This document shows positions 1-64,000 of a stretch of DNA of 64,000 bases, piece by piece. This stretch comes from Escherichia phage ECO340P2: sequence record OP172792; one strand, given 5' to 3'. The stretch's first letter is position 1, and each line of letters opens with the position of its first letter. The position numbers were made by a program, and so were the translations under genes. The notes beneath the pieces are model-generated. The model was given only the letters and a program-made list of their open reading frames with translations, ran no database searches and had not been told where the DNA came from.

Positions 1-34
1 TTTATTTACGTTTAAAAGAAGATGCTCAACATTC

Positions 35-47
35 CCGCCTGTGGCGG
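35..47. repeat. short GC hairpin CCGCC-tgt-GGCGG in non-coding left end
   Basis: inverted repeat read directly. Confidence 0.4.
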
Positions 48-171
48 TAACATTTCGCCCCCAAAAGTATTGACTTTTATTCTATTATGTGCATAGTGTG
101 CAATGTATCGGAATGATGATAATCATCCTCCCATTGCCCCCAATAATTATTGCCATGCTAATGATTTCATA

Positions 172-329
172 TTGTAACCATTACAATGATTATTGTTATT
201 GCGCTAATGCTATGATCTTGGTAATTACATATAATGCTAATAATAAGCCAGCGCAATGAGTGTAAGCGTCATTACGCTTGCAATCATTGCAAGCTACGCA
301 GTAACAAGAAATAACCATCACCGATGGTT
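172..329. repeat. cluster of perfect palindromes (TTGTAAccaTTACAA 172-186; AAGCGTcattACGCTT 264-279; GCTTGCAATcATTGCAAGC 276-294; AACCATCaccGATGGTT 313-329)
   Basis: inverted repeats read directly; region has no credible ORF. Confidence 0.6.
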
Positions 330-910
330 ATGATTGTTGGGGTGTAGTTGGCTTATTATTAGCTCGCTATGTGTCCGGCATAGCGTGCTAATGATGATCC
401 TGGGAATGATTCATTTTGTAATTATTTCATTCAGTCACTATTATGGCAATAGTTATTATTTTAATGGTTTCGTTTGTTATTGTTCGTTAGTTGGTTGTTT
501 TGTCGTGTTATCGTTATCTTGCTTACTATTTATCATGGTTTGATTGTTTGTCGTTATCAATCATCTTGCTATTATTCCTTTGATTATGATTAGTTTGCTT
601 ATTGTTTTAGGTTGTTTGTTGGTTAGTTGTTGCGAACTATTATCAACATTATAATTATGCGCTTATACTGCATAGATAATCATTGATAGATGATAATGGT
701 TATCATTGCACTAACCAGGAAGGAAAACAGTGTTTTTGATGGTTTGTTGTTGGTTGTTGATCGATTTTAACCGTTCTAAATAGCTCTCTAACAGCCTGTT
801 TCCCTGGGAGGTATGGTTATTCGTTTAATGGTTGATTAGCTCGATACCGCGATTTATTCAATTTTGTTCTGTGTCGGTTTTTCATAGGCGAAAGCTATCA
901 ACATTGTTCG

Positions 911-950
911 GGCAAAAAGAAAGGGCGCTTGGTGCGCCCCTTGTTTTGTT
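911..950 (-). terminator. intrinsic terminator (GGGCGCttggtGCGCCC + T-run) downstream of first early gene
   Basis: GC stem followed by TTTCTTTTT on minus strand. Confidence 0.6.
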
Positions 951-955
951 GTCGC

Positions 956-1375
956 TTATAACGCTTCATAGATTGAGTAGATCCGGTTTGCCAGGTCGTT
1001 ACGAAAGCGGAATTTTTCATCACGTTTGATCATCAGATCCTTAAAACCGCATTCTTTCAGTGCTTCATTAACTTTATGGCGGCAAACGTTCATATTATCC
1101 TGCGCGTCACCAATAAACTTATTGCTGTGATGCATTGCTTTGATCTCTTCCTCTAATACCAGGGCAACTACACGGATCGGATCAAGCTGATATGCGGTAA
1201 CATCCATGCGGCATTGTAGACGGCTTTTAACATCGTTTACCGGATATACTGCAACCTCTTCCCCGTCAACGTTCACAATAACCAATTTACCATCGATTTC
1301 GAAGCCTTTGGCGGCGCTACCGTGACAAAAAGCGTTATCGAAGGAGTAAGCTGGATTATTTGATTTAATGTTCAT
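956..1375 (-). CDS. hypothetical early protein
   Basis: ORF track 956..1459 trimmed to internal ATG at 1375 with AAAGGAT RBS; the upstream part overlaps its own promoter. Confidence 0.5.
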   Translation of the reverse strand: MNIKSNNPAYSFDNAFCHGSAAKGFEIDGKLVIVNVDGEEVAVYPVNDVKSRLQCRMDVTAYQLDPIRVVALVLEEEIKAMHHSNKFIGDAQDNMNVCRHKVNEALKECGFKDLMIKRDEKFRFRNDLANRIYSIYEAL

Positions 1376-1415
1376 AGTGTTATCCTTTGTTTCGTTGTTT
1401 GCTGCCAGTGAATTA

Positions 1416-1444
1416 AATATAATATAACGCCGATCCCCTGTCAA
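1416..1444 (-). promoter_or_regulatory. sigma70-like promoter TTGACA-N17-TATATT
   Basis: hexamers read on minus strand; -35 flanked by CCCCT/AGGGG inverted repeat. Confidence 0.55.
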
Positions 1445-1469
1445 TAGGGGATAGCGCATTATTTACATT

Positions 1470-1500
1470 TCTTTACGTTAAAGGGCGCTTAGTGCGCCCT
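1470..1500 (-). terminator. terminator-like hairpin GGGCGCttagtGCGCCC
   Basis: same hairpin family as 911-950 and 6544-6571; weak T-run. Confidence 0.4.
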
Positions 1501-1509
1501 TGTATAATC

Positions 1510-1878
1510 TTACTTTGTGCTGTTGTAAACGTTATCGCGTTCAACCATCACGGCAAGGCGGATCAGTTGATCAGTTGTATCGCGTAAATTGTCGGGCCAT
1601 GTTTTACTGTTCCAGCTATCCAGGTTTGATTGTATATAGGTTTCAATGGCTTGATCCATATTATCAAACAAGTTTTCCTCCAGGCTCTCGGCTGTTTCAC
1701 ACTGGAAAGCATTAGCGACACTATTAATCAATAAGCAAGCCAGTAAATCAGCATTACGCCAATTTTTACGGATAGTTTCATCTGTCAAATAACCAACGAG
1801 ATTAACCTTTGCGCCAGTGGTTGACGTTGCGATCACTTCTTGTGCTTTTTCAAGTGCTTTAATTGCTGATTTGCTCAT
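1510..1878 (-). CDS. hypothetical early protein
   Basis: ORF with AAGAGGAAAAG RBS. Confidence 0.55.
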   Translation of the reverse strand: MSKSAIKALEKAQEVIATSTTGAKVNLVGYLTDETIRKNWRNADLLACLLINSVANAFQCETAESLEENLFDNMDQAIETYIQSNLDSWNSKTWPDNLRDTTDQLIRLAVMVERDNVYNSTK

Positions 1879-1892
1879 CTTCTTTTCCTCTT

Positions 1893-1955
1893 TGTGGGCT
1901 TGCTGTATTGCTCGCCCTACGCAATAACTATAAGTTAACAGGAGAAATAAAGCAA
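1893..1955 (-). promoter_or_regulatory. early promoter (TTGCTT-N17-TATAGT) with degenerate leader hairpin
   Basis: promoter-like hexamers and cgtagggcg leader motif. Confidence 0.4.
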
Positions 1956-1956
1956 G

Positions 1957-2190
1957 CTATTTTTTATAAAATTTTTCTGCTGTGATATTCTTCCCAGTAG
2001 GCTTAACCACTTGCAAGATCTTATCATGTGCCGAACGTCCAAAAGAGTAAGATCCGTACACGGTAAACCAATAATCCCCGTTCGGTTGAACGGTTACGGC
2101 GGCGTACGGTGTACCTCTTTCATTATCCCCGATAAAGTGAGAAACATTACCGTTAACATTTGGTTTAGTGCTTTTAATTTGTTCGATCAT
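1957..2190 (-). CDS. hypothetical early protein
   Basis: ORF with TAGGAGT RBS. Confidence 0.55.
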   Translation of the reverse strand: MIEQIKSTKPNVNGNVSHFIGDNERGTPYAAVTVQPNGDYWFTVYGSYSFGRSAHDKILQVVKPTGKNITAEKFYKK

Positions 2191-2208
2191 GATATGACTC
2201 CTAAATCA

Positions 2209-2267
2209 GGCGGGAAACATTCCCGCCCTACGTGATAAATGATAATGTAAGCGTGATCCGGTGTCAA
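2209..2267 (-). promoter_or_regulatory. early promoter + leader hairpin unit (TTGACA-N17-TATCAT; hairpin GGCGGGAAacaTTCCCGCC 2209-2227)
   Basis: read on minus strand; member of repeated module. Confidence 0.6.
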
Positions 2268-2579
2268 TAGGTAGGATTGTAAAGATTTGATAGTTTATCT
2301 CTTTGATGTTTTGTTGTTTGATAGATGTTAGCTATCAATATATAGCGGGGTCGTCCGGTGATTATCTTCCCCTGCTCCCAGGTGCCGCCCGTTCAATAAG
2401 TATAACAAAAAACAGGACAAAAACAAGCCCTGTTTATTTATCTTAAAACCAGTTGCCAACCGTTTCCAATAGGTCACTGACTACCAGGACAACATTAATC
2501 AGCACATATTCAACCAGGAAGGGAATAAGCGCCAGCGTTGCTACTACGATCCCCATTGTGATGATTACCTTTCTCATGG

Positions 2580-2864
2580 TTAGCGGCTTATGTAGGCTTT
2601 ACCGTTTACGGTCATCGGTATGGCTTCAAGGTCGGGATCTTCTTTAAGGTCGCGTGCAAGCTCACCGCACCGGATACCCTCGAAGCCGTGATATTCTGTC
2701 TCGCCATCCTTGAAAGTTTTAGCGGCAAGGCATAGGCGGTAATTAACGCCGATCCGGTTTACTGCGTTAATGTCGGTTAGTGTGATAGATTCCGGCAACT
2801 CTTTAGCCACTACAGGCGCGTTAATACCAACAACCAGGGCAACTACTGCGATCATCTTTTTCAT
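2580..2864 (-). CDS. small secreted protein (signal peptide)
   Basis: N-terminal MKKMIAVVALVVGINAPVVA; RBS GGAAGAGGA. Confidence 0.55.
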   Translation of the reverse strand: MKKMIAVVALVVGINAPVVAKELPESITLTDINAVNRIGVNYRLCLAAKTFKDGETEYHGFEGIRCGELARDLKEDPDLEAIPMTVNGKAYISR

Positions 2865-2896
2865 GCTGTCTATCCTCTTCCTATTGCGTTTAATGG

Positions 2897-2910
2897 GGGC
2901 GTTACCGCCC
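2897..2910 (-). promoter_or_regulatory. leader hairpin GGGCGttacCGCCC (promoter overlaps upstream gene end)
   Basis: hairpin of the repeated family immediately upstream of RBS. Confidence 0.45.
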
Positions 2911-2920
2911 TGCTTATGGT

Positions 2921-3157
2921 TTATTGATTGATGTTATGATGAAAGTTATTTTCTTCAATAGCTTTTAAAATAAAAGCCGTGATCGCTTTCGTGTCTACTT
3001 GTTCGAACGTATCAGAATAACACCAATAATAATCATCCCCTACTTTAGGCGGGTAAACTTGGACAAGGAGATCGCCACCTGGTTGATCTATAAGCTCAAC
3101 ATGCAAGCCGGATGATTCGGCGGTTTTAACGGCGTGTAATACTGTTGCTATACTCAT
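2921..3157 (-). CDS. hypothetical early protein
   Basis: ORF with AAAGGGAAAG RBS. Confidence 0.55.
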   Translation of the reverse strand: MSIATVLHAVKTAESSGLHVELIDQPGGDLLVQVYPPKVGDDYYWCYSDTFEQVDTKAITAFILKAIEENNFHHNINQ

Positions 3158-3177
3158 AATCTTTCCCTTTCTGATGT

Positions 3178-3193
3178 GGGGCGTTGCCGCCCC
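3178..3193 (-). promoter_or_regulatory. leader hairpin GGGGCGttgcCGCCCC
   Basis: hairpin of repeated family. Confidence 0.45.
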
Positions 3194-3201
3194 TTTGTTG
3201 A

Positions 3202-3501
3202 TTAGATCGCTGTTTCCAGTAGTTCGGCTAACGTTTTACCGCCTGATAGTTGGTCTAATGTTTGCTCTTCTGGCAAGAAATTAGCGGACACTAAACCTAC
3301 TTGATCCCCTTTGTGCCAATTAGCCTGGCGGGTGATGCCATCCTTCAAAGATTTTATCGCCATAGTGCAACCATCGCCAAATGATTCATTTTTATGATCC
3401 ATCACTTCATAAGCGCCCAGCTTGCTACTGTTAGGTACCATTAACATAAATACATCACCAACAATCAGTTTTTCTACGGTAATAATAGCGATAGTTTCCA
3501 T
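3202..3501 (-). CDS. hypothetical early protein
   Basis: ORF with GAGGAAAG RBS. Confidence 0.55.
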   Translation of the reverse strand: METIAIITVEKLIVGDVFMLMVPNSSKLGAYEVMDHKNESFGDGCTMAIKSLKDGITRQANWHKGDQVGLVSANFLPEEQTLDQLSGGKTLAELLETAI

Positions 3502-3519
3502 TTTACTTTCCTCATTATC

Positions 3520-3576
3520 GGCGGCACCATTGCCGCCCTACGTGGTAAATATTAGCACACTGGCGATCTGTGTCAA
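3520..3576 (-). promoter_or_regulatory. early promoter + leader hairpin unit (TTGACA-N16-TAATAT; hairpin GGCGGCAccatTGCCGCC 3520-3537)
   Basis: canonical copy of the module. Confidence 0.65.
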
Positions 3577-3582
3577 TACTTT

Positions 3583-3969
3583 TTATTCAATATAAATCAA
3601 ATTATCTTCACCAATGTAAGCCGACACGTTCGGCATAAACTTAGCTGCATTGGTTAGGCGGTTGGCTGTGTTAGTGGTGTATATTTCAGGGCGATCCCAA
3701 AAGCCTACGCCGTGACCGTTACGGGTAAAATGTAAATCATTCCCGATCTGGTTGGCTGTTGCGCCGTCGCTCATTGCCTCAGAGATAGCGGCAAGATTAG
3801 CATTAATAAAGGCTGTTACATCCTGGGCGATCCGTTGATCTGCGCTAGGAGAAAAATCATAATCGTCTAAGTTATCAATAAAATTACCTTCATGATCCCT
3901 TGCTGATTCAGCAAAAATAAAGGCTTCTTTATAGCCGTTGATGATTTCAATAATGATTTCTGTTTTCAT
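3583..3969 (-). CDS. hypothetical early protein
   Basis: ORF; start overlaps stop of upstream gene (translational coupling). Confidence 0.55.
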   Translation of the reverse strand: MKTEIIIEIINGYKEAFIFAESARDHEGNFIDNLDDYDFSPSADQRIAQDVTAFINANLAAISEAMSDGATANQIGNDLHFTRNGHGVGFWDRPEIYTTNTANRLTNAAKFMPNVSAYIGEDNLIYIE

Positions 3970-4181
3970 GCTGTACGCTCGACAATAATAATAGTTTGCG
4001 GGATCTCGTTTTCTACTACTAACAAGGCTTTTTTCTGTGTGATAGATATTTTAACACGTTGTAAAGTAGCGGTAAAATCTTTCATTTCATTATGCGCGGA
4101 TTTAGTACAATGCCAGATCTCAGGCTTACCAACTTGTAAGCCGCGTAAAAATTCCGTTTTGCCTGTTTTGTTCGTGATCAT
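3966..4181 (-). CDS. hypothetical early protein
   Basis: ORF; ATG at 4181 with TAAGGTGA RBS (track uses GTG at 4190). Confidence 0.5.
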   Translation of the reverse strand: MITNKTGKTEFLRGLQVGKPEIWHCTKSAHNEMKDFTATLQRVKISITQKKALLVVENEIPQTIIIVERTA

Positions 4182-4191
4182 TTGTTTCACC

Positions 4192-4296
4192 TTAACCGAT
4201 ACCGTGGGAAGATAGGATCATATTAGCCATAGTTGCAACTACTCCAACCGATAACGCCAGGCCAACCACTGCAACCGTGAAAATTTTCTCTAACAT
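4192..4296 (-). CDS. small hydrophobic membrane peptide (34 aa)
   Basis: track ORF 4192..4395 trimmed; its upstream part runs through the leader hairpin and promoter; hydrophobic sequence. Confidence 0.4.
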   Translation of the reverse strand: MLEKIFTVAVVGLALSVGVVATMANMILSSHGIG

Positions 4297-4314
4297 GATT
4301 CTACCCTCATTAAT

Positions 4315-4377
4315 GGGCGTTGCACCATTGCCCCGCCCTACGTAATACACTTTACTAGATAACAAATTATTGTCAAG
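4315..4377 (-). promoter_or_regulatory. early promoter + irregular leader hairpin unit
   Basis: TGTCAA at 4372-4377 (minus-strand TTGACA); hairpin with enlarged loop containing caccattgcc. Confidence 0.5.
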
Positions 4378-4379
4378 CT

Positions 4380-4517
4380 TTATTTTACTTCCCAAACGGA
4401 AAATTCGCTGCCTGTTGGGATCATTTTTTTAATCTTGTTTGCTGCCGCTACCAGGTCAACGGCTTGTACTGTAATAATATAACCAATTGTCGAGGCTGTT
4501 GCGTTGAAAGTTTTCAT
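4380..4517 (-). CDS. hypothetical small early protein (45 aa)
   Basis: hand-translated ORF below track size cut-off, sits in a gap between genes. Confidence 0.4.
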   Translation of the reverse strand: MKTFNATASTIGYIITVQAVDLVAAANKIKKMIPTGSEFSVWEVK

Positions 4518-4536
4518 TATATTGCCCTTTAATACA

Positions 4537-4554
4537 GGCGGGATTAATCCCGCC
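4537..4554 (-). promoter_or_regulatory. leader hairpin GGCGGGAttaaTCCCGCC
   Basis: perfect palindrome 7 nt after stop of upstream gene. Confidence 0.45.
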
Positions 4555-4561
4555 TTTTTGA

Positions 4562-4732
4562 TTACTCTTCATTATCGCCGTTATAGTATTCAATGCCGTT
4601 TTCATCGGTTACGGTGATGTTAACGCCACCGATAGCAACACGATCACGGGCAAACGTCATAGCTTCATTTAAATCTTCAGACCAAAAAATATTGTGACCT
4701 TTGCGCGATACATAAAACATAGTCGGGATCAT
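4562..4732 (-). CDS. hypothetical small early protein (56 aa)
   Basis: track ORF 4562..4816 trimmed to ATG after leader hairpin. Confidence 0.5.
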   Translation of the reverse strand: MIPTMFYVSRKGHNIFWSEDLNEAMTFARDRVAIGGVNITVTDENGIEYYNGDNEE

Positions 4733-4755
4733 GATTTGTTTCTCTTCTGTTATGA

Positions 4756-4816
4756 GCGGTGGACCATTCCGCCGCCCTATGTGGTAAACTTTACTACGTT
4801 GTTTGCCTGCTGTCAA
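4756..4816 (-). promoter_or_regulatory. early promoter + leader hairpin unit (variant hairpin GGCGGtGGACCAttCCGCCGCC)
   Basis: TGTCAA at 4811-4816; hairpin variant. Confidence 0.5.
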
Positions 4817-4817
4817 A

Positions 4818-5102
4818 CTATTTTTTAATGTTTTGCCCTACAAAATCGATCACTTCCTTAAGCTGTCTCTCTGTCATGATCGTACCTGGTAACTCTTCTT
4901 TAATTTCTTCCGGTAAATAGATATTACCGCGCCAGGTTAACAAACAACCGTTTTGATCTTCGCAGATAGAATAAGAAAACATCCACTCGCAATCATTTTC
5001 AAGCTCCCAAAAACACAAAAAGTCTTCTTTCCCTAAGTTTTCAACGGTTAAACATAATCCGCGACGTGCTGCATAATTAGTTAGGCTTTTTGTGATTTTC
5101 AT
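4818..5102 (-). CDS. hypothetical early protein
   Basis: track ORF trimmed to ATG 5102 with AGAAGAGAGAAAAA RBS. Confidence 0.5.
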   Translation of the reverse strand: MKITKSLTNYAARRGLCLTVENLGKEDFLCFWELENDCEWMFSYSICEDQNGCLLTWRGNIYLPEEIKEELPGTIMTERQLKEVIDFVGQNIKK

Positions 5103-5123
5103 GATTTTTCTCTCTTCTTGTGA

Positions 5124-5179
5124 GCGGCACCATTGCCGCCCTACAAGATACATATTACCAGATTAAGCGGACTTGTCAA
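5124..5179 (-). promoter_or_regulatory. early promoter + leader hairpin unit (hairpin GCGGCAccatTGCCGC)
   Basis: TGTCAA 5174-5179. Confidence 0.6.
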
Positions 5180-5300
5180 ACTATTTTTTCTTTTTCTTTG
5201 CTTTCAATCGTCTAAGGTTACGGCTGGACTTATTGCGCAAGGCGCTTAGATCGTCGTACCCTTTCCATGCTTGCATATCTTTCGGATTCATGTTATCCCC

Positions 5301-5462
5301 TTACTTGTTAGCCGGATCATATACCAGGACCGCGCCGCTTGCTTTCACGCTTTCCGCTTCATAGTTGCGCAGATCGTTTTCTGTAAGATTGAGCGCGATC
5401 ACTTCCTCGATCTCAACGCCAGCGGCAAGGGCGATCTCTTTGATAATATCTGTTGTTTTCAT
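5301..5462 (-). CDS. hypothetical small early protein
   Basis: track ORF trimmed to ATG 5462 with AAGGTG RBS. Confidence 0.45.
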   Translation of the reverse strand: MKTTDIIKEIALAAGVEIEEVIALNLTENDLRNYEAESVKASGAVLVYDPANK

Positions 5463-5472
5463 GGTGTGCACC

Positions 5473-5592
5473 TTATAAGATGATTGATAAGATAGTGACA
5501 ACGAAAGCGATTATACTGATGGCAAATGTCATCTTTTTACCTTCGGATACTGCCGGATTTTCTACCGTGTATTCTACTGTGTACTTGCTCAT
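5473..5592 (-). CDS. small hydrophobic membrane peptide (39 aa)
   Basis: hand-translated ORF below track size cut-off; hydrophobic C-terminal half. Confidence 0.4.
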   Translation of the reverse strand: MSKYTVEYTVENPAVSEGKKMTFAISIIAFVVTILSIIL

Positions 5593-5614
5593 CGTGTAAT
5601 CCTCTCGTTTGCTT

Positions 5615-5677
5615 TGGGAACTATTCCCGCCGCCCTATGAATTAAATATACACTATCTCAAAATGATTGCAAGCCTT
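5615..5677 (-). promoter_or_regulatory. early promoter (TTGCAA-N16-TATATT) + leader hairpin GGGAActaTTCCC
   Basis: read on minus strand. Confidence 0.5.
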
Positions 5678-5690
5678 TTTCTAAATTATT

Positions 5691-5975
5691 TTATTCAGTA
5701 AACAAACCATCATTTACAACGGCGGCGATGATCTCCCGTGCCATTGATTCAGGGAAAGGGGCGCTATAGTCCTGGCTTGTCTCATCGGTATCGGTGATCC
5801 AATGATAAGCTAACGAGTAAAAGCCTTTACTAACTGTTTTCAGTGAGATGATGATCACTCGGTCAAGCTTATTGGTGAATGTTGCCGTTAATGTGTTACC
5901 CTCCTGCGTCATGTTGGACAAGTAAGCGAGATCATTAATCAGGGAAAACATTAGCACGGTGTTAGCTTTACTCAT
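5691..5975 (-). CDS. hypothetical early protein
   Basis: track ORF trimmed to ATG 5975 with GAGGA RBS. Confidence 0.5.
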   Translation of the reverse strand: MSKANTVLMFSLINDLAYLSNMTQEGNTLTATFTNKLDRVIIISLKTVSKGFYSLAYHWITDTDETSQDYSAPFPESMAREIIAAVVNDGLFTE

Positions 5976-6005
5976 GATTGCATCCTCAAAGGGGCGCGGC
6001 ACCAT

Positions 6006-6060
6006 TGCCGCCCTACACGATAACTATAACACAATGTAAAACAGGGTCAACCTTTATTTT
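6006..6060 (-). promoter_or_regulatory. early promoter (TTGACC-N16-TATAGT) + leader hairpin
   Basis: read on minus strand. Confidence 0.55.
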
Positions 6061-6253
6061 TCCACGGTGTCAGCTTGTTAATCATTGGTGATAAATAGCG
6101 TTTACCAACGTAAAACAGTACGCCAACTGATGCAACGGCGGCGACCTCATGCATAGCCGACGGGAAACGGGTATCATAATAAGATCCAATAATAGCAATA
6201 GCGGCAACGGCTGCAACGTCGATAATGATTTTCTCTTGTTTTGCGGTGATCAT
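6047..6253 (-). CDS. small membrane protein
   Basis: hydrophobic segment AAVAAIAIIGSYY; RBS AAAAGG. Confidence 0.5.
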   Translation of the reverse strand: MITAKQEKIIIDVAAVAAIAIIGSYYDTRFPSAMHEVAAVASVGVLFYVGKRYLSPMINKLTPWKNKG

Positions 6254-6275
6254 AGTATTTACCTTTTTGTATGGT

Positions 6276-6332
6276 GGGGAACTATTCCCCGCCTGATGTA
6301 ATACAGTTTAACAGGTCCGGTTATGGTGTCAA
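6276..6332 (-). promoter_or_regulatory. early promoter + leader hairpin unit (GGGGAActaTTCCCC)
   Basis: TGTCAA 6327-6332. Confidence 0.55.
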
Positions 6333-6338
6333 CCACTT

Positions 6339-6524
6339 TTAAAGATATTTTATGCTAATGACGTTTTCAGGTTTTACCTTGTTATGATGTGCATCAACAT
6401 AGATCAAACCATCGTCAGAAAAGCCCAGGATCACGCCCTGCGCGATAAAACCGTACTCGTCACGGTAACGCACGGCTATTTTTAATGTTGCGTTGTAGGC
6501 TGTTTTAAGCTCGTTTAAAGTCAT
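6339..6524 (-). CDS. hypothetical small early protein
   Basis: ORF with GAGGATAAACAAAA RBS. Confidence 0.5.
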   Translation of the reverse strand: MTLNELKTAYNATLKIAVRYRDEYGFIAQGVILGFSDDGLIYVDAHHNKVKPENVISIKYL

Positions 6525-6543
6525 TTTTGTTTATCCTCTACAT

Positions 6544-6571
6544 GTAAAAAGAAAGGGCGCTTGATGCGCCC
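6544..6571 (-). terminator. intrinsic terminator/attenuator (GGGCGCatcaaGCGCCC + TTTCTTTTT) between two co-directional early genes
   Basis: GC stem plus T-run on minus strand. Confidence 0.55.
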
Positions 6572-6579
6572 TTGTTATG

Positions 6580-6726
6580 TTAATCCTCTAAATCCATCCA
6601 ATTATATTTGTCACTCTTCCCGCGCTTTGTTTTATTACGCTTGTCACCTTTGCGGATCACTTCCTCGTTCCAGGCCTTGCGGATCTTGGAAGATTGAATT
6701 TTTTCTGCGCGATTAGATGTATTCAT
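6580..6726 (-). CDS. small basic protein (48 aa)
   Basis: hand-translated ORF; Lys/Arg-rich. Confidence 0.4.
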   Translation of the reverse strand: MNTSNRAEKIQSSKIRKAWNEEVIRKGDKRNKTKRGKSDKYNWMDLED

Positions 6727-6746
6727 TTTGTTTCCTCTTTATATGA

Positions 6747-6799
6747 GCGGCACCATTGCCGCTATATTGTTAATTTAAACTGTTTTGTAAAATTGTCAA
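6747..6799 (-). promoter_or_regulatory. early promoter (TTGACA-N16-TAAATT) + leader hairpin
   Basis: read on minus strand. Confidence 0.6.
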
Positions 6800-6805
6800 G
6801 GTTTA

Positions 6806-7159
6806 TCATTCATAAGAGCAAGCAAGGATCACGCCTGCAATATAAAGCCAATAATTTTCCCTTTCTCGTTGGATTTTATCATCGCTGCTATTCTCTTTAA
6901 TGTATCCCCAGGATGTTAACAGGCGATCAATTTCCCAATATTCGAAAGCGATATTGATATCTGATGGCAAACCTTGTAACCATGATGCAAGTGCTTTAAC
7001 AATACTATAATTAAAACGTGATTGGTTATCAGGGTACCAGTACTCGGAATTAAAACGGCGCATCAATTCCGCGATCTTCTCTTTTTCGGTTGTAATACCA
7101 TAATCATTAAAATCGATAGCGGCAAGGATGTACTCTTTAATTGCATTTTGTGCTTTCAT
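6806..7159 (-). CDS. hypothetical early protein
   Basis: ORF with AAAGAGAGAAAGACC RBS. Confidence 0.55.
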   Translation of the reverse strand: MKAQNAIKEYILAAIDFNDYGITTEKEKIAELMRRFNSEYWYPDNQSRFNYSIVKALASWLQGLPSDINIAFEYWEIDRLLTSWGYIKENSSDDKIQRERENYWLYIAGVILACSYE

Positions 7160-7178
7160 GGTCTTTCTCTCTTTTTGA

Positions 7179-7235
7179 GCGGGAACTATTCCCGCCCTAC
7201 GTGTAACAGTTTACTGAAAATTAAATCCGTGTCAA
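7179..7235 (-). promoter_or_regulatory. early promoter (TTGACA-N16-TAAACT) + leader hairpin GCGGGAActaTTCCCGC
   Basis: read on minus strand. Confidence 0.6.
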
Positions 7236-7238
7236 GCT

Positions 7239-7460
7239 TTATTTTGTTACTACCATTTGGTACCCTGTTTCAATGTTAGTAAATACTGTTATCCCGTCCT
7301 GGCGTTCACTCATTAGCATACAAGGCGCTAACATCCTTTCTACTGCCTTGCACTCATTGTAAACGGCGGTTATGTCTCCTGCGGCCTTGTCTTCTGTGGT
7401 GAATGTATCGTTTACGTAAACCTGACCAGCGACAACGGTGACAATAGCGAAAGTGATCAT
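7239..7460 (-). CDS. hypothetical small early protein
   Basis: ORF; shares RBS and first 5 codons (MITFA) with gene 7535..7702. Confidence 0.5.
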   Translation of the reverse strand: MITFAIVTVVAGQVYVNDTFTTEDKAAGDITAVYNECKAVERMLAPCMLMSERQDGITVFTNIETGYQMVVTK

Positions 7461-7493
7461 GGTGTTTCCTTGTTAGTAGTGGTTTCTCTTCTC

Positions 7494-7532
7494 TATAGCG
7501 CCCATTGTAAGGCGCTATAACGAAAAGTCAAC
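7494..7532 (-). promoter_or_regulatory. promoter TTGACT-N16-TACAAT embedded in a hairpin (TATAGCGCC/GGCGCTATA)
   Basis: -10 lies in the loop of a 9-bp inverted repeat. Confidence 0.45.
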
Positions 7533-7534
7533 GA

Positions 7535-7702
7535 TTATTTTTTAAGGCTTAAAGTACCTAACTTGTCAGCATGACGCAGACCAGGGAAGATCCATTTGCC
7601 TGACTCATCTTTCACCGGGGCTTTAAGCGTAGCGCCCAGGTTGGCGGCGTTAACTTTACGTGCAACGTTGCGAGCGGCTTCACGGGTAGCGAAAGTGATC
7701 AT
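7535..7702 (-). CDS. hypothetical small early protein (55 aa)
   Basis: hand-translated ORF below track size cut-off. Confidence 0.4.
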   Translation of the reverse strand: MITFATREAARNVARKVNAANLGATLKAPVKDESGKWIFPGLRHADKLGTLSLKK

Positions 7703-7726
7703 GGTGTTTTCCTCTTCTCTTTGTTA

Positions 7727-7788
7727 GGCGGTGGACCATTCCGCCGCCTTGATGTAATACAGTTTACTTTATTTTATTAAGATTGCAA
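7727..7788 (-). promoter_or_regulatory. early promoter (TTGCAA) + variant leader hairpin
   Basis: same hairpin variant as 4756-4776. Confidence 0.5.
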
Positions 7789-7794
7789 GCGGTT

Positions 7795-8010
7795 TTATGA
7801 AATAATTGTCAAAGTAAAATCATAAGACTGATTTAATTTATATTGTACTTTATTGCCGTAGTAGTCACCTTTACGTAAAGATCCGCGAATACCTATCACA
7901 TCCTTTACATCTTTAAGACTTTTTACGCCTGTAATGTCTTTATTGAAATACTCGTCATCTGAAAATAAAACTTGACTTGCATTTTTTAACAGTGTGCGGA
8001 TATTAGCCAT
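7795..8010 (-). CDS. hypothetical small early protein
   Basis: track ORF trimmed to ATG 8010. Confidence 0.5.
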   Translation of the reverse strand: MANIRTLLKNASQVLFSDDEYFNKDITGVKSLKDVKDVIGIRGSLRKGDYYGNKVQYKLNQSYDFTLTIIS

Positions 8011-8031
8011 CGTGATAATCTCTCTTCTTGT

Positions 8032-8089
8032 TGGCGGCACCATTGCCGCCCTACGTAATACAGTTTACTCTTTTTCTTTCCAGTGTCAA
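8032..8089 (-). promoter_or_regulatory. early promoter (TTGACA-N16-TAAACT) + leader hairpin GGCGGCAccatTGCCGCC
   Basis: canonical copy. Confidence 0.65.
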
Positions 8090-8098
8090 CAATCTTTT

Positions 8099-8326
8099 TC
8101 AGATTATTTCATCCAGGCATAACAGGCGATCAACGTTGAGATCGGTTAGGCTGATGGTTGGCACCTGGTAGGATTCGATGTACTCAACACTAGCCCATTG
8201 CCCGAAATTAGCGACCGCCCAGCTATTCAAGGAAGATTGCAGATCATCCCCTTTCTTCTCGGTGATAACTGCTACTGTCTGGAAGTTGCCAACGGTGCCG
8301 GATACGCGAACAATAATGATAGCCAT
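8099..8326 (-). CDS. hypothetical small early protein
   Basis: ORF with AGAAGAGAGAAA RBS. Confidence 0.55.
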   Translation of the reverse strand: MAIIIVRVSGTVGNFQTVAVITEKKGDDLQSSLNSWAVANFGQWASVEYIESYQVPTISLTDLNVDRLLCLDEII

Positions 8327-8350
8327 GATGATTTCTCTCTTCTGTTAGGC

Positions 8351-8405
8351 GGGGCGCTTGTCGCCCCTATGTGATACATTTTACACTAATTTAAAACGTT
8401 GTCAA
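8351..8405 (-). promoter_or_regulatory. early promoter + leader hairpin GGGGCGcttgtCGCCCC
   Basis: TGTCAA 8400-8405. Confidence 0.55.
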
Positions 8406-8414
8406 CTGCTTTTA

Positions 8415-8654
8415 TTACATTCCAACCATTGCGGCGCGGATACTGGATTTACTGAACTTGTAACCGTCTGGCGTTTTATCTTGTCCAGTTTGTTCCAGAA
8501 ATAACATCATATGACGGGCTGCATCATTACGATTAGTATTAGCGTCGATAAACTCTTTCGCCAACCGATATAATGACTCATCGTTATTAATCCAAAGGCT
8601 TACATTCCAATGAGTTTTATTTTTGTGACCTAAGAACATTTTTGATTTAGCCAT
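8415..8654 (-). CDS. hypothetical early protein
   Basis: track ORF trimmed to ATG 8654 downstream of leader hairpin. Confidence 0.5.
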   Translation of the reverse strand: MAKSKMFLGHKNKTHWNVSLWINNDESLYRLAKEFIDANTNRNDAARHMMLFLEQTGQDKTPDGYKFSKSSIRAAMVGM

Positions 8655-8688
8655 GATGTTAATCTCTTTTTCAGTGAGGCGGGAACTA

Positions 8689-8747
8689 TTCCCGCTCTCG
8701 ATGTAAAACATTTTACGCTTTTTCTTTCTGTTGTCAATGCTTTTTAT
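8689..8747 (-). promoter_or_regulatory. early promoter + leader hairpin GCGGGAActaTTCCCGC
   Basis: TGTCAA 8742-8747. Confidence 0.55.
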
Positions 8748-9109
8748 AAATCTTTTTTACGTTTAACATCGCTTGCATGACTGTATACAGTGATCCCATT
8801 GTCACGGCAAAAACGGGAAAGATATGTGCCGCGTGAAAACTCCTTGCCTTCAAGGTTGATAACCTTGCTAAATTCTTCCAGGGCGACGGTATCAAAATGA
8901 TCACCATAACCATATTGAAACGGAACGTTAACCACTTGAATCAATTTACCGCCGATCTCAACGTCAACCATTAAAGAAAAATATGTGTTACCGTAGGACT
9001 GTTGAAACCAGCGACGGGCGCTAATATGCACCGCCTCAATGCTGGATAGTTCAATTTTAGCAGTATTAGCCAAGGTAGCATAAGCGGAAACATTGATATT
9101 AATAGCCAT
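8744..9109 (-). CDS. hypothetical early protein
   Basis: ORF with AAAAGG RBS. Confidence 0.55.
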   Translation of the reverse strand: MAININVSAYATLANTAKIELSSIEAVHISARRWFQQSYGNTYFSLMVDVEIGGKLIQVVNVPFQYGYGDHFDTVALEEFSKVINLEGKEFSRGTYLSRFCRDNGITVYSHASDVKRKKDL

Positions 9110-9129
9110 GATGATAACCTTTTATTGTT

Positions 9130-9186
9130 GGCGGCACCATTGCCGCCCTACGTGATAAACTATACCAGAATTTTAAATAGTGTCAA
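9130..9186 (-). promoter_or_regulatory. early promoter + leader hairpin GGCGGCAccatTGCCGCC
   Basis: TGTCAA 9181-9186. Confidence 0.65.
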
Positions 9187-9192
9187 ATGTTT

Positions 9193-9555
9193 TTATTCGT
9201 AAATTTTGCCGCTTTCTACCCATACCGTAACACGGCGCATATTATCCCAAGTGTCTTGATCCAAGTTTAAGCCGTGCAACTCTTCGGTACTTCCCAGACC
9301 AGGTACCGCCTTGTTGTAAGTTGCATATAAGCGCCCTTGATACTCATACGCCAGGGTGAGATCCGTTTGAATCATCTTTTTAAGCATAGCGTTAAGCATC
9401 ATATTAGCGGCATGTTGATCACGTTTTAGCGGTAACATGTCAATAAGGGCGCGATAAGCTGAAATATGAATATCAACCGTTTCACGTGGTAAATTTTTCA
9501 TATCATCGCGGAAAGATACCAGATTAAACATGATAGTATTGATTTGCTTGCTCAT
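9193..9555 (-). CDS. hypothetical early protein
   Basis: ORF with AAAAAGGG RBS. Confidence 0.55.
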   Translation of the reverse strand: MSKQINTIMFNLVSFRDDMKNLPRETVDIHISAYRALIDMLPLKRDQHAANMMLNAMLKKMIQTDLTLAYEYQGRLYATYNKAVPGLGSTEELHGLNLDQDTWDNMRRVTVWVESGKIYE

Positions 9556-9566
9556 TGTGTTACCCT

Positions 9567-9627
9567 TTTTTGTTTTGGCGGGGAAGTATTCCGCCGCCCT
9601 ATGTGATACATCTTATCAGATTAAAAA
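9567..9627 (-). promoter_or_regulatory. early promoter (TTGACA-N16-TAAGAT) + leader hairpin
   Basis: read on minus strand. Confidence 0.6.
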
Positions 9628-9658
9628 ACGTTGTCAAGAATATTTTTAAAAATAATTT

Positions 9659-9940
9659 TTAGCTATATGATCCGCACCGCTCGCAATAGTGATCATCGTC
9701 GTCATCTGCCACCTGGCTGATAAAGTGATCAACCTTCATTTTCAGGTTATTATAATTGTTTTCAACTTCTTTTAATCTTTCTTGGTAGTATTCCAGGGCT
9801 TCAACATATGCCGCCTCAGCCGTTTTTTCACGCATAGCTAAATTCATGCCGCGCGTATCATCGTACAGCCAAAAACCATCAGTGCATTCACTCATTGAAA
9901 GCGTAGGGCTTAACTCTTTATGACTAATTACCTTGCTCAT
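9659..9940 (-). CDS. hypothetical early protein (C-terminal CxxC)
   Basis: track ORF trimmed to ATG 9940. Confidence 0.45.
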   Translation of the reverse strand: MSKVISHKELSPTLSMSECTDGFWLYDDTRGMNLAMREKTAEAAYVEALEYYQERLKEVENNYNNLKMKVDHFISQVADDDDDHYCERCGSYS

Positions 9941-9950
9941 AGTGTGCGCC

Positions 9951-10055
9951 TTATAGAAGGATTGAAATAACAATTGCTACAGTGATCCACACTGGAACGG
10001 CTAGAATGATAGCGTTAATCGTTCCAACCGTCAAGCTATTTTCTTTATTAATCAT
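9951..10055 (-). CDS. small hydrophobic membrane peptide (34 aa)
   Basis: hand-translated ORF directly after leader hairpin. Confidence 0.4.
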   Translation of the reverse strand: MINKENSLTVGTINAIILAVPVWITVAIVISILL

Positions 10056-10084
10056 TGTAAACCTTTTATATAATTTCACTATGA

Positions 10085-10141
10085 GCGGCACCATTGCCGC
10101 CCTACGTGGTAAATATTATGCTAGTGGCGGCGATATGTCAA
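10085..10141 (-). promoter_or_regulatory. early promoter (TTGACA-N17-TAATAT) + leader hairpin
   Basis: read on minus strand. Confidence 0.6.
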
Positions 10142-10695
10142 AGGCTATTTTCAAAGTTTTCTAGCGCGATCCTTTTTTCTTCCTCTGTCGGCTGATAATC
10201 AGGAAAAGCATCAATACACAACAACGGCGGGATCTCTTCGTACTCTTCCTCTTCCGTTGTCTCCTCGTCTTCCTCCTGGGCTATGGCTGCAATTTTGGCT
10301 AATTTTCTTTCAGCTTGAATCAGTTTACCATCAAGTACATTTTTTGCCATGTTGTAAGCGGTCCAGGTGATGCGCTTATTTTCCAGGGCTTCATCAAGCG
10401 CCGCTATCTTGCTGGGATATTCATCAAGGACACGAAAAGCCGGATCAACCTTGTACAAAGGATTATCTTTCGCGCCGTCGCTAGGATCTTCCGCACTGGA
10501 TAAATCAGCGTTACCATTTGCCAGCCAACCAGGGCGCACATGACGCGCTTTTACGTTGCCGTTACTACGTGCTAACCTGTTACCTATTTGCTCACCACTA
10601 TAGCCCGTTGATTCATCGACAAGATGATCGGGAATGATGCGCGGATCATCTGCCTCATGCTTTACCCAAGACTGGATCACATATTCACGCCCCAT
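10138..10695 (-). CDS. hypothetical early protein with acidic stretch
   Basis: ORF; ATG 10695 with AAGGTGG RBS; EEDEETTEEEEYEE run. Confidence 0.55.
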   Translation of the reverse strand: MGREYVIQSWVKHEADDPRIIPDHLVDESTGYSGEQIGNRLARSNGNVKARHVRPGWLANGNADLSSAEDPSDGAKDNPLYKVDPAFRVLDEYPSKIAALDEALENKRITWTAYNMAKNVLDGKLIQAERKLAKIAAIAQEEDEETTEEEEYEEIPPLLCIDAFPDYQPTEEEKRIALENFENSL

Positions 10696-10696
10696 A

Positions 10697-10954
10697 TTAA
10701 CCACCTTTTTTCAACAATTGACATACTTTAAAAAGACTTGCGGAATCCTTGCAAGGGTAGAAAGATGTACGATAGTCACGTACGCCAACCTTGCGGATCT
10801 CGATGTTCTCGCATGTTGTTTGATCAAAGATATTTATTTCATCACGCCCCCTTATATAAACATAGTGAGGATGGATCAAAGCATACTTAGCTAATCTGTA
10901 AAAAGCGTTATCTTTGAACGCGATCACGTGACCTTTTAACTTGATGTAAAACAT
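10697..10954 (-). CDS. hypothetical early protein
   Basis: ORF with TAAGGTGA RBS. Confidence 0.55.
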   Translation of the reverse strand: MFYIKLKGHVIAFKDNAFYRLAKYALIHPHYVYIRGRDEINIFDQTTCENIEIRKVGVRDYRTSFYPCKDSASLFKVCQLLKKGG

Positions 10955-10978
10955 TTTGTCACCTTACAAATAGCGGGA

Positions 10979-11034
10979 ACTATTCCCGCCTTATGCAACA
11001 TATTAGTAAATTATTCGCTAATGTCAAGCCTTAA
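10979..11034 (-). promoter_or_regulatory. early promoter + leader hairpin GCGGGAActaTTCCCGC
   Basis: TGTCAA 11029-11034. Confidence 0.55.
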
Positions 11035-11303
11035 AGCAAAAATGCTACATCTTGCGCTTTTAGTGTAGTGTCAACCATTTTCGGGCTTTTATAATCAACA
11101 AACCGCGCGGTTTTTTCAATAGCGAAACCTAAATAATCTTGCTTGTTGAAATTACATTCTTTCTTAAATGTTTCCCGCGCCACGGCGATCGCTGCGTCCA
11201 GGGATAAACGACCATCAATATTAATATTAGCGAAAGATCCGCCACCGCTCATAGGTTTACCAGTGGTGCCAGTTACAATCATTGTTGCGCTATATGATGC
11301 CAT
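11031..11303 (-). CDS. hypothetical early protein
   Basis: ORF with AGAAGAGAGAAAAA RBS. Confidence 0.55.
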   Translation of the reverse strand: MASYSATMIVTGTTGKPMSGGGSFANINIDGRLSLDAAIAVARETFKKECNFNKQDYLGFAIEKTARFVDYKSPKMVDTTLKAQDVAFLL

Positions 11304-11326
11304 GATTTTTCTCTCTTCTGTTAGGC

Positions 11327-11382
11327 GGGGCGCTTGTCGCCCCTATGTGATACATCTTATCAGGTTGTTGCCTGTTGTCAAT
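11327..11382 (-). promoter_or_regulatory. early promoter + leader hairpin GGGGCGcttgtCGCCCC
   Basis: TGTCAA 11377-11382. Confidence 0.55.
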
Positions 11383-11387
11383 ACTTT

Positions 11388-11585
11388 TTATTCAAGCCCT
11401 ACGATATGCAAAACACGGCGATCAGCAATAGCGTGCTGGTCTTCTGTTATAACGCACATTTCTACCAGTGAATCAAGAAAGGAAAGCACAGTAATATATT
11501 CGTCATCGGGTACACTCATTTCATTAGTACCGTTTACCATTACGTTGATTTGTCCTGCTTTCGCTACAATGTGCAATGTTGCCAT
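11388..11585 (-). CDS. hypothetical small early protein
   Basis: ORF with GGAG RBS. Confidence 0.5.
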   Translation of the reverse strand: MATLHIVAKAGQINVMVNGTNEMSVPDDEYITVLSFLDSLVEMCVITEDQHAIADRRVLHIVGLE

Positions 11586-11780
11586 GATCTTAACTCCAGG
11601 TGATAAATGATGTTTTTGTTTGTTGACGGTGGATTATGGAGATCCTCACCTTTGCCCGTCCTACATTGCACCCTCCTGTTGTTTATTGTCGTTGTGCCTC
11701 GCCCCCCTCGACAAGATGAATACTACGCTACCCCCTGGCGAACGTCAATCACTTTTCAATCTTTTTCATTTCTTTTTTGC

Positions 11781-11809
11781 TTGCTATCTATAAAGGAAAG
11801 GGCTATTAT
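11781..11809 (+). promoter_or_regulatory. sigma70-like promoter TTGCTA-N17-TATTAT
   Basis: hexamers read directly. Confidence 0.45.
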
Positions 11810-11856
11810 CTTTCTACCGCGCCAACCAGGGCGCACAACAAAGAAAGGGCGACACC

Positions 11857-12120
11857 ATGACTACTACATTACATCTTATGCACTCGTTAGGCTGGCAAGG
11901 CGGCACGGTGCACCAAGTAGCAAGCGCAACGGGCTTAAAGGTTGAAACCGTGCTTACCCTGGGCGATCATAAGGTGGAAGAGATAGACCATTTTGATCCG
12001 TTTGCTGATGGTTATTTGTGGGCGCTCAGTGGCGGCGGGGAAAGCAAGATCCCGCCAGGGGCGCGGGGCGATATGTATTTTTGGTTAGGTGTCCTCTCCT
12101 GGCAAGAAAACAAAAAATAA
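11857..12120 (+). CDS. hypothetical protein in GC-rich island (possible moron)
   Basis: 87-aa ORF with AAAGGG RBS; local GC clearly above flanking DNA. Confidence 0.35.
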   Translation: MTTTLHLMHSLGWQGGTVHQVASATGLKVETVLTLGDHKVEEIDHFDPFADGYLWALSGGGESKIPPGARGDMYFWLGVLSWQENKK

Positions 12121-12122
12121 TC

Positions 12123-12151
12123 TTGACAAGCCCAGGGATCGGGCTTATACT
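12123..12151 (+). promoter_or_regulatory. sigma70-like promoter TTGACA-N17-TATACT
   Basis: near-consensus hexamers; no credible ORF downstream. Confidence 0.55.
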
Positions 12152-12378
12152 GCTTTACATACAGAAGAGGAAGCGCCACCCCACGGCGTAAAGGCGGGGC
12201 TAACATACCAGGGCGCTGGTTGGAAGGTTGATCGCCGGGAGGCTGGACGCTATACATTTGTAAAGAAATGTAAAGACTAAAATAATTGCTTGCTTTCCAG
12301 GGTAGATCTGTTATTCTTATTACATGGCGAGGGGACACGGGAGCGCGAGACAAACACCACTCCTGCGCGTCATTCCCT

Positions 12379-12541
12379 AAATGAGAATGATTATCATTTA
12401 CCTTCTTAAATAAGAATCAATCTCATTTGAGTAGTTGAATGAGAATCATTCCTATTCGCAAAGTGAGAATAAGTCTCATTTACAACATTAAATGCGAATC
12501 AATCTCATTTGCATTTACATATGAGAATTGTTCTCATTCTC
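12379..12541. repeat. six palindromic iteron/operator-like sites (approx. AAATGAGAAT-N3-5-TCTCATTT)
   Basis: sites at about 12379, 12409, 12437, 12460, 12488, 12519; the last (ATGAGAAttgTTCTCAT) is a perfect palindrome. Confidence 0.6.
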
Positions 12542-12560
12542 ACCTGCATAAAAATTTTTG

Positions 12561-12600
12561 TAAACTTTAAATTTTGCTTTTGTACTTTCATTTTTGTAAA
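12561..12600. repeat. AT-rich 40-bp direct repeat, copy 1
   Basis: about 35/40 identity with 12700-12739. Confidence 0.55.
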
Positions 12601-12699
12601 AGCAAAAAAACTTTAAATACTGTGGGCGCGCAAAATTTTTAAAATTTTCCTTGACTTTTAAGTCTTATTCTTGTATGTAACATTTTAAGATAATTTTCC

Positions 12700-12739
12700 T
12701 AAACTTTAAATTTTGGTTTTCAACTTTCACTTTTGTAAA
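12700..12739. repeat. AT-rich 40-bp direct repeat, copy 2
   Basis: about 35/40 identity with 12561-12600. Confidence 0.55.
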
Positions 12740-12888
12740 TTCTTAAAAAGTTTAAATAATTTGAGGAATTTTTGAGATAACAGATAGTGAGAATTTGAGA
12801 TAACCTTTAATCTTGTTGGTAAACCTTCAGGAACCCATCTAGATCAAATCCTAGCGATGCAAACTGAAAAGATAAGTGTTCGTATAGG

Positions 12889-12933
12889 ACAAAATAATAG
12901 GCTCTCTACAGTGCTGTAGGAGCCTTATTTCTG
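12889..12933. terminator. bidirectional intrinsic terminator (AGGCTCtCTACAG-tg-CTGTAGGAGCCT flanked by T-runs)
   Basis: 12-bp stem with T-rich tracts on both strands; downstream of the leftward operon ending at 12990. Confidence 0.6.
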
Positions 12934-12989
12934 TGCTACAAAGTGACACCTTTGTTTTAAAAATGAAAAAAGTTAAAATATCACAAATA

Positions 12990-13523
12990 TCATCTTTGCG
13001 GTATTTTGTCTGGGAAAAGTATTTCTATCAGCTTGTTATGATATTTACCTAAAAGATTCTGCCCTTTCCAGGTGGCAGGGTTTAGCACCCCTGGTTCATA
13101 CATCCCCATTCCAATTCCGTATACCTTATCGTAAGGACTTGCTTCAACAAATGTTTTGTATTGATATAGACGTAAATCGGCATACAAGTCTGGATTCTGT
13201 ACATACTTCAAGCATAAGCCTCGCATTACAATACGCTCACGATTCTCTTCCCATACTTTGTTATCGAAGCCAGCTACTGCCCTACCCATACGTTTGTAAT
13301 AAGCTTGTATCTTCTCATCTTCTCGTTTTAAACTATGAGTCAGAATAGCCTGTGCAGTGCTGTGGTCATTAAAAAGCAAAGCTTTACGCCACATCATATA
13401 TTGTTCTACACAGTTAAATGTTTCATTGTATCCTAGCTCCGTCTCTGTAAATGGTGCAAGATACCAATTACTAAACACATCTTTATGTGAAAAGAAGAAT
13501 ACATATTCATCAGTTATTCTCAT
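12990..13523 (-). CDS. NADAR (YbiA-like, DUF1768) domain protein; putative ADP-ribosyl/N-glycoside hydrolase
   Basis: recalled YbiA-family pattern: FFFS..FSNWY..PF, EQYMMWRKALLF, YYKRMGRAV, C-terminal LGKYHNKL; AGGAGG RBS. Confidence 0.7.
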   Translation of the reverse strand: MRITDEYVFFFSHKDVFSNWYLAPFTETELGYNETFNCVEQYMMWRKALLFNDHSTAQAILTHSLKREDEKIQAYYKRMGRAVAGFDNKVWEENRERIVMRGLCLKYVQNPDLYADLRLYQYKTFVEASPYDKVYGIGMGMYEPGVLNPATWKGQNLLGKYHNKLIEILFPDKIPQR

Positions 13524-13698
13524 TTTTCATACCTCCTAAGACTTCAGCTTGCCCGTCTTGAAAAGCTTTCATCAGAACTATCTTAAGATTGACTTCCAAA
13601 CGTTCTTCATCCTTTCTATAACAATCCAACACTGCCTTAAGTTCATCATAGTGGTTCAGGATAGGTTTAAAGATTTCATGATCTGCTAAACGTGCCAT
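13510..13698 (-). CDS. hypothetical protein
   Basis: ORF in operon. Confidence 0.5.
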   Translation of the reverse strand: MARLADHEIFKPILNHYDELKAVLDCYRKDEERLEVNLKIVLMKAFQDGQAEVLGGMKNENN

Positions 13699-13711
13699 AG
13701 TTCCTCCTTTG

Positions 13712-14077
13712 TTAGTCCATCCACCAGTAGCCGTAAACCGCGTCTGCGTCGATGAGTTTGTGTTTGTTGTTCCGCATGTAGTCTAAGATAAGTAGACGTT
13801 TATTGTATCTGGAGAGATTATGACCCTCTTTTCCGCCATAGTCAAAATATTTTGCAAGATCTTTACATTCAAACAAAATTAGTTCAGGAGTTTCCTCACA
13901 CTGGTCTGTCTGGTACACTTGACGAATGATCATGTATACATCATCGTCTTCCGCTAAATGCTCTACTGGTCCACATCCAGCAGGAACAAATTCATAATCC
14001 CATCGAATCAGATGTGTCTCTACTGCTTCAAAGAAGTCCATTCTTTCGTTGCGCATAATTTGAACGTCAACTAACAT
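13712..14077 (-). CDS. hypothetical protein
   Basis: ORF in operon. Confidence 0.5.
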   Translation of the reverse strand: MLVDVQIMRNERMDFFEAVETHLIRWDYEFVPAGCGPVEHLAEDDDVYMIIRQVYQTDQCEETPELILFECKDLAKYFDYGGKEGHNLSRYNKRLLILDYMRNNKHKLIDADAVYGYWWMD

Positions 14078-15279
14078 GTTTCCTCCTGTAATGTTCCACC
14101 ATAAAGTTTATAAATATTTTGTATTGATGCCATGCAAGATAACTCCACTGTCTCTGTGTAGCCATCTGGCATAGAATATTTGCTCACTGCTTCCGTGTGA
14201 AGGACACGCTTACAACGCTTTTCTGCATCTTTGCATTGCTTCACAGTAGGGAAGTGCCACACTTGGCTCTGTTTCATAGTAAACACATTACGACTATTTT
14301 GTTCTTTGATACGGCGATTACTATTATTAGCAATACCAAACTTCAGTGCACAGATAATATCTTGCTCATCGTAAATATAATTAATGTAGGCTTGTTGTTG
14401 ATTCATACCTGCACAACCAGGGCAACCACACCCCTTATTTAACCAATTGTTAGCACTACACACATGTTTCCCATGATCCTTGCAACCATATTCAAAATCC
14501 CCAAGTATAGAAGCTTTCCCGATCCACCCCAACCACACGTACCCTCTACGTTCTACGTCACTTTTTGCTCTAAATGTCACCTCTTCTTCAGAATATTTGT
14601 AACTGGCAGAACAACGACAAGGGCGCATACCCTGTTTTAATGAACTACCTCTACCGATAAAATATCCCGTTCCTACCCCAGCTTTGGAAAACTCATCTAT
14701 AGCACAGATAGGGCAAAATACACTCCAAAGTATTTCGCTCCTCCCAGCTTTTTCCCCTGTATTAGTGAAGGTAGTGCCTTCGGGAAACACACCCGTACTC
14801 ATGAAATCTTGTATGTGCTGATCGTCTGAAAGCTTATTGTGTTTACCTATACCCTCTAAACGACAAACTGGACAACCTTGTTTATTATTCTTAAAGTTGT
14901 CTATGGTAGATGTGTTAAACTCGTGACCCCTATCACAACGTAAGATTACTCGTGTCTTTTTAGCTTTCAGCCATTCTCCGTAGATACCCAAGAAGCGCCA
15001 ACCTCTTTTTAACGCTTCTTCTTCACACTCTTTCTCTTGGTCCTCTCTGCTCTTCGTTCTCTTCTCCCTTTTTGTTAATTCACCACAAGAAGGGCAAGAC
15101 TTCCCACTTTTAAAGTTAGATATTTTACAAGTATCCCATACACCGTGCACAGGACATTCTATCAGGAGTTTAGTCTCACACCCTTTCCATTCTTTATGGC
15201 CTAAAATTTTATATCCTTTAGAGAGAGCTATGATCTCGCATTCTGCTTTATATTCTTCCCAACTTTTAGCTTTACTCAT
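14071..15279 (-). CDS. Cys-rich protein with three tandem zinc-ribbon-like repeats
   Basis: three repeats of C-x-x-HG-x-[WF]...NF...G-x-x-CP-x-C (CPVHGVW..CPSCG; CDRGHEF..CPVCR; CKDHGKH..CPGC). Confidence 0.55.
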   Translation of the reverse strand: MSKAKSWEEYKAECEIIALSKGYKILGHKEWKGCETKLLIECPVHGVWDTCKISNFKSGKSCPSCGELTKREKRTKSREDQEKECEEEALKRGWRFLGIYGEWLKAKKTRVILRCDRGHEFNTSTIDNFKNNKQGCPVCRLEGIGKHNKLSDDQHIQDFMSTGVFPEGTTFTNTGEKAGRSEILWSVFCPICAIDEFSKAGVGTGYFIGRGSSLKQGMRPCRCSASYKYSEEEVTFRAKSDVERRGYVWLGWIGKASILGDFEYGCKDHGKHVCSANNWLNKGCGCPGCAGMNQQQAYINYIYDEQDIICALKFGIANNSNRRIKEQNSRNVFTMKQSQVWHFPTVKQCKDAEKRCKRVLHTEAVSKYSMPDGYTETVELSCMASIQNIYKLYGGTLQEETC

Positions 15280-15320
15280 GATTTCATCCTATAAGAAATG
15301 CCCCTTGCGGGGCATCTTTA

Positions 15321-16460
15321 TTAGAACACGCTACCCAGTGTGGTGGAACGTTGTGTTACAGGCTCCAGCACCACTCGCAGAGTGTTTCCTGGCGTAGTGC
15401 TCATAACCAGAATCTTACCACCTTCAATCAGATCACAAGTTAGACCATCAGCCGTTGCACATAGATCAATATGTGGATCACCATCTTCATCTAGGATAAC
15501 ATAACTATTGGTTTCCATTGCTTCCACTTCATCATCTTTCAAGCTTTGTAGATAGATGTTCAGGGAACAAGCACCCGACAAAAACTTAGTAGGGGTAAAG
15601 TCGTGCCAGTTATTGATCCAATTCACCTTCAGGGTTTTGCCATTAGCTACGATAGAAGCCACATTCCATTTAGCATCGTTGCCTAAAGAAATACCCATCA
15701 TTTCAAGACATTCTTTAAAAGTCATTTTTGGATAGAAATTCAATTCTTCTACAATGCCTTGAATAACATCGAAAGACAACTCTGTGCTAACATCCCATAA
15801 ACGTTGGAAGTTATCTACGTGCTTTTTATTTACCAAGTTCTTATCTAAGTAATCTAACATAGTTTCACTAGACAGTTTATCGTAATTGAAACTGTAATAG
15901 ATACGACTAGGACGGTTTACAAAATATTCCGAGATATAACCACTATTTTTAGTGAGGATGTAAAGTTTATTCCCACTTCCTGTTCCATCCAACAAGGTCA
16001 ACAGTGCTTCCTGATCTTCTTTCTTAGCGTACACTTTATCAAATTCGTCAAATAAAACAACAGCACGATCTGTAATTTTACTCATAAATTCTAAGAAGCC
16101 AGCATCTGTGTAAGGCTGTGTAACCAAAATGGTTGGAATACCTAAACCTTCTGTGGACATTAGAGACATGCTAATTAGTTTAGCTAACATCGTCTTACCA
16201 CTGCCTTTTGTCCCTGTCAGTAACACTCCAGTATTTTTACCTTCTTTACTACGACGAGCAAATGTTTTAATAACATGTGCGGCGCGGTCTTTAGTTTCCC
16301 CATAAAGAGTGTTCGGAAGAGAGAAACTTTCACCACGCACTAAAGAGTAGTTACCGTGCGGATCGCAGTTGACAACCCAAACTCCAGCAGGAAGTTTATT
16401 AGCTTCAACGCCATATTCCTTATTTACAACAGCGACATCTCCAAAAATAGTGTATTTCAT
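15321..16460 (-). CDS. AAA-type ATPase
   Basis: Walker A LLTGTKGSGKTMLAKL and Walker B VVLFDEFDK. Confidence 0.7.
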   Translation of the reverse strand: MKYTIFGDVAVVNKEYGVEANKLPAGVWVVNCDPHGNYSLVRGESFSLPNTLYGETKDRAAHVIKTFARRSKEGKNTGVLLTGTKGSGKTMLAKLISMSLMSTEGLGIPTILVTQPYTDAGFLEFMSKITDRAVVLFDEFDKVYAKKEDQEALLTLLDGTGSGNKLYILTKNSGYISEYFVNRPSRIYYSFNYDKLSSETMLDYLDKNLVNKKHVDNFQRLWDVSTELSFDVIQGIVEELNFYPKMTFKECLEMMGISLGNDAKWNVASIVANGKTLKVNWINNWHDFTPTKFLSGACSLNIYLQSLKDDEVEAMETNSYVILDEDGDPHIDLCATADGLTCDLIEGGKILVMSTTPGNTLRVVLEPVTQRSTTLGSVF

Positions 16461-16816
16461 TAGAACGTTTCTCCTTTTAAAATAATTACTGTAAACTTTG
16501 CAGTTTTTTCACTCTTAATATTCTTGACTAATAAGTATTCTCCTCCAGGGGCATCTTTGTATTGTTTAATAGCTACTATTTCATTTTTGCAAGTAGCTAT
16601 AATCGAATAAAAAGGACGTTCCGTGTTATCTTCTTTTCCTGTATATGCCTCAACATCTTTGCACTCTTCTAGAACACCATTCCCAGGTGTATAGTAAAAC
16701 TTGTTGCCTGTGATCACAACATCTTTACCAATATCTGTTTTAACTGCTACAAATTTTTGAGCGTAAGTGGTGAAGCTTACGGTAGCCAGCAATGTGGCTA
16801 AGATTAGTTTTTTCAT
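16460..16816 (-). CDS. secreted protein (signal peptide)
   Basis: MKKLILATLLATVSFTTYA after trimming track ORF to ATG 16816. Confidence 0.55.
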   Translation of the reverse strand: MKKLILATLLATVSFTTYAQKFVAVKTDIGKDVVITGNKFYYTPGNGVLEECKDVEAYTGKEDNTERPFYSIIATCKNEIVAIKQYKDAPGGEYLLVKNIKSEKTAKFTVIILKGETF

Positions 16817-16827
16817 AAACTTCCCTC

Positions 16828-16992
16828 CTATTCCCACAACATACAAATCGCAGCGACAAACATATTAGCAATAGCCGCACCAAGAACTATAAACATCGCC
16901 AGTTCAGAACAATATTCACCAACCAGAGGGGATACTATTGCACAGAGTAATCCCAATGTCAAACACAAGTTGATGATGAAGTTTAAAATCAT
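16828..16992 (-). CDS. small membrane protein (54 aa)
   Basis: hand-translated hydrophobic ORF in gap. Confidence 0.4.
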   Translation of the reverse strand: MILNFIINLCLTLGLLCAIVSPLVGEYCSELAMFIVLGAAIANMFVAAICMLWE

Positions 16993-17001
16993 ACTCTCTC
17001 C

Positions 17002-17193
17002 TTACAACCAACCTTTTGCCTGATAGCCTTTAGAAAATCCATCTTCCCATTCTTCGAATTCCTTTTTGTGTGTCATTGGACAGTATGGATTTACTTTATT
17101 AAACATACCAAACTTGAATCCTGCTGTATACCCTTTCTTAAAAGCTGTTGATTCTAAAGAGATCATATTCTTTCTCCTCTTAGAACTCGACAA
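17002..17193 (-). CDS. hypothetical protein
   Basis: ORF in operon. Confidence 0.5.
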   Translation of the reverse strand: MSSSKRRKNMISLESTAFKKGYTAGFKFGMFNKVNPYCPMTHKKEFEEWEDGFSKGYQAKGWL

Positions 17194-17431
17194 TAGTTTT
17201 GTCTAAATGTTCTGCTTCGACTTGGGATAATGTTAACACCTGCACCAAACCTCTGTCAATACCAATTTTAATGACTTGCAAATAATCACCAAAAAGATCT
17301 GATAAAGAAATAGCATGTTCCGTAACTACAATAACTTCATTACCTTTAGTGTATTCTTTCCACACCCGACCACATTTATAAATGTAATCTTTCTGATCTT
17401 CAGTAATCATTTTAGGTTTGATACTTAACAT
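17180..17431 (-). CDS. hypothetical protein
   Basis: ORF in operon. Confidence 0.5.
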   Translation of the reverse strand: MLSIKPKMITEDQKDYIYKCGRVWKEYTKGNEVIVVTEHAISLSDLFGDYLQVIKIGIDRGLVQVLTLSQVEAEHLDKTIVEF

Positions 17432-17775
17432 TACATACTCCCGTATTCTGGTTCAATATTATGTTTACGACAAATAGTATCCCAACGTTCATTACCAAAA
17501 CCAAAACTTCTTCCATGTAGAGCGTTAAATGCGAAATGCTCTGCCAACCACAATACTACATCATCAGGATCTGTGTCAAGAGGAATTCTAAACTCTCGGT
17601 CATAACGCATACGCAGAATAAAATCCTTATCATCTTCAAGGAGATACATGTAACTTTTAGCCCGTGATGCCAAATCAAAGAAAGGAGGCTCATCTTTCCA
17701 AACGTGACGCTCAACTTCAACACCATGATCAACTACCAAAGTGGCAATTACATCTCTCATCTCTTTACTAAACAT
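17431..17775 (-). CDS. hypothetical protein
   Basis: ORF in operon. Confidence 0.5.
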   Translation of the reverse strand: MFSKEMRDVIATLVVDHGVEVERHVWKDEPPFFDLASRAKSYMYLLEDDKDFILRMRYDREFRIPLDTDPDDVVLWLAEHFAFNALHGRSFGFGNERWDTICRKHNIEPEYGSM

Positions 17776-17784
17776 ATTTCCTCC

Positions 17785-17973
17785 TCAACTAATCAGTTCG
17801 GCTGCTTTACACAGGTACACAACTAACGGATTCAAAGCAAAACCAATCCCAGCTAAAATCTTAACTTTATTACTTTCTGCTTGCATTAACGAAACAGCAA
17901 ACCCAACTACAGTAACAATCATGAATATCATTAAGAACATATAAGTGATTTCACCAGACATATTTAGCTCCAA
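17785..17973 (-). CDS. small membrane protein (two hydrophobic segments)
   Basis: hydrophobic helices; overlaps next gene start. Confidence 0.5.
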   Translation of the reverse strand: MELNMSGEITYMFLMIFMIVTVVGFAVSLMQAESNKVKILAGIGFALNPLVVYLCKAAELIS

Positions 17974-18323
17974 AGATTATCAAAATAGCGAGCAAATAAA
18001 AGACGACCTTGTAATCGTGCTTCTCGTTCCTCTTCAGTATACACGATTTCTGGATGACCACAATCAATAAATGCATTTTCCATAGCTTCCAGAATGTCCA
18101 ACCATTCCTTTTTCCCTTTGGCTTCTTCCTCATCTGTATATGGTGCACTTTTGTTTGGACATACATTGTGCATCACTTTGGTCGGAATCATGACAAACGT
18201 GCTTTTGTTTGCCTTCTCACGGAAGGCTTTAAGCCCTTTGTAAATCACCTCGCCCAAGGCTGCATCTAAATCCATGAGATCATTTTCTTCTATTTGAATT
18301 TCATCATGTACAATTTTCATCAC
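17964..18323 (-). CDS. hypothetical protein
   Basis: ORF in operon. Confidence 0.5.
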   Translation of the reverse strand: MMKIVHDEIQIEENDLMDLDAALGEVIYKGLKAFREKANKSTFVMIPTKVMHNVCPNKSAPYTDEEEAKGKKEWLDILEAMENAFIDCGHPEIVYTEEEREARLQGRLLFARYFDNLWS

Positions 18324-18604
18324 ACCTTCTCCCGCTCTGCGTCCAATTTCAACAAGAAGGCGGCATACTCTTCTGAACCTTGATGCAAGAACATACGATA
18401 AGAACTTACCAGTTTCTTCGTCGTTGTATAACGTTCCATTTCACCAACAACTCCAGTACCAAGAGTGTAGAGCACAACACCTTCGACTCCAACATGGGTT
18501 ACTACTTCAACCAAATCTGTGTTATCCCAATGGTAGTTAGGTGACACAATAAGATCGCCCACTGCCAGTTTAATGTTTGCTGCTTCGTCTTGTGAATAAT
18601 ACAT
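18320..18604 (-). CDS. hypothetical protein
   Basis: ORF in operon. Confidence 0.5.
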   Translation of the reverse strand: MYYSQDEAANIKLAVGDLIVSPNYHWDNTDLVEVVTHVGVEGVVLYTLGTGVVGEMERYTTTKKLVSSYRMFLHQGSEEYAAFLLKLDAEREKV

Positions 18605-18616
18605 TTGGTTCTCCTC

Positions 18617-18910
18617 TCACATTAAGACACGTTTTGTGTTGATGGGAGCATTATCAAACATGTTAAGAACATTGTCAAGCAGTTTTACTAATTCATTTGT
18701 AATTTGTTCTTTTGAACGGGAGGAAGTGAGCACTTTGCTTTCACCAACGATATGCATAACTTTTATAGGAGCATCTAAAATAATGTTGTGCTGACGATCC
18801 TCTTCAAAAGAAGCCAACCATTTCTCGTTGTTACCGTGTAAGGCTACAATCACACCAAAACCGTTAATTGTTTCAGAAATATTCTTAGTTGCTAAAGTAA
18901 TGTTCATCAT
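18617..18910 (-). CDS. hypothetical protein (first gene of leftward operon)
   Basis: ORF with AAGAGAGGTAG RBS. Confidence 0.55.
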   Translation of the reverse strand: MMNITLATKNISETINGFGVIVALHGNNEKWLASFEEDRQHNIILDAPIKVMHIVGESKVLTSSRSKEQITNELVKLLDNVLNMFDNAPINTKRVLM

Positions 18911-18935
18911 CTACCTCTCTTGTTAATGTTCATAC

Positions 18936-18963
18936 ATGATACCTGAAAATAATTTCAGATCAA
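18936..18963 (-). promoter_or_regulatory. leftward promoter TTGATC-N16-TATCAT
   Basis: hexamers on minus strand; back-to-back with rightward promoter. Confidence 0.5.
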
Positions 18964-18966
18964 GTA

Positions 18967-18994
18967 TTGACATGCTTTTTAGTCCTGTTAAGAT
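18967..18994 (+). promoter_or_regulatory. rightward promoter TTGACA-N16-TAAGAT
   Basis: hexamers read directly; 30 nt upstream of gene at 19025. Confidence 0.6.
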
Positions 18995-19024
18995 CAACTC
19001 ATACAAAACGAGAGGAGAAAACAA

Positions 19025-19459
19025 ATGCAAAACATCAAACTAACTTGGACCGAAGCTAAAGAAGCAATGAAGGAAGGTAGACGTGTTGAGCACAGCTATT
19101 TTTGCGGTGGCGAATGGTTTGAGATGCGAGATGGTGTTATTCTCGACGAACACGGTTATAACATGGAAACTTGGTTCAGAGGGGAAGCTTGGCAAGAAAA
19201 TGATTGGTCGGTAATTGAAAAAGAAGACAGTAAGGAAGAAGGGGTGTTGTCTAATGTAGAACGCGAGATGAGGGAAACAAAGATGCCTGCTTTGGATTTT
19301 GTATACCTGGAAGAACTTGTGGCAGCCTCTTTTGTAGCAGGGCATCTTTGGAAGACACCTGTTAGCCGACTGGAGAACCAAAATAACCCGTCTGCTCGTA
19401 ATCACAAGCTTTATAAGGGTAAAGGTCACAACAAATTAAAGAAAGGAAAGAAGAAATGA
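19025..19459 (+). CDS. DUF2829-like (Tad2-like) domain protein with Lys-rich C-terminus
   Basis: N-terminal KLTWTEAKEAMKEGRRV...W...EAWQENDWSVIE resembles DUF2829 pattern from memory. Confidence 0.5.
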   Translation: MQNIKLTWTEAKEAMKEGRRVEHSYFCGGEWFEMRDGVILDEHGYNMETWFRGEAWQENDWSVIEKEDSKEEGVLSNVEREMRETKMPALDFVYLEELVAASFVAGHLWKTPVSRLENQNNPSARNHKLYKGKGHNKLKKGKKK

Positions 19460-19602
19460 TCTACAAAAACAAGTTCACTGGTTGTCTCCGTAAATTTATC
19501 GATAAGAAAGGGTATGTTTCTCTTGACAACGGGGTTACATGGACAGAGAATGGCACTTCAGAACAGTTGATCAAAGCTTTGTCTTACTACGAGGAGGTTT
19601 AA
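19456..19602 (+). CDS. hypothetical small protein (48 aa)
   Basis: hand-translated ORF filling gap; ATGA overlap with upstream stop. Confidence 0.45.
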   Translation: MIYKNKFTGCLRKFIDKKGYVSLDNGVTWTENGTSEQLIKALSYYEEV

Positions 19603-19926
19603 ATGTCAAACAGTCTGTTTAGCGTGTCAATTGCACCACGTGTCAATATCCGTTGTCAGTTTGTTACTTTACCTGGTGTAACGCATATCGCATTAGAATA
19701 CGATCCCCGCTCACGAGACAACCCAATCACAGGGAAAATTGATTGTGCTTATGGGAACTTTGTTATGGATCACCAAACCCTCTTATGCTGTGTGCAACGC
19801 TTACAGGCAGGATCTTTATACATCTTTAAGAAAACGGTGTTCCAAGAGATTGCTCAAGCAGTTGAAAGTGGTATGGAGACTCTTAACGCTATGATTGAAG
19901 CAGCCAACAAGAAGGAGGTTTTATGA
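19603..19926 (+). CDS. hypothetical protein
   Basis: ORF with GGAGG RBS. Confidence 0.55.
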   Translation: MSNSLFSVSIAPRVNIRCQFVTLPGVTHIALEYDPRSRDNPITGKIDCAYGNFVMDHQTLLCCVQRLQAGSLYIFKKTVFQEIAQAVESGMETLNAMIEAANKKEVL

Positions 19927-20183
19927 CACTTTATCACGTAACTACAGAAGGCGACTGTGAAGGCCGCACTACAAAAGATTTGGGGTATGTTGAAGCAGAT
20001 TCACCTGAACATGCTATCAAATACCTGCATTCCATCGGGAAGTATGCGGGTTATGAGTATACTATCTATGAGGTTGAAATTATTAACCTTATACAAGTGG
20101 CAACTCCTATGGCAGAGTTGAAACATCTTAAGGCAAAAGTAAGACCTGGTATAGTGTCCGATTACAAAGGGGAAGTAAAGTGA
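19923..20183 (+). CDS. hypothetical protein
   Basis: ORF with AAGGAGG RBS. Confidence 0.55.
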   Translation: MTLYHVTTEGDCEGRTTKDLGYVEADSPEHAIKYLHSIGKYAGYEYTIYEVEIINLIQVATPMAELKHLKAKVRPGIVSDYKGEVK

Positions 20184-20392
20184 GTGGATGGATTAAAGTA
20201 TCTGGTACCGAGGATGTTCCTATCGGAGAGTGGCTTGTAATCATGGCAAACGGCAAGAAGGGATTCTGTGAAGTTAACAAAACACGCAATGGCACGATAG
20301 CTGTTATCAATGGTCATTTTTATTTTGACTTGGCACCTGTGATCGCATATCATGCACTACCAACATATGAAGAGGAGATTAACAATGGCTAA
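20180..20392 (+). CDS. hypothetical protein
   Basis: ORF, translationally coupled. Confidence 0.5.
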   Translation: MSGWIKVSGTEDVPIGEWLVIMANGKKGFCEVNKTRNGTIAVINGHFYFDLAPVIAYHALPTYEEEINNG

Positions 20393-20708
20393 CAAAGGAC
20401 CACATGTATATACTGCACTGGTAAAGCACTTGAACAAAGAACGTAACAGGATCATTGCAGATTATCGTAAATTTAAACGTAGTAGTCTAAATCGTAAATA
20501 CATGCCACATGCAGCTTTTGACGCTACACGTGCAGTATTTCGTGCAAAGATTGCGGAAATGGATAATCTGCTTAAGCTTGCACGATTATCTATTCATGCA
20601 TCCAAAGTAACAGGAGTCACTCACTTCTTTGACTTCGATACTAAAGCACTATATGCACCAGAAGCAGGTGAACAATTGATTTATCTGCTTACCAAAAATA
20701 AGTGTTGA
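20385..20708 (+). CDS. hypothetical basic protein
   Basis: track ORF trimmed to ATG 20385 with GGAG RBS. Confidence 0.5.
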   Translation: MANKGPHVYTALVKHLNKERNRIIADYRKFKRSSLNRKYMPHAAFDATRAVFRAKIAEMDNLLKLARLSIHASKVTGVTHFFDFDTKALYAPEAGEQLIYLLTKNKC

Positions 20709-20733
20709 CTTTTTTCAAAAAATATGCTACCCT
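20705..20733 (+). promoter_or_regulatory. possible promoter (TTGACT; -10 ambiguous)
   Basis: TTGACT at 20705; weak -10. Confidence 0.3.
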
Positions 20734-20780
20734 AACCCCGAAGGGTCGAGCGATAGCGAGTATAGATTATGTAATAGATT

Positions 20781-20860
20781 AATCTCTATCGTTAGATGTT
20801 CGAAGAACAGAGATTTAAGTACTTGTTCTTATCGGTAGATGATCGTAAGATCAAGAACAA
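20781..20860 (+). promoter_or_regulatory. two tandem stem-loops with near-identical loops in 5' UTR
   Basis: AATCTCT...AGAGATT (20781-20815) and TTGTTCTTATC...GATcAAGAACAA (20823-20860); loops share ATCG(T/G)TAGATG(T/A)TCG(A/T)AAG. Confidence 0.5.
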
Positions 20861-20877
20861 TAATAGGAGAGTGTGTT

Positions 20878-21075
20878 ATGTTAGTCAGTGGGACACTACC
20901 TGATTCTAACGGTAATCAGATCACTATTGATTGGTTTCCTGGTACGGGTACACTAGATCTAACTGCTGAATGGTCTGGTGATATTTATGGAGAAGGTGTA
21001 CTATCATTGTCTACAGAACAAATGATCATCCTTCGTGACTTCTTAATTAGTTTAGATCTAGGAGAAAACAAATGA
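20878..21075 (+). CDS. hypothetical protein
   Basis: track ORF trimmed to ATG 20878 with AGGAGAG RBS. Confidence 0.5.
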   Translation: MLVSGTLPDSNGNQITIDWFPGTGTLDLTAEWSGDIYGEGVLSLSTEQMIILRDFLISLDLGENK

Positions 21076-21341
21076 GTAAAACTTCTGTCGAGTTTATCGA
21101 GAAATCCCCTATTCCAAAGCTATACCGTTTAGCTGAAATTGAACCTATGTCTGTTTTCTACTACTACATTGCAGAAGTAGATGAACAAGAACGGGAATAC
21201 TATTTGGCTACAGACACAGGTGCAGTGTGCTTAACAGGCTCTCGTGCAGGAGAATACATTGTAAACAGTCGTTTTAATGAAGCAGACTCTTGTTGGGCTA
21301 AGGTTGAAACTAAGATTGTCATCAACATCACCAATCATTAA
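21072..21341 (+). CDS. hypothetical protein
   Basis: ORF with GGAGAAAA RBS. Confidence 0.55.
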   Translation: MSKTSVEFIEKSPIPKLYRLAEIEPMSVFYYYIAEVDEQEREYYLATDTGAVCLTGSRAGEYIVNSRFNEADSCWAKVETKIVINITNH

Positions 21342-21363
21342 GACTAATCTGACAAAGAGTTAC

Positions 21364-21393
21364 TTGACATGTGCAAAGCTCTTTGTGTAGAAT
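21364..21393 (+). promoter_or_regulatory. promoter TTGACA-N18-TAGAAT
   Basis: hexamers read directly; -35 flanked by CAAAGAG/CTCTTTG inverted repeat. Confidence 0.55.
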
Positions 21394-21423
21394 AAAGATT
21401 CACTTACTAAGGAGATTTTATAA

Positions 21424-21621
21424 ATGGCTACAAAGAAACAGAAAATGAAATGTCTTACTCTTACTGAACTGGGTCAAGCTTCCAACTGCATCACTGTTGG
21501 TAAGATTTATTCTACAGTTCTTGATAAAGACAACAACAGTTTTACTTTCAAAGATGATAACGGAAACCCTCAAGTTGGAATCTACCCTTCCTGTGCTTTT
21601 GGTACTTGGGAAAAAGTGTAA
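21424..21621 (+). CDS. hypothetical protein
   Basis: ORF with AAGGAG RBS. Confidence 0.55.
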   Translation: MATKKQKMKCLTLTELGQASNCITVGKIYSTVLDKDNNSFTFKDDNGNPQVGIYPSCAFGTWEKV

Positions 21622-21664
21622 CTAATTAGAGGGTATACTTGTAAACAAGATTAAGGAGGCATTT

Positions 21665-21838
21665 ATGGGAGATAAACAAAGTAACATCCGTTACGCGCTT
21701 TATGGAAGAATGGGTGCAGATTGTGAATGGATGCTTCTGTCGCAACGTATACCCTCTTACAAAGAGGCTCTTGAAAAAAGAGACTATTATAAACAAACAT
21801 GGCGTTTTGTCATTTGTAAACACTATTTGGAGGCGTGA
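21665..21838 (+). CDS. hypothetical small protein (57 aa)
   Basis: hand-translated ORF with AAGGAGG RBS. Confidence 0.45.
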   Translation: MGDKQSNIRYALYGRMGADCEWMLLSQRIPSYKEALEKRDYYKQTWRFVICKHYLEA

Positions 21839-22146
21839 TGAGCACATTATCATTAGCGGTTACGGTACATCAATATTATGAAGAGGCTGTGAAAGATTCA
21901 GAAAACCCTTCTACATTGGTGTTTGAAGATCGGACTGGTCTTAAATGGGTAGAATCTTGTGGTGAACTTTACTTTTGGTATCCACAAGGTTGCACAAGTA
22001 ATTCTAATTTGTACAGTTACGAATTGGAGTATCGTGCGCCTGTAGACGAAGATGATAATTATATCATGTATTACGTTAATAATGGTTGCGGTGAAATGTT
22101 TAATGTAGTATTCTCTAAAGCCTTGAAGTCCGACGAGGAGATGTGA
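21838..22146 (+). CDS. hypothetical protein
   Basis: ORF; ATG 21838 overlaps upstream stop. Confidence 0.5.
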   Translation: MSTLSLAVTVHQYYEEAVKDSENPSTLVFEDRTGLKWVESCGELYFWYPQGCTSNSNLYSYELEYRAPVDEDDNYIMYYVNNGCGEMFNVVFSKALKSDEEM

Positions 22147-22505
22147 TGAGAAAAGTGCTGCTTGCCTTGATGTTATTAGCCTCTGCTGGTGTTTTTGCTC
22201 GTGACGGCTTTAAGGTTGGGGCAGATCGCACTAAATTCTTCACATGGTTCGGAGGTGAAGCACTTTACCAAGATGGTAAAGATAAAATAAAATGTAAGTA
22301 TGTAGAAACATTAAAAGGTGTAGATGATTGGGGTGATGCTTATCAAGCAACAGGCTTCTCTTGTAAGAAACACCTTTACATTGTAGTAAAAGAGTTTCAA
22401 GATATAAATAAACAACTTTTTATTTTAGTAGATCCTAGTAAATTTGATGAACGGACAGCTTATGAAGTTGACATGTTCTTAGAATACAAGAAGGAGGAAA
22501 AATGA
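22143..22505 (+). CDS. secreted protein (signal peptide)
   Basis: MMRKVLLALMLLASAGVFA; GAGGAG RBS. Confidence 0.55.
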   Translation: MMRKVLLALMLLASAGVFARDGFKVGADRTKFFTWFGGEALYQDGKDKIKCKYVETLKGVDDWGDAYQATGFSCKKHLYIVVKEFQDINKQLFILVDPSKFDERTAYEVDMFLEYKKEEK

Positions 22506-22864
22506 GAGAAACGATTGTAGATGTTGTTATTAATGGTCAACGTTATGTGCCTGTGGTAGAGAAAGCTGAACCAGATGCTTTAGATGTTGTCTTTGAAGAT
22601 GATGATCTTGGTACTGTCACTGTGCGTGAATATTTCAGACGACTACTATCTACACTTTGGGAAGAAGAAGATAGTTTCAGTGGAAAGCGTCCTTTCGGTA
22701 ACTCTTGCTGGCAGTTCGATTTGATTATTGGTTTGATCGATGCTGGCTACCTGGAGGGTAAAGTTTATCGTGACGAAGATGGTGGCATAGAAGATACCGA
22801 CTATGATCGGGAAGAAGCAGATAAACTCATCCAAGGTCTGATCGCACGTATGTGTTTAGGTTAA
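22502..22864 (+). CDS. hypothetical acidic protein
   Basis: ORF with AAGGAGG RBS. Confidence 0.55.
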   Translation: MRETIVDVVINGQRYVPVVEKAEPDALDVVFEDDDLGTVTVREYFRRLLSTLWEEEDSFSGKRPFGNSCWQFDLIIGLIDAGYLEGKVYRDEDGGIEDTDYDREEADKLIQGLIARMCLG

Positions 22865-22865
22865 T

Positions 22866-23234
22866 ATGAAGGTATTAAACTTTTACCATTTAGGCAAAAC
22901 AATCCCAGAAGGTGCTATTTATATTGGTAGAGCAATGCCACACATGGGACTAAAAGCCTCCAAGTTTGCAAACCCTTTTAAGTTAAAAGATGATGAACCA
23001 CGAGGATCAACTATACAAAAGTATAAAGAGTGGTTGTGGGAGCAAATTCGTTGTGGTAAGATCACTCTTGAAGATTTATTAGAATTAGAAGGGAAAGATT
23101 TAGTTTGCTTCTGCTCACCTCAACCCTGTCATGGAGATGTATTGGTAGCAGCCGTGGCTTGGGCTAGAAAAGAGTGGGACAAAAGGCATCCTACTTATGT
23201 AGACAACTATTGGATTTGGGAGGAGAATTTTTGA
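22866..23234 (+). CDS. conserved hypothetical protein (possibly DUF4326-like, PCHGD motif)
   Basis: YHLGK...IYIGR...FANPF...CFCSPQPCHGDVL; family assignment from memory, uncertain. Confidence 0.4.
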   Translation: MKVLNFYHLGKTIPEGAIYIGRAMPHMGLKASKFANPFKLKDDEPRGSTIQKYKEWLWEQIRCGKITLEDLLELEGKDLVCFCSPQPCHGDVLVAAVAWARKEWDKRHPTYVDNYWIWEENF

Positions 23235-23584
23235 AAAATATTATTGATGTAGATGTGTTTGGTATCACAGCACTACAAGACAAACAAGCAACATTGTATT
23301 ATCATAAAAAAGAAGACCAAGCTTATATCTACATCGGGGCAGAAAAGTTTGGTGTCGGAGACATGGCTTTAAATGTCGAAGGAGATCTTCCTTTAGAACA
23401 AAAGTTGAAAGTTTTTCGTTTCACAGGAGATATTAAACTGGATGGCGTTATTGCAATCCTACAAGAAGAGCATTATTATATGGTAACTTTCGTTACTCCT
23501 GCTTTCTCTGGCCTTAATGGAGAAGAAGCTCTTAACGATGTTATTATCTTAAAGATTGGTAATGCTTTAAACGATGTAAATTAA
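23231..23584 (+). CDS. hypothetical protein
   Basis: ORF; probable TTG start after GGAGGAG RBS. Confidence 0.45.
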   Translation: MKNIIDVDVFGITALQDKQATLYYHKKEDQAYIYIGAEKFGVGDMALNVEGDLPLEQKLKVFRFTGDIKLDGVIAILQEEHYYMVTFVTPAFSGLNGEEALNDVIILKIGNALNDVN

Positions 23585-23598
23585 AGGAGGGAGTGAGT

Positions 23599-24108
23599 AT
23601 GTTCTTTGATGCAAATTCTCTTTTTGTATCTACAGCAGGGCAGTCTGCTGTTAATGCAGAATTTGAGGAAAGAGAAGAATGGATCGATAATCACAACTAT
23701 GATCCAAGTAATCTAAACTGGTGCAGTTTGGATGTTGGTAATCTTAGTCGAGATAATGCACTTAGAGCATACTACTCTGTATACACTGTTGACAATCTTT
23801 ACCAATACTACGTGTTTCGTAGTCTTATTGTTAATCTTAACTTAGCTGGACGTTTAAAGAACAATAAGGCATTCACATTAGGACATTATATTCCCTTCCG
23901 TAAAGGTGGTGTGCATTTTCCATGTAATTGGATTATTCAAACACGAAAAGAAAACAGTTTAGCAGGAGATACCATGCCAAGATTTAAAGATAAGTGGACA
24001 TGGGAAAAACAAATGGGATACATTAATGCACATTTGCCACCTAATCTAAAAGAACCTTACGCCAGCAGAGCTAAGGAAATGATGAGGATTGTCAAGAGTT
24101 TTTATTAA
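23599..24108 (+). CDS. hypothetical protein
   Basis: ORF with AAAGGAGGGAG RBS. Confidence 0.55.
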   Translation: MFFDANSLFVSTAGQSAVNAEFEEREEWIDNHNYDPSNLNWCSLDVGNLSRDNALRAYYSVYTVDNLYQYYVFRSLIVNLNLAGRLKNNKAFTLGHYIPFRKGGVHFPCNWIIQTRKENSLAGDTMPRFKDKWTWEKQMGYINAHLPPNLKEPYASRAKEMMRIVKSFY

Positions 24109-24122
24109 GAGAGGAGAAATAC

Positions 24123-25715
24123 GTGTCTACACAATTGAGTTTTACACCTACCGATGAACAATATGCTATTGAAAGCGGGTATAAAGAAAATCGTTTCGTT
24201 ACAATTCAAGCTAAATCTGGATCAGGTAAAACGTCAACACTGTATATGTTGGCTAATGGCACAAATGACAGTATTCTATACCTGGCATTTAATAAAAGTA
24301 TGGCAGAGGAAGCTCGACGTAAAATGCCGCCTAACGTTATGTGCCGAACACTACATTCAATCTGTTACCAACGTCTTCCACAAAACCTTCGACACAAGTT
24401 GTCTCGTCCAGAAGGTCAGTATGTTAACGTAGCTGGAACGGGTAGTGAGATTGCCAAGAAATTCAAGATTCAGAACTTGATCGATAAGAATGGTAAAGTG
24501 CTGCTGACTCGTGCAATGATCGGGTTAATGGTAAAACAAACTTTAGCTAAATATGAGTTTTCTGACGATGAACATATTGGACATAAACATTTTCCTAAAG
24601 TGCACATGTCAGACCTAAAACGTAAAAACATCAACGAACAAAAACTTATTAACGAAGTTGTTAAATATGCCAAGCAACTTTGGCGTGAGCGTATTGATCC
24701 TAAATCAGAAACCATTATGACTCATGATACCTATGTGAAACTCTTTGAATTGAGTAAAGAAGATTTAGGGTATGATATTATTTTCGGAGATGAATTCCAG
24801 GATGTTAACCCTGCATTTCTGTCTATCCTTCGCAATGCTAAATCGGCTAAACGTATTGTTGTTGTGGGTGATGAATTTCAGAGTATTTATCAGTTCCGTG
24901 GAAGCCAGAATATGATGAAGCAAACGGCTACATATGGGGTCGAGTTGCCTCTGACAGCTTGTTTTCGCTTTGGTCCTAAAGTTGCGGACATTGCCAATGC
25001 GATCCTTTCTGATCGCTCACCTCTGAAGCATCCGCTGGTAGGCAAAGGTTATGATACTGTCACCGGAAGTTTTCATTCTGATGTGGTAGATTATAGTAAA
25101 CCTTACACCATTATTTTCCGTAAGAATTTGACTTTGTTGCTCGAAGCTATGGACCGAATTGCTAACGGAGAAGAAATTATTATTAACGTAGATACCAAAG
25201 ACTTCATTTCTATGGTTGACAGTGTTAATGCTTTACGTAGAGGGGATTTGGACAAAGTTAAACATGAGACAGTTCTACCTTACACTTCTTGGGAAGAGTT
25301 TGTAGAGTGTGCAGAATCAGATCCTGATGCAAAACGACTTTTAAACATTGTTGTCTCTGGTAAAGCTAATAATATTGCATACACTTTACGTATGCATCGT
25401 AACTCGCCAACGGCTAAAGTTACTTTAACTACAGCCCATAAATCAAAAGGTTTGGAGTGGGATCAGGTTATTGTTGCAAATGACTTCCCTTCCAACTATG
25501 ATAAGAAGGGTGAGTGGGTAGGTCTTGAAGAGTCAGAACGAAATCTTCTGTATGTTGCACATACACGTTGTATTAAATGTCTGCAATGGAACCGGACTGT
25601 TCAAGAAATTTTAGACATGCATCGTTTAGGTAAGAGCACGGCTCCTGTATCCGAAGAAGATAAGCTTATAGCTGCCCTTGCTCGTAAGATTAATCAAATC
25701 AGAGAGGATCGTTAA
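24123..25715 (+). CDS. UvrD/Rep-family (superfamily 1) DNA helicase
   Basis: Walker A QAKSGSGKTST; GDEFQDVNP; VVVGDEFQSIYQFRG. Confidence 0.75.
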   Translation: MSTQLSFTPTDEQYAIESGYKENRFVTIQAKSGSGKTSTLYMLANGTNDSILYLAFNKSMAEEARRKMPPNVMCRTLHSICYQRLPQNLRHKLSRPEGQYVNVAGTGSEIAKKFKIQNLIDKNGKVLLTRAMIGLMVKQTLAKYEFSDDEHIGHKHFPKVHMSDLKRKNINEQKLINEVVKYAKQLWRERIDPKSETIMTHDTYVKLFELSKEDLGYDIIFGDEFQDVNPAFLSILRNAKSAKRIVVVGDEFQSIYQFRGSQNMMKQTATYGVELPLTACFRFGPKVADIANAILSDRSPLKHPLVGKGYDTVTGSFHSDVVDYSKPYTIIFRKNLTLLLEAMDRIANGEEIIINVDTKDFISMVDSVNALRRGDLDKVKHETVLPYTSWEEFVECAESDPDAKRLLNIVVSGKANNIAYTLRMHRNSPTAKVTLTTAHKSKGLEWDQVIVANDFPSNYDKKGEWVGLEESERNLLYVAHTRCIKCLQWNRTVQEILDMHRLGKSTAPVSEEDKLIAALARKINQIREDR

Positions 25716-25967
25716 ATGGCAGGGTATCACATAATAAACATTAAGAAACAACCTTATGGAAGCATAGAAAAGATTAAAGAGGAAGTAGAAGAACTTTTTG
25801 ATGCTGTTGAACAGGATTGTAAAATAATGCAACTTGTTGAATTATCAGATATCATAGGTGCTGTCGAGGGCGTTTTAGAACAACAGTTCCCAGATATGAC
25901 TTTACAAGATCTGATCATTATGTCAAACATTACTAAACGTGCTTTCCGCACAGGAGGGAGGTCATGA
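25716..25967 (+). CDS. possible MazG-like nucleotide pyrophosphohydrolase
   Basis: EEVEELFDA...ELSDIIGAVEGVLEQ resembles MazG EExGE/ExxD pattern; weak. Confidence 0.35.
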   Translation: MAGYHIINIKKQPYGSIEKIKEEVEELFDAVEQDCKIMQLVELSDIIGAVEGVLEQQFPDMTLQDLIIMSNITKRAFRTGGRS

Positions 25968-26518
25968 ACGTAGCTGTTATTGCTCAAGCTATTGATTACT
26001 ATGGGCGATTTGCGGAGATGTTGGAAGTCCCTTATCTTGTAGATGCGGATATCCTTGCATATACATTACCAGAAGGTAAAGAGGATCGACCCTTGGGGCA
26101 TCTTAATGGTAAGTTCTACGTAGCCAGTGCAGAGCAGTCTTTCCTCCAGATGGAGAAAGATGGGTTTGAATTTTCAACAGATCATCCTTATATGGCTCTA
26201 ACACCTTGCTACCGAACAGAGGAAGAATTGGATGATGTTCATTTTAACATTTTCTTAAAATTGGAAATTATTGAGTTTTATCCAGGAGCATCCGTCAAAG
26301 AATATGCTGAAACTATGCGCTATTTCTTTTGGACGTATTACAAAGTTCAAACTCAAATCATAGAGACAGATATTGGTCTTGACGTGGAAGATATGTATGG
26401 GTTAGAATTAGGTTCGTTTGGGATGAGAACTTCTCCACAAGGTCATCCATATTTATACGCCACTGGTATCGCAGAGCCTAGGGCATCTATTGCAATAAAA
26501 CGAGGAGGATTATTATGA
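25964..26518 (+). CDS. hypothetical protein
   Basis: ORF in operon. Confidence 0.5.
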   Translation: MNVAVIAQAIDYYGRFAEMLEVPYLVDADILAYTLPEGKEDRPLGHLNGKFYVASAEQSFLQMEKDGFEFSTDHPYMALTPCYRTEEELDDVHFNIFLKLEIIEFYPGASVKEYAETMRYFFWTYYKVQTQIIETDIGLDVEDMYGLELGSFGMRTSPQGHPYLYATGIAEPRASIAIKRGGLL

Positions 26519-27858
26519 ATGTATATGCACATAAGCAAGATTTGGTAACAGCGGCAAACAATCGTGGCTTGTTTGATAGTCTTTGCAAAGCTATTGAGAT
26601 TGCATATGGTTGGACCAAAGAGACAGATCCTAAACTTACAGGAAAGTATGCTCTTTTACACGGTTGCACAAATTTTCCATACATCTGTCACACAGTTGGG
26701 ACCGATGAATTTACTGGAGATCCGACAGTAGGAGATAATGAACTGCGTTTTACAGGAGATGCAATGCTAGATTTAATTCTTAAGAAAACTAAAATGCTAA
26801 AAATTGAAGATGTTTACACAGACACTAGTAACCTTTCCGAAGAAGAAATTGAAGAAATGATTACTACTTTCAATAATACAACAGGGAAGAGTTTTTGGAC
26901 TAAAAGCGACGCTTCCCGTCTTAAACGAGTAGACCCTGCTATTCCAGAAGACGGTAAGAAGTATCGAAAAGTTATCTTTTACGATAAAATGGCAGGTCTG
27001 GATGCTCTACATCTTGAGTGTGGAAGCCTTGTGCCTCCGACTGTTAGAGAACATGAGTTTGCAGTTGAGGTTGAAGCACAGGAGTTTAAAGATATGTTTT
27101 ATACTAAGCATGTAAGAAAAGTAGAAGATGTGGAACAACAAAAAGAGACTTTTGAACCAGAAGACACAGAGCCTACCTATATTCCTAATACAGGTATTCA
27201 ACCTTGTGAGGACTTTGTTCAAGTCCGTTACAAAAATGGTGTTTTAGAAGTATGCAAAGCCAACCACTTTGAATGGGAGAAATACGATAGTGAATGGCAA
27301 ATTGAAGAATATTTTGTTCTCCCAAGAACAGCAAAATACCAAGCCCATATTGGAGGTAGACGTCCTTGTGATGGTCCTGTTAATGTTCTTTTTCGAAATG
27401 GTGATAAAGGGAAAGGTTTGGCAGAGACATTTTATTGGAGCCACTCTGGAGATGGATCAGATATTGTAGGCTATATTAAACTTAACCCATCTCCACGTTA
27501 CCGCAAGCGTCGTCAGAAGCCGCCAGTAGGTAAGAAGAGTGTCGTTCGTGTCCTCTACACTACACAACAGACATACACATTTAAAAACGTTGTTGATGTG
27601 CAAGTAACCGAAGAGCGGGTTTATATCCAGTATGATCGTGAAGTTACAGAGGGTATCAAAGAATCGGTTACTACCGAAATTGAAAATAAACTTGTTATGG
27701 CGATCATTGTGGAAGAAAGTAAAGTAGAGAACGGTAGAGCCTATACTATTCGTGATAGCTTCTTACGTAATATCGACGGAACTTGGGATTATAATGGACA
27801 CGATGGGACCGCTGTAAAGAACGGTAAGATCATGGGAAGACAATTCCTCTCCAAATGA
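26515..27858 (+). CDS. hypothetical protein (447 aa)
   Basis: ORF with GAGGAGG RBS. Confidence 0.55.
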   Translation: MNVYAHKQDLVTAANNRGLFDSLCKAIEIAYGWTKETDPKLTGKYALLHGCTNFPYICHTVGTDEFTGDPTVGDNELRFTGDAMLDLILKKTKMLKIEDVYTDTSNLSEEEIEEMITTFNNTTGKSFWTKSDASRLKRVDPAIPEDGKKYRKVIFYDKMAGLDALHLECGSLVPPTVREHEFAVEVEAQEFKDMFYTKHVRKVEDVEQQKETFEPEDTEPTYIPNTGIQPCEDFVQVRYKNGVLEVCKANHFEWEKYDSEWQIEEYFVLPRTAKYQAHIGGRRPCDGPVNVLFRNGDKGKGLAETFYWSHSGDGSDIVGYIKLNPSPRYRKRRQKPPVGKKSVVRVLYTTQQTYTFKNVVDVQVTEERVYIQYDREVTEGIKESVTTEIENKLVMAIIVEESKVENGRAYTIRDSFLRNIDGTWDYNGHDGTAVKNGKIMGRQFLSK

Positions 27859-27866
27859 TAAAACTT

Positions 27867-27891
27867 AAAGGCGCACTTTGCGCCTTTTTTG
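27867..27891 (+). terminator. intrinsic terminator GGCGCActtTGCGCC + TTTTTT
   Basis: GC stem followed by T6. Confidence 0.7.
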
Positions 27892-27961
27892 ATTTCCCTC
27901 AAAGCTTTTTTCGGTTGGAAGAGGTAGAATAATAGTTCTACTCACAAAATAAGGATTAATA

Positions 27962-29776
27962 ATGAAAGATTTGTACCAAGATGTTTTTTCTTTTTTAGAT
28001 CGCACTTCAGAAACATACACTAGAGAGAATGCAAACAAACCTTCCCACCTCGTTAACACGCACAGGGATCTCTTGGCTGGGATTTTAAGCAAACATATGG
28101 CAATGACCCAGATACTGCCAAAAAGCTTGTCAGAATGGCATACAGAAGGTTTTGGACATATTCACGACTTGGATTATCTACTCTCCCCTCTTACAAACTG
28201 TTGTCTTGTTAATTATCAAGATATGTTAGAGAATGGTTTTAAGATCGGTGCTGCACAGATAGAAAAACCAAAATCTATTGGAGTAGCTACTACAGTGCTA
28301 ACTCAAATCATCCAAGCTGTTGCCTCCAGTCAGTACGGAGGTCAGACGTGTGCACACATTGACAAGGGTCTTAGCCCTTATGTTGAAGCTAGTTTCCTTA
28401 AAAACATGGAGATAACCAAACGTCGCTACGGTTGTTATGCAAGGAAAGAAGCCCTGGAAATGACCGAACAAGATGTATATGATGCTATGCAAACTCTCTT
28501 GTATCAGGTTAATACTTTAATGAGTGTTAATGGACAATCTCCTTTTATTACAATCAGCATGGGTCTGGACACTTCTGTTTTCGGCAGAATGATTACAGCT
28601 AACTATCTTAAAGTGCATAGTAACGGTCTAGGCAAAGATCATGTAACGCCTGTATTCCCTAAAGTTATTTTCTTTTTACAAGAAGGTGTTAACATGAAAC
28701 CTGGTGATCCTAATTACGACCTTAAGCAACAAGCTTTGGCATGTTGTGCTGATCGTATTTATCCAGATTTTATTTCTGTTCCTTTGAACAAAGAAGTTAC
28801 AGGATCAGCAGATGGTACCGTTACGAGTATGGGTTGTCGTTCCTTTTTGTCGTACTATGCCACCGAACAAGGAGAAAAATATGATGGACGATTCAACCTT
28901 GGAGTAGTTTCTATCAACTTGCCTCTGATTGCTGCGGAAGCGAGAAGTAAAGGAGAATCTTTCACCGATCTTCTTAATAAACATATGGAGATAGCCTACG
29001 ATGCTCACATGCTACGTGTAAACCGTATTAGACATACCAAAGCATCTGAAAACCCTATTCTTTTCATGGAAGGGGCTTTAGCTCGTTTAAATGCCAACGA
29101 TGAAATTGGTGTTTTGTTTGAAGGTGGTTATGCTTCTATTAGTATAGGTTATGTAGGTCTTGCCGAAGCTTTGGAAATCCTTTATCCAGAAGAAAAAGAT
29201 AAAAAGGAATTGGGTAAAAACATTCTGCAACATATGAAAGATGTGTGTGCTGTGTTTAAAGAACGATCTAAGCTGGCGTTTAGTCTCTATGGAACTCCAG
29301 CAGAATCCTTGTGCTATAAATTTGCAACAGCTTTAAATGAAAAATATCCAGGGCTGGTAGAAAGAGACTATCTTACTAATTCTTTTCATCAACCTGTGTG
29401 GTTGGTAACAAATCCTTTTGAAAAATGGGATTATGAAGCAGGTTTTGCACAGATTAGTAATGGTGGTAACATAAGTTATGTCGAAACACCAAACTTAAAG
29501 AATAACTTAGAAGCTTTGGAGACTTTAGTAGACTACGCTTATGAACATATTCACTACTTTGGTATTAATCAGCCCGTGGATCAATGCTTTAAATGTGGTT
29601 TTCATGGAGAATTTAAGGCAACGGCTAAAGGGTTTGAGTGTCCTGATTGTGGCAACCATGAAGAAGAAACTATTTCTGTAGTTAGACGTGTATCAGGGTA
29701 TCTTTCTGCCCCTAATTCACGACCTTACAATAAAGGTAAAATGCAGGAAGTTTTGCAAAGGGAGAAACATCTTTGA
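27962..29776 (+). CDS. nrdD: anaerobic ribonucleoside-triphosphate reductase
   Basis: C-terminal zinc ribbon CFKCG...CPDCG and glycyl-radical motif RRVSGY. Confidence 0.8.
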   Translation: MKDLYQDVFSFLDRTSETYTRENANKPSHLVNTHRDLLAGILSKHMAMTQILPKSLSEWHTEGFGHIHDLDYLLSPLTNCCLVNYQDMLENGFKIGAAQIEKPKSIGVATTVLTQIIQAVASSQYGGQTCAHIDKGLSPYVEASFLKNMEITKRRYGCYARKEALEMTEQDVYDAMQTLLYQVNTLMSVNGQSPFITISMGLDTSVFGRMITANYLKVHSNGLGKDHVTPVFPKVIFFLQEGVNMKPGDPNYDLKQQALACCADRIYPDFISVPLNKEVTGSADGTVTSMGCRSFLSYYATEQGEKYDGRFNLGVVSINLPLIAAEARSKGESFTDLLNKHMEIAYDAHMLRVNRIRHTKASENPILFMEGALARLNANDEIGVLFEGGYASISIGYVGLAEALEILYPEEKDKKELGKNILQHMKDVCAVFKERSKLAFSLYGTPAESLCYKFATALNEKYPGLVERDYLTNSFHQPVWLVTNPFEKWDYEAGFAQISNGGNISYVETPNLKNNLEALETLVDYAYEHIHYFGINQPVDQCFKCGFHGEFKATAKGFECPDCGNHEEETISVVRRVSGYLSAPNSRPYNKGKMQEVLQREKHL

Positions 29777-30243
29777 ATTTTGCGGGATACGAACCTGTAG
29801 ATCTTATTAATGGTGAGGGAGTTAGGTGCTCCCTCTGGGTTAGTGGTTGTAGCCACGGTTGTCGTGGCTGTTTTAACCAGAAAGCCTGGTCTTATTCTTA
29901 TGGGAAACCGTTCACTCACGAAAATGTAGAGCAAGTTTTAAAAGATTTGTCAAGACCGTTTGTAAAAGGTTTAACAATTTTAGGAGGAGAACCATTAGAT
30001 CCGCAGAATATTGACAATGTTCAAAACCTTATAGAAAAGGTTAGAGACGTCTATGGGTCAAGCAAAGATATAATGGTGTATACAGGATATACTTTTGAGG
30101 AAGTGCCTTTGTATATTAAAAATCTTGTTGACATTATTGTAGACGGAAAGTATGAAATAAACAATCCAACTACAAAACCTTTCAGAGGGTCAGATAATCA
30201 AAGATTATGGACCAAAACGGCAAGTGGTTGGCAATCAGATTAA
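29773..30243 (+). CDS. nrdG: anaerobic RNR activating protein (radical SAM)
   Basis: CSHGCRGC radical-SAM cysteine triad; directly downstream of nrdD; TTG start. Confidence 0.75.
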   Translation: MNFAGYEPVDLINGEGVRCSLWVSGCSHGCRGCFNQKAWSYSYGKPFTHENVEQVLKDLSRPFVKGLTILGGEPLDPQNIDNVQNLIEKVRDVYGSSKDIMVYTGYTFEEVPLYIKNLVDIIVDGKYEINNPTTKPFRGSDNQRLWTKTASGWQSD

Positions 30244-30256
30244 CTTAGGAGGTTTT

Positions 30257-30448
30257 ATGGTTACATACTTTGCTGTAGGAGATAAAGTAGGGACGGCAGG
30301 AGAACTTTTGAAGAACAGTGATCGGGACGTTAAGGACATTCTTGCAACCCTTGTAGATATTTTACAAAGAAAAGAGTTGCTTTCTGATCGAGATGTTGCT
30401 AAATTACTTGATATCGGAGGAGATGAACTTCAAAGACTTCCATTTTAA
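30257..30448 (+). CDS. hypothetical small protein
   Basis: track ORF trimmed to ATG 30257 with AGGAGG RBS. Confidence 0.5.
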   Translation: MVTYFAVGDKVGTAGELLKNSDRDVKDILATLVDILQRKELLSDRDVAKLLDIGGDELQRLPF

Positions 30449-30463
30449 GTGAGGAGATAAGTA

Positions 30464-31069
30464 ATGCAACATAGTGTAGTAGTTAACATGCCAAATAACG
30501 GGGATAAATCTTTTGGTATCCCTGCTAAAAAAGTGTGGAAAGCCCATTTTCATCTTACTTTATCTAACGTTAGTTCTGAAGAGTTGATGGAAGCAGCTAA
30601 GATCATTGGTGCCAAATGCACAACAATTGATTTACATCGGGATACAAAGTCTCAACGTGATCGTATGCTAACAAAGTATCAAAGCGATCTCGACACTACT
30701 TTAATGTTGCAGTGTGTAGAAAAACTTGAGAATGCAGGTTTCAATGTTGTTCGTTACAAACTGGAACGAATGTTTAAACATGTTGCCTGTGTTCTTTTCA
30801 TGGATCTAAGTAAAGAAAATTATGGAGAAGTTCACATTAAGACTTCAGCAAGTGATCCTGAAGTAGAAACAAACTTCTTCCGTATTTCTTCTAATGTTGA
30901 AGAAATTGACTACCGATTTTATAATGCTCGCTTATATTCCGCAGAAGATAAGTTGCGTTTCAATGAAGCATATGATATGCTCTTGAACAGCGGGATACAG
31001 ATAAAAGGCTACCACATAGAACAAGTTGTGGTAGACAGTAACTTAAATCTTGATGCATGGTGGGCCTAA
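30464..31069 (+). CDS. hypothetical protein (weak 2H-phosphoesterase-like HxTx motif)
   Basis: single HLTL motif near N-terminus; second motif not canonical. Confidence 0.45.
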   Translation: MQHSVVVNMPNNGDKSFGIPAKKVWKAHFHLTLSNVSSEELMEAAKIIGAKCTTIDLHRDTKSQRDRMLTKYQSDLDTTLMLQCVEKLENAGFNVVRYKLERMFKHVACVLFMDLSKENYGEVHIKTSASDPEVETNFFRISSNVEEIDYRFYNARLYSAEDKLRFNEAYDMLLNSGIQIKGYHIEQVVVDSNLNLDAWWA

Positions 31070-31070
31070 T

Positions 31071-31727
31071 ATGACAATAAAACATATCTCTTTTGATGTA
31101 TGGAACACTCTTATTTCTACCAATCAAAACTATGCAGATGCACGTACGCATACTATCGCCACTTATGGTAGAATGTCTGAACGTGCAGCCAAAGAAGCAT
31201 ACAAAGATGCCAAAGAAATCATGGATAATGCTGCACTAAATGGGTGTGCAGAGGGTGTAGCATATGCATGGAATATGTTGGGAAGAAAGATAGGTTTAAC
31301 CCCTGTAGAATCTGCACAAATGCGTTTTGAGTGTGAACAATGGTTTCTTAAATTTCCTCCACATATTGCCTTAGATTTGCCAGTTTGTTTGCTATATTTG
31401 TCTGGTAAATATGACCTTAGTATTAAAAGCAATACTAATTTTATATCTGGGGATATTTTGCGTCGTGCTTGTATGTTTGACAGTTGGAATTGTTTTGAAT
31501 TTATGCATTTTTCAGACGAACATCTGTTGTGTAAACCAGATCCTAGATTCTTTGTTAGGACAGCCACATATTCAAGCATTCCTTTGAGGGCTGAAGAGAT
31601 TTTACATGTTGGGGACAGCGAAGAATTTGATGGTAAATGTGTTGACATAGGGATTAACTTCTGTCATATTAAGAACCCTAACGACTTACTAGAGAAACTT
31701 AAAAGAGGAGAAATTGTAAATGCGTAA
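31071..31727 (+). CDS. HAD-superfamily hydrolase (phosphatase-like)
   Basis: HAD motifs: FDVWNTL (I), SIKSN (II), KPDP (III), VGDSEEFD (IV). Confidence 0.65.
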   Translation: MTIKHISFDVWNTLISTNQNYADARTHTIATYGRMSERAAKEAYKDAKEIMDNAALNGCAEGVAYAWNMLGRKIGLTPVESAQMRFECEQWFLKFPPHIALDLPVCLLYLSGKYDLSIKSNTNFISGDILRRACMFDSWNCFEFMHFSDEHLLCKPDPRFFVRTATYSSIPLRAEEILHVGDSEEFDGKCVDIGINFCHIKNPNDLLEKLKRGEIVNA

Positions 31728-32547
31728 TCAAACTCAAATTTTTGCAAACAAATTTGATGATCTGGAAACTGCTACTTTTGATATCAAAGACTATTCAAAA
31801 TTGAAATTTGGTAGTAACCAGGCTGCGCGTCGTATGGGTAAAGAATTGGCCCTTCAGTTTTTTGCTCAAGTAGCAATGAAACATATTGGGGAACAATTTG
31901 TTATCATCCCTTCTCCTTATAACCATGTGCATAATGCTGCAACAATGATGACAGATCATTTTATTAATTACTTTAATATGTTGCAAGCACAATATGATCA
32001 AGGTCGTTCAGCAGAACTGGATATTATTCATCGTAAAGTTAGCTATATCAACGATTATGGTTTCTTGGATAAAGCTAGTCGTAAGAAACTTATTGATGGG
32101 GATACATTCTACTGCAACAAAGAATTCTGGGGTGATAAGAAGCTTGTGTTCATTGATGATGTAAATATCACTGGAACTCATGAAGACAAACTGATTGAGA
32201 TCCTTGATGAAAATCAAGTTAAAAATGATGTTTACTTCTTGTATTTTGCAAAATATGAAGGTAATCAAGCAGATACCGAAGCTAAACTGAATTTTAACTA
32301 TATTAATACACCAGAAGCATTTGTTAAAATGATTAATGAAGAACGTGATGCACAGTGTCTTGTTCGTCCTATTAAGTATCTTATGGGTCAAAATCACGAA
32401 GACTTCAAAATCATTCTTAGCCAATTGCCACACTACTATGTAGAGCAGCTTTTCTTCGGATGTTTGGGAGAAGGTTACAACCGAATTGCAAAGTATGCTG
32501 AAAACTTTGAGTTCTTGGATCGTTACACAAAACAACATATTCTGTGA
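31720..32547 (+). CDS. type I phosphoribosyltransferase-fold protein
   Basis: PRPP-binding loop KLVFIDDVNITGTHEDK. Confidence 0.6.
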   Translation: MRNQTQIFANKFDDLETATFDIKDYSKLKFGSNQAARRMGKELALQFFAQVAMKHIGEQFVIIPSPYNHVHNAATMMTDHFINYFNMLQAQYDQGRSAELDIIHRKVSYINDYGFLDKASRKKLIDGDTFYCNKEFWGDKKLVFIDDVNITGTHEDKLIEILDENQVKNDVYFLYFAKYEGNQADTEAKLNFNYINTPEAFVKMINEERDAQCLVRPIKYLMGQNHEDFKIILSQLPHYYVEQLFFGCLGEGYNRIAKYAENFEFLDRYTKQHIL

Positions 32548-32560
32548 TAAGGATCTAAAA

Positions 32561-33046
32561 ATGCTTAAAATGAAAACAGGTAATCTTATTGATGCCGCTA
32601 AAGCAGGGGAAGTAACGGTTATTGCTCATTGTTGTAATTGTATGTGTAACATGGGGGCAGGTATTGCCCCACAAATAAAATATGCGTTTCCATATGCATA
32701 CGAAGCAGATTTAGCTACAGGAGCAGGAAACCAGAAAAAGCTTGGTTCTTTTAGTTTAGGAGAACCAGAAGATTATCCTAATCCTATGGTATACAACCTT
32801 TATGGACAATATCGTTATGGATATAATAGTAAAGGTCGTCAATTAGATTATGATGCACTGTATGATGCTCTTGCAGCTATGGCAATGGACTTACACAATT
32901 ACGATAAAGGAGATCAACCAGCACATAAGATTGGTCTACCTATGATAGGTGCAGGTCATGCTGGAGGTAATTGGGCTATCATTGAAGTCATGATCAAAGA
33001 AACTTTAGTAAAAGCTGGTCACGATGTGACTATTTATAAACTTTAA
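32561..33046 (+). CDS. macro-domain protein (TARG1/Poa1p/DarG-like)
   Basis: VIAHCCNCMCNMGAGIAPQIKYAF matches recalled TARG1-type macro signature (hC.s.d..MGaGIA..F). Confidence 0.65.
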   Translation: MLKMKTGNLIDAAKAGEVTVIAHCCNCMCNMGAGIAPQIKYAFPYAYEADLATGAGNQKKLGSFSLGEPEDYPNPMVYNLYGQYRYGYNSKGRQLDYDALYDALAAMAMDLHNYDKGDQPAHKIGLPMIGAGHAGGNWAIIEVMIKETLVKAGHDVTIYKL

Positions 33047-33058
33047 GAGGAGATTAGT

Positions 33059-33280
33059 ATGGGTGTTTTTGCAGGTATTGTTGCGGTGGTAGGGTTTTTT
33101 GTTATTGCTTTTATGCTTAGTTTGATCCCAGCTTGGTTACTGTTGCTGGCTTACAACTATGTTGCTGAAGTTATGGGTCATGCAGATATCACTGTTCCAG
33201 TAACCTTCTGGACCGTGGTTTGTGTTTCGTTTATTCTGGCTGTATTACGAGGAATCTTTTCCTCTAGTTCTTCTAAGTAA
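33059..33280 (+). CDS. small membrane protein
   Basis: two hydrophobic helices; GAGGAG RBS. Confidence 0.55.
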   Translation: MGVFAGIVAVVGFFVIAFMLSLIPAWLLLLAYNYVAEVMGHADITVPVTFWTVVCVSFILAVLRGIFSSSSSK

Positions 33281-33300
33281 ATTTAAAACAGATGGAGGGC

Positions 33301-33525
33301 ATGATGAAAGTAGCTGTAGTAGAAACGGATACAGACTATCATGGAGCTTATGTTGACACCAAGATAATGGAATTCCCTTCTATGTTGGAGGCTGAAACCT
33401 GGTGTGATACAAGGTCTAGTAAAGGAAGTGCTTATTTTATCGACAAAAGCTTAACCAAAGCTTTGAACGAAGAGGAAAAGCCTAAGAAAGAGCCAGAAAA
33501 TAATATCAGCTTATCTTGGTATTAA
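33301..33525 (+). CDS. hypothetical protein
   Basis: ORF with GGAGGG RBS. Confidence 0.5.
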   Translation: MMKVAVVETDTDYHGAYVDTKIMEFPSMLEAETWCDTRSSKGSAYFIDKSLTKALNEEEKPKKEPENNISLSWY

Positions 33526-33528
33526 CTG

Positions 33529-33587
33529 TTGACAAGCTTTTTAAAAAGAGTAAGATATATCACATGAAGCGGGGAATAGTTCCCCGC
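33529..33587 (+). promoter_or_regulatory. promoter TTGACA-N16-TAAGAT + leader hairpin GCGGGGAAtagTTCCCCGC (same module as early genes, plus strand)
   Basis: hexamers and hairpin read directly; 18 nt upstream of terC RBS. Confidence 0.6.
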
Positions 33588-33604
33588 AAAGAGAGGAGAA
33601 AAGA

Positions 33605-34579
33605 ATGCAACTTGGTTTCCCAATTATTGATGTAGTTGTTTTAGTTGGTATTTTAGCATTGTCTATTGGTATCGATTTCTTTGGTCATAAAGAAAATAAA
33701 GAAATTGGAATCAAATCTGCTTTGCTTTGGTCTGTTTTTTGGATTGCTTTAGCTTTAGGGTATTACGCATTCATTTGGGTAGAACATGGTAAAGAATTTG
33801 CCGCGCTTTTCCTAAGTGGTTATGTGTTGGAAAAGAGTCTTTCTGTAGATAACCTAATGGTGTTCATGGCAATTTTTGCAAGCTTTGGAATTAAAAGCAC
33901 ACATCTCCAACATAAGATCTTACTTTGGGGGATTGCAGGAGCCATTGTCTTCCGAGGTATTTTTGTTGCAGCAGGCACCGCTTTGTTTAACCTTCATTGG
34001 TCGGTCCAAGTGTTGTTTGGTCTGATTGTAGCTTGGTCTGCCGTTGCTATTATCAAAGGGGGTGACGAAGAAGAGGATATTGATTACTCTAAACATTGGG
34101 CTGTTCGTTTAGTAGGTAAAGTTCTGCCTATGCACAATGCACTGGATGGTGAAAAGTTCATTACTATTAAGAATAGTATTAAATATGCAACCCCTGCTCT
34201 TCTTTGTGTGTTTGTTATTGAGCTTACAGATATTGTCTTCTCTTTTGATTCAGTTCCGGCTGTGATTGGTGTGACACAAGAACCTCTGCTAGTTTATTCT
34301 GCAATGCTGATGGCTGTTCTTGGCCTACGTGCACTTTTCTTTGTGTTAAGTGTAGCTGTGAAATATTTGGTTCACTTAGAGAAAGCTGTTGCTGTGGTTC
34401 TGGTGTTTGTTGGTGCTAAACTTATGTATCACCCGTTCGGTGAAACACTTCATGCCAAGTGGTCATTCCTCCCGCATGATATCTCTCCTAACGTAAGTTT
34501 AATGATTGTTCTAGGCACATTAGCTCTTGGTGTTATTGCAAGCTTTATCTTTCCTGAAAAAGAAGAAGCCACTGTTTAA
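33605..34579 (+). CDS. terC: TerC-family integral membrane protein
   Basis: multiple TM helices; SLSVDNLMVF and ELTDIVFSFDSVPAVIGVT signatures. Confidence 0.8.
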   Translation: MQLGFPIIDVVVLVGILALSIGIDFFGHKENKEIGIKSALLWSVFWIALALGYYAFIWVEHGKEFAALFLSGYVLEKSLSVDNLMVFMAIFASFGIKSTHLQHKILLWGIAGAIVFRGIFVAAGTALFNLHWSVQVLFGLIVAWSAVAIIKGGDEEEDIDYSKHWAVRLVGKVLPMHNALDGEKFITIKNSIKYATPALLCVFVIELTDIVFSFDSVPAVIGVTQEPLLVYSAMLMAVLGLRALFFVLSVAVKYLVHLEKAVAVVLVFVGAKLMYHPFGETLHAKWSFLPHDISPNVSLMIVLGTLALGVIASFIFPEKEEATV

Positions 34580-34584
34580 TAGAT

Positions 34585-34610
34585 GAGCCTCCTTCGGGAG
34601 GCTATTTTAT
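34585..34610 (+). terminator. intrinsic terminator AGCCTCCttcgGGAGGCT + T-run
   Basis: 7-bp GC stem, tetraloop, ATTTTAT. Confidence 0.65.
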
Positions 34611-34621
34611 AGGAGAGACTT

Positions 34622-34972
34622 ATGAGTAATTTTGATGAAATTCAAGAACTTGTTTGGGATTTATGTGGTGATGTGGATTACGTTTCGGACTATCTTTCAA
34701 AAGTTTACCCTGGGGTAAGCGTTATGATTGTGACAAAAGATCCAATTAACTTACCTCCTAATGTGGTAGCTTGTTGTGGAAGTGGTTCAGGAGAAGTGGA
34801 GCCTGTATCTCGTTGGGAATTAACTAAAGCCGTTTCAAAACGAAACGGTGAAGTTTTGAATATTGATATCGAGCAAATATGGACTTCTCCAGCAGCCAAA
34901 TGGAATGATCCAAATGGTTGGGATTTGTTCTTTTGGGATAATGAAACTGATGATGAGGTATTTTTAAAATGA
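34622..34972 (+). CDS. hypothetical protein
   Basis: ORF with GGAGAG RBS. Confidence 0.55.
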   Translation: MSNFDEIQELVWDLCGDVDYVSDYLSKVYPGVSVMIVTKDPINLPPNVVACCGSGSGEVEPVSRWELTKAVSKRNGEVLNIDIEQIWTSPAAKWNDPNGWDLFFWDNETDDEVFLK

Positions 34973-35155
34973 AATACTTGTTGGTTGTGTTTGAAAATAT
35001 TTGTTTTGCAATAGGTTTGTTTGTTGTAATTTTTGTATTGACAAGCGTAATCAACGGCAGTAAAGTGAGTTTATACCGAGATGGAGAGCAGCTTTATTGC
35101 TTCTCTGGAGATTTCAAACACAGATGTATTAATAGTCAAAACGAGGAAAGCAAAT

Positions 35156-35593
35156 ATGAAAAAACTAGCCCTGATTTTAATTGGTTGTATCTTTTTAACA
35201 GCTTGCGAGGATGAAACAAATCCTGCACAATACCAACAACCTCCTCAACAATACGCTCAACAAGGATCTGACGGAGATACAACTATTATCAACAATGGTG
35301 GCGGCTCTAGTAGTAGCGGTGTTGGGGAGTTTGCTACAGGTATGTTGTTAGGGCATATGATGAGCGGTGGTAGTAATCGTGGTGGCGGAGATTATAACGA
35401 TAACAGAACGATTATTAATAAACATTATAACACACCTAAACCAAAGACTAATTTTTATGGTAAACCTAAACAAGAGACAAAAACTTATGAAAAGCCGAGA
35501 CAAACTTTTAAAACAAATAGTAGCTATACAACTCGTAAATCTTACAGTAGCCCTTTAAGTAAAAAGAGTTCATCTCGTAGCAAGCGACGTTAA
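35156..35593 (+). CDS. lipoprotein with Gly/Ser-rich and basic C-terminal regions
   Basis: MKKLALILIGCIFLTAC lipobox after trimming to ATG 35156. Confidence 0.6.
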   Translation: MKKLALILIGCIFLTACEDETNPAQYQQPPQQYAQQGSDGDTTIINNGGGSSSSGVGEFATGMLLGHMMSGGSNRGGGDYNDNRTIINKHYNTPKPKTNFYGKPKQETKTYEKPRQTFKTNSSYTTRKSYSSPLSKKSSSRSKRR

Positions 35594-35607
35594 TAAGGAG
35601 AAAAACA

Positions 35608-36201
35608 ATGACAATTTCTATTCGTACTTCCATCGTAGGTGTTAAAAGGTTGCCTAATGCTTTGCAAATCACACGTGCTTTGAGGGATACGTTCTCTGCT
35701 GTGGATGAGCATAAAATGCTTGATAATCTCTCAAATTGGCCCTATTTTCATTATTTTAAAAATGAAGATGACGAGTTTATAGATGCTGTTTCTTATGGTT
35801 ATGATTTCGGTAAGGAGGTTTCTCCTGAAGAATTTGTAGCTACGGTATTCCCAAATGGTTTTCCTACTCGCAGCAAACGTAAAAAAGGACCAAAAAACAA
35901 GAAACGTGCTATTAATAAAGCTACCATTTTCTTTACTGATGGGACACAGTATACGATTAAAGATTTTGAAGAAGTATCTTATACAGCAGGTGGAAATCTT
36001 TCTTTCTACACCATCAAAAAACAAAACGCTACGTTCAGCCATGTTTCTAACATGATTGAAATGTTAGTAGAAGATATTGAAAGCGTGGCTGTGTTAGGTA
36101 TGCATAAAAGCTTTTTAATTACAAATATTTCAGATTTCAGTGCACGTTTATCTAGCCCTGATTTTGAAGCCACGACCACGCATTTCACTTTTAAGGTGTA
36201 A
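35608..36201 (+). CDS. hypothetical protein
   Basis: ORF with AAGGAG RBS. Confidence 0.55.
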   Translation: MTISIRTSIVGVKRLPNALQITRALRDTFSAVDEHKMLDNLSNWPYFHYFKNEDDEFIDAVSYGYDFGKEVSPEEFVATVFPNGFPTRSKRKKGPKNKKRAINKATIFFTDGTQYTIKDFEEVSYTAGGNLSFYTIKKQNATFSHVSNMIEMLVEDIESVAVLGMHKSFLITNISDFSARLSSPDFEATTTHFTFKV

Positions 36202-36204
36202 GTT

Positions 36205-36795
36205 ATGTATACCGAGAGAGACTTGCAACTCTTGTGGTGGGAAGTGATGCAGGAAATAAAAGAAGATTTTCCTGTTTACTACAACATGTTACGTGAAGCA
36301 GGATATAAAGCTTGCGTTAGAAACAAAGTGAATAACTCTTTTGGTTGGTGCAACTACCGAGATAAAATTGTTGTTGTAAATTGGCACTTGCATAAGAACT
36401 CTACAAGAGATATGATCGTGGATACAATGAAGCATGAAATTGCTCATGCTATTGATGGTTGTATGGGTAAGTTTAGTAGGCACGGTGCTCATTGGCAAAA
36501 ACTGGCAGCAGAATTAGGGGCTAATCCTAAAGCCACTTCCAAAGAGCCGTTGAACCACGAATATAAATATGTTCTTGTTCTGGTAGATAGGTTTGCGACA
36601 AGGTGTGTTAGAGGTTATAATCGTAAACCTAATCGCATGTACCCAGGTAAGCAACCTAATATGTGGTTGAAATCAGATAAAGAAGGGACCGAAGGAAAAT
36701 TATGGTTGTATAAATGGGACGATTGGGTTAAAGTAGCTAAAGAGTACGGTGTTTCACCATATATAAGAGATGCAGAAGAGGAGAATGAAGAATGA
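36205..36795 (+). CDS. SprT-like zinc metallopeptidase-domain protein
   Basis: HEIAHAIDG (HExxH) followed by HGAHW. Confidence 0.55.
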   Translation: MYTERDLQLLWWEVMQEIKEDFPVYYNMLREAGYKACVRNKVNNSFGWCNYRDKIVVVNWHLHKNSTRDMIVDTMKHEIAHAIDGCMGKFSRHGAHWQKLAAELGANPKATSKEPLNHEYKYVLVLVDRFATRCVRGYNRKPNRMYPGKQPNMWLKSDKEGTEGKLWLYKWDDWVKVAKEYGVSPYIRDAEEENEE

Positions 36796-37904
36796 CAAGT
36801 CCATTTTTAAAAGCAGCTACTGGTGGTCAGAAGAAGTCTGAAATGAGTGTATTCGCTGCAACAACAGATGCAAGTAAATCTGTATTCGCGCCAAGCGTGT
36901 TAGATGCCAGTCCTGTTTATGCACCAGCCGCACCGCAAGAAGTCCCAGTTTTGCCTTCTATGACCCGACAAGAGATCGAAGAGATTGGGGCAGAGGCAGG
37001 AACAACCTTGCGTTCCTTGAATGCCGAGGTATTAAAACATCAACGTAGTAATCAAGGCGATCAGATGAGTGAACGACTCACAGCTTTGATTAAACAGGCA
37101 AAACAACTTGATCCAAACTCTATTAAACAAAGCAAGGGTATTACTAAACTCATTAAAAAGGTCATGGGTATGAAAGAAGACCTGTTCGGGGAGTTTGATA
37201 ATGTTAATAACCGTATTGAAGAGTTAGTAAAGAACCTTCAAATGGATATTCGCAAAGAAGAAGATTCCTTAGTATATCTTGAAAAACTACATCAAGCTAT
37301 TGGACAATATGCTGCAAGTTTGAACCGAGATATGCAGCTTCTAACAGCAACCTATGAAAAAGAAGAGCAAGCTTTGGCTGCTCTTCCAGAAGATGCAGTA
37401 GAACAGCGACAAGTGATCCGAGATACTTTGGATCTTCTGGAGATTCGTATTGCGGATTTAAAAGCATTGCGCCTACTGTGTGTCCAAATGGGACCACGTG
37501 TACAAGGTATGCAAAAAGTTTCTGCAAGCTTAATGCGATCTGCGCGTAACATAGTAAATAATGTTATCCCTGCTTACTCTGCTAACTTCTCAATGTATAT
37601 TGAGAGCTTACGTCAAATGAAAGCCGCAGAAACACAGAATAACGTTCTTGATGAATTTAACCTGGCAATTAAATTAGGTAGTGATTTGGCTACACAAAAT
37701 CAGATTGAAGCCGCAGCATTGGCTAACCGTCAAGTGTTAGATATTGATACTCTGCGACACGATCAGGAAAACTTAGTTAAAATGCTGGAAGAAACAAATC
37801 GCATCAATACAGAAGCCCGTGCTGCTCGTGTTGATTATATTAATGAAGTTCAATCTCTGGAAGACGGGATGGTAGCTGCTGTAAAACGAGGACTTGGTAA
37901 ATGA
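36792..37904 (+). CDS. helical protein, possibly TelA/KlaA-like toxic-anion-resistance family
   Basis: 370-aa largely helical protein within Ter-like cluster; family call from context and composition only. Confidence 0.35.
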   Translation: MTSPFLKAATGGQKKSEMSVFAATTDASKSVFAPSVLDASPVYAPAAPQEVPVLPSMTRQEIEEIGAEAGTTLRSLNAEVLKHQRSNQGDQMSERLTALIKQAKQLDPNSIKQSKGITKLIKKVMGMKEDLFGEFDNVNNRIEELVKNLQMDIRKEEDSLVYLEKLHQAIGQYAASLNRDMQLLTATYEKEEQALAALPEDAVEQRQVIRDTLDLLEIRIADLKALRLLCVQMGPRVQGMQKVSASLMRSARNIVNNVIPAYSANFSMYIESLRQMKAAETQNNVLDEFNLAIKLGSDLATQNQIEAAALANRQVLDIDTLRHDQENLVKMLEETNRINTEARAARVDYINEVQSLEDGMVAAVKRGLGK

Positions 37905-38095
37905 GAATCCGTGTTTATATGATTGATGATAGCTTTGGTGTCCGTTATGATGACGAAAAACGATTCGCGCCGATTAGCGGCATACATCCCCTAAGTGTTT
38001 TGGCAGCTTGTCGTGATAAATATCTCTATGAAGCTTGTAATCATTTTGGTTTTGAGCTTCTTTCAGATGTAGAGTTTAATGAGGAGGAAGGATGA
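37901..38095 (+). CDS. hypothetical small protein
   Basis: ORF, coupled. Confidence 0.5.
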   Translation: MRIRVYMIDDSFGVRYDDEKRFAPISGIHPLSVLAACRDKYLYEACNHFGFELLSDVEFNEEEG

Positions 38096-38265
38096 AAATA
38101 TTACGCGTGAATATTGAAACCGCTTGGTGCGGATGTAATGAGGTTGTGGATATTGAAATTGAAGATGATATGTCTAAAGAGGATATAGAAGATCTTGCAC
38201 ACGAAACCTTTCAGGACTATTGTAGCTATGGGTTCCATATTTTAGAGGAGGAAGAAGATGTATAA
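38092..38265 (+). CDS. hypothetical small acidic protein (57 aa)
   Basis: hand-translated ORF with GAGGAGGAAGG RBS. Confidence 0.45.
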   Translation: MKILRVNIETAWCGCNEVVDIEIEDDMSKEDIEDLAHETFQDYCSYGFHILEEEEDV

Positions 38266-38656
38266 TCCAACAGGTATTCTTTTAAAACTCACAGTAACAG
38301 ATCCTACTCTTTTCACCAAGTTAGTCAGTGGTGAAGTCTATGAAGTAATGAAAGATGACGACGGTTGGTGTTATCTTTGTGGCTACTACCTCTGTGATGC
38401 AGAAGAGTTAGAATCCATTACAACTAAAGGTTTTTATGAAGAACCAGGCTTCCGTGTGGAAACTACACAGAAACCTGATACCATTACGTTGACTCGACAG
38501 GAACTGATCACAATCATTGAAGATGCTTTTATTGATGGTTGGAATACACAAGATAATGATTGGGGTGGACCTGAAGCTTTTCTAGAACATCATAAAGCTT
38601 ACGGAGAATTTTGTGAAACCACTGTAGCTCTTGATAATCTGAAGGAGGGTTTGTAA
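38258..38656 (+). CDS. hypothetical protein
   Basis: ORF with GGAGGAAG RBS. Confidence 0.55.
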   Translation: MYNPTGILLKLTVTDPTLFTKLVSGEVYEVMKDDDGWCYLCGYYLCDAEELESITTKGFYEEPGFRVETTQKPDTITLTRQELITIIEDAFIDGWNTQDNDWGGPEAFLEHHKAYGEFCETTVALDNLKEGL

Positions 38657-39219
38657 TGGGTTGTTTTAGCTTTTTGTGTAAGGAATCGGGCAAAGCTGCC
38701 CTTTCTACTTCTTTCGACGGATCGCCTTGCTATCTCTTTCTTTTGAAAGATGGTGTTGTTATTGAAGAGATGTATGGCAACTACGATAGTTATGGTTGTG
38801 TTTTCTCTGGAAAGGAGGACGAAAATGGCGTTCGTGAACGGTTTGATTGGGTTATGGATTGGAGTAAGGTTTGTGATTTGATGCATTCCTCAAATCCAAG
38901 GGACGGTATCGCTATGGTGCTGGAAGAGTACTTTACAGGTGAAATCCCTACAGAACAATCTGACAGAGATCCTAACCAAGGTTGGGGTGATGGTGAAGAA
39001 GATCCAGATTGTTTTTTCAGCACAGAAAAGAATAAGTTTAAACGTGTTGACAACCCTTATCACAAAGTGCATAATACTCTCATTGAAACAGAAGATGACA
39101 AGATGGAAATTGAAGAAGATGATCCTCTTGTAACACTTCCTATAAGCGAGTTACAAAAGATTACTAAAGAAGCTTACGATTTGGGCTTCAAAATTGGTAG
39201 AGGAGGTATGCGTGTTTAG
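38656..39219 (+). CDS. hypothetical acidic protein
   Basis: ORF with GGAGGG RBS. Confidence 0.55.
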   Translation: MGCFSFLCKESGKAALSTSFDGSPCYLFLLKDGVVIEEMYGNYDSYGCVFSGKEDENGVRERFDWVMDWSKVCDLMHSSNPRDGIAMVLEEYFTGEIPTEQSDRDPNQGWGDGEEDPDCFFSTEKNKFKRVDNPYHKVHNTLIETEDDKMEIEEDDPLVTLPISELQKITKEAYDLGFKIGRGGMRV

Positions 39220-39484
39220 ATTCAATATTCAAGAAGAAAAGTATAAGGATTTACCTGTTCCTTTCGAAGATCTTGACGTAGGGGATACATTCATGTATTA
39301 TGCTGCCTATGAAGATGCAGGGTTGGATACTTACATTAATTTGGTGTTCATTAAAAGTTCTCCAAACAGCGCAATCTGCATCAGTGGATCGCAACGAGGT
39401 TATACACATTGTATCCCGCCAGATACAAATATGGTGGAAGTAGATTTAGAAGTTACCAATATCACACTTAAGAAGGAGAAATAA
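39194..39484 (+). CDS. hypothetical protein, paralog of 40506..40775
   Basis: shared DLDVGDTF motif and C-terminal ..VT(N/G)ITLK. Confidence 0.55.
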   Translation: MVEEVCVFRFNIQEEKYKDLPVPFEDLDVGDTFMYYAAYEDAGLDTYINLVFIKSSPNSAICISGSQRGYTHCIPPDTNMVEVDLEVTNITLKKEK

Positions 39485-39485
39485 T

Positions 39486-40280
39486 ATGTCCGAGAAAATC
39501 AGCCTGAAAAAACGTCAAGAAAACCTTGCTTTCTCTCTGAAAAAGAATAAGAACCTGAATGAAGGTAAGATTGTTCTTCGTGTAGCATGTGCTCTAGATA
39601 TTTCTGGTAGTATGCATGGTCTATATGCTCGTGGAGTAGTGAGTGATTTTGTAGGTAAACTGCTCCCTTTTGGTATGCTGTTCGACGATAATGAACAAAT
39701 TGATATGTGGGCCTTCAATACAAGTTCTCAAGAGCTTACTCCAGCAACAGCAGACGTTTACGATGATTATGTTGGTAAATGTATGCGTAATGTTCGTATC
39801 GGAGGTGGAACAAATTACGCCCCTGTAATGGCAGATATCTACGATGAGTATTTTGGCACTGTTACCAAATATATTACCACTAAACAAGTGGTACAAGAGG
39901 AGGCTCCAAAGAAAGGCTTCTTTAATCGTCTGCTTGGTAAAACTGAAACAGTATCTGTAGAGCGTGAAAAGGTTGTAGCTGTATCTGAACCAGGTGCTGA
40001 CGTTACCCCTGGTGTTGTATTCTTCCAGACGGATGGTGAGAATGGTGATCCTAGTGCTGTTCGTCGTCTTATTGAAGAGAATAAGAATAAACCTATTTAT
40101 TGGTTCATGGTTGGCGTCGGTAATGAGAAGTTTGGCTTCCTGAAAGAACTGGCAAATGCTTATGATAATGTTGGTTTTATTGGCATTAAAGATTTAGACT
40201 TGACAGATTCAGAGCTTTATGACAAACTCTTATCTGAAGAGTTCGGAGAGTGGGTTGTTAAAGTAGGTGCTAAAAAATGA
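39486..40280 (+). CDS. von Willebrand factor A (vWA) domain protein, TerY-like
   Basis: MIDAS motif ALDISGSMHG; N-terminal KISLKK shared with TerD gene. Confidence 0.65.
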   Translation: MSEKISLKKRQENLAFSLKKNKNLNEGKIVLRVACALDISGSMHGLYARGVVSDFVGKLLPFGMLFDDNEQIDMWAFNTSSQELTPATADVYDDYVGKCMRNVRIGGGTNYAPVMADIYDEYFGTVTKYITTKQVVQEEAPKKGFFNRLLGKTETVSVEREKVVAVSEPGADVTPGVVFFQTDGENGDPSAVRRLIEENKNKPIYWFMVGVGNEKFGFLKELANAYDNVGFIGIKDLDLTDSELYDKLLSEEFGEWVVKVGAKK

Positions 40281-40525
40281 TCGACGAGCTTGCCTCTCAA
40301 GTCGTAGAAAATTATTGGCGCGAGAGAGAAGCTTTCATTATGCGCAGTCTCAAAGAATATTTCATTGGGACTGTGCGGATGGAAGATATTGTAAGTAGAG
40401 TAGAGATTCATGTATGGCCTGATTATGAAGAATGGGTTGACAAAGAAAATGAAAATGCTATAATTCTTCGTATATACAAACCGGAGATAACATTAGGAGG
40501 AAGAAGTGTTAAACTTCGAAATTGA
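40277..40525 (+). CDS. hypothetical protein
   Basis: ORF, coupled. Confidence 0.5.
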   Translation: MIDELASQVVENYWREREAFIMRSLKEYFIGTVRMEDIVSRVEIHVWPDYEEWVDKENENAIILRIYKPEITLGGRSVKLRN

Positions 40526-40775
40526 TGAGCAAAAAATAAATAAACGATGCCTTACCATTAAAGATTTGGATGTAGGAGATACTTTCGTCTATGAAAATGC
40601 ATTTGACGAAAATGGTTTAGACCTTAGTGAAGTCATTGTTTATTTAAAAGTAGATGATGGGGAAAATGATTATTCTGCTGTAGAATTAAACCATCATGCA
40701 CAATTAGTAGCAATCCAAAACACATCTAAGCTTTTGGAAGTAGAATTGACTGTAACTGGTATTACACTTAAATAA
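40506..40775 (+). CDS. hypothetical protein, paralog of 39194..39484
   Basis: DLDVGDTF motif. Confidence 0.55.
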   Translation: MLNFEIDEQKINKRCLTIKDLDVGDTFVYENAFDENGLDLSEVIVYLKVDDGENDYSAVELNHHAQLVAIQNTSKLLEVELTVTGITLK

Positions 40776-40790
40776 TAGAGGAGACAAAAG

Positions 40791-41393
40791 ATGACTGATA
40801 AAATTTCCCTGAAAAAAGGCTCTAGCGAAAAAATTTCCCTGAAGAAAGTTGCTCCGGCTCTGAAAGAACTGCGCCTGGAATTCTCTTGGAAATCTGATTC
40901 TAAACTGGATCTGGATGTAAGTGCACTGGTTTGTCGTCATAATGCCGCTGGCAATCCTGAAATGCTGTCTGCACGTCATCTGGTTTGCTATGCTAACAAG
41001 TTTGATCCTGAACGTTCTACCTTTGCTGGTGACGATGTTCGTGATGGGACTGGCAGCATGGAGCAGATTGATATTACTCTGGCTAAAATCTCTCCCGATG
41101 CACAAGAGATTGCCTTTGTTCTGACCATTGATGATGATACAGGTCTGAAACGTTTTGGTCATGCTTCTGAAGGTATGCTTAAAATCTTCGACTCCGAGTG
41201 TAATGTGGAAATTCTGGATTTTGACTTCCTGGCTCCTGAAGTAGCTGGCAACACAATCTGCCACGTGGCTTCCTTGGTTCGTGAAGATGGTGAATGGAAG
41301 CTGAAAGCATATGGTGTAGGTAAAGCTGGTCTGGATATTTGTGATGTGGTGATGGCCTTCGGTGGTAAAAAAGAATGGTATGAATGTCCATAA
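40791..41393 (+). CDS. terD: TerD-domain stress protein
   Basis: KISLKKG...ISLKK, DLDVSAL, GDDVRDGTG, MLKIFDSE, C-terminal WK..A.G.G.AGL. Confidence 0.75.
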   Translation: MTDKISLKKGSSEKISLKKVAPALKELRLEFSWKSDSKLDLDVSALVCRHNAAGNPEMLSARHLVCYANKFDPERSTFAGDDVRDGTGSMEQIDITLAKISPDAQEIAFVLTIDDDTGLKRFGHASEGMLKIFDSECNVEILDFDFLAPEVAGNTICHVASLVREDGEWKLKAYGVGKAGLDICDVVMAFGGKKEWYECP

Positions 41394-41411
41394 TAATTAA
41401 CAAATGATTTT

Positions 41412-41435
41412 GAGGGGGGAGAAATCCCCCTCTTG
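41412..41435 (+). terminator. hairpin GAGGGGGgagaaatCCCCCTC after terD
   Basis: 7-bp G/C stem; weak T-run. Confidence 0.5.
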
Positions 41436-41461
41436 CAATAAAGCCTCTATCGTGTTATACT
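41433..41461 (+). promoter_or_regulatory. promoter TTGCAA-N17-TATACT
   Basis: hexamers read directly. Confidence 0.5.
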
Positions 41462-41493
41462 AGAAGTTCGTTAACTTAAAAAGGAGGCAAAAT

Positions 41494-42015
41494 TTGCTGA
41501 TAAAAAACTTTGTAACAGTTGCGTTACTATCCTTAACTGCTTTTACATTTACACCTGTTGTGGCGAAAGCCGAAGCTGCAAACGTAAAAACCGCTAAAGT
41601 AGTTCACAAATGTACAAAGCAATATAATGATAAAATTCTATTAGCTTGTGCAATTTACGCAGAAGGTCGCGGTCTGGGTAAAAAAGGAATGAATGCCGTT
41701 GGGAATGTGGTAATCAATAGAAGAAATGATGCCTACTTTCCTAACACAGTCAGAGGAGTCTTGTTCCAGAAAGGACAATTTTCATATGCGAAAACTTTTA
41801 ACGTAACAGAGAAAGATAAGTGGCAGGAAGCAAAAGCAATAGCGGAGCGTTTACTTTATTTAGAGAAACATTTTCCTGAATTGCGATCTGTTTTAGATGT
41901 TACTAAAGGTGCTCTATACTTCAAGAAACGGAATATAAGGACACACTGGGAACGCGATATGCGTCTTGTTTATCGAGATAAAGTGCATGGTTTCTATCTA
42001 CCAAAGGAGAGTTAA
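41494..42015 (+). CDS. secreted cell-wall hydrolase, SleB/CwlJ-like (Hydrolase_2)
   Basis: signal peptide; CAIYAEGRG...GNVVINR...VRGVLFQKGQFS; TTG start after AGGAGG. Confidence 0.6.
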   Translation: MLIKNFVTVALLSLTAFTFTPVVAKAEAANVKTAKVVHKCTKQYNDKILLACAIYAEGRGLGKKGMNAVGNVVINRRNDAYFPNTVRGVLFQKGQFSYAKTFNVTEKDKWQEAKAIAERLLYLEKHFPELRSVLDVTKGALYFKKRNIRTHWERDMRLVYRDKVHGFYLPKES

Positions 42016-42016
42016 A

Positions 42017-42301
42017 ATGCAAGAAGATAATACTGTTGTTGTAGCAAGTTACCTGGTTGTCGGTCTTACCGAAGAGGATGTATACTACACCCGTAAACAT
42101 TTGGAAGCATACGCTACTTTGTTTATGGAAGATGAAAAGGATGTAGATAAATATAGCATTGATATGATCAACGACAGTATTTATCCTTGTATGGTTCTTA
42201 AAGTAGATGCTGTGTTGTGGGAGCGTTTTGCAAGGACTCATGATGCTGTAGAATGCTCCGCAGTAATGTCTCAAAACAACATTTTAGGGGAGATTCACTG
42301 A
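42017..42301 (+). CDS. hypothetical protein
   Basis: track ORF trimmed to ATG 42017. Confidence 0.5.
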   Translation: MQEDNTVVVASYLVVGLTEEDVYYTRKHLEAYATLFMEDEKDVDKYSIDMINDSIYPCMVLKVDAVLWERFARTHDAVECSAVMSQNNILGEIH

Positions 42302-42531
42302 TGGGAGAAGTCATTGAAGTCAATTTTCGCACTAAACAAAAAGTGCAAAAGTATGTCGTTATTAAAAACATTTGCGTTGTCTGCTTCAATACAGTAATAT
42401 ACGACTCACGACGCGGAGAAAACGAAAATGAACCTTACATTGAAATTTCTAAGAACAAAGGTCAATGTATTTGTAAGAACTGTGCAGTAGCTATTAAGGA
42501 GGTTGTAAATGAAAACGCTTGGGACCAATGA
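42301..42531 (+). CDS. hypothetical Cys-containing small protein
   Basis: CVVC...CKNC pairs; ATG 42301. Confidence 0.5.
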   Translation: MGEVIEVNFRTKQKVQKYVVIKNICVVCFNTVIYDSRRGENENEPYIEISKNKGQCICKNCAVAIKEVVNENAWDQ

Positions 42532-42700
42532 AACTGGCGAGATCTCTCTTCAAGAAGTGACAAACGACAAACTGATTAAACTACGAGATGTAGCTCGTGA
42601 CCATCTTCAAGAATCTTTTAAAGAATATATGGAAGCACGAGATCGTGTAATCCAGATCCAACAGGAAATGATTAAACGTGGGATTGTAGCCGACAGTTAA
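42509..42700 (+). CDS. hypothetical small protein
   Basis: ORF with GGAGG RBS. Confidence 0.5.
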   Translation: MKTLGTNETGEISLQEVTNDKLIKLRDVARDHLQESFKEYMEARDRVIQIQQEMIKRGIVADS

Positions 42701-42718
42701 TATAACGGAGGGGGGAGA

Positions 42719-43282
42719 ATGATTTATTATATTACTCCCTATCTGACAGGAAATATCGGCAAGGCTATTAATGAAGCCATTGCCGTTCTTCCAGATGATA
42801 GTTGGGTGTGTTTAAGAGATACTGATACAATGTTCCTTCTGCCTGATCAACCATCTATGTTGGAAGATCTTGTTATGTCAAACCCACCTTTTGATGTAAT
42901 AGGTGCAACTTGTAATAGACTAGGTAGTGGTTATCAGCTTTTCTCTAACCAAATTAATGATGACCCAGACATTCTAAACCATATAGAATATGCTAAAATT
43001 GCACGGGAATATCATAAAACAAACGTTGAAGAAGTTCCTTTTGGAACACCTTTAGCTGGTTTCTTTTTGCTTTTTAGAAAATCATTGTGGAATGAGATTC
43101 CTTTCGAAGAAAAATCTATCCAATTTGACTTAATTTTCTCTCGCACTTTACATGAAAAAGGAAAGAGGTTAGGATTGATGCGGGGAATGTATCTGTTCCA
43201 CATTTATAGGTTAGGTCAAACAAATCCTCAACGGTCTATAAACCATTTATTACACTGTCACGATCACAGTAAAACTATTTAG
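42719..43282 (+). CDS. possible glycosyltransferase (DxD-like DTD motif)
   Basis: LRDTDTMF motif; adjacent to other GT genes; weak. Confidence 0.35.
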   Translation: MIYYITPYLTGNIGKAINEAIAVLPDDSWVCLRDTDTMFLLPDQPSMLEDLVMSNPPFDVIGATCNRLGSGYQLFSNQINDDPDILNHIEYAKIAREYHKTNVEEVPFGTPLAGFFLLFRKSLWNEIPFEEKSIQFDLIFSRTLHEKGKRLGLMRGMYLFHIYRLGQTNPQRSINHLLHCHDHSKTI

Positions 43283-43290
43283 GAGAGAAA

Positions 43291-43974
43291 ATGGAAAATA
43301 TTAAAATCGGAGTAGGTGTTATCACTGTAGGTGTCCGTCCACTTAAAGATTACCTTGTAACAGATCCACGTGCAGATTTTCGAGTATTCAACGATCCAGA
43401 TCGTAAAGGTGTAGCTTATGCCAGGAATGAACTTATGCACCAGTTCTATGAAGAAGGTTATGATTATTGGTTTATTTTTGACGATGATTGTTACCCAGTT
43501 ATGGAGGGATGGGAAACATATTTTGTAGACCAAGCTATTTCTGGAAGATGGGATTTCTTTGGTATGCCGGAGTATTTCAAAGATAAAGTTGTCGGAAGCA
43601 AAGGAGAAGTTATTCTCTGGGAACTTGCAATGTGTCAATTTGCAATGTATTCTCGTGCCGTTGTTGAGAAGATGGGTTATTTCCGCCCTTACACTCACGG
43701 TTATGGTTTTGAAGATGCCGAATGGGGACACCGTTTGAAAGCTGCTGGTTTGAATCATGGTATTCAGGCAACACCTTGTCCACTTCGCATTATGGCTTAT
43801 ATTCACCCAGACGATGTTTTTGGAAACAATCCTATGCCTTTTGCTAATCTGACTAAAGAAGAGAAAGAAGCCGCTATTGGGATTAACTGGGAAGAATATA
43901 AAGCGTCTTTAGAGGATATTAAAAATGGGAAAATCCGACTTTCCTATGAGGAGGCAATGGCACATGTCAAATAA
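43291..43974 (+). CDS. GT-A fold (family 2-like) glycosyltransferase
   Basis: FIFDDDCYP and GYGFEDAEWGHRL. Confidence 0.55.
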   Translation: MENIKIGVGVITVGVRPLKDYLVTDPRADFRVFNDPDRKGVAYARNELMHQFYEEGYDYWFIFDDDCYPVMEGWETYFVDQAISGRWDFFGMPEYFKDKVVGSKGEVILWELAMCQFAMYSRAVVEKMGYFRPYTHGYGFEDAEWGHRLKAAGLNHGIQATPCPLRIMAYIHPDDVFGNNPMPFANLTKEEKEAAIGINWEEYKASLEDIKNGKIRLSYEEAMAHVK

Positions 43975-44911
43975 AAAATGGTCTAAACTAAAAATTGATG
44001 CAAAACCTCACAGCGGTTGTGATTATCATCGTATTGTTATGCCATTTGACAACAATAATTTTCAACCTAAAAAAGATATTGTTGTGTTTAACCGTATTCA
44101 CTCTAAAGGAGCAGAATACGTTCTGTCTTTGAAACGTCAAGGTGTTAAGATTGTTGTAGATTTAGATGATTTCTACCAACTTAATCCAGAACACTATTTA
44201 GCAAGTTTATATGAGTCAAACACCCATGCTATTGTAGCTATGGTTAAGCTTGCAGATGTGGTTATTGTGACTACGGAATACTTGGCATATAAAATCCGAC
44301 ATTTAAATAGAAATGTTGTTGTGATCCGAAATGCACTTCCTTTTGATAGTGGACAGTTCACTTTGTCAAATGATCGTTCGTCCGGTACCCCTGTTGTATG
44401 GGCTGGCGGCGCTAGTCATGAACCTGATTTACGACTGGTTTCTAATACTTTTGATGATGAACTTCTTACTATTGCAGGATATGAAGCTTCACAGAGCATC
44501 ACAGGGCAAGAATGGATTAAGATCCGTAGAAATTTACCAAATGCTAAATATAAAGCTGCCGTAAAAGATTTAGATAATTACATGAGTGTTTATGAGAGTC
44601 ATGCTATTGCTATAGCTCCTTTGGTAGATAATGATTTTAATAATTGTAAAAGTAATCTCAAAATCCTGGAAGCTGGAGCAAAAGGTATTCCGATTGTTTG
44701 TTCTAAGGTGTTACCTTATTTTAACCCTGTAGATGCTCGCGCTGTTGCTTATGCAGAGAATAAAGCAGAGTGGCATTACGAAATTGTTAAGCTTCTTCGC
44801 AATCCAAACTATCGGGAAGATCGTGGTTTGTTCTTGGCGGAACATGTTCGAACACATTATAATCTGGCAGATGCAAACGAGTTGCGACGCCAGGTTATTG
44901 AAAGTTTGTAG
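43964..44911 (+). CDS. GT-B fold glycosyltransferase (paralog 1)
   Basis: NCKSNLKILEAGAKGIPIVCS resembles GT4 E..G.P motif; paralogous to next gene. Confidence 0.55.
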   Translation: MSNKKWSKLKIDAKPHSGCDYHRIVMPFDNNNFQPKKDIVVFNRIHSKGAEYVLSLKRQGVKIVVDLDDFYQLNPEHYLASLYESNTHAIVAMVKLADVVIVTTEYLAYKIRHLNRNVVVIRNALPFDSGQFTLSNDRSSGTPVVWAGGASHEPDLRLVSNTFDDELLTIAGYEASQSITGQEWIKIRRNLPNAKYKAAVKDLDNYMSVYESHAIAIAPLVDNDFNNCKSNLKILEAGAKGIPIVCSKVLPYFNPVDARAVAYAENKAEWHYEIVKLLRNPNYREDRGLFLAEHVRTHYNLADANELRRQVIESL

Positions 44912-44918
44912 GTGAAGT

Positions 44919-45863
44919 ATGGGACAAATAATTCTTGACAATCGTAACGGAATCAATTATAGTGTCTGCGATTTCCATAGGGTAGTGCTGCCTTACTCAA
45001 GGCAGTTCTCTTCACAACCTAAACACAACGTTTTCGTTTTTAACGGAGTGCCAACAAAAGGTAAAGAGGGCTTTTTAGCCCTTAAAAACCTAGGCTTTAA
45101 AATGGTTATGGATTTGGATGACTCTTTAGTTATTCCAAAAGGACACATGTTAGAAGGTATTTTTGAATCAGGTATTCGTGAACATTTAAAATGGTTTTTA
45201 GAGCACAGTGACCTTGTTACAACTACGACACCTGCCTTGCAAGTTGAACTTTCACAATACAATGATAATGTGCACATAATCCCTAATGGACTTCCTTACG
45301 ATGAAGGTCAATTTGTGTTGACCCGTGATCGCTACTCCAAATCTCCTTTGGTCTGGGCTGGAAGTGAAACACATAAACAAGATTTGGCTATCTTGCCTGA
45401 TTTTGGTAAAGATCTTACAATATGTGGTTTTCGTAGGGATTCTGAAGTTTTAAGTAGTCGTGAATGGTCTGTAATCAGAGAAAATGTAGCACCAACTTGT
45501 GTTTATGAAGGTGTAAGACCATATTCCAACTACATGGAATCTTACGATGGTCATCAAATCAGTCTTGCACCATTAATCGATAACGTGTTTAATAATGCAA
45601 AAAGCAATCTTAAAATTCTTGAGGCAGGTGCTAAAGGTTTACCTTTAATCTGTTCTCCTCGTGAGAACTATCATACACAAGAGTTTAAAGATTTGTTATT
45701 CTTTGCTGAAACACCTTCCGAGTGGAAAGATATTACGGAATACTTATTAAGTGCTCCCGATGTTTGCATGGAGAAAGGATTAGCATTAGCTAAGTATGTC
45801 AGGACTCATTATCACATTGATGTGTTGAATGAGCGTCGTAGACTTTTATTTGAGGAGCTATAA
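44919..45863 (+). CDS. GT-B fold glycosyltransferase (paralog 2)
   Basis: NAKSNLKILEAGAKGLPLICS; N-terminal CDFHRVVLPY parallels CDYHRIVMPF. Confidence 0.55.
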   Translation: MGQIILDNRNGINYSVCDFHRVVLPYSRQFSSQPKHNVFVFNGVPTKGKEGFLALKNLGFKMVMDLDDSLVIPKGHMLEGIFESGIREHLKWFLEHSDLVTTTTPALQVELSQYNDNVHIIPNGLPYDEGQFVLTRDRYSKSPLVWAGSETHKQDLAILPDFGKDLTICGFRRDSEVLSSREWSVIRENVAPTCVYEGVRPYSNYMESYDGHQISLAPLIDNVFNNAKSNLKILEAGAKGLPLICSPRENYHTQEFKDLLFFAETPSEWKDITEYLLSAPDVCMEKGLALAKYVRTHYHIDVLNERRRLLFEEL

Positions 45864-46141
45864 TGATTAACACTTTTGATTTTGAATACACCACTCGTAA
45901 TGGGAAAACTTTAGTCGTGGAGGTGGATTACTATTATGAAGAACCTAATCCACTTTCTCGTGAAAGCGATTGGGACTACCACGGAGGGCTTTTAATTGAC
46001 GGTATTCGTTTTTATGAAGGATCTACAGAAGTTTTTGAAAAAGATTTAAATGTAACTGTGGCAGAAATTGCTTTTCAATTTAGAAAGCACATGGAAGAAC
46101 TAGAAGCAGAATATATGATGGAGACTAACGAACCATTTTAA
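45863..46141 (+). CDS. hypothetical protein
   Basis: ORF, coupled. Confidence 0.5.
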   Translation: MINTFDFEYTTRNGKTLVVEVDYYYEEPNPLSRESDWDYHGGLLIDGIRFYEGSTEVFEKDLNVTVAEIAFQFRKHMEELEAEYMMETNEPF

Positions 46142-46153
46142 CAGGAGAACAAA

Positions 46154-47932
46154 GTGTCGCACATTATAACTAAATATGGATTTGATGTTGATCTTAGCAA
46201 GGAAGGACATACAGGTTGTCCGCGCTGCATGAAAAATGGCAAGGATCGCTCTCGTAATAACCTGATGGTTTATGGATTAGATTCTAATGGAGAGCATAAA
46301 GGTGCTAAGTGCTTTGCGTGTGAATACACTATTCCTAGCGTAGAATGGTTACGAGAAAATGGTGAAGTTTTAGAAGAAGAGGAGGAGATTGTGGGTTCGG
46401 AATTTAATAAACAGATTCATCGTAAAATTGTTCAAGAAACATCAACCAACCCACGTGGTTATCGAGGCATTAAAGAAAAAGTTTCATCTTTCTATGGTGT
46501 TCGTTATGAATACCGTCAGGAAGGGGATCAGATGGTAGTAGAAAGCTGTTTATATCCAACTACTATCGGTAAAGAATTGGTTGGTTTCAAGCGTCGTATT
46601 CATCCTAAAGACTTCAGTAAGCCTATTGGTCAAGTAGGTAAAGATGTAGATCTTTTTGGACAAATTCGTTTTGCAGACCGTTCTCATACTGTTGTAATTA
46701 CAGGTGGTGAACACGATGCTCTGGCAGCTTATCAAATGCTGTCTGAAAACTTGGATAGTAAATATGAGCTTCCAGCAGTAGTAAGTGGCACAACTGGTGA
46801 AACCAGTATGTATAAACAAGTTCAGGCACAATATCCTTTCTTTGAAAAATTTAAGAAAATTATTGTTTGCATGGATAATGACAAAGCAGGTAATGAAGCA
46901 TTTGAAAATATTGTTAAGGTGCTGCCTCGTAACAAAGTATACCGTATGCAGATGGACCTTAAAGATGCCAATCAGTATCTGGAAGAAGGTCGTGCAAAAG
47001 ATTTCGTAAAAGCTTTTTGGAGTGCTCGTCTGTACACACCAGCAGGTGTTTATGCTTCCAACGTCTTGTATGAAGCTGCATTAGAATGCTTGGAATCCAA
47101 GATGATTACCTTGCCTCCTTTTATGCGTGTTGCTGCAAATATGCTGGGTGGTGGTTTAGTAGAAGAAGAGATTACAGTTATCCTGGCAAAGACTAGTATC
47201 GGTAAAACTTTGATGGTGAATGAGATCACCAAACATATTATCGTTGCGCACCCAGAACATACCCTAGGTATTCTGTCCTTGGAAGCAACTTATAAGAAAT
47301 ATTCTCGTAACCTGTTGTCCTCTTTCCTACACATTCCTCTACACAGGAAAACACCTGAAGAGAAATTTCAAATCTTGGAAGAGAATAAAGAAAAAATCCT
47401 AGATTTTTACGAAAGAGAAGATGGATCACCACGTTTTTATGTGTGTGATGATCGTGGAGCAGATGTGGAGTCTATCAAAGAAAAAGTTTTGGAGATGATC
47501 ATCTATTTTGGAGTAACAATTCTTGTTATCGACCCTTATTCTGATTTGCTTTCTGGTATGGATGTTCAAGCCCAGGAAGAGTTAGCAACATGGTTGAAGC
47601 GTATCATGAAAGAATATGCTATAACTATTATCGTCATCTCACACGTTAAGAAATCAGCTAATGGTGGCAATGAACACTTAACAGAAGACGATGCAATGGG
47701 TAGTAGTTTCTTGGCTAAAGGTGCTGGTATTACATTGGCTTTGGAACGAGATAAAGCTGCTGAAGACCCTGTAGAACGCAATACAACTCATTGCTTTATC
47801 CTAAAAAACCGTGAGTTCTCGGAAACTGGTCCGGCAGGGCAGTTTTACTATGACATTAGAACTGCAACTCTGCACGACAAAGAGCAGTATTTCAACAATC
47901 CTGCTAATTTGCCTACGGATAGCAACTACTAA
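46154..47932 (+). CDS. primase-helicase (Zn-ribbon + Toprim-like + DnaB-like helicase)
   Basis: N-terminal CPRC...CFAC; VVITGGEHDALAAY; Walker A KTSIGKT. Confidence 0.7.
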   Translation: MSHIITKYGFDVDLSKEGHTGCPRCMKNGKDRSRNNLMVYGLDSNGEHKGAKCFACEYTIPSVEWLRENGEVLEEEEEIVGSEFNKQIHRKIVQETSTNPRGYRGIKEKVSSFYGVRYEYRQEGDQMVVESCLYPTTIGKELVGFKRRIHPKDFSKPIGQVGKDVDLFGQIRFADRSHTVVITGGEHDALAAYQMLSENLDSKYELPAVVSGTTGETSMYKQVQAQYPFFEKFKKIIVCMDNDKAGNEAFENIVKVLPRNKVYRMQMDLKDANQYLEEGRAKDFVKAFWSARLYTPAGVYASNVLYEAALECLESKMITLPPFMRVAANMLGGGLVEEEITVILAKTSIGKTLMVNEITKHIIVAHPEHTLGILSLEATYKKYSRNLLSSFLHIPLHRKTPEEKFQILEENKEKILDFYEREDGSPRFYVCDDRGADVESIKEKVLEMIIYFGVTILVIDPYSDLLSGMDVQAQEELATWLKRIMKEYAITIIVISHVKKSANGGNEHLTEDDAMGSSFLAKGAGITLALERDKAAEDPVERNTTHCFILKNREFSETGPAGQFYYDIRTATLHDKEQYFNNPANLPTDSNY

Positions 47933-47950
47933 GGGCTTCGGCCCTTTTAT
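47931..47950 (+). terminator. intrinsic terminator AAGGGCttcgGCCCTT + TTTATT
   Basis: GC stem, tetraloop, T-run. Confidence 0.65.
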
Positions 47951-47951
47951 T

Positions 47952-47980
47952 AAAATACCTGTTGACAACTGTGCGGAAGG
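47952..47980 (+). promoter_or_regulatory. promoter TTGACA-N17-TATACT
   Basis: near-consensus hexamers. Confidence 0.6.
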
Positions 47981-48023
47981 GATTTATACTTGTCTCATCA
48001 ACCAAACAAGAGGAGAAGTAAAA

Positions 48024-48455
48024 ATGCGTATGACAATCGATCTGAATGCAAAAGTTAAAGCTGCTGGTGCTCTGGGTGCTGGTGTTATTAAACATAAACA
48101 AGCGTTGGCGTTTGCCATCCCACATATGATTGTTGAGGATCATCCTGAAGAGTTTGCTGTAAAAGTTGTTGAGAACAATGTCTCTGTTATTGAACATATC
48201 CCAACTGGACGTTCTTACCGTGTTGTTTCTTCTAAAGGTTTCCGTTTCGATGTAAGCCCTTCTTTCACAAAAGGGGCTGGTCGTAGTAAAGTAGGTATTC
48301 TTTCTTACAAATATTACATCAATAAAGTTGCAGATGGTGTTGCATTCTGTCGTGTAAGTGAGGGTAAAGTAGATATCATCTTTAAAAATACCAAAAACAT
48401 GGTTATTTCTGATGATGGTAAAGTTGACCTCACTATTGAGTTCGCTAACAACTAA
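48024..48455 (+). CDS. hypothetical protein
   Basis: track ORF 47811..48455 trimmed to ATG 48024 downstream of promoter, AGAGGAGAAG RBS. Confidence 0.55.
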   Translation: MRMTIDLNAKVKAAGALGAGVIKHKQALAFAIPHMIVEDHPEEFAVKVVENNVSVIEHIPTGRSYRVVSSKGFRFDVSPSFTKGAGRSKVGILSYKYYINKVADGVAFCRVSEGKVDIIFKNTKNMVISDDGKVDLTIEFANN

Positions 48456-48464
48456 GGAGGACTA

Positions 48465-49259
48465 TTGAGCAAGTTGAACACACTTGATCAATATTACACT
48501 AACCCCGCTTATGCGGGGTTCTTATGTGATAAGATCAAAGAAATTTTTGGAGAGGAAGCTAACTACGTAGAACCATCTGCGGGAGAAGGAGCTTTCTCTT
48601 CTTGTTTTAAAAACATAACTTCTTTTGATATTGACCCTAAGTTTGAAGATTGTATTGAGGCAGATTTTTTAGCCCAATCTGTTGAGTCTGTTGGTAGTGT
48701 AACTGCTTTTGTCGGTAATCCTCCATTTGGAAAAAATGCTAGTCTTGCCATTAAATTCTTTAACCATTGTGCTGAAATGCTAGATAACGAAGGTGGTATT
48801 TGTTTTATCTTGCCTCGCACATTTCAAAAAATCTTTTTTGCACACAAACTAAATCCCCACATGCATCTTCTTTACGAAGAAGAATGTCCAAAAGGATCTT
48901 TTATTCTTCATGGAGAACCTTGGGATGTTCCTTGTGTATTCCAGATATGGATTAAACGCAACGAGAAGCGTTCTCCCGTTGTTTTAGGAGAAAATCGACT
49001 ATTTGTATTAGGCAACAGTAAAGACTACGACATAGCCGTTAGGAGAGCGGGAGCAAGTGCAGGTAAAGTGTTATCAGAAGAAGATTCTTTATCTGAAGCG
49101 TCTACCTATTTTTTAAAAGCCTTGACTTCTGATCTTAAAACGCGTATCATTGAGGCTTACCCGTTACTTAAAGCTGAAGCTAGTAAAACTGCGGGAGTAA
49201 GAAGTTTAAGTTTAAAAGAACTTCAGTGGGTTCTGGAGAACATTAGAAAGGAGGAATAG
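48465..49259 (+). CDS. DNA N6-adenine methyltransferase (orphan)
   Basis: QYYTNP, EPSAGEGAF (motif I), VGNPPFGK (motif IV); TTG start; no adjacent endonuclease. Confidence 0.7.
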   Translation: MSKLNTLDQYYTNPAYAGFLCDKIKEIFGEEANYVEPSAGEGAFSSCFKNITSFDIDPKFEDCIEADFLAQSVESVGSVTAFVGNPPFGKNASLAIKFFNHCAEMLDNEGGICFILPRTFQKIFFAHKLNPHMHLLYEEECPKGSFILHGEPWDVPCVFQIWIKRNEKRSPVVLGENRLFVLGNSKDYDIAVRRAGASAGKVLSEEDSLSEASTYFLKALTSDLKTRIIEAYPLLKAEASKTAGVRSLSLKELQWVLENIRKEE

Positions 49260-52200
49260 TGAGTAAGTTTACATGGGATATTGAAGCAAACGGATTGTTG
49301 AATAATGACACTATTGATTATTTGGCTAGTCCTTATCGTCTCAAAGACACATTTCAAATGCACTGTATTGTCTTAGAGAACCATGAAACAGGAGAAATAG
49401 TAGCTTTCCACGATGGCCCTAAATACATTTTTGATGGGCGTCCTTATGAAGAATCAGATGGTAAATACACGTATGTTCTTAAAGAGTATGTGGCGCAAGA
49501 TTACACACATTTTCAACTAAAAGATTTCCCAGACTTTATTAATCATGAAGGTTATTTTCAAGACAAGCCGGAATATCTGGTTGAAATGGCTGTGGCACAT
49601 AACGGTATCAACTACGACTGGTTGGCTACAAAACTGTTTTACGGATTGGATTACAGTGTTAAATATAATACATGGGGTAAAAGCAAGGTAAAACTTATTG
49701 ACTCCTTGATTTTGAGTAAAGTGTTGAACCCAGATCGAAAGATTGAGGGCAAATCAGGACATAGCTTGGCAGCACTTTCTCGAAAGGCAGGTGGTGATGT
49801 AAAAATAGATTTCCGTAAAGAGATTCCAGAAGAAGATCGATTTAAGACTTTTGCTGCGGATATGCTTTATTACTGTATCTATGACAACAAAGCCAATACG
49901 AGCGTATATAATTACCTTATGGAAGAATGGGGTGATTATGATAAATGGGAAGGTCCGTTTGAACTTGAACAACGTGTAGCAGACATTATTACACGCCAGG
50001 AACACCGTGGGTTTGCTTTTAACATGAAGCAAGCAGAAGAGAACCTTGCTTTTTTGGATGCCGAAATGGAGCGTCTTCGTTTACTCGTTGAGCCTATTTT
50101 GCCACCTAAGCCAGCAACAAAAGGTTATCTTAAGGCTTTTATCCCACCTAAGTTGCAAATTAAAAAGAACTTAGAACCAACTAACCATATGATCAATTTT
50201 GCTAAGAAACATGATGGTCATTTGGAAGAGAGAGATGGGGACTGGTGGTTAGTTATGTTGGGGAAAGAGTGGAAACTGCCAGTTGCAGCAGACGAACCTT
50301 TATGTGATCCTCATATCCCTGCAACATTGAATGATACAACCCATATTAAAAACTGGCTTGTAGGTTTAGGTTGGGTACCATCAGAATATAAAGATAAAGA
50401 CTTGACTCTTAAATCTGGCACCAAGATTAAAAAGAGTGAGGAAGAACTTCAGAAAGGTATTCGAGCTTACGTTGAGCAAACTCTATCTTCTAATTTTTGT
50501 CAGGATCGTTGTGATCACCTTGAGTGCACACCGGAAACCTTAGAAAGGAAAATTCAAGAGCGTATAGCAAAAGGTAAAGGTCGCGGTCTTAAAGTGTTGA
50601 CTAACCCATGTTTTACCAAAGGTCAGGAAAAAGAAATTTGTCCTAACCTGCAAGCTTTGGGTGAGAAATTTCCTTATGCTACACAGATTGTAGAATACTT
50701 AACGTATAAACATCGTAGGAACTCTATTTTAGGTGGTGGTGCTGATTGGGAAGAAGACGAAGAAGATCAAGAATACGATAAAGGTTTCTTAGCCGCAGTA
50801 AGGGCGGATGGTCGTATTCCTACCCCAGCCGCTACATGTGATGCTGCAACCTCTCGTATGAAGCATAGGTCTGTCGCTAATATTCCTCGTGTTACATCTT
50901 TGTTTGGATGGGAGATGCGTAACCTGTTTGGTGTGGAGGTTCCTAAATACTTCCAGATCGGCTACGACTTCGACTCTTTGGAAGCAAAAATTGAATCACA
51001 CTACTGTGTGCCGATGGATGCTCAAGCTTTGACTCGTAAAGGTTGGGTAGGATATCACGACCTGAAGGAAGGGGATGAGATTTTAGGGTACAATGCTGAA
51101 ACAGGTCTGAAAGAATGGACTAAAGTAAAAGGTAAGGTCTTCTATAAAAATAGTAAGACGTTTGAGATTAAAGGGAAATCACACACTTACCGTGCAACAG
51201 CAGATCACCGTTGGTATGTTAATACCCGTAGTAAAGGGAATACTTATGTGCCTAAAGTCAGAACAACTGCCGAGCTTTGCACAGGAGATAACATTATTTG
51301 TAATGCTCCATTTAATATGGAACAAGATCAGGTAAATAGTTTAACTTCTGTTCAACAAGGTAAATGGGATGTTCCGTGGGTAGAACGTGTAGTTAATATG
51401 TCTCATGCCGAGCGTGTAGCTTTCTTGGAAGGTTTCTTGATTGCAGATGGTTACTGGCACGAACATAAACAAAAACCTGTTTGGCGTTGGGCGCAGAACC
51501 CAGGTGAACTTTTTGAAGCAGCTTTAACTGCCTCGTACCTGGTGCATGGAGGCAATATCTCTGTAGCTTTCAATACAAAAGAGCAGAAAGTAAAAGTGGC
51601 AACATTGACTAACCGCTCTCACATTCCTGTTCAAAGTTTGACTATTGAAGAGTGGGGTGTAGAGGATGTTTGGTGTCCACAAACAGAACTTGGTACGTGG
51701 GTCATGCGTCAGAAAGACTGCATTACCATCACAGGAAACTGTTGGCGGTACGAGCCGGAGCCACACGAGTATTGTAACGCTCTGTTGTTAGAGAAACCTA
51801 ATGATGTTCACACAATGATGGCAAAACGTATCACTGAAACTATCGGACGTAAATTTGAACGTAGTCCTGCTAAATCTGTTAAGTATGGTATTACCTATGG
51901 TGCACAAGCCGACAAGGTTGCTAAAACAATTGGTAGCGATAAGTTTACAGGTCAATTAGTGTTTGATGCTTTCTGGGAAGCTGCATTCCCATTGGCGCGT
52001 CTTAAAGAACGTTTAAACGATTTCTGGGTTAAGACTGGTAAACAATATGTTTTGGGTATTGACGGTCGTAAGGTTCCTACTCGTTCTGCTCACGCGATTC
52101 TTAACTCTCTGTTCCAAAGTGGTGGGGTTATCTGTGCTAAACGTGCAATGGTTATTTATGACGACATGATCGAAGAAGAAGGACTAAGTGTTGACTTCTT

Positions 52201-52591
52201 TAAAGATGACTGGAAGAATAAAGACTTCGTGCAACAAATGATTGCATATCACGATGAAGCCCAGCTTGAAGTTTCTCGTAACCTTGTAGAATTTAAATGG
52301 TTTTCACCTGAATCATTAGGTTGGAAGAAAGTAGACGATCCTGAAGAACAAAAGAAAATTGATAAAGAATGCCTTGCTAAAGTTGAAGAATGGAAGCATA
52401 ATAAGGAAAAAGAGACGGGACAAATTTGGGCTAACATTCATGAATCTCCCAAAGGTGGATGGTTTACAGCCTATAGTCGGGCAGGTGAACTTGCTGCCTT
52501 AGCTGTTACTAAGGCTGGAGAATTTTACAATCTTAATGTTCAGCTTACTGCCGGATATGATGTGGGTAATTCTTGGGCGTCCTGTCACTGA
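49259..52591 (+). CDS. family A DNA polymerase with 3'-5' exonuclease domain, interrupted by putative intein
   Basis: Exo I FTWDIEANGL; motif A-like GYDFDSLEAKI; motif B-like RSPAKSVKYGITYGAQ; 245-aa insertion between them; GTG start. Confidence 0.75.
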   Translation: MSKFTWDIEANGLLNNDTIDYLASPYRLKDTFQMHCIVLENHETGEIVAFHDGPKYIFDGRPYEESDGKYTYVLKEYVAQDYTHFQLKDFPDFINHEGYFQDKPEYLVEMAVAHNGINYDWLATKLFYGLDYSVKYNTWGKSKVKLIDSLILSKVLNPDRKIEGKSGHSLAALSRKAGGDVKIDFRKEIPEEDRFKTFAADMLYYCIYDNKANTSVYNYLMEEWGDYDKWEGPFELEQRVADIITRQEHRGFAFNMKQAEENLAFLDAEMERLRLLVEPILPPKPATKGYLKAFIPPKLQIKKNLEPTNHMINFAKKHDGHLEERDGDWWLVMLGKEWKLPVAADEPLCDPHIPATLNDTTHIKNWLVGLGWVPSEYKDKDLTLKSGTKIKKSEEELQKGIRAYVEQTLSSNFCQDRCDHLECTPETLERKIQERIAKGKGRGLKVLTNPCFTKGQEKEICPNLQALGEKFPYATQIVEYLTYKHRRNSILGGGADWEEDEEDQEYDKGFLAAVRADGRIPTPAATCDAATSRMKHRSVANIPRVTSLFGWEMRNLFGVEVPKYFQIGYDFDSLEAKIESHYCVPMDAQALTRKGWVGYHDLKEGDEILGYNAETGLKEWTKVKGKVFYKNSKTFEIKGKSHTYRATADHRWYVNTRSKGNTYVPKVRTTAELCTGDNIICNAPFNMEQDQVNSLTSVQQGKWDVPWVERVVNMSHAERVAFLEGFLIADGYWHEHKQKPVWRWAQNPGELFEAALTASYLVHGGNISVAFNTKEQKVKVATLTNRSHIPVQSLTIEEWGVEDVWCPQTELGTWVMRQKDCITITGNCWRYEPEPHEYCNALLLEKPNDVHTMMAKRITETIGRKFERSPAKSVKYGITYGAQADKVAKTIGSDKFTGQLVFDAFWEAAFPLARLKERLNDFWVKTGKQYVLGIDGRKVPTRSAHAILNSLFQSGGVICAKRAMVIYDDMIEEEGLSVDFFKDDWKNKDFVQQMIAYHDEAQLEVSRNLVEFKWFSPESLGWKKVDDPEEQKKIDKECLAKVEEWKHNKEKETGQIWANIHESPKGGWFTAYSRAGELAALAVTKAGEFYNLNVQLTAGYDVGNSWASCH
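51005..51739 (+). mobile_element. putative intein (245 aa) with LAGLIDADG-like motif inside the polymerase
   Basis: begins with Cys after motif A, TADH block, LEGFLIADGYW, ends ..ITGN followed by Cys; removal restores normal A-to-B spacing. Confidence 0.5.
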
Positions 52592-52609
52592 TCTAACATA
52601 TTGTTTTAT

Positions 52610-52630
52610 AAGGGGCTTCTGCCCCTTTAT
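52610..52630 (+). terminator. intrinsic terminator GGGGCttctGCCCC + TTTAT
   Basis: GC stem, tetraloop. Confidence 0.6.
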
Positions 52631-52640
52631 AGGAGGAGAT

Positions 52641-52832
52641 ATGCATTACGATTTAGATTGTCTTGGTATGCCTTACCTACCAGATGAATTCGAAGGTGAA
52701 GAAGAACGTGAATGGGACGATGGGGATATCCGTTGTTGGTCTTGTGGTAAAGATATGTCTTATGAACAACATATGCACAATGATGGTTTCTGCATACATT
52801 GTTATAATGAAATTGATCTGGAGGAAGATTAA
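52641..52832 (+). CDS. small zinc-ribbon protein
   Basis: CWSCG...CIHC; trimmed to ATG 52641 after GGAGGAG. Confidence 0.5.
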   Translation: MHYDLDCLGMPYLPDEFEGEEEREWDDGDIRCWSCGKDMSYEQHMHNDGFCIHCYNEIDLEED

Positions 52833-52999
52833 TGGGAAATGGTATCATGATTTGCTATAAAATTGTGCGTATTGTCGGAGACGAAGTTACCACTCGGTAT
52901 TTTATGATAGAGTCTCAAGCCGATGAGGTTTACAATGACTGGCTTGAAAAAGGTGGATACGATTTTGTATCTAAAGAAACTTTCCGTTTAGAAGTATAA
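52832..52999 (+). CDS. hypothetical small protein (55 aa)
   Basis: hand-translated ORF with GGAGGAAG RBS. Confidence 0.45.
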   Translation: MGNGIMICYKIVRIVGDEVTTRYFMIESQADEVYNDWLEKGGYDFVSKETFRLEV

Positions 53000-53009
53000 G
53001 GAGAAAACA

Positions 53010-53228
53010 ATGCGTAAATTAGTGAGCTTTAATGTTTCAATTCTTGTTGATGAACAAAATGAAGATGTTATTAAAGGTCTTGCAAATAAGATTGCAGGTG
53101 GAATGACGGAAGCTGAAGTGTGGGAAGAATGTGCTCGACTTTATGAGGAAGGTGTTATTGAGGTCTTAGGGGATGAGATTAATATGGACGATGTTGTAAA
53201 AGTAACTGTGGAGCGTATCAATGACTAA
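53010..53228 (+). CDS. hypothetical small protein
   Basis: ORF with AAGGAG RBS. Confidence 0.5.
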   Translation: MRKLVSFNVSILVDEQNEDVIKGLANKIAGGMTEAEVWEECARLYEEGVIEVLGDEINMDDVVKVTVERIND

Positions 53229-53814
53229 ATCAAAACAAATCAATATTGCCAAAGAAATTCTTACCATATTAAAGATCGCTGATCCTAATTCTGTCTTGGC
53301 TGGCGGTGCTGTTCGTGATTGGCGTATTCTTGATATTGCTGGACGTGATCTGGATTTCTATACATCCCTTCCTGCACATCGGACTGAAGAACAAATACAA
53401 GGATTAATTGCATCTGCTTTAATGGGAACCAATATTCGTAAACTAGGAAACAAAGAGGCTTCTGACAATTATGAAGGTGTTACTGGTCTTAAACACGTTT
53501 TTGAGTTTGAACGTGATGGTCAGCTTTGCAACCTTATGATTATGGAACCAAGCGTAATGACAACCTTTCTAAATGAGTTCGATCTGTCCATCTGCCAGGC
53601 TGCATTTGATGGGAAGGACTGTTATTATTCTAAAGATTTTGAAACAACCTTGGAAACAGGGATCTGCTTCTTGCACAAAGATGTTAGAGAAGATGCCAAA
53701 CATGTTATTAAAATTGCTACACGTTTCCCATATCTTCGTTTTGTGAAAGAGGTTAAGGTTCCACGTCCACCTCAAGTAGATACCAGATTGGAAGAAGATG
53801 ATATTCCTTGGTAA
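53221..53814 (+). CDS. minimal nucleotidyltransferase of CCA-adding/poly(A) polymerase head-domain type
   Basis: LAGGAVRDWRILDIAGRDLDFY matches GGxVRD...D.D signature; only 197 aa. Confidence 0.5.
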   Translation: MTKSKQINIAKEILTILKIADPNSVLAGGAVRDWRILDIAGRDLDFYTSLPAHRTEEQIQGLIASALMGTNIRKLGNKEASDNYEGVTGLKHVFEFERDGQLCNLMIMEPSVMTTFLNEFDLSICQAAFDGKDCYYSKDFETTLETGICFLHKDVREDAKHVIKIATRFPYLRFVKEVKVPRPPQVDTRLEEDDIPW

Positions 53815-53821
53815 TTAAAGC

Positions 53822-53851
53822 TTGACAATATTAAACATTTTATGATAGGAT
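53822..53851 (+). promoter_or_regulatory. promoter TTGACA-N18-TAGGAT
   Basis: hexamers read directly; ATG of next gene about 9 nt after -10. Confidence 0.45.
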
Positions 53852-53859
53852 AGCATTCA

Positions 53860-54252
53860 ATGACTGAACGTTCTAAGATAGCTGTTGAAACTGTTTATGG
53901 AAACTATACCAGTTTGACACTAGTTGAGAAAAATGTTGTAGGTCTTGACAACTCTTTTTATTTTCAAATTTTGGTTATTCAAGGTGGAAACAAGAAGCTA
54001 ACTGCTCGTGTCGAAACATCTGAAATAATTGAAACCACTGTTACAAACAAAGAATTCATTTCACTGCAAGATACAATCCGAAACGTTATAGACGAAGAAG
54101 GCAAAGCTGCCACAATTAAACTCGGAGGTTTCCCAGTGCAAATAGTTCATTTTCCTAATGGTGAAATTGGAGTTGGAATAGGTAAAGGTAAATACCTGTT
54201 AGAGCAAGATGATATGGAAAGACTCCGCTCTTTCTGTGCAAAATTAATGTAA
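53860..54252 (+). CDS. hypothetical protein
   Basis: ORF; no obvious RBS. Confidence 0.5.
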   Translation: MTERSKIAVETVYGNYTSLTLVEKNVVGLDNSFYFQILVIQGGNKKLTARVETSEIIETTVTNKEFISLQDTIRNVIDEEGKAATIKLGGFPVQIVHFPNGEIGVGIGKGKYLLEQDDMERLRSFCAKLM

Positions 54253-54268
54253 TGTAGAGGAGATAATA

Positions 54269-55201
54269 ATGTCCGTAATTAATACTGAAACTGATCGTAA
54301 AGGCAAAACCGTAACTTATGCAACTGGTATCGTAGACTACGTTAAACTGGATAAATTCGCTGAACCTAAAACTTTCCATTGGGAAGGAAAAACGATTGTT
54401 TCAACTCACCGAGCTTCTCTTGTTCTGAAAGAGAAAGGTGCTAAACCAGATGAGAAAGGTGTTTGGATTTCTCTTGGTGACATTGAACTGAAAGAAGGTT
54501 ATGAAAACCTGCAAGTCAAAGAAGGTGATAATTGGATCACTATTGAAAAAGGTGTAGAAGTAAGTATTGATATTGATCGCGTTGATAATAAAGGCGGTAA
54601 AACTTACTACAATACTAAAAAATCTCGTATTACAGTATTGTCTACCGAGGGTGTTCAGAAGTCTAACAAATCTTCTGGCAATAAAGGTTCCAACGATGCT
54701 GCTCCTAAGCAATCCTATAAAAAACGTGATACTGTAGGTCTGGAAACTGGTCACGCAGTAAATGGTGCACTGGAACTGATTCGTAATGGTGTTAAAGGCG
54801 ATGCTTTCGATATCGCTGGGGTTGTTCAATCTGCAACTGTCACGCTGAAATCGGAAATTGCTGAATCTCGTGGCGTTGATATTAATGATTATGATCTTGG
54901 GGCATCTGTTGGTCACGCTATCCTCAATGCTTGTAAAGACCATACCATTAAGACTGTATCTGTAGAAGATTTGATTGACTCTGCTCGTAAAGTTCTAGCT
55001 TTGTCTGATAAAGTTGCTGCTGCCATTCGTGGTTCCGTAGAACAACCTAAGAAAGAAGAGAAGAAAGAAGTTAAAAAGCCTGAACCACAACCAGAACCAA
55101 CTCCAAGCAATCAAGAAGAACCTCCAATGGACTTCGATGATGATATTCCATTTGCTCCTATTGGACTGCAATATGGTCGAAACTTCCTGCATTGCTTCTA
55201 A
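54269..55201 (+). CDS. SSB-like protein with acidic DDDIPF motif
   Basis: C-terminal region PMDFDDDIPF resembles SSB acidic tail, followed by 15 more residues. Confidence 0.45.
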   Translation: MSVINTETDRKGKTVTYATGIVDYVKLDKFAEPKTFHWEGKTIVSTHRASLVLKEKGAKPDEKGVWISLGDIELKEGYENLQVKEGDNWITIEKGVEVSIDIDRVDNKGGKTYYNTKKSRITVLSTEGVQKSNKSSGNKGSNDAAPKQSYKKRDTVGLETGHAVNGALELIRNGVKGDAFDIAGVVQSATVTLKSEIAESRGVDINDYDLGASVGHAILNACKDHTIKTVSVEDLIDSARKVLALSDKVAAAIRGSVEQPKKEEKKEVKKPEPQPEPTPSNQEEPPMDFDDDIPFAPIGLQYGRNFLHCF

Positions 55202-55235
55202 GGTTTGTTTCAAGTGCGTGAGGTTGAATGCTGAA

Positions 55236-55267
55236 TAAAAGAAAGGAGCCAAATGGCTCCTTTTCTT
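55236..55267. terminator. bidirectional terminator GGAGCCaaatGGCTCC between convergent operons
   Basis: 6-bp stem with T-runs on both strands. Confidence 0.7.
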
Positions 55268-57938
55268 ATTTATAACCCGAAGGAATATTATTATAATCAG
55301 AAAGTTTTGTGCAATACCTGAATAGGTAACTATTAGCTACTCCGCCTAATGTATTTGTTAATGTTGTTCCTGTTCCTGTAAGATTTGTGCATCCACTAAA
55401 GAAAGAAGATAATGCTCCACGTTTACCACAAACAGTTAACCCTGGGTTGTCATTAAAGATTTTATTAAAATCTGTAAGTGCTAAACAACCTTGGAATGTA
55501 GCTGTTAAAGAGGTCACTTTCGTTGGAATATTATCAAACATTCCTGCTGGAACTTCTGCAAGAGAGGTGCAATCTTTAAAGGTGTAAGAATATCTTGTAA
55601 CTTTTGATAGATTCTTAAATAAATCTGAAGGAATAGATGTTAAAGATGTACAACCTTCAAACGTGCTTGACATTGTTGTCATTGAAGGAAATAAAGCATC
55701 ACTGAATAATCCTTCAGGGATAGCTGTCAAACTTGTGCAGCCAGAGAAGATACCGCTTATAGATGTTCCGGTGTAAGATGTGTTACTAAAACAATCAGAA
55801 GTTATTCGTCTTAAGTTAGCACAACCTTTTAAGAATTGTGAGGCTGGGCTTGTAGAATAACCAATTCTGTTGCCGCCCCATAATTCTAAAAGATTTGGAT
55901 TTGCTTCCATAGACACATCAACACTATTCACTACTGAAGCACTTGCAAATTCAATAGCCAGTCTATATTCTCCTGCTGGATAACTATCCACTGTAGAGAA
56001 AGCTTTATTTCTAAATATTACTTTATTTGAAGGTATTACAACGTCATCCACTTTAACTACAAAGTTAGCTGGTGTGACAGTACCCGATAAAATTGGGAAC
56101 GTAATTGCCCCATCTGCCGAGTGGTTGAAATATCCGTTTAGAACCGTTAAACTACTACTCGGAGATGGAGCTAACTCCTTTCCCGCAACAGCATTCACCG
56201 TTAAATAAGAACTATCGGAAGCGGTAACAACACCTTGATACGTAGCTGTGCAACCAATCCTACAACCACCATCACCAACACCAGTTATTACACCAGTTGT
56301 AGGATCTACTGTAGCAACACTAGAATCTGTAGTTGTATATTCAACAACCATGCCAGGTAAGCTTGCTGCCCCTGTTGGCGTTATTTCTGCTACCATTGTT
56401 TGTGTTGTTCCTACATCCATCGCAGATAAGCTAGGGGTGTAAACACTCAATGTTGAAGCATATCCTCCAGAGGTATCTGATAAAGTTGTTCCTTCAGCGT
56501 TTAAGGCTGTCATACCTGCATCAAAACCACCTTCTGCATGGAAAGTCATTAAACCAGTAGATGATATTGTCATGTTTGCAGGGGCAGAAGAAGTGTATTT
56601 AATATTGAAAAGTTTACCTCCTTCTGGGCTAACAGAATGTGTCAACTGTTTAGTTCCACCTACAATACAAACTCCTAAAGAATCTGTAGTTAAGCTAGTT
56701 GCCAGCACATCTCCCGTAATCACAGAGCTTGCTATCGGTGTGAATTTATTATAATTTAGACCACTGTTGAACAGATACGAGGCTTTCCCATCTTTCCAAA
56801 TACCGGAATAATACATATCCCCGTTATAAACGAAAAAGGTTCCTTGATAACCTAATTGGTTAGTAATATCCATATTCAGCGTATGAACGCTTGTGAGCTT
56901 GTTTATATCCCAAGAACCCACTCCTTCAGGTTTAACTGGTTTTCCCACTTGGAGTGGATCTCCGCTCGCAGAATCATACCCCAAACCTAAGTTTGCAGTG
57001 TAGTTCTTACCAATAGCCCACAAGGAATTGTTGATCCCAACGAAAAAAGAGTGGCGGCTTGGTGGAAATTTCCATGTTGAGAAACCTGCTGCAAAGGTAT
57101 CCAGTTTAGTGTAGGTTGTTTCTGTATTAGACCTGACATATAAGTAGTTTACCGTGCCCGTACCACCAGAGGTGTCTCCTACAACTATTGTCTGGGAAAC
57201 TGTATTGATGTAATCTTTGACATACACTGTTTCAGTAGTGGATATCGTGGCATTGACAAAAGCGGTTGTTGTGTTATTATTACCTGCTAAACCTTTACTA
57301 GCTCCACAAACACGCAAGGTTCCCACATTGTTGACATAAGAGCATTGGTTGTAACCTGCATCAAAAGCAACTGCTGAACTTGTTATCTGACGAGGAGTAG
57401 AAACTTCGTTAGTAGTGCTTGCACCTAAACTACCTACTGTGTTTTGACCCGATCCATAAAGAACACCGCTATTCATTAACCAGAGAGTATTGTTATACCC
57501 TCCTTTAACCTCTTTAAGATTGGCTAAAGAAATAGTCCCTGTTATTACAGATGGAAAGCTGGTCCAAGTAGTTACACATGCATCCGTACCACCTGCTGCT
57601 ATAGATCCTACCAACCCTGCTGTCAATCCTGAATATTGCCATCCCCCACTGTTAGTTTTAATAACAAAACAACGATCTGCGGTAAACACATCCGCTACTA
57701 CAGTAGAAGCTAAGTGGAAATTATTGAATCGTGCACTACGAGTTCCATCTGCAATCTCACCAAAGAGGTTTGCGCCTTGAGTAAACAATCTACCATCATT
57801 AAGCAAAATTGCTAAACTGTTGTTAGAATTACCAGCGTTATCTGGGTAATCTAAAGTGATTACTTTTTTAACAATACCTGCTGGCAGAGGAACGACACCA
57901 GTGCTGGTCATAATAGTAAATATTGGAATTGGAAACAT
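55266..57938 (-). CDS. tail fibre / receptor-binding protein with C-terminal BspA-type leucine-rich repeats
   Basis: repeats F.GCTSLT.IP..LF near C-terminus; Gly/Thr/Ser-rich body. Confidence 0.5.
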   Translation of the reverse strand: MFPIPIFTIMTSTGVVPLPAGIVKKVITLDYPDNAGNSNNSLAILLNDGRLFTQGANLFGEIADGTRSARFNNFHLASTVVADVFTADRCFVIKTNSGGWQYSGLTAGLVGSIAAGGTDACVTTWTSFPSVITGTISLANLKEVKGGYNNTLWLMNSGVLYGSGQNTVGSLGASTTNEVSTPRQITSSAVAFDAGYNQCSYVNNVGTLRVCGASKGLAGNNNTTTAFVNATISTTETVYVKDYINTVSQTIVVGDTSGGTGTVNYLYVRSNTETTYTKLDTFAAGFSTWKFPPSRHSFFVGINNSLWAIGKNYTANLGLGYDSASGDPLQVGKPVKPEGVGSWDINKLTSVHTLNMDITNQLGYQGTFFVYNGDMYYSGIWKDGKASYLFNSGLNYNKFTPIASSVITGDVLATSLTTDSLGVCIVGGTKQLTHSVSPEGGKLFNIKYTSSAPANMTISSTGLMTFHAEGGFDAGMTALNAEGTTLSDTSGGYASTLSVYTPSLSAMDVGTTQTMVAEITPTGAASLPGMVVEYTTTDSSVATVDPTTGVITGVGDGGCRIGCTATYQGVVTASDSSYLTVNAVAGKELAPSPSSSLTVLNGYFNHSADGAITFPILSGTVTPANFVVKVDDVVIPSNKVIFRNKAFSTVDSYPAGEYRLAIEFASASVVNSVDVSMEANPNLLELWGGNRIGYSTSPASQFLKGCANLRRITSDCFSNTSYTGTSISGIFSGCTSLTAIPEGLFSDALFPSMTTMSSTFEGCTSLTSIPSDLFKNLSKVTRYSYTFKDCTSLAEVPAGMFDNIPTKVTSLTATFQGCLALTDFNKIFNDNPGLTVCGKRGALSSFFSGCTNLTGTGTTLTNTLGGVANSYLFRYCTKLSDYNNIPSGYK

Positions 57939-57949
57939 TTAAACCCTCC

Positions 57950-57975
57950 ATAAAAAGAAAGCCCCTTTCGGGGCT
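57950..57975 (-). terminator. intrinsic terminator GCCCCgaaaGGGGC + TTTCTTTTT
   Basis: GC stem plus T-run on minus strand. Confidence 0.7.
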
Positions 57976-57979
57976 TCTG

Positions 57980-60004
57980 TTATCGTGTTACAACAACCAT
58001 GTCCACGACATTACCCACACCAGGATACGTTAATTGCAAAATTGTTACTGCGTTAGCAGTAGTTGCTATTTCTGTATCATTCAGTGCTCCATAAGACGCA
58101 TCTAGTGTAACCGTGTGTCCCGTTGTATCTTGAATCAAATAAATCATTGCTGAAAACGCTTTAGGCTTTGTAGAGCCAGTGACACCAGGCCATGCTCCAA
58201 CTGTCAGAGCGTCAGTTACTGTAACAACATACATATTGGAAGTTCCAGAAGGAGTCCAAGATGCTCCAGAGTTGGCAGTAGTTGTTTCAAGTTCCATGAA
58301 ACCTGCTGTAACTTTAGTTGGTGTTATAGCTTCTGTAGGATCTGATCCTGATATTTCGATCCAGTTTCCATCAGAACGACCATACGTCAAGCCATCTTGA
58401 GGGGCTTCTGGTATACTAGGAAGAGTGCCTATAAGTATCCACGTAGAAGAATCTGTTTTCTTAAACACTGCTCCAGTGTTAGTATTGAAGGCGTAATCAT
58501 TGATAACACCGTCTCCTGCGACTGGATTAGTTGTTGCTACAAACCACTGTGCGCCGTCCTTACCGTTGGTCCCATCAGTACCATTGGTTCCGTTTGTTCC
58601 AGGATCACCCTTATCTCCTTTATCCCCTTTTTCACCTTTGTCACCTTTAATACTTCCCATGTCAACAAAAGATGCGGAATTAGTGTCTTGATCGTAGGTA
58701 TAGATGTAAAGATTACTAGTGTCTTCAGTTAAATAGGCATCACCATAGTTATTATAAACAGGGAGAGCTTCACTGTTCGGAACATGACCTTTAGCTGTAA
58801 TTGATGTTCCTCCAAGACTGCCAACATTCATCCATTCCGTAGCATCTTGAATCCAAACATACAAATCATTATTAATTTTATATGCATCACCTACTTCTCC
58901 AGTAGGAGGAAGTTCAGCTTCACTGTTCAGAACCCCGATAATCTCTAAGCCTGATCCTGTTGCACCCACTGGTCCTTGTGGACCTAGTTCACCTTGTGGA
59001 CCTCGCTCTCCTTGATCACCCTTGTCTCCTTTTGGACCTTTAAGTGAGGCAATAAAATCTACTTCTGTCCCTTCATTACCAGCATCCAGCCAACTTTGAT
59101 ATGCAGATTTCCCTTCATCTCCATCTGTTCCATCAAGACCGTCTTTACCTGCCTCACCTTGTGGACCTTGAGGACCAACAATATTACCCATGTTGACCCA
59201 AGCTGTCCCATTAGAGACATAAAGATTACCATTGATAGAATAAGCTTGGCTTACGTTTTCAGAGTTAGGTTGTGGTAAGTTACTTGTAGAAGGCAAATCC
59301 CCACGATAATCAAAACCGTTGGCGTTAACACCAGGTGCTCCCTGTGGCCCTGTAGGACCAACATCACCTTTATCACCTTTTATAGAGGTAAGAAAATCAT
59401 AAACAGATCCTGTATTACCATCTGCCAACCATACCTCGTAAGCTGATTTACCTTCTGGCCCAAGAGAAGAAATAAGTTTCCAAACAGAACCATCCCAAGC
59501 GTAGATTACATCACCTACGATATAACCATCCCCTGCAACGTTACCTGTGGATGGTAGTTCACTAGTGCTTGCTAATGATCCTTTAATATTAAGTTGAGCA
59601 CCAGTATCCCCTTTCAAAGAAGCAAGCCATTGTGCTTCTGTTCCAACAAAACCATTATCAAGTGCGATCTGATAAGCCGATTTACCAGCTTCAGGTATTG
59701 TTTCCGACAGATCATCAATTTGTTGCTGCATTGCCGTAAACTTGGCATTGATAATTGCTATATCATCAGCGGTCCCAACACTTTGCCATGCAAGGGAAGA
59801 AATACCACCTGTGGTGGCTGGCGTAGAGTTTGCTGGAACTACTTTAGGAAAAGTTCCTTTCCATTGGTAATAATTCCCTTCTGCTGCTAACAGCAAAACT
59901 TCACGGGAATTACGTAATGTAAAACCTGCCTCAAAGCTGCGACGTTTTCGATAAGTAGCTTCTACCAGATCGGCTATCGCACTATTAGGTCTTGTTAAAT
60001 TCAT
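57980..60004 (-). CDS. collagen-like tail fibre protein
   Basis: multiple G-X-Y runs (GDKGDQGERGPQGELGPQGPVGATG) and repeated KSAY(E/Q)..WL..G modules. Confidence 0.6.
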   Translation of the reverse strand: MNLTRPNSAIADLVEATYRKRRSFEAGFTLRNSREVLLLAAEGNYYQWKGTFPKVVPANSTPATTGGISSLAWQSVGTADDIAIINAKFTAMQQQIDDLSETIPEAGKSAYQIALDNGFVGTEAQWLASLKGDTGAQLNIKGSLASTSELPSTGNVAGDGYIVGDVIYAWDGSVWKLISSLGPEGKSAYEVWLADGNTGSVYDFLTSIKGDKGDVGPTGPQGAPGVNANGFDYRGDLPSTSNLPQPNSENVSQAYSINGNLYVSNGTAWVNMGNIVGPQGPQGEAGKDGLDGTDGDEGKSAYQSWLDAGNEGTEVDFIASLKGPKGDKGDQGERGPQGELGPQGPVGATGSGLEIIGVLNSEAELPPTGEVGDAYKINNDLYVWIQDATEWMNVGSLGGTSITAKGHVPNSEALPVYNNYGDAYLTEDTSNLYIYTYDQDTNSASFVDMGSIKGDKGEKGDKGDKGDPGTNGTNGTDGTNGKDGAQWFVATTNPVAGDGVINDYAFNTNTGAVFKKTDSSTWILIGTLPSIPEAPQDGLTYGRSDGNWIEISGSDPTEAITPTKVTAGFMELETTTANSGASWTPSGTSNMYVVTVTDALTVGAWPGVTGSTKPKAFSAMIYLIQDTTGHTVTLDASYGALNDTEIATTANAVTILQLTYPGVGNVVDMVVVTR

Positions 60005-60040
60005 TTATCTCTCCTATCATTAGACCATTCTATTGGAAGA

Positions 60041-60060
60041 AGAGGGGGGATTCCCCCTCT
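60041..60060 (-). terminator. possible terminator hairpin GAGGGGGGAttCCCCCTC
   Basis: GC stem; weak T-run. Confidence 0.4.
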
Positions 60061-60066
60061 ATTCCA

Positions 60067-63000
60067 TTAGGTTGTTGGCACATCTACTACTGGCGTTGGG
60101 CGAATAACCGCAGTATTACCTACAGAAACATTACTGGAATCATTAGGTATGGTTTTAATTCTAACTCCAGCACTTGTAGGCGTTACAATGGGATCTGCAA
60201 TGTCTATTTTAACTGGGTTAGTCCACGTATCATTATCTTGATAAGGTGCACGAGTAATAACTGTGTCCAAATCTGCTCCACCTACGCCAGCACCAGGAAT
60301 ACGGATACGTGTCCCTGCTGACAGAGGGTAATGATACAACCAAGAAGCATTTGTTGCTGTCCCGTTAGGAGTCAAGTTCTGTGTCAGGAAGGTATCTCCT
60401 GCTTGTGTAGCTCGAATACCGAAAGCTGGGATATCTGGAATATATGCCCCACTTGTTGTTACAAGGAAGAACGTATTATCCGCCTTGACTATCATATCAC
60501 CTTTGTCAAACTCTTTCCCTGTTGGGAAATGCATTCCATCAATGTTTCGACTAGGATTAGGCTCTAAGTAATAAACTTTGCCCGTTGTCCCTACAATAGC
60601 TCCAATACCACCTGCGATATTGGTATACATATTAGCTTCAACATTACAGTTGACACGATGAATATCCGAGTAACGGCAACGGCTCCACTGTGGACGACCA
60701 GTAACCATCGTCTTGCCATCTGGGTAACAGTTTACGTTAACCATTTCAAGAACAGATTTTTCTCTACGGAAGAATCCATCATAAAATGTCCCTGGACCAG
60801 ATTCAGGTTGACCAACACAATCGAAGATATTACAGGTGATGTTAGACATTGAAAGCCAAGAAGCTATACCGAACAACTGCAATGCAGCGCAACGAATATT
60901 TTCAAAGCTAACTCTGTTTTCATAACCTGGCCCAGCGGAAACTCCCGCAAAAACACGCCCAGTTTTGGTGTGAATGTTACGAACAGAATAGTTAAAGCAT
61001 GGGTTTGAAGGTCTACCCTGTGCCGGAACTACCGGATTACCCTCTTCGTCCAGAACTGCGTTAGTTCCCCACTCCAAATAAATCATACGGATATTACTTG
61101 CAAGTGTGCTACCGTCTGTTTTAGGCTCTCCATAAACACCGTCAATCGTAAAATCTTTACTTCCATACATTACAACTGCGCCAGTTGCCAAACCTGTCCC
61201 AACAGATACAGTCTGGTCTGGATCGCCATGAATGTTTTCGATAGAGATATTACGACCAACTTCTACGTGGACAATCTGACGACAACGTTTTGCAAAAACG
61301 TTACGAATTGTAATATTCTTGCAATATTGATCATCAGGGATTCCGTAACCATATGGTCCTTTACCAGCTACACCGATACCGATACCCCAGTTGGACAGAG
61401 GAATAGGAGCGTTAGTCCCATCGATATTAGACAGGTAAATATTCTCAATCACACAACCATCGTCATAATGTTTATTGATGACGTTCAGTTCTATTGCATC
61501 ACCTTGCATGTCCATGAAGGTAAGGTTACGGAAGACACCACGTGTTACTGGTTCCCCTGTTCCTTGTTGAAGGATGCCGTACAACCCGTTTTTAAAAGTA
61601 CAGTTATCAATTTCAAAAGTACCTGATATTGGGTTGCCTTGGAATACCAAGCTACCAACTTGACCTGGGCGAGGAGCACCGTCCCACAAACAATCGAACA
61701 TGCGCACAGCACCACCCCAATACATAACACGAGAGTTACGGAAAGTTGTGCCTTCTACTGTAGCATTCTGCACACGATAGTCGCGTTGACCACGGAACAC
61801 ACCACCACGCAAAGTGATATCTTGAATATCAAAAGAGCTTGTCGTGAAAGTCATATCGCAACCGTAAGCATCGAGAATCTTACTTTTCGAAGCTTTTGCT
61901 GCTAACAGTGCCGCCTGGAAAGCTGCTTCTGGTGTGGTATAGGTAGTTGTATTGTTAGCAAATTCGGACAAGTAAACAACATCGAATAAATCGTTGTATG
62001 TTCCACCACGAGGGGTTAACAGTCCTTCTGTATTAGTTAAAACCCATGCATTTGGACCTAATCCACCGCTTGTCTCCAATGTATCGGAGGCCAAAATACT
62101 TTTTGGTAAACTTCCAGCCCAACGATAACGACCAGCACCACGTCCAATCGTCTGATTTTTAGCTGTCAGAGTTACGTTGTTACCAAAGCTTGTAGGCAAA
62201 TGAACAAACTGTCCACGTTCAACAGCTAGTGCAGAAAGATCTACAGACCCCCCAGAATAAGTCATTACTCCAGAAACAGACAAGGATGTTAAAGTTCCTG
62301 TGATGTTAGGAGGTAATGTGTAGGAAGACTGTGCTACTGGATCATACAGAGCTTTAATCCCTGTTAACGATTGACCTGCTGTTGCGTAAGCCACCTCATC
62401 ATCTAACAAACCATATTTACGAGCAATAGTTTGCAGAGGGACTTTATCCATGCTTTCTGTTAGTTCTTCCGTTTTTGTTTCTAAACTAACAAGACGGTTC
62501 TCTAGATTAGGATCTGTATCTGCTGAAGCTACGATTTTACCAATATAAGCAAAAAGCTTGTTTGGCAGTCCTGTTGCAGGATCGTGTCCCAAAGGTTCAG
62601 ATAAGATGATCTTACTATCTTCTATACGGAAAGCTTCCCCCAGAACCTGAATAACACCATTGATCGTAACAATAGCACTATCAAAGATGTAAGGAGGACT
62701 AATTACTGTTTCATAACCAGTTGCACCAGAATATACCCAAGGGGTGACTTCTGTTGCCAATTGTTCTGTCTTCAGTCCCCACAATACCCAGTTGTTATCT
62801 CCTACTGGAGTCCCTTGCATAGGGATAGGGTTAACCAATGTAGCGTTAGGAGCATAGTAATAACCGCTCAATACTCCATTCTGGAAATAACGAAGTTGGT
62901 TAAAAACCGTTTCATTTGTGCCTTGCGCCCAATCCAATGGGCTTTTAAAGAAAAAGTTATCAACAAGGGCTTTTCTCAGGGTTGGTATCAATCCTGATTC

Positions 63001-63120
63001 TGTCTCAATACTTTCTGTCGCACTTCCATTAATAACATCATGAAGTTGATTGGACGAGAAAATAACCAGATCTACGCCCTGTTCAAGAGACGTTGCTGGA
63101 TACGTTGGGAATGTTGCCAT
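60067..63120 (-). CDS. tail fibre/tailspike protein, probable right-handed beta-helix
   Basis: 1017 aa; Asn/Gly/Thr-rich repeats such as NITIRNVFAKRCRQIVHVEVGRNISIENIH. Confidence 0.5.
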   Translation of the reverse strand: MATFPTYPATSLEQGVDLVIFSSNQLHDVINGSATESIETESGLIPTLRKALVDNFFFKSPLDWAQGTNETVFNQLRYFQNGVLSGYYYAPNATLVNPIPMQGTPVGDNNWVLWGLKTEQLATEVTPWVYSGATGYETVISPPYIFDSAIVTINGVIQVLGEAFRIEDSKIILSEPLGHDPATGLPNKLFAYIGKIVASADTDPNLENRLVSLETKTEELTESMDKVPLQTIARKYGLLDDEVAYATAGQSLTGIKALYDPVAQSSYTLPPNITGTLTSLSVSGVMTYSGGSVDLSALAVERGQFVHLPTSFGNNVTLTAKNQTIGRGAGRYRWAGSLPKSILASDTLETSGGLGPNAWVLTNTEGLLTPRGGTYNDLFDVVYLSEFANNTTTYTTPEAAFQAALLAAKASKSKILDAYGCDMTFTTSSFDIQDITLRGGVFRGQRDYRVQNATVEGTTFRNSRVMYWGGAVRMFDCLWDGAPRPGQVGSLVFQGNPISGTFEIDNCTFKNGLYGILQQGTGEPVTRGVFRNLTFMDMQGDAIELNVINKHYDDGCVIENIYLSNIDGTNAPIPLSNWGIGIGVAGKGPYGYGIPDDQYCKNITIRNVFAKRCRQIVHVEVGRNISIENIHGDPDQTVSVGTGLATGAVVMYGSKDFTIDGVYGEPKTDGSTLASNIRMIYLEWGTNAVLDEEGNPVVPAQGRPSNPCFNYSVRNIHTKTGRVFAGVSAGPGYENRVSFENIRCAALQLFGIASWLSMSNITCNIFDCVGQPESGPGTFYDGFFRREKSVLEMVNVNCYPDGKTMVTGRPQWSRCRYSDIHRVNCNVEANMYTNIAGGIGAIVGTTGKVYYLEPNPSRNIDGMHFPTGKEFDKGDMIVKADNTFFLVTTSGAYIPDIPAFGIRATQAGDTFLTQNLTPNGTATNASWLYHYPLSAGTRIRIPGAGVGGADLDTVITRAPYQDNDTWTNPVKIDIADPIVTPTSAGVRIKTIPNDSSNVSVGNTAVIRPTPVVDVPTT

Positions 63121-63123
63121 TAA

Positions 63124-63459
63124 TTACCCCTTATTCTGTGTACGTTTAACTATGTCATCTAGCATCATTTGGATAGTCGCATTCTTGAGGTCCATAATCT
63201 TTTCAATTTTTTGCTCAAGAGTGTTATTATTTGCCATTAATGTAGAGTTAATTTGATTTAGCATCTGGGTAAGTTCGGCTTTAGTTGCATAAGTTGATTC
63301 AACAAAGACCAACTTCTTCTCTAGCTCTCGACTTTTCTCCTCCATTTCCTCAAGATCAGAGCCGAATTTATCCATTTTTTGTTTGAAAAAGAACCAGATG
63401 ACTCCGATTAAAGGGATTATTGCATCCTTTGCAAGTCCCCATGCTTCTTGAAATTCCAT
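63124..63459 (-). CDS. membrane-anchored coiled-coil protein
   Basis: N-terminal TM segment then charged helical region. Confidence 0.5.
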   Translation of the reverse strand: MEFQEAWGLAKDAIIPLIGVIWFFFKQKMDKFGSDLEEMEEKSRELEKKLVFVESTYATKAELTQMLNQINSTLMANNNTLEQKIEKIMDLKNATIQMMLDDIVKRTQNKG

Positions 63460-63468
63460 AATGATCCC

Positions 63469-63960
63469 TTATTCCGTTGGTAATGTAGGCCAATCTATAG
63501 TGTAAGGATAGTCTTTTTGAAGCGGAACACGGTTTAGTTTAACCACATAAACTTGAAGATTTTTAAGATAAGCTAATTCATCTTCAGTAGCCATTTCTAA
63601 ATCTTTAGCATACTGTAAAGGTGTTATAAGTGCTACCGCTGTTTCTTGTAAAGAGCGAATTTTTGCACTAGCTTGTGTCATCAACTCTTCACGGGAATAC
63701 TCTTTATCCTTAAGAGTCAAAGTTTCTAAATCCAGAACCTTGTTTCTAATATCCTCAAAAGTGTCTATATTAAAGTCCACTTGTGCTATAGAAAGATCTT
63801 CAGGGCAAAGTAATGTAGGATCAGTGTTCCAAAACACAATACGATTTTGATCGTCAAAAACGACTTTCATTTTATCGTTATTGAATTCTGTGCTACGTAA
63901 ATCATACCAATCGTAACCTTGATCGCAACGAAGAAAAAGAATGTTCTCTACTTCTACCAA
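63469..63960 (-). CDS. hypothetical protein
   Basis: ORF upstream of tail-fibre genes. Confidence 0.5.
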   Translation of the reverse strand: MVEVENILFLRCDQGYDWYDLRSTEFNNDKMKVVFDDQNRIVFWNTDPTLLCPEDLSIAQVDFNIDTFEDIRNKVLDLETLTLKDKEYSREELMTQASAKIRSLQETAVALITPLQYAKDLEMATEDELAYLKNLQVYVVKLNRVPLQKDYPYTIDWPTLPTE

Positions 63961-64000
63961 TTCTTTTAGTTCGGGATCTTCGGGAATATATCTTTTAAAA

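Follow-up and report, generated by a model that had tools for sequence, protein, structure and literature searches.

What is the function of the gene-free DNA at the left end of this phage genome? The window analysed here (the whole stretch of 64,000 nucleotides from Escherichia phage ECO340P2, record OP172792, one strand, 5' to 3') begins with a region for which an earlier note, drawn up from the sequence alone, had proposed a genome terminus or packaging signal, a second origin, or a set of operators. Our best explanation as a whole, in which we place middling confidence, is that window 1-945 would belong to the terminus of a phAPEC8-like myovirus, as the unique-sequence half of a non-coding concatemer-junction region of ~1.6 kb. 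The features discussed below are collected in Table 1.

By its blastn matches, the window can be assigned to a Phapecoctavirus genome of the subfamily Stephanstirmvirinae: about 60 Phapecoctavirus records are 92-97% identical to window 1-1000, the nearest being ECO340P1 (97.5%) and BI-EHEC (96.5%). Members of this genus are phAPEC8-like myoviruses of ~150 kb. Lowering the blastn stringency added partial matches to the region in the phi92-like Justusliebigvirus as well as in Klebsiella and Citrobacter relatives. In the complete genomes of relatives, the non-coding gap measures 1.6-2.0 kb, is flanked on both sides by small minus-strand genes (window orientation) and reaches ~650 bp to the left of the window start; the window begins inside it. 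The earlier note had found no credible ORF in 1-830, and our results agree: the longest ORFs (69, 56 and 41 aa) have GTG/TTG starts and encode products rich in Phe/Leu/Cys, from T-rich DNA, and the four longest ORFs of 1-830 had zero matches to PHROG families. The region is left unannotated in most relatives' records, with small ORFs annotated by some depositors. While 1-830 is indeed gene-free, the right limit of the non-coding DNA really lies at ~945. Close to this limit, positions 836-900 show ~80-83% identity even in Vequintavirinae, which share this block and have a similarly large non-coding gap. The gap closes with a GC-rich hairpin followed by a T-run (920-945), an intrinsic terminator that is usable on both strands in this phage. 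Its minus-strand T-run is kept in all lineages, whereas the plus-strand T-run is good only in Phapecoctavirus; ARNOLD terminators are annotated at this place in the Schickermooser and phAPEC8 records.

Table 1 Features at the left end of the window. A slash within a motif marks the terminal repeat boundary; a slash between positions separates the two arms of a helix.
Feature	Position	Strand	Remarks
End of direct terminal repeat (DTR), last 26 bp of ~328 bp	1-26		Homology only
DTR-boundary motif AAAAGAAGATGCT/CAACA	14-31	+	Putative end or cut between 26 and 27
GC hairpin CCGCC-TGT-GGCGG beside boundary	35-47	+	Sequence differs per lineage, hairpin kept
TTCGCCCCC box, closes boundary unit	54-62	+	Conserved
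Weak sigma-70-like site TTGACT-16-CATAGT (9/12)	70-97	+	Spacing not conserved in other genera
Fast-evolving hairpin-rich spacer	100-235		Palindromes 115-127, 141-152, 171-187, 221-228
9-mer cluster GCTAATRAT	157-395		Direct copies 157, 236, 387; GCTAATGCT at 203; inverted copy 355-363
Conserved folded element, three-way junction plus 3' hairpin	236-388	+	Folding, covariation
P1, 15-bp closing stem	236-250/349-363	+	Folding
P2 arm (253-290)	253-259/284-290 plus 261-269/274-282	+	Folding
P3 arm (293-348)	293-299/342-348, 302-307/334-339, 311-319/323-331	+	Folding
P4 hairpin (365-385)	365-372/378-385	+	Folding
C-poor, G/T-rich, essentially unstructured tract	400-830	+	Composition, folding
Block TTGATTAGCTCGATACCGCGATTTATTCA...	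831-905		Kept in Justusliebigvirus and Klebsiella/Citrobacter relatives
Intrinsic terminator of leftward gene block (gene 956-1375/1459)	920-945	-	GC-rich hairpin plus T-run

The left edge of the window was placed by comparison with relatives. The Schickermooser record begins and ends with the same 329 nt, and its terminal repeat was reported as 328 bp (Korf 2019, PMC6563267). In the orientation of the window, this repeat begins 302 nt before position 1 and extends to position 26; it ends with ...GAACTTGCT, aligned with window 18-26, and its last letters, ...TTGCT, are followed by CAACATTCCCGCC, so that its inner boundary maps between positions 26 and 27. The identical ends are seen in this relative, the window itself holding just the last 26 bp of one repeat copy. 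BME3 (Justusliebigvirus) has a 342-bp DTR according to PhageTerm (PMC12210895), and its record starts and stops at positions homologous to the Schickermooser repeat boundaries; the Ro121lw record terminates at window position 27. The sequence at the boundary is conserved among relatives, both in the homologous boundaries of Schickermooser and BME3 and in GCTCAACA (24-31), which is invariant across 6 divergent lineages. The opposite DTR boundary bears a related motif (AAGAAGTGCT/TAACGCG versus AAGAAGATGCT/CAACA). A hairpin of 4-9 bp occupies the place of the GC hairpin in 10/11 boundary units (9 lineages), and every lineage has the box of 54-62 as TTCGCCCC, TCTCCCCG or TCGCCCG. The whole boundary unit occurs twice in tandem in tuntematon, L014 and L021.

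By homology, the mature end would fall at the invariant GCT/CAACA, between positions 26 and 27. Since the boundary coincides with a conserved unit made up of the cut motif, the GC hairpin and the CGCCCC box, this unit is likely the site that the terminase recognizes and where it cuts the end. The first 62 nt of the window thus appear to be the inner edge of the terminal repeat together with the conserved boundary unit. A terminal non-coding region with its repeat boundary at this place is, as judged by homology, firmly supported by these sequence comparisons. The proposal of a genome terminus or packaging signal is therefore partly right: it stands for the left edge, where homology places the repeat boundary.

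The earlier note had counted at least four perfect palindromes within 160 bp. In agreement with this, four (Table 1) lie within 114 bp, and the description is correct if the term permits a short central spacer. Strict, spacer-free palindromes (8 nt or longer) show no enrichment in 1-830 (4 observed versus 5.2 expected; located at 141-152, 221-228, 648-655 and 651-658). When a loop of up to 8 nt was allowed between perfectly paired arms of 6 nt or more, 11 inverted repeats were found in 1-830 versus 2.4 +/- 1.6 expected (Markov-1; 0/500 simulations reached 11), which ranks this region first among the 153 tiles of the 64-kb window. Several of the palindromes in the spacer are poorly kept: in phAPEC8 and phiWec179, the one at 115-127 is deleted, the one at 141-152 is no longer palindromic, and the one at 171-187 retains its outer pairing with changed letters. 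We considered it very improbable that the region is low-complexity filler or a set of unrecognised small genes with no specific function. Short palindromes do arise often in AT-rich DNA, the strict ones are at chance level, and some depositors annotate small ORFs here. However, those ORFs lack any PHROG family match, the core is kept between genera while its flanks diverge, and the reading is already contradicted by the hairpin enrichment and by the strong covariation described below.

The best-conserved segment between genera is window 236-400, and it is here, at 253-385, that the best-conserved palindromes lie; rather than being independent sites, they make up the helices of one ~150-nt element. 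The predicted fold of this element has a minimum free energy of -79.1 kcal/mol (z = -8.8) on the plus strand, compared with -63.2 kcal/mol on the minus strand. When 9 lineages were folded separately, a common architecture was obtained, with the plus strand 16-26 kcal/mol stabler than the minus strand in each. The hairpin tips bear lineage-specific insertions, such as the additional perfect hairpin at the tip of P2 in Justusliebigvirus. The core is present once in each of 132 phage records (blastn), and a covariance model of the element detected one copy per locus with 130-172 bits, the copy in the 64-kb window being single. A scan for distant copies recovered 4 loci in IMG/VR and 6 in metagenomes, all from the same phage group; its one hit among GTDB genomes, in a Gemmatimonadaceae MAG, was a chance palindrome. 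No usable match to the element was found in Rfam 15 (E <= 1), where the sole hit was a spurious snoRNA (E = 0.27), and no tRNA or tmRNA was found by ARAGORN. A strand-specific fold of this kind has apparently not been described before. It should be noted that the near-invariance of 236-945 within Phapecoctavirus was discarded as a sign of special constraint, as the flanking genes are equally similar to those of phiWec179; because this identity is regional, only the comparison between genera speaks for constraint.

Such a comparison revealed that the pairing itself is maintained. In a MAFFT alignment of 17 sequences, 94.3% of the cells were paired, versus 25-50% when the partners were slid; 16 pairs had changed on both sides, and the covariation score was 0.213 versus 0.089 for shuffles (0/500 as good). 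A model-based alignment of 19 loci gave 96.8% paired cells, and all five measures beat 500/500 shuffles; this alignment is biased toward structure, and the MAFFT result is concordant with it. The pairing is also specific to one strand, in that G.U is tolerated and A.C is not: among the non-Watson-Crick cells, G.T accounts for 97 cells, spread over 13 pair positions, and A.C for 2 cells at 2 positions. Opposite an unchanging GU in P3a, the 5' side reads AU in some sequences and GC in others, with one wobble retained in each, a switch that is neutral in RNA and a mismatch in DNA. The fold is thus kept by compensatory substitutions and G.U-type wobbles across all sampled Stephanstirmvirinae lineages, and there is firm support for a conserved strand-specific element whose distance from the repeat boundary is constant. 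The earlier note had not recognized that the best-conserved palindromes form one covarying, strand-specific fold, which is unlike what operators or a simple packaging site would predict.

Analogous structures were found in Vequintavirinae. The DTR of LL12 (Vequintavirus) is 459 bp by PhageTerm (PMC6658697) and maps to 1467-1925 of the locus. An 18-bp closing stem starts 212 nt past this repeat boundary, compared with 210 nt for the element of the window; it encloses a three-way junction, which is followed by a hairpin. The plus strand of LL12 is 10.7 kcal/mol stabler than the minus strand, one arm (AACTATCAC-GGGG-GTGATGGTT) is similar to window 313-329, and the covariance model scores 21.5 bits at this place (E about 6e-4). 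LL12 also has seven GACA[CT] repeats with ~10-bp spacing, beginning right at the repeat boundary; in Vequintavirinae, the GACAC repeats are spaced ~10 bp or 53 bp. The analogue in TH18 carries GACACAAT in four direct copies and one inverted copy and showed no strand asymmetry in folding. In this phage, where transcripts converge on the region from either side, tracts of mirrored skew flank the hairpin centre; Stephanstirmvirinae have only a weak mirrored tract on the other flank.

Short repeats also surround the element of the window. Half of the exact GCTAATRAT matches of the 64 kb (4/8) lie in the cluster listed in Table 1, with 1.4 expected in the whole window, and the clustered copies are conserved across genera. 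The inverted copy forms the 3' arm of P1; it could alternatively pair via wobbles with the copy at 387-398, which would extend P4. The bases of this alternative pairing are invariant. The hexamer ATGGTT occurs 7 times versus 0.8 expected, and CAACA-type repeats follow the boundary in both BME3 and the window. Apart from the clustered 9-mers, no longer family of direct repeats and no long iterons were found in the region.

These repeats raise the question of whether the region is read as duplex DNA, by the small terminase (as a pac- or cosB-like array) or by a repressor, the structure being a by-product of inverted sites. Both the clustered 9-mers, four direct and one inverted, and the GACAC repeats of Vequintavirinae look like protein-binding sites on duplex DNA. 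The repeats of TH18 and LL12 are lineage-specific, the LL12 array begins at the repeat boundary with its ~10-bp spacing, the CAACA-type repeats of BME3 and the window come after the boundary, and the array adjoins the cut site. We nevertheless regard this reading as quite unlikely, as it leaves unexplained the compensatory changes in four separate helices outside the 9-mers, the 97:2 asymmetry of G.T over A.C, the insertions at the hairpin tips, and the gap of 16-26 kcal/mol between the strands. The suggestion of operators is unsupported: the scans gave no promoter-like site above chance that could be regulated.

We propose that element 236-388 would act as a single-stranded molecule of plus polarity. 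We tentatively take a small structured plus-strand RNA, transcribed away from the genome end, to be the most likely form of this molecule, as its conserved but freely exchanging G.U pairs, together with the variable hairpin tips and the multi-helix junction, are features that RNA commonly shows and that would be costly in DNA. What chiefly weakens the RNA reading is that no promoter or 3' end was found. Sigma-70 sites came out at chance level in scans of the window, tuntematon, BME3 and phi1_175008, with no strong site upstream of the fold; besides the weak site of Table 1, one weak candidate promoter (TTAACA-18-AAGAAT) lies outside the window, ending 9 nt before its left edge. P4 is not followed by a terminator, and the plus-strand T-run at 945 is poor outside Phapecoctavirus. 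In the literature searched, no transcript or expression data were found for the element, and no paper was found on transcription or non-coding elements of this subfamily. The clustered 9-mers and GACAC repeats, as well as the lack of strand asymmetry in the TH18 analogue, also count against RNA.

The role of the element may be tied to the genome end, that is, to end processing, packaging or the start of replication. We infer such a function only from position: the element keeps a fixed place by the repeat boundary and is flanked by iterated 9-mers.

To the right of the element, the earlier note had described G/T-rich, strand-skewed short repeats, and this description holds well. The G+T content reaches 0.76 at 451-630, which is the window maximum and ~5 sd above the mean (0.51, sd 0.048), and two TRF arrays were detected at 602-632 (period 11) and 732-761 (period 10). 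The trinucleotide GTT also reaches its window maximum here, with 22 per 200 nt on the plus strand. Local hairpins were found at 437-453 and 690-706. A long structured RNA across 400-830 was rejected, as folding was no better than for shuffled sequences (z of -0.4 on the plus strand and -1.7 on the minus strand). The tract is nearly invariant within Phapecoctavirus, as are the neighbouring genes; in other genera it is unalignable yet still contains 3-6% C. Read as minus-strand RNA, it would have 54% A, fractions of 0.19 C and 0.10 G, and 9 YC dinucleotides in 200 nt, and it would be nearly structure-free (-0.7 to -7 kcal/mol per 100 nt). We propose that the tract would serve as a structure-free spacer, separating the folded element from the terminator at which the incoming early operon ends; it may be a Rho entry zone, the Rho-resistant tail of an outward transcript, or a loading zone for primase and helicase.

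The last of these possibilities belongs to the main rival of the RNA reading, according to which the fold is used as plus-strand DNA, as a loading or priming signal of the single-strand-initiation type in a zone where replication starts. If synthesis were primed in the terminal repeat and proceeded rightward past the boundary, the plus strand would be displaced or exposed as lagging-strand template; such synthesis could start when the 3' tail of the right end invades a second repeat copy, and primase start sites would be supplied by the GTT-rich tract that follows the junction. This is close to the "second origin" of the earlier note, which the region may be. Such a signal requires no promoter, and none was found. 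The fold is specific to the strand that such synthesis would displace, its distance of ~210 nt from the repeat boundary is fixed in two subfamilies, the tract behind it is AT-rich and structure-free with the highest GTT density of the window, and TH18 has its mirrored skew around the hairpin centre. A difficulty is that the conserved, freely exchanging G.T pairs would be mismatches in DNA. In addition, DnaA boxes and IHF sites do not exceed chance in the window and are unclustered here, and the mirrored tract on the other flank is weak in Stephanstirmvirinae. As for the features of an iteron origin, the AT-rich structure-free tract and the very high GTT density are present, whereas the repeats are limited to the clustered 9-mers, with no long iterons. 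On balance, we consider this use of the DNA strand unlikely, though less so than the duplex-site reading, and continue to prefer a plus-strand RNA.

A further alternative concerns the tract only: it could insulate the terminus, with Rho loading on leftward read-through RNA from the early operon and stopping it before the element and the repeat. The minus-strand RNA is almost unstructured and richer in C than in G, leftward transcripts would reach the tract immediately after the operon's intrinsic terminator, and the skewed tracts on both flanks in TH18 have the orientation expected for converging transcription. However, this RNA is A-rich (54%), not C-rich (19%), and 9 YC per 200 nt is poor for Rho loading; the low YC content weakens the case for a strong Rho-loading site in the tract. 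The mirror reading, that of a C-poor, Rho-resistant outward transcript, fits equally well. We consider insulation by Rho to be improbable.

Comparison with known systems revealed partial likenesses. The concatemer junction of T7-like phages reportedly contains a short DTR, the adjacent SRL/SRR arrays of short repeats, pac sites and an inverted repeat that becomes a hairpin while the ends are processed. The region studied here likewise combines a putative short, non-permuted repeat of a few hundred bp in non-coding DNA with strand-skewed arrays of short repeats and hairpin-forming inverted repeats in the unique DNA beside it. It differs in that there is no sequence similarity, the phage is a 150-kb myovirus, the fold is a multi-helix, strand-specific structure of 150 nt rather than a single inverted repeat, and the adjacent genes run toward the end, not away from it. 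The cos site of lambda is composed of cosN, cosB and cosQ, and pac sites carry repeated binding sites for the small terminase. A conserved cut site, putative in our case, with neighbouring direct and inverted short repeats is common to these sites and to our region; the latter differs in having terminal repeats instead of the cohesive ends of lambda, in that the repeats are merely 9-mers, and in its covariation and strand asymmetry, which have no counterpart in cosB.

Two other comparisons bear on replication. Single-strand-initiation signals (the G4 origin, the phiX174 primosome assembly site, plasmid ssi/sso and Frpo of the F plasmid) are orientation-dependent, multi-hairpin folds of 70-200 nt. 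The element resembles them as an orientation-dependent multi-hairpin fold on one strand; unlike it, they act on single-stranded genomes or transfer intermediates, there is no sequence similarity, and conserved G.T would be unusual among them. Transcript-primed origins, such as those of ColE1 RNA II, T4 oriF/oriG and the T7 primary origin, have an AT-rich, strand-skewed tract downstream of an RNA that is structured or promoter-proximal. The predicted fold and the tract behind it come in a similar order here, but no promoter was found in our region. A model in which the transcript primes as an R-loop was rejected on composition: the RNA downstream of the element would be ~55% U, which makes a stable R-loop unlikely because its RNA-DNA hybrids would be weak.

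The element is also like the pRNA of phi29 (RF00044), a structured RNA of ~120-170 nt that is likewise encoded beside a genome end, with a three-way junction and paired 5' and 3' ends; in our case, the fold is a predicted one. The element differs in having no covariance-model match to this family in Rfam, and its host genomes are those of large myoviruses with terminal repeats, whereas phi29-like genomes are capped by a terminal protein. Complementarity of the pRNA loop-loop type was not seen, by eye, among the loops of P2, P3 and P4. The element might guide the terminase or the duplication of the repeat, its place being ~210 nt from the boundary in both Stephanstirmvirinae and Vequintavirinae. 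That it represents a new class of phage structured RNA or folded DNA strand, taking part directly in forming or using the genome end as a functional counterpart of the phi29 pRNA, is a long shot in our estimation.

In therapy and biocontrol work, phages of the phAPEC8, phi92 and rV5 groups are widely isolated, and most records leave their terminal non-coding region of ~1.6-2.5 kb blank. The conserved end motif, GCT/CAACA with its hairpin, allows these genomes to be oriented consistently and their repeats to be annotated. Should the element, as RNA or DNA, serve as a signal in end processing, in packaging or at the start of replication, a large group of phages would have a new cis element, which would also offer a handle for engineering, for example as a packaging signal for transducing particles. 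If it is instead an expressed RNA with another role, it would define a family of phage non-coding RNAs with more than 130 members.

Similarity to the related phage phiWec179 shifts sharply at positions 225-236 of the window, where the folded element (236-388, a three-way junction plus hairpin) has its left edge. Left of about 225, the terminal repeat included, identity is approximately 70%, with indels, and right of the shift it is approximately 95% over at least 2 kb. Such an abrupt change in sequence identity suggests that a recombination breakpoint sits at the left edge of the element.

Directly after the folded element, Justusliebigvirus muut (locus L004, 2659-2720) carries a 16-nt unit, TGTATGAAATGATTAC, four times in tandem, whereas PD06 has one copy, and the copy number of this unit thus varies. 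The motif AATGATTA was found again in the window at 112, 160, 185, 390, and 405. In the Vequintavirinae phage TH18 (L025), the tract to the left of the hairpin-and-repeat center (1700-2190) is A/C-rich and the one to its right (2740-2930) is G/T-rich. The two form a mirror pair about this center, all located between convergent gene blocks.

In the BME3 record (L023), left-end sequence that takes in the folded element and runs up to GTGTCCGGCA recurs in the right part (146100-146950 region), after which the record jumps back to the region preceding the terminal repeat; this arrangement looks like an assembly artefact at that repeat. In the hit lists, records whose names give Campylobacter, Acinetobacter, Pseudomonas, Serratia, or Salmonella as the phage host share 92-95% identity with these coliphages here, and their host labels may be wrong or reflect contamination.

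To the right, the terminator hairpins at 1484-1500 and 923-939 have almost the same sequence (GGGCGCTTAGTGCGCCC and GGGCGCTTGGTGCGCCC). They come after successive small genes, which looks like reuse of a terminator cassette. Of the sigma-70-like promoters in this area, the best lies on the minus strand. The gene that ends at 956 has its homolog annotated with a length of 420 nt, so its real start is probably the ATG at 1375 and not 1459.

Promoter and small hairpin in the window
Feature	Position	Strand	Description
Sigma-70-like promoter	1416-1444	minus	TTGACA-17-TATATT, 11/12, upstream of the gene ending at 956
Small hairpin	88-104		TGCA-TAGTG-TGCA, 5-nt loop

The boundary unit (end motif, GC hairpin, and CGCCCC box) is present once in the window but twice in tuntematon (L002, 4890-4990), as a tandem duplicate (GCTCAACA, hairpin, CGCCCC). 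The same duplication is found in L014 and L021. The hairpins of the two copies differ from each other, and ahead of the second copy the AAGAGAAG box occurs in reverse complement.

Between this unit and the folded element lies the small hairpin, whose loop in phages phAPEC8 and EcG1 is CACTA, the exact reverse complement of the loop in the window. Close lineages differ here by a hairpin-loop inversion, and this suggests that the hairpin forms in DNA.

Follow-up and report, generated by a model that had tools for sequence, protein, structure and literature searches.

Repeated promoter and leader-hairpin modules among small ORFans of a Phapecoctavirus, best read as PeSL-type cassettes

The repeated module and its copies

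The window analyzed here, a 64-kb stretch of phage DNA, belongs to a Phapecoctavirus, a phAPEC8-like coliphage, and is approximately 95% identical to vB_EcoM-P3322 and tuntematon. Positions 2209 to 11382 hold approximately 30 genes, and a repeated intergenic module reads, in order, A-rich tract, TTGACA, 16 to 17 nt, TAnnnT, a leader close to TATCACRTAGGG, a GC hairpin, a purine-rich ribosome-binding site (RBS), and ATG. A covariance model run with its filters off retrieved exactly 21 copies of the leader and hairpin from the window. These matches score 26 to 44 bits with E values between 6e-9 and 2e-4, whereas the best match after them has an E value of 0.27. Twenty copies lie on the minus strand within 1.9 to 11.4 kb, and one lies on the plus strand at 33.5 kb. 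The motif YACRTAGGG was observed 11 times (1.1 expected), and TTGACA-N16-TANNNT-N8-TAG was observed 9 times (0 expected). None of the Rfam covariance models reached its gathering score in the whole window.

The repeated occurrence of a promoter followed by a hairpin, first described in an initial annotation of this DNA, is confirmed. That annotation counted about 22 copies between 2209 and 11382, whereas this segment holds 19 promoter-hairpin modules, one promoter with a hairpin that overlaps its −10 element (7531), and three promoterless hairpins. The two copies beyond the segment are found at 1955, to the left, and at 33529, far to the right. Since the approximately 30 genes are served by the 19 modules and the one variant promoter, about two thirds of them have their own promoter, and not nearly every small gene as had been stated. 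The features are as follows, with the start of the −35 element given in brackets for the minus-strand copies.

11318 to 11396, minus strand (11381): A-tract, TTGACA-16-TAAGAT, leader GTATCACATAG, hairpin GGGGCG/CGCCCC
10969 to 11042, minus strand (11027): hairpin GGCGGGAA/TTCCCGCT
10080 to 10156, minus strand (10141): hairpin GGGCGGCA/TGCCGCTC
9575 to 9652, minus strand (9637): hairpin GGCGG(C)GGAA/TTCCCCGCC
9126 to 9201, minus strand (9186): hairpin GGCGGCA/TGCCGCC
8675 to 8752, minus strand (8737): hairpin GCGGGAA/TTCCCGC
8344 to 8420, minus strand (8405): hairpin GGGGCG/CGCCCC
8029 to 8104, minus strand (8089): hairpin GGCGGCA/TGCCGCC
7725 to 7803, minus strand (7788): −35 TTGCAA, hairpin GGCGG(C)GGA/TCC(A)CCGCC
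7490 to 7546, minus strand, variant promoter 7531: TTGACT-16-TACAAT, hairpin TATAGCGCC/GGCGCTATA over the −10, the classic PeSL placement
7175 to 7250, minus strand (7235): hairpin GGGCGGGAA/TTCCCGCTC
6742 to 6814, minus strand (6799): hairpin AGCGGCA/TGCCGCT
6271 to 6347, minus strand (6332): hairpin GGGGAA/TTCCCC
5991 to 6065, minus strand (6050): −35 TTGACC, hairpin GCGGCA/TGCCGC with a weak z-score
5610 to 5687, minus strand (5672): −35 TTGCAA, degenerate hairpin GGGAA/TTCCC
5119 to 5194, minus strand (5179): hairpin GGGCGGCA/TGCCGCTC, lengthened by leader pairing
4753 to 4831, minus strand (4816): hairpin GGGCGG(C)GGA/TCC(A)CCGCTC
4314 to 4391, minus strand (4376): hairpin GGGCG..GCA/TGC..CGCCC, chimeric with respect to Schickermooser
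3516 to 3591, minus strand (3576): hairpin GGCGGCA/TGCCGCC, chimera of two Schickermooser modules
2206 to 2282, minus strand (2267): hairpin GGGCGGGAA/TTCCCGCCT
1894 to 1970, minus strand (1955): −35 TTGCTT, weak hairpin, outside 2209 to 11382
33514 to 33590, plus strand, the lone copy 33529: hairpin GCGGGGAA/TTCCCCGC, precedes a gene for a TerC-like membrane protein
4536 to 4555, minus strand: promoterless GC hairpin, approximately 22 nt ahead of a start codon
3178 to 3193, minus strand: promoterless GC hairpin ahead of an RBS
2896 to 2911, minus strand: promoterless GC hairpin ahead of an RBS

All 21 copies carry a near-consensus sigma-70 promoter with a −35 element of the TTGACA or TTGCAA type (exact TTGACA in 17), and several have a TG-extended −10. 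The A-rich tract spans −41 to −46, with an information content of 1.0 to 1.5 bits, and contains TAA. The stem, of 6 to 10 bp, begins 9 to 12 nt past the −10 in 16 of the 21 copies, in agreement with the initial description of a sigma-70-type promoter followed by a transcribed hairpin. Pairwise identity among the paralogous copies is 0.88 for the −35, 0.72 for the −10, 0.54 for the leader, and just 0.33 for the spacer, the last value indicating that the modules are not recent whole-module duplicates.

Folding and conservation of the hairpin

The hairpins of 18 of 20 copies fold well, with predicted energies of −11 to −16.7 kcal/mol and z-scores of −2.2 to −5.3, and those of copies 6050 and 5672 are degenerate. 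In the predicted folds the RBS is unpaired. Several stem and loop families coexist within this one genome, and the arms change in a compensatory manner, so that they differ between copies yet remain complementary, as noted initially. The covariation score is 0.208 versus 0.110 in shuffled alignments, a value equaled by none of 500 shuffles. Between orthologues, substitution amounts to 7.6% in the spacer, 6.3% in the loop, 3.3% in the stem (P = 5.5e-6 versus spacer), and 2.4% in the leader (P = 2.8e-5 versus spacer). Relative to the neutral-looking promoter spacer, stems and leader thus evolve two to three times more slowly, whereas the loops are unconstrained. The asymmetry between G.U and C.A mismatches, taken as a test of RNA pairing on the sense strand, was equivocal and did not favor the RNA strand, which means that the palindrome may act at the DNA level. 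Palindrome-templated repair, rather than selection, could maintain the complementarity of the arms.

Distribution, comparison with PeSLs, and recombination

The modules are limited to a single plastic cluster rich in small ORFans, of which all 20 proteins tested fall into PHROGs of unknown function. In the complete genome of tuntematon, 22 of 23 copies lie inside one cluster of 10.6 kb, and none is found across the other approximately 130 kb. Phages phi92 and Eryne have the same module design, and rV5 has a hairpin 10 nt past the −10 at approximately half of its early promoters, with a different leader. In all, the modules span related genera, phi92-like phages carrying them and rV5-like phages doing so in part. 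A blastn search with one module matched 149 phage records, and T4-like phages were absent among the matches listed, judged by organism names and rows. The module has no match in the E. coli genomes searched.

The closest known counterpart is the PeSL (promoter-early stem-loop) cassette of the T4-like phages RB49/phi1, PST/T4, and nt-1/KVP40 (Arbiol et al. 2010, PMC2839356; Comeau et al. 2014, PMC4122927). The two share a repeated unit of approximately 100 nt between genes, in which an AT-rich tract that contains the stop codon of the gene upstream is followed by a near-consensus sigma-70 promoter, a stem-loop of G-run and C-run, a Shine-Dalgarno sequence, and a start codon. Both cluster among the small ORFans of a plastic region, and in both the gene indels between close relatives join inside the units. 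In contrast to PeSLs, the present lineage is Stephanstirmvirinae/Vequintavirinae and not T4-like, no U-tract is present, and the hairpin is fixed 9 to 12 nt past the −10, inside the transcript and behind a conserved leader. In RB49 the usual place of the hairpin is between the −35 and −10 or overlapping them, and PST has it upstream of the promoter; of the five published subclasses, the one with the hairpin downstream of the −10 is the least common (PMC2839356). Given that no T4-like phage is among the listed blastn matches, the resemblance would be analogous or very old, and membership would be assigned by architecture and behavior rather than by descent. The modules are therefore best read as an addition from this lineage to a cassette type described so far just in T4-like phages.

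The modules also coincide with points of recombination. Module 3576 is an exact chimera, combining the two modules on either side of a 63-amino-acid gene in phage Schickermooser, with the crossover inside the leader-hairpin, within a shared 22-nt CGTAGGGCGGCAATGGTGCCGC, and the crossover of the chimeric module 4376 lies at the −35/spacer. Modules make up 22% of the region. Of the ends of homology blocks, 9 of 18 fall inside them in comparisons with close relatives (P = 0.009) and 17 of 23 in comparisons with distant ones (P = 2e-7). The P values are optimistic because related genomes are not independent samples, and the enrichment is partly expected from selection for intact genes alone since modules fill the intergenic spaces. 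The junctions of whole-gene gains and losses between relatives likewise fall inside modules, which suggests that the repeat of approximately 95 nt is a homologous-recombination substrate for cassette shuffling. Neither this behavior nor the match to PeSLs had been picked up in the initial annotation.

Possible roles of the hairpin

The modules are probably PeSL-type early-gene cassettes in which the hairpin serves as an RNA-level boundary element that marks or protects mRNA ends. Each cassette is self-contained: an A-rich UP-like tract and a strong sigma-70 promoter of the host type are followed by a short conserved leader with the predicted start site, a stable GC hairpin that lies a few nucleotides into the RNA, and an unstructured purine-rich ribosome site, and the cargo is one small ORFan, occasionally two to four. 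On its own mRNA the hairpin would be close to the 5′ end and, because most genes have no terminator between them, it would also lie at the 3′ end of the read-through or processed RNA from the cassette upstream. In the latter position it could stop 3′ exonucleases, while at the 5′ end it could act as a partial shield, and every small gene would be expressed and decay as an insulated unit. The promoterless hairpins, situated at a similar distance from the start codon, suggest an RNA role independent of initiation.

In E. coli, 5′-terminal stem-loops of the ompA type stabilize mRNAs when the hairpin lies within approximately 0 to 4 unpaired nucleotides of the 5′ end. The module is similar in its stable hairpin near the predicted 5′ end, followed by an open ribosome site, but its single-stranded 5′ overhang, with a predicted median of 3 to 5 nt if transcription is assumed to start 6 to 8 nt past the −10, is at or beyond the tolerance of such stabilizers. 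RNase E scanning readily bypasses simple stem-loops (PMC9943677), and together these points leave the strictly 5′-terminal stabilizer proposed initially weakly supported.

It is unlikely that the leader and hairpin are instead a site recognized by a protein of phage or host origin (a nuclease, a translational repressor, or a DNA-binding shut-off factor, for example) that coregulates all early cassettes. The leader is kept beyond the needs of a start site, the motif stays within a single gene cluster (temporal or functional), and it is missing from the remaining sigma-70 promoters of the window, all of which are consistent with such a site. However, loops that change as fast as the spacer and the multiple stem and loop families speak against recognition of the loop by a single sequence-specific protein; in addition, rV5 keeps the position of the hairpin but not the leader sequence, and no candidate binding protein was identified.

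A role as attenuator or terminator, in which the hairpin stops transcription from the upstream cassette while its own promoter drives the gene, as proposed for T4-like PeSLs, is similarly improbable. One RB49 PeSL stem-loop, inserted downstream of a promoter and ahead of lacZ, cut expression as much as rrnB T1 did (PMC2839356), and the hairpins here are GC-rich, stable, and located between nearly all cassettes. Against this, the 8 nt past the stem contain a mean of 1.1 T and at most 4, and a terminator scan of the minus strand reported no module hairpin, whereas genuine T-run terminators occur in the cluster at 6573 to 6553 and 942 to 920. The missing U-tract indicates that the hairpins are not canonical intrinsic terminators, as initially argued. 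Furthermore, an efficient terminator downstream of its own start site would abort its own transcript too, and the hairpin is probably not one.

A more far-reaching proposal, for which the chances appear slim, is that the leader hairpin, fixed in place, serves rV5-like phages as a dedicated RNA signal across the lineage, one that lets the phage control what becomes of the early ORFan transcripts it marks. Their fate could be protection during phage-accelerated decay of host mRNA or, at the switch from early to middle expression, coordinated destruction or a halt in translation. If true, it would represent a new post-transcriptional regulon and explain the restriction to this gene cluster.

It is very unlikely that the hairpin has no role in expression and instead works on the DNA, as a cruciform or single-strand hairpin that signals recombination or mobility and is kept because it spreads cassettes. 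REP elements, which like attC offer an analogy, can act as 3′ exonuclease barriers, and REP/BIME and the module share an intergenic layout of GTAG-like tetranucleotide and GC-rich imperfect palindrome. The crossover inside the leader-hairpin of module 3576 and the equivocal asymmetry test are compatible with such a signal. Nevertheless, the stems are much shorter than those of REPs, E. coli genomes lack a match, and the search for a recombinase or HUH/RAYT-type gene gave none, with no Pfam match for the "transposase-like" gene of tuntematon. A promoter and an RBS always accompany the element, and a purely DNA role leaves the element's fixed distance to the −10 and RBS unexplained, while the crossover of module 4376 lies in the promoter and not in the hairpin, as plain homologous recombination predicts.

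Finally, the phAPEC8 record JX561091 annotates the same 20-nt GTAGGGCGGCAATGGTGCCG, directly after a sigma-70 promoter, as a "putative promoter determined with PHIRE," but a phage-specific promoter is hardly credible and the label was rejected, since PHIRE output consists only of over-represented 20-mers, the repeat is transcribed leader and hairpin always 4 to 12 nt past a near-consensus sigma-70 promoter and 12 to 27 nt before a start codon, its variable parts preserve complementarity and not sequence, and no phage RNA polymerase gene was seen in the tuntematon annotation examined.

Read as PeSL-type cassettes, the modules would correct this database annotation, in which the hairpin is taken for a phage promoter. 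The approximately 20 matched cassettes offer a natural series for testing the effect of a promoter-proximal hairpin on mRNA fate, and for genome engineering they may supply insulated expression units that are ready for use, as well as natural cut-and-paste sites. Host take-over and anti-defense are candidate functions of the ORFans under their control. More broadly, the PeSL idea of portable cassettes that express and shuffle small accessory genes would be widened to unrelated coliphages, namely the phAPEC8-like, phi92-like, and rV5-like phages, a group in therapeutic use.

Anatomy and census of the modules

The region from 2209 to 11382 shares 93 to 96% identity over 96% of its length with Phapecoctavirus phages such as vB_EcoM-P3322, Mt1B1_P17, tuntematon, and ESCO13; its matches to phi92-like phages are patchy, and those to rV5-like phages cover shorter patches. 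Every gene in it is small, leftward, and annotated as hypothetical, and the products of 20 cluster genes belong only to PHROG families of unknown function. Reading of the minus strand and a promoter scan give the order of the repeated unit (the module) as A-rich tract, −35 element, spacer of 16 to 17 nt, −10 element (TAnnnT), leader, GC hairpin, ribosome-binding site (RBS), and ATG. The A-rich tract contains the stop codon of the upstream gene, the leader has the approximate consensus (G/T)TATCAC(G/A)TAGGG, and the RBS is purine rich. The −35 element of the window modules is TTGACA, except for TTGCAA (twice), TTGACC (once), and TTGCTT (once).

A covariance model of leader and hairpin, run over the 64-kb window with filters off, retrieved exactly 21 copies and nothing further below an E value of 0.27. 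Twenty lie on the minus strand, between 1894 and 11353. Chance would give 1.1 occurrences of the motif YACRTAGGG and 0 of the promoter-to-TAG pattern; the window has 11 and 9, respectively. Folding energies of the hairpins range from −11 to −16.7 kcal/mol, and 18 of 20 copies have z-scores between −2.2 and −5.3; the copies at 6050 and 5672 are decayed. Model copies, motif excess, and stable folding establish that the repeated promoter and leader-hairpin unit described in the initial annotation is real. Its number in 2209 to 11382, estimated there at about 22, is 19; the range also holds the promoter whose −35 element starts at 7531 (minus strand), with a hairpin over its −10 element, and three promoterless hairpins. 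The statement that nearly every gene has its own promoter was too strong, as about 30 genes share 20 promoters. The copies outside the regular series are as follows.

33529-33606 (model match 33557-33590), plus strand: lone complete module with leader, before a TerC-like membrane protein gene
4536-4555, minus strand: promoterless GC hairpin
3178-3193, minus strand: promoterless GC hairpin
2896-2911, minus strand: promoterless GC hairpin

The lone module, far from the cluster within a long rightward operon and kept in tuntematon at 39295-39328, suggests that it moves with, or was inserted beside, an individual gene. The promoterless hairpins lie between leftward genes and have a T-run on the plus strand; they look like terminators of antisense transcription rather than of the genes' own direction.

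The stem starts 9 to 12 nt past the −10 element in 16 of 21 copies, and the start codon lies 12 to 27 nt past the hairpin. In a mechanical list of open reading frames, two (at 10094 and 6005, minus strand) begin at an ATG in the hairpin loop (AATGG). Reading of the minus strand places their likely true starts about 30 to 40 nt downstream, past the RBS, and automatic annotation may overextend the 5′ end of such genes.

Further elements were noted on either side of the cluster.

12372-12540: non-coding gap with about 6 to 8 copies of a palindromic motif of about 20 nt, AAATGAGAAT-N3-ATTCTCATTT, 24 to 29 nt apart
12553-12763: two 72-nt AT-rich direct repeats, 82% identical, with several promoter-like TTTACA...CAAAAT sites on the minus strand
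1-900: AT-rich stretch with no convincing genes and long imperfect inverted repeats (arms 227-250/349-372 and 142-164/435-457)

The palindromic array resembles a set of iterons or operators and may be an origin or a site where a regulator binds; in the corresponding gap of tuntematon, features are labelled only "repeat_region". The early cluster ends short of the stretch 1-900, which is on the same side as the 343-bp terminal repeat of phi92.

Constraint on stems and leader

The arms of the hairpins differ between copies yet stay complementary, as first noticed. This was judged from a per-hairpin listing, because the alignment fitted to the covariance model is out of register. The families with paired changes are GGCGGCA/TGCCGCC, GGCGGGAA/TTCCCGCC, GGCGGGAAA/TTTCCCGCC, GGGGCG/CGCCCC, and GGCGG(C)GGA/TCC(A)CCGCC. 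Covariation over all copies was scored on the model-fitted alignment, which comprises 117 copies (65 of them distinct) of the window and six relatives. The score of 0.208, against 0.110 in shuffles and reached by 0 of 500 of them, carries limited weight because variable stem lengths spoil the register. Only 77% of the cells in this alignment are paired, and the covariation lies mostly in one pair. A count of non-Watson-Crick positions, aimed at sense-strand RNA pairing, gave 7 G.U versus 9 C.A, a near-even split that does not single out the RNA strand.

Among paralogues in the window, pairwise identity is 0.88 for the −35 element, 0.72 for the −10 element, 0.54 for the leader, and 0.33 for the spacer. 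The first three are common to the copies but the spacer is not, so the copies did not arise by recent duplication of whole units. When orthologous modules are compared between the window and six relatives, differences per site amount to 7.6% in the spacer, 6.3% in the loop, 3.3% in the paired stem, 2.7% in the −10 element, 2.4% in the leader, and 1.1% in the −35 element. Stem (p = 5.5e-6) and leader (p = 2.8e-5) both differ from the spacer, with p-values that are optimistic for related genomes, whereas the difference between loop and spacer in these modules is not significant. Constraint thus acts on stems and leader but not on loops, in line with the selection on structure proposed initially. 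Each module is a strong promoter cassette whose leader and stem are constrained.

Distribution and exchange among relatives

The complete 150-kb genome of tuntematon holds 23 model copies, 22 in one cluster at 6.8 to 17.4 kb and one before the TerC-like gene. The model finds none in its other ~130 kb, which include blocks of small genes tightly packed without intergenic spaces. The window also has good sigma-70 promoters without a hairpin, for example at 18967, 20325, 21364, 40437, and 47962 (plus strand). The module design is present in the Justusliebigvirus phages phi92 and Eryne with other hairpin flavours, and in rV5 (Vequintavirus) a GC hairpin stands exactly 10 nt past the −10 element in about half of the early promoters, with a different leader sequence. 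A blastn search with one module matched 149 phage records, apparently all of this supergroup, with none T4-like among the matches listed. An Rfam search of the whole window matched no family. A pattern scan of IMG/VR (promoter, 11 nt, GGCGG..CCGCC) returned 20 stretches; all that fit the leader model lie on four large contigs (~97 to 153 kb), which appear to be relatives, and the other 13 are unrelated single instances, near chance level by rough estimate.

Aligned collinearly with six relatives, the cluster proves to be a mosaic in which gene-sized pieces have been inserted, deleted, or replaced. The module with its −35 element at 3576 (m3576) matches one module of Schickermooser exactly up to ...GGTGCCGC and from that point is identical to the next module. 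This Schickermooser pair flanks a 63-aa gene that the window lacks, and the crossover lies within a shared 22-nt sequence, CGTAGGGCGGCAATGGTGCCGC. Module m4376 is chimeric in a similar way, switching at the −35 element/spacer. These chimeric modules are direct evidence for exchange at the repeats. Modules cover 22% of the region. In comparisons with close relatives, 9 of 18 unique block ends lie inside a module (p = 0.009); with distant relatives, 17 of 23 do (p = 2e-7). Part of this enrichment is expected from selection for intact genes alone, because the space between genes is taken up by modules. Cassettes are exchanged at these repeats.

Proposed role of the hairpin and likeness to PeSL cassettes

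The reading that we favour, with only moderate confidence, is that the hairpin may serve as an RNA boundary element. It would be the 5′-proximal element of its own mRNA and, because transcription would run on from the upstream cassette, also the 3′ hairpin of that cassette's RNA; a hairpin at both RNA ends would make insulated units. The three promoterless hairpins, found at a similar distance before start codons, would fit a role independent of initiation. The strictly 5′-terminal stabiliser first proposed is a weak candidate: 3 to 5 unpaired nucleotides are predicted if transcription starts 6 to 8 nt past the −10 element, and RNase E, when scanning, bypasses simple stem-loops (PMC9943677). 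The hairpin is unlikely to be a canonical terminator, as it forms part of the cassette's own transcript and, as initially noted, no U-tract follows it (mean of 1.1 T, maximum of 4, in the 8 nt after the stem). A protein reading the loop is disfavoured, as loops evolve freely and several hairpin families coexist. The idea of a REP/RAYT-type transposable unit (GTAG plus hairpin) is reduced to a minor rival, since a search of 5,426 E. coli genomes with a module found nothing; neither the "transposase-like" gene of tuntematon nor the adjacent gene, which is annotated as an HNH endonuclease, matches a Pfam family. An RNase III site is rejected, since stems of 6 to 10 bp are too short, and the features observed gave no pointer to lambda nut- or Q-type antitermination sites.

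In the phAPEC8 record (JX561091), the sigma-70 part is labelled "host dependent promoter (MEME)" and the 20-mer GTAGGGCGGCAATGGTGCCG "putative promoter determined with PHIRE".

JX561091 556-575, 937-956, 1787-1806, and 3202-3221: PHIRE-labelled leader-hairpin 20-mers, directly after a real sigma-70 promoter

The PHIRE label is probably a mis-annotation; the repeat had thus been noticed in 2012, when it was taken for a promoter and not for a transcribed hairpin. The literature covered, which does not include the phAPEC8 genome announcement, yielded no description of the modules as a promoter/stem-loop cassette, and no transcript map was found for rV5-like, phAPEC8-like, or phi92-like phages.

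The promoter-early stem-loops (PeSLs) of T4-like phages are repeats found between genes; each carries an AT-rich tract, a consensus sigma-70 promoter, a G/C stem-loop, and a Shine-Dalgarno sequence. They are concentrated in hyperplastic regions, among ORFans, where they bring about the shuffling of modules (PMC2839356, PMC4122927). The window modules match them in anatomy and behaviour but belong to an unrelated lineage, without sequence homology to PeSLs by blastn. Their hairpin sits at one fixed site inside the transcript, the rarest of five published PeSL placements, with a conserved leader before it and no U-tract after it. A PeSL-like cassette whose hairpin acts as an RNA boundary element is the overall reading that we consider somewhat probable. 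The cassette nature itself carries high confidence: the modules are well-defined PeSL-like cassettes with a fixed-leader variant anatomy.

Follow-up and report, generated by a model that had tools for sequence, protein, structure and literature searches.

The window analysed was the whole 64,000-nucleotide stretch from Escherichia phage ECO340P2 (OP172792), which is a phAPEC8/phi92-like myovirus. In both the phAPEC8/phi92-like and the rV5/PVP-SE1-like phages, the leftward train of early genes is broken by a control region, and in every relative examined this module sat in a gene-free gap of a gene train lying uniformly on the minus strand. A GC-rich island had been flagged here in the initial annotation, and that observation was largely correct. 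As judged from the sequence, the island is the left, promoter-proximal half of a conserved, gene-poor control region of ~1.3 kb, at about 11.75-12.93 kb. The features of the region were as follows.

11720-11748, minus strand: leftward sigma70-like promoter (TTGACG-N17-TAGTAT), from the consensus scan only
11781-11809, plus strand: P1, promoter of a small-gene cassette (TTGCTA-N17-TATTAT), 9/12 in the consensus scan
11857-12120, plus strand: gene for an 87-aa protein of PHROG 19316, from the ORF list, the PHROG match and codon bias
12123-12151, plus strand: P2, near-consensus sigma70 promoter (TTGACA-N17-TATACT), 11/12
12129-12145, plus strand: GC-rich hairpin (AGCCC-AGGGATC-GGGCT) inside the P2 spacer, then U-rich
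About 12158-12250, plus strand: RNA A (block A), a predicted conserved structured non-coding RNA, ends inferred
12259-12276, plus strand: direct repeat TGTAAAGA-N2-TGTAAAGA just upstream of the P3 -35 hexamer, conserved in nearly all copies
12290-12317, plus strand: P3, third rightward promoter (TTGCTT-N16-TATTCT), from homology to relatives
12322-12376, plus strand: block B (…GAGACAAACACC…CTGCGCG TCATTC), downstream of P3, conserved across both subfamilies
12381-12537, no strand: six Fur-type palindromes (consensus ATGAGAATnATTCTCAT) from a pattern scan, at 12381, 12410, 12439, 12463, 12492 and 12521, spacing 24-29 bp
12551-12763, no strand: AT-rich iteron-like repeats (core AAAAA[C/G]TTTAAATA) from repeat analysis, comprising two 72-nt direct repeats (12553-12624 and 12692-12763) and four 21-nt units
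12900-12924, no strand: strong hairpin GGCTCTCTACAG-TG-CTGTAGGAGCC with A- and T-runs on its flanks, from the sequence

The island had been described as about 750 bp of GC-rich, G-skewed DNA. Windowed calculation gave a GC content of 0.511 at 11801-12350 compared to 0.393 for the window, a value equalled or exceeded in only 0.1% of the 550-nt windows in the 64 kb, and the 200-nt windows highest in GC lay mostly at 11801-12260. The GC content of 11600-11800 was ordinary (0.42-0.45), and the island is therefore about 550 bp (11800-12350) rather than 750. The skew was +0.12 to +0.20 over 11800-12300, with negative values in the neighbouring DNA; since 28% of all windows were at least as G-skewed, this part of the description did not set the island apart, and no switch in GC skew was found at the region. 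All 15 of the lowest-GC 200-nt windows in the 64 kb fell within 12381-12880 (minimum 21.5%), the lowest-GC DNA beginning about 60 nt past the P3 start. The GC maximum and minimum of the whole 64 kb adjoin each other in this region.

The segment was conserved across two subfamilies, and the RNA motif was present in 231 or more deposited genomes. Block A and the iterons were always accompanied by block B and its Fur box; in one metagenomic lineage the order was rearranged (A, iterons, B), still within one non-coding region. Positions 11600-11720 were absent from many relatives. The authors of the rV5 genome labelled a box here 'non-coding' and were unable to place the origin from skew (PMC3606486). 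On the left, the promoter at 11720-11748 would serve the leftward train of early genes, of which the ORF 11585-11388 is the first; the phAPEC8 annotation has PHIRE/MEME promoters at the equivalent position. On the right, the hairpin at 12900-12924 is a putative bidirectional terminator closing the gap. It was conserved within the genus, and the phAPEC8 record gives its equivalent as a minus-strand ARNold terminator.

The first rightward promoter, P1, precedes the 87-aa ORF as initially annotated, and in most lineages an equivalent promoter was separated from the ATG by 29-50 nt, with up to 11/12 consensus matches in Kashira, ChuuTotoro and L050. The ORF coordinates were confirmed. Its product matched PHROG 19316 at 7e-56, and the Pfam search gave no match. 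Comparison with phAPEC8 revealed 3, 4 and 16 substitutions at the first, second and third codon positions, a third-position bias, and 25 homologues shared an invariant N-terminal motif; on this pattern the ORF is a real gene that purifying selection maintains. The same family was present in phi92, W70, Kashira, 05F01, phiTE and metagenomic relatives, and the slot was polymorphic, being occupied in PVP-SE1-type phages by the DUF7170 gene family instead. The AlphaFold model (pLDDT 95) comprised five helices. Structure comparison with this model gave no significant fold match, and neither family nor fold matched DNA-binding initiators.

The hairpin nested in the P2 spacer probably ends the ORF transcript as an intrinsic terminator. 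A hairpin abutting the -10 hexamer folded in most of 28 distinct copies; the stems were unrelated in sequence among copies, the pairing being kept by covariation, and the loops were often GNRA-like (GCAA, GAAA, GUAA). The cassette of P1, gene and nested hairpin is small and autonomous.

The second promoter, P2, was present as first described and was conserved in 33/33 distinct copies, scoring 9-12/12 with a spacer of 17-18 nt; the TTG of the -35 hexamer and A2 and T6 of the -10 hexamer were invariant. Downstream of P2, block A retained 75-84% identity in distant Vequintavirinae with no conservation of the flanking DNA, and nucleotide conservation in distant subfamilies was limited to 12154-12277. 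The elements of RNA A were assigned as follows.

12174-12177 with 12185-12188: helix H1
12179-12182 with 12196-12199: pseudoknot
12204-12222: hairpin H2
12224-12238: invariant single-stranded motif AAGGTTGATCGCCGG (AAGGUKRAUCGCCGG in RNA)

The initial annotation had noted G-rich, hairpin-forming sequence after P2. One hairpin, H2, was upheld by covariation; the single-sequence fold was only modestly better than that of shuffled sequences (z = -2.5). Compensatory changes were found in 4/6 pairs of H2, its covariation score was reached by 0/500 shuffles, and 87.5% of its cells were paired compared to 22-44% when the helix was slid. The covarying columns were 55:77 (AU/GC, 16/10), 58:75 and 60:73, and RNAalifold recovered H2 independently. 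The pseudoknot occurred as CCCC:GGGG, CCAA:TTGG and CCAG:CTGG, with column 32:47 changing from CG to AU in five rows and one exception to the pairing. Support for the pseudoknot is moderate, amounting to one or two independent covariation events. Two further pairings were set aside. The 3' hairpin of the minimum free energy fold of the window (ACAUUU…AAAUGU) was not conserved, and its sequence was instead assigned to the stretch preceding P3 as part of that promoter. The long-range stem CGGCG:CGCCG proposed by RNAalifold has one pair broken without compensation in 05F01, and as both of its strands are otherwise invariant, covariation cannot decide on it.

It had also been claimed that no credible ORF follows P2. 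Open frames of 113 aa (minus strand) and 63 aa (plus strand) exist in the window, CDSs are annotated at this position in phAPEC8 and ZCKP1, and OY978796 carries a 'tRNA-Ile' label. The stretch could accordingly be read as protein-coding (gp257 of phAPEC8 on the minus strand, or the 63-aa plus-strand ORF) or as tRNA-like (K45PH128C2). However, close relatives differed in length by 1 or 2 nt in the H1 loop and in H2, for example CCACCCCAC versus CCACCCCCAC, with hairpin lengths of 14-20 nt, and these indels break every frame. Moreover, the annotators are at odds over strand and position, and the transcription start is followed by no start codon. Both coding frames were rejected on the indel pattern. 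A tRNA or tmRNA was rejected as well, as ARAGORN found 0 genes in 19 sources (the window and 18 related loci, OY978796 included); the 'tRNA-Ile' label is a misplaced annotation. The chance that this stretch is coding or tRNA-like is very slight.

Covariance-model searches against Rfam 15 covered 10500-13500 by E-value and, at a laxer setting, 12100-12400. They returned nothing plausible in 12100-12380; the best matches were fragments of mir-70 and PCA3 (E = 4-7), far under their gathering scores. Host mimicry and prophage origin were rejected on the ground that 12120-12380 had no match in 5,426 E. coli genomes. The confined deep conservation, the covariation, the frame-breaking indels and the invariant promoter bear out the predicted structured non-coding transcript after P2. 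P2 must, on this prediction, yield a non-coding RNA of ~95 nt with a compact pseudoknot at its 5' end, a covarying hairpin and an invariant motif, its transcription being supported by the conserved promoter only. The motif appears undescribed. In Ro1, a homing-endonuclease-type ORF was inserted in block A, leaving a mosaic duplicate; elements of this type insert at indispensable sequences.

RNA A, and perhaps block B, may be abundant, stable, trans-acting early small RNAs unrelated to replication. Such RNAs would be made immediately after infection, and their partner would be some protein or RNA of the host: RNA polymerase, an RNase, or the ribosome or 16S 3' end, contacted through the SD-like AAGGUGG and GAAGAGGAA tracts, are examples. 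The neighbouring repeats would serve another purpose. The near-consensus strength and invariance of P2, the compact conserved fold, the invariant, unpaired 15-mer, as would be typical for a surface that is recognised, and the targeting of block A by a homing endonuclease are all consistent with this. However, no conserved terminator follows block A, the predicted 3' hairpin being a direct repeat in relatives. The 64-kb window held no convincing complementary target, only trivial antisense sites standing out, and there was no similarity to E. coli sequence. The strict linkage with the Fur boxes and iterons would also be left unexplained. We regard this as possible, though rather unlikely.

Another function considered for RNA A was as a cis-acting element for processive antitermination or against Rho, like the HK022 put RNA, acting on the polymerase that starts at P2. 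The modified polymerase would read through untranslated, roadblocked and terminator-containing DNA. The setting would suit such an element, with a structured RNA directly after a strong early promoter and ~750 nt of untranslated DNA, predicted protein-binding sites and a strong terminator ahead. RNA A, however, had no likeness in sequence or structure to the antiterminator RNAs in Rfam, and the benefit of read-through is obscure because the transcript past the terminator would be antisense to the leftward genes. This role is considered very improbable.

For the third promoter, P3, the best scan pick in the window was a neighbouring, weaker hexamer pair, and its coordinates were therefore set by homology to relatives. 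Across 33 copies, TTG and TAT..T were conserved and the scores were 7-10/12. The direct repeat at 12259-12276 may be an A/T-rich UP-element-like or activator site; as it was not an inverted repeat in relatives, the hairpin predicted there is not conserved. For block B, RNAalifold predicted no RNA structure and the sequence folded no better than when shuffled; a hand-drawn outer stem was rejected, as 223/500 shuffles did as well. A weak second copy of block B was found in the early region on the minus strand (2444-2342), with a second P3-like promoter at 2444 and a similar A/T-rich stretch upstream. Such a repeated unit, resembling P3 plus block B, would be as natural for a general leader of early promoters as for a component of an origin. 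This second unit, and the fact that blocks A and B are separable in one lineage, would also agree with trans-acting small RNAs. A candidate fourth promoter at 12652-12680, pointing rightward within the AT-rich DNA, was rejected, its conservation being limited to the genus.

Immediately after block B, six Fur-type palindromes occupied 157 bp, an arrangement unique in the window. Six of the eight window matches to the palindrome fell in this array, and 0/100 shuffles reached eight. The first copy, TGAGAATGATTATCA, matched 13/14 positions of the Fur 7-1-7 core TGATAATnATTATCA and had the best 19-mer Fur score in the 64 kb; against the relaxed core TGAnAATnATTnTCA, the six copies scored 10-12/12. 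This first box adjoins block B, was the perfect TGATAATGATTATCA in 4MG and L040, and was conserved among phages whose hosts range from Escherichia to Erwinia. The idealised palindrome, where it occurred in bacterial genomes, flanked genes for TonB receptors, Fur, FbpA-type SBPs, FecI-like sigma factors, FeoAB and FTR1; the 139 genes neighbouring AATGAGAATnATTCTCATT included 11 TonB-receptor Plug, 9 Fe-type SBP, 8 Fur, 7 ECF sigma, 5 ZnuA/SitA, 3 FTR1, 3 FeoA and 2 FeoB genes. Half-sites of the form GAGAAT occur among the Fur boxes of A. baumannii (PMC3055841). The array of candidate Fur operators appears undescribed. Its copy number varied from one to six between phages. Counted from the P3 start, the boxes occupy about +55 to +215, the first beginning about 57 nt downstream, without overlapping P2 or P3, and as they are downstream of the promoter rather than over it, classical Fur repression does not apply. 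A Fur-controlled leftward promoter with the first box as its spacer was dropped because the A at position 2 of its -10 hexamer was not conserved.

An interface with host iron and Fur could be the main function of the region. Multi-copy boxes on replicating phage DNA would titrate host Fur, as a FURTA plasmid does, and derepress iron uptake, or the non-coding transcripts would be iron-responsive, RNA A and block B being the regulated outputs; the phage would need iron, for example, for iron-dependent ribonucleotide reductases. The density of the palindromes, the perfect and conserved first box and the association of the idealised site with Fur regulons across bacteria favour such an interface. 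Against it, PVP-SE1, pEp_SNUABM_01, W70 and Av-05 have one box only, which would be a poor sponge, and blocks A and B persist without the palindrome in the lineage that diverges most (L054, L058, L071). The boxes are also clear of P2 and P3, and the literature searched gave no Fur-box report for these phages, nor any transcriptome or origin mapping. An interface of this kind is judged distinctly unlikely.

Beyond the boxes, the iteron-like repeats had counterparts in relatives, where three repeats of 63-75 bp were found at the same place with a genus-specific sequence; PVP-SE1, PBES02 and phi92 had three repeats each, spaced by 63-78 bp. Of the hallmarks of an iteron origin, at least three regular repeats beside AT-rich DNA were present. 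The others were absent: no consensus sites for DnaA or IHF (TTWTNCACA, WATCAANNNNTTR) were found in 11500-13100, and no initiator gene was recognisable adjoining the region. All of the rightward promoters aim at the AT-rich DNA, and from P2 and P3 onward no conserved ORF intervenes. The combination of Fur-type palindromes, iteron-like repeats, the AT-richest DNA and several promoters with no ORF fits an origin.

From this anatomy, the reading that we prefer, at a probability placed a little under even, is a lytic replication origin or early control hub that transcripts of the host RNA polymerase enter and to which Fur supplies a host input. Early in infection, the host polymerase would transcribe from P2 and P3 into the segment of Fur boxes, iterons and AT-rich DNA, and this transcription would open or prime the origin, as in T4 oriF/oriG, T7 or ColE1. 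The fold of RNA A would be a requirement in cis, for instance by giving a primer or an R-loop-competent transcript its shape or by keeping the polymerase elongating on untranslated RNA. Host Fur on the palindromes may gate read-through by iron status or serve as an architectural factor. The R-loop-forming origin transcript proposed in the initial annotation is plausible. A more specific version is that this family of large virulent enterobacterial phages starts or gates replication at an origin licensed by the host iron sensor: the pseudoknotted RNA would be its cis primer or activator, the Fur array would gate transcription to the unwinding element by iron, and the array may also drain Fur as the genome amplifies. 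This version is put forward with considerable doubt.

The points that count for an origin are the position in the gap, the adjacent GC extremes, the conservation of RNA A, the linkage of the parts, the iterons and the candidate Fur boxes. Those that count against it are the lack of DnaA/IHF sites, of a recognisable adjoining initiator gene and of a skew switch, the unexceptional G-skew, the variable number of boxes and their position off the promoters, the absence of structure in block B and the genus-limited fourth promoter.

The relatives of rV5, PVP-SE1, phi92 and phAPEC8 are widely used candidates for therapy and biocontrol, and a strong candidate for their lytic origin would be useful for engineering, copy-number reporters and annotation. 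The new structured RNA motif, with its defined promoter and predicted fold, can be tested directly, as can the candidate origin and the Fur array. Several records carry spurious CDSs or repeat labels in the region; the gp257-type ORFs of phAPEC8 over block A are not genes, which corrects the database annotation. Through the candidate Fur operator array, the development of a strictly lytic phage would be tied to host iron status, which would be unusual, or Fur would be titrated.

The region was compared with several known systems. The 87-aa cassette, initially proposed to be a horizontally acquired moron, resembles phage morons in having its own promoter and terminator, an orientation opposite to all neighbours, atypical GC and a slot shared with unrelated genes. 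Unlike morons, it sits in a virulent phage and not among the late genes of a temperate one. Its family is old, widespread in Stephanstirmvirinae and Vequintavirinae and under purifying selection, and the cassette is therefore not a sporadic gene that this phage gained recently.

The luteoviral frameshift signals, the T4 gene 32 operator and the IncI-alpha repZ activator are compact H-type pseudoknots with an A-rich third loop. The geometry predicted for RNA A is similar, with a 4-bp stem 1 (CGCC:GGCG), a 1-nt loop 1, a 3-4-bp stem 2 (CCCC:GGGG) and an A-rich loop 3 of 6-7 nt. In contrast to these pseudoknots, RNA A has no sequence homology to them and no associated ORF, so frameshifting or translational control is inapplicable.

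The candidate Fur sites share the 7-1-7 inverted repeat architecture of enterobacterial Fur boxes (7-1-7 TGATAATnATTATCA; 19-bp GATAATGATAATCATTATC), and the GAGAAT variant is used in real Fur regulons. The phage sites differ in forming a tandem array of up to six copies in a virulent phage, within non-coding DNA beside repeats and with no recognisable promoter overlap.

Iteron origins (lambda, P1 and theta plasmids) have, like this region, about three regular direct repeats next to the AT-richest DNA. Iterons are usually 17-22 bp, whereas the repeats here are much longer (63-75 bp) and lack a recognisable adjacent initiator gene and consensus DnaA or IHF sites. In T4 oriF/oriG, the T7 primary origin and ColE1 RNA II, as in this region, one or more early promoters fire toward adjacent AT-rich, readily unwound DNA and give an ORF-less transcript, and in ColE1, primer formation requires a specific RNA fold. 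The region differs from these systems in its three tandem sigma70-type promoters, in a predicted pseudoknotted RNA dissimilar to RNA II, in the Fur-type sites placed between promoters and repeats, and in the length of its iterons.

The 1.6 kb around the island matched 146 phage records at 85-95% identity and none above 95%, all of them ~145-152-kb myoviruses of the phAPEC8/phi92 group (Stephanstirmvirinae). Annotated relatives all have leftward genes on both sides of the equivalent of window 11.6-13.0 kb, which is itself a gap. This gap is annotated differently between records: a minus-strand CDS (gp257) in phAPEC8, a plus-strand 88-aa CDS with a 'repeat_region' in anhysbys and two other CDSs in ZCKP1. 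In the rV5 genome paper a 'non-coding' box was drawn and the origin was not revealed by skew analysis (PMC3606486). The control region is without annotation or mis-annotated in public records. Close to it (14071-15279, minus strand), a 402-aa ORF with several CxxC pairs, whose C-terminal region looks by eye like GIY-YIG/T5orf172-type nuclease domains, may be a homing-endonuclease-like gene.

The initial annotation had described 11600-12360 as a GC-rich, G-skewed island. GC, skew, promoter and ORF checks confirmed the observation, except that the island is shorter and its skew unremarkable. GC was 0.50-0.54 at about 11800-12350 but only 0.42-0.45 at 11600-11800. For 11801-12350 it was 0.511 against 0.393 window-wide, a value equalled by only 0.1% of 550-nt windows, and this segment also contained the majority of the 200-nt windows that rank highest in GC across the 64 kb. 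The skew was positive (+0.12 to +0.20) where the flanks were negative, yet a skew at least as strong occurred in 28% of all windows. Both promoters were recovered, as was the 87-aa ORF at 11857-12120. The moron proposed for this ORF was half right: the cassette of promoter, gene and terminator is self-contained, but it is not a recent import. The finding is real and of more interest than a moron. The features of the gap were as follows.

11781-11809, rightward: promoter P1, TTGCTA-N17-TATTAT, the weaker of the two (9/12)
12123-12151, rightward: promoter P2, TTGACA-N17-TATACT (11/12)
About 12158-12250, after P2: block A, encoding the candidate RNA A
Within block A: H1, a 4-bp stem CGCC:GGCG
Within block A: H-type pseudoknot, loop CCCC pairing with GGGG 7 nt downstream, third loop A-rich
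Within block A: H2, a hairpin with covarying base and apex
Within block A: invariant, apparently single-stranded motif AAGGU-K-R-AUCGCCGG
12259-12276, upstream of P3: direct repeat TGTAAAGA-N2-TGTAAAGA
12290-12317, rightward: promoter P3, TTG…TAT..T kept in 33 copies
12322-12376, after P3: block B, conserved in sequence in both subfamilies
12381-12537, after block B: six Fur-type palindromes ATGAGAATnATTCTCAT
12551-12763: AT-rich, iteron-like direct repeats
12900-12924: strong hairpin closing the gap, the equivalent site being annotated as a terminator in phAPEC8

By their sequence, P1, P2 and P3 are three conserved, rightward, putative host-type promoters in tandem, of which P1 would serve the small gene and P2 would make a structured RNA. 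Used as query in a sensitive DNA search, 11600-12360 aligned with 230 records. The distant ones, all Vequintavirinae (PVP-SE1, 4MG and phages of Cronobacter, Pectobacterium, Enterobacter, Klebsiella, Serratia and Raoultella), aligned only over query 555-678 (window 12154-12277), just after P2, at 75-84% identity. A search of 5,426 E. coli genomes, all complete, gave nothing similar to 12120-12380. Copies were gathered from 16 annotated loci, and IMG/VR and a metagenome collection were then scanned with the conserved cores; a profile from verified copies brought the set to about 45 copies, 35 distinct, with 8 more later. Across 33 distinct copies P2 scored 9-12 of 12 with a spacer of 17-18, and the TTG of the -35 and positions A2 and T6 of the -10 were essentially invariant.

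The earlier guess of a structured non-coding RNA was supported by this confinement of conservation to the stretch after P2, by covariation and by frame-breaking indels. H2 was recovered independently by RNAalifold (55:77, AU 16/GC 10; 58:75, CG 22/GC 4/GU 1). In an explicit structure model, 87.5% of cells were paired, compared with 22-44% when the partners were slid. Double changes occurred in four of the six H2 pairs, and the covariation score was reached by none of 500 shuffles. H2 exists in at least 12 different sequences; its stem ranges from 2 to 7 bp, and GAAA is among its loops. The pseudoknot partners co-change (CCCC:GGGG, CUCC:GGGG, CCAA:UUGG, CCAG:CUGG), the third pair being broken in one sequence, L200; the predicted pseudoknot is rated as moderately supported because these changes probably reflect only one or two events. 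The RNAalifold alternative, CGGCG with a downstream CGCCG, involves invariant bases only and so cannot be judged from covariation. Two scans of Rfam 15 gave no match at E ≤ 10, and RNA A is outside every Rfam family.

Coding and tRNA readings of the stretch after P2 were excluded. Because block A differs in length by 1 and 2 nt between close relatives, its translation is ruled out for both strands, and phAPEC8 gp257 with it. ARAGORN found zero tRNAs in the window and 18 related loci, including the block A/B module of OY978796.1 (L207 1616-1769), which carries tRNA-Ile, tRNA-Met and tRNA-Lys labels; the annotation coordinates of that record appear displaced. In Raoultella phage Ro1 (L010 2472-3475; also K23PH08C2), a plus-strand ORF (2622-3215), whose match in a sister record is annotated as an HNH endonuclease, is inserted in block A after H2. 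It is flanked by a truncated block A copy and then by a full-length second one, which has its own promoter and is a mosaic of a divergent 'ACCAAC/TTGG' lineage type in the 5' half and the local type in the 3' half. This pattern looks like a typical homing-endonuclease invasion of an indispensable sequence with co-conversion of flanks. The main rival to an origin at this locus, somewhat less likely, is that RNA A is an abundant early RNA acting in trans. No target was found within the 64-kb window, and no conserved terminator follows RNA A.

For block B, RNAalifold gave no RNA structure and folds were no better than those of shuffled sequence; a hand-drawn stem was equalled by 223 of 500 shuffles. 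On the minus strand at 2444-2342, nhmmer detected a weak second P3 and block B-like unit (E = 3e-4 over the window). It sits in a 250-nt gap between genes of the leftward early train and has no ORF of its own. After it come a further TTGACA-N17-TATCAT promoter and a leader hairpin, then gene 2190..1957. Given this second unit, block B may be an early leader of a generic kind. Inverted partial copies of block B occur 7-8 kb from the main one in the Vequintavirinae BIS47, KNP2, pEp_SNUABM_01 and L054. Separately, the 15-mer TGATACATCTTATCA occurs at 9604-9618 and 11348-11362 ahead of successive leftward early genes, as part of a repeated promoter-leader unit (minus strand: TTGACA-N16-TAAGAT then GTATCACATAG) matching MEME/PHIRE promoters annotated in phAPEC8.

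Of the eight ATGAGAATnATTCTCAT matches in the window, a total reached by none of 100 shuffles, six fall in the array. The first palindrome, TGAGAATGATTATCA, agrees with the Fur 7-1-7 core at 13/14 positions, and its 19-mer Fur score of 16/19 is the highest in the 64 kb; in 4MG and the related locus L040 this copy is perfect, TGATAATGATTATCA. PVP-SE1, W70, Av-05 and pEp01 have one palindrome, others two to four and this phage six. To identify the regulon that uses it, the array consensus AATGAGAATnATTCTCATT was scanned in one genome per bacterial species, giving at least 120 loci. The first gene on each side of the listed loci was translated and the 139 genes were scanned against Pfam. The commonest families among these were TonB-receptor Plug (at least 11), ferric-type binding proteins (at least 9) and Fur (at least 8), followed by ECF sigma factors (at least 7), ZnuA/SitA (at least 5), FTR1 and FeoA (at least 3 each) and FeoB (at least 2). 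Iron-regulated A. baumannii genes have Fur boxes with GAGAAT half-sites (PMC3055841). By sequence, the palindromes are putative Fur-family operators. Fur titration or iron sensing by such an array is fairly improbable as the main function. Where the early-gene train reaches its far end, 60-900 forms a second gene-poor stretch with many AATGAT/ATCATT/GATAAT words. It contains TGATAATGGTTATCA at 691-705, a Fur core that is nearly perfect, and weaker sites at 117 and 631; a strong hairpin terminator lies at about 915-945.

The array leads into the AT-richest DNA of the window, the 15 lowest-GC 200-nt windows all lying within 12381-12880 (minimum 21.5%). Two 72-nt direct repeats and four 21-nt units occur here. 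In relatives the same place is taken by three repeats of 63-75 bp whose sequence is genus-specific (for example AAAAATTTTTTCG…CGATCGAG in Vequintavirinae and …AAAAACTTTAAATAA in Stephanstirmvirinae). In one metagenomic lineage (L196, L198, L199, L202 and L204), the order is block A, iterons, then P3, block B and Fur boxes, with an extra conserved element (…GGTGTGTTATTAAACGGCGCTCGCCCCGTCG…CATAGGTGACACAC…) between block A and the iterons. The order is therefore not fixed, the parts being shuffled yet kept within one non-coding region. The strong terminator is about 770 nt from the P2 start with no ORF before it; a put-like antitermination role for RNA A is improbable.

No paper on the RNA, Fur array or origin of these phages was found in the literature searched. 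The individual ingredients (phage non-coding RNA, iterons, Fur boxes, moron-like cassette) are all of known kinds; this RNA motif and a tandem array of putative Fur operators in a virulent phage appear to be new.

Block B, the Fur-type sites, the iteron-like repeats and an extremely AT-rich segment all lie downstream of P3. An origin here is plausible, and the best single explanation, held tentatively, is a replication origin activated or primed by transcription. Against an origin, no DnaA or IHF sites were found in 11500-13100. Further weaknesses are that no initiator gene is recognisable adjoining the region, no skew switch occurs at it, the Fur boxes lie clear of any promoter, and a P3/B-like unit exists elsewhere. 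A non-coding region of conserved position in which promoters point at iterons and an unwinding-prone segment would have the anatomy of such an origin. Transcription from P2 and P3 into this DNA would activate or prime it, RNA A would act in cis and Fur might serve as a gate or architectural factor. Comparable cases of origins activated or primed by transcription are T4 oriF/oriG, the T7 primary origin and ColE1.
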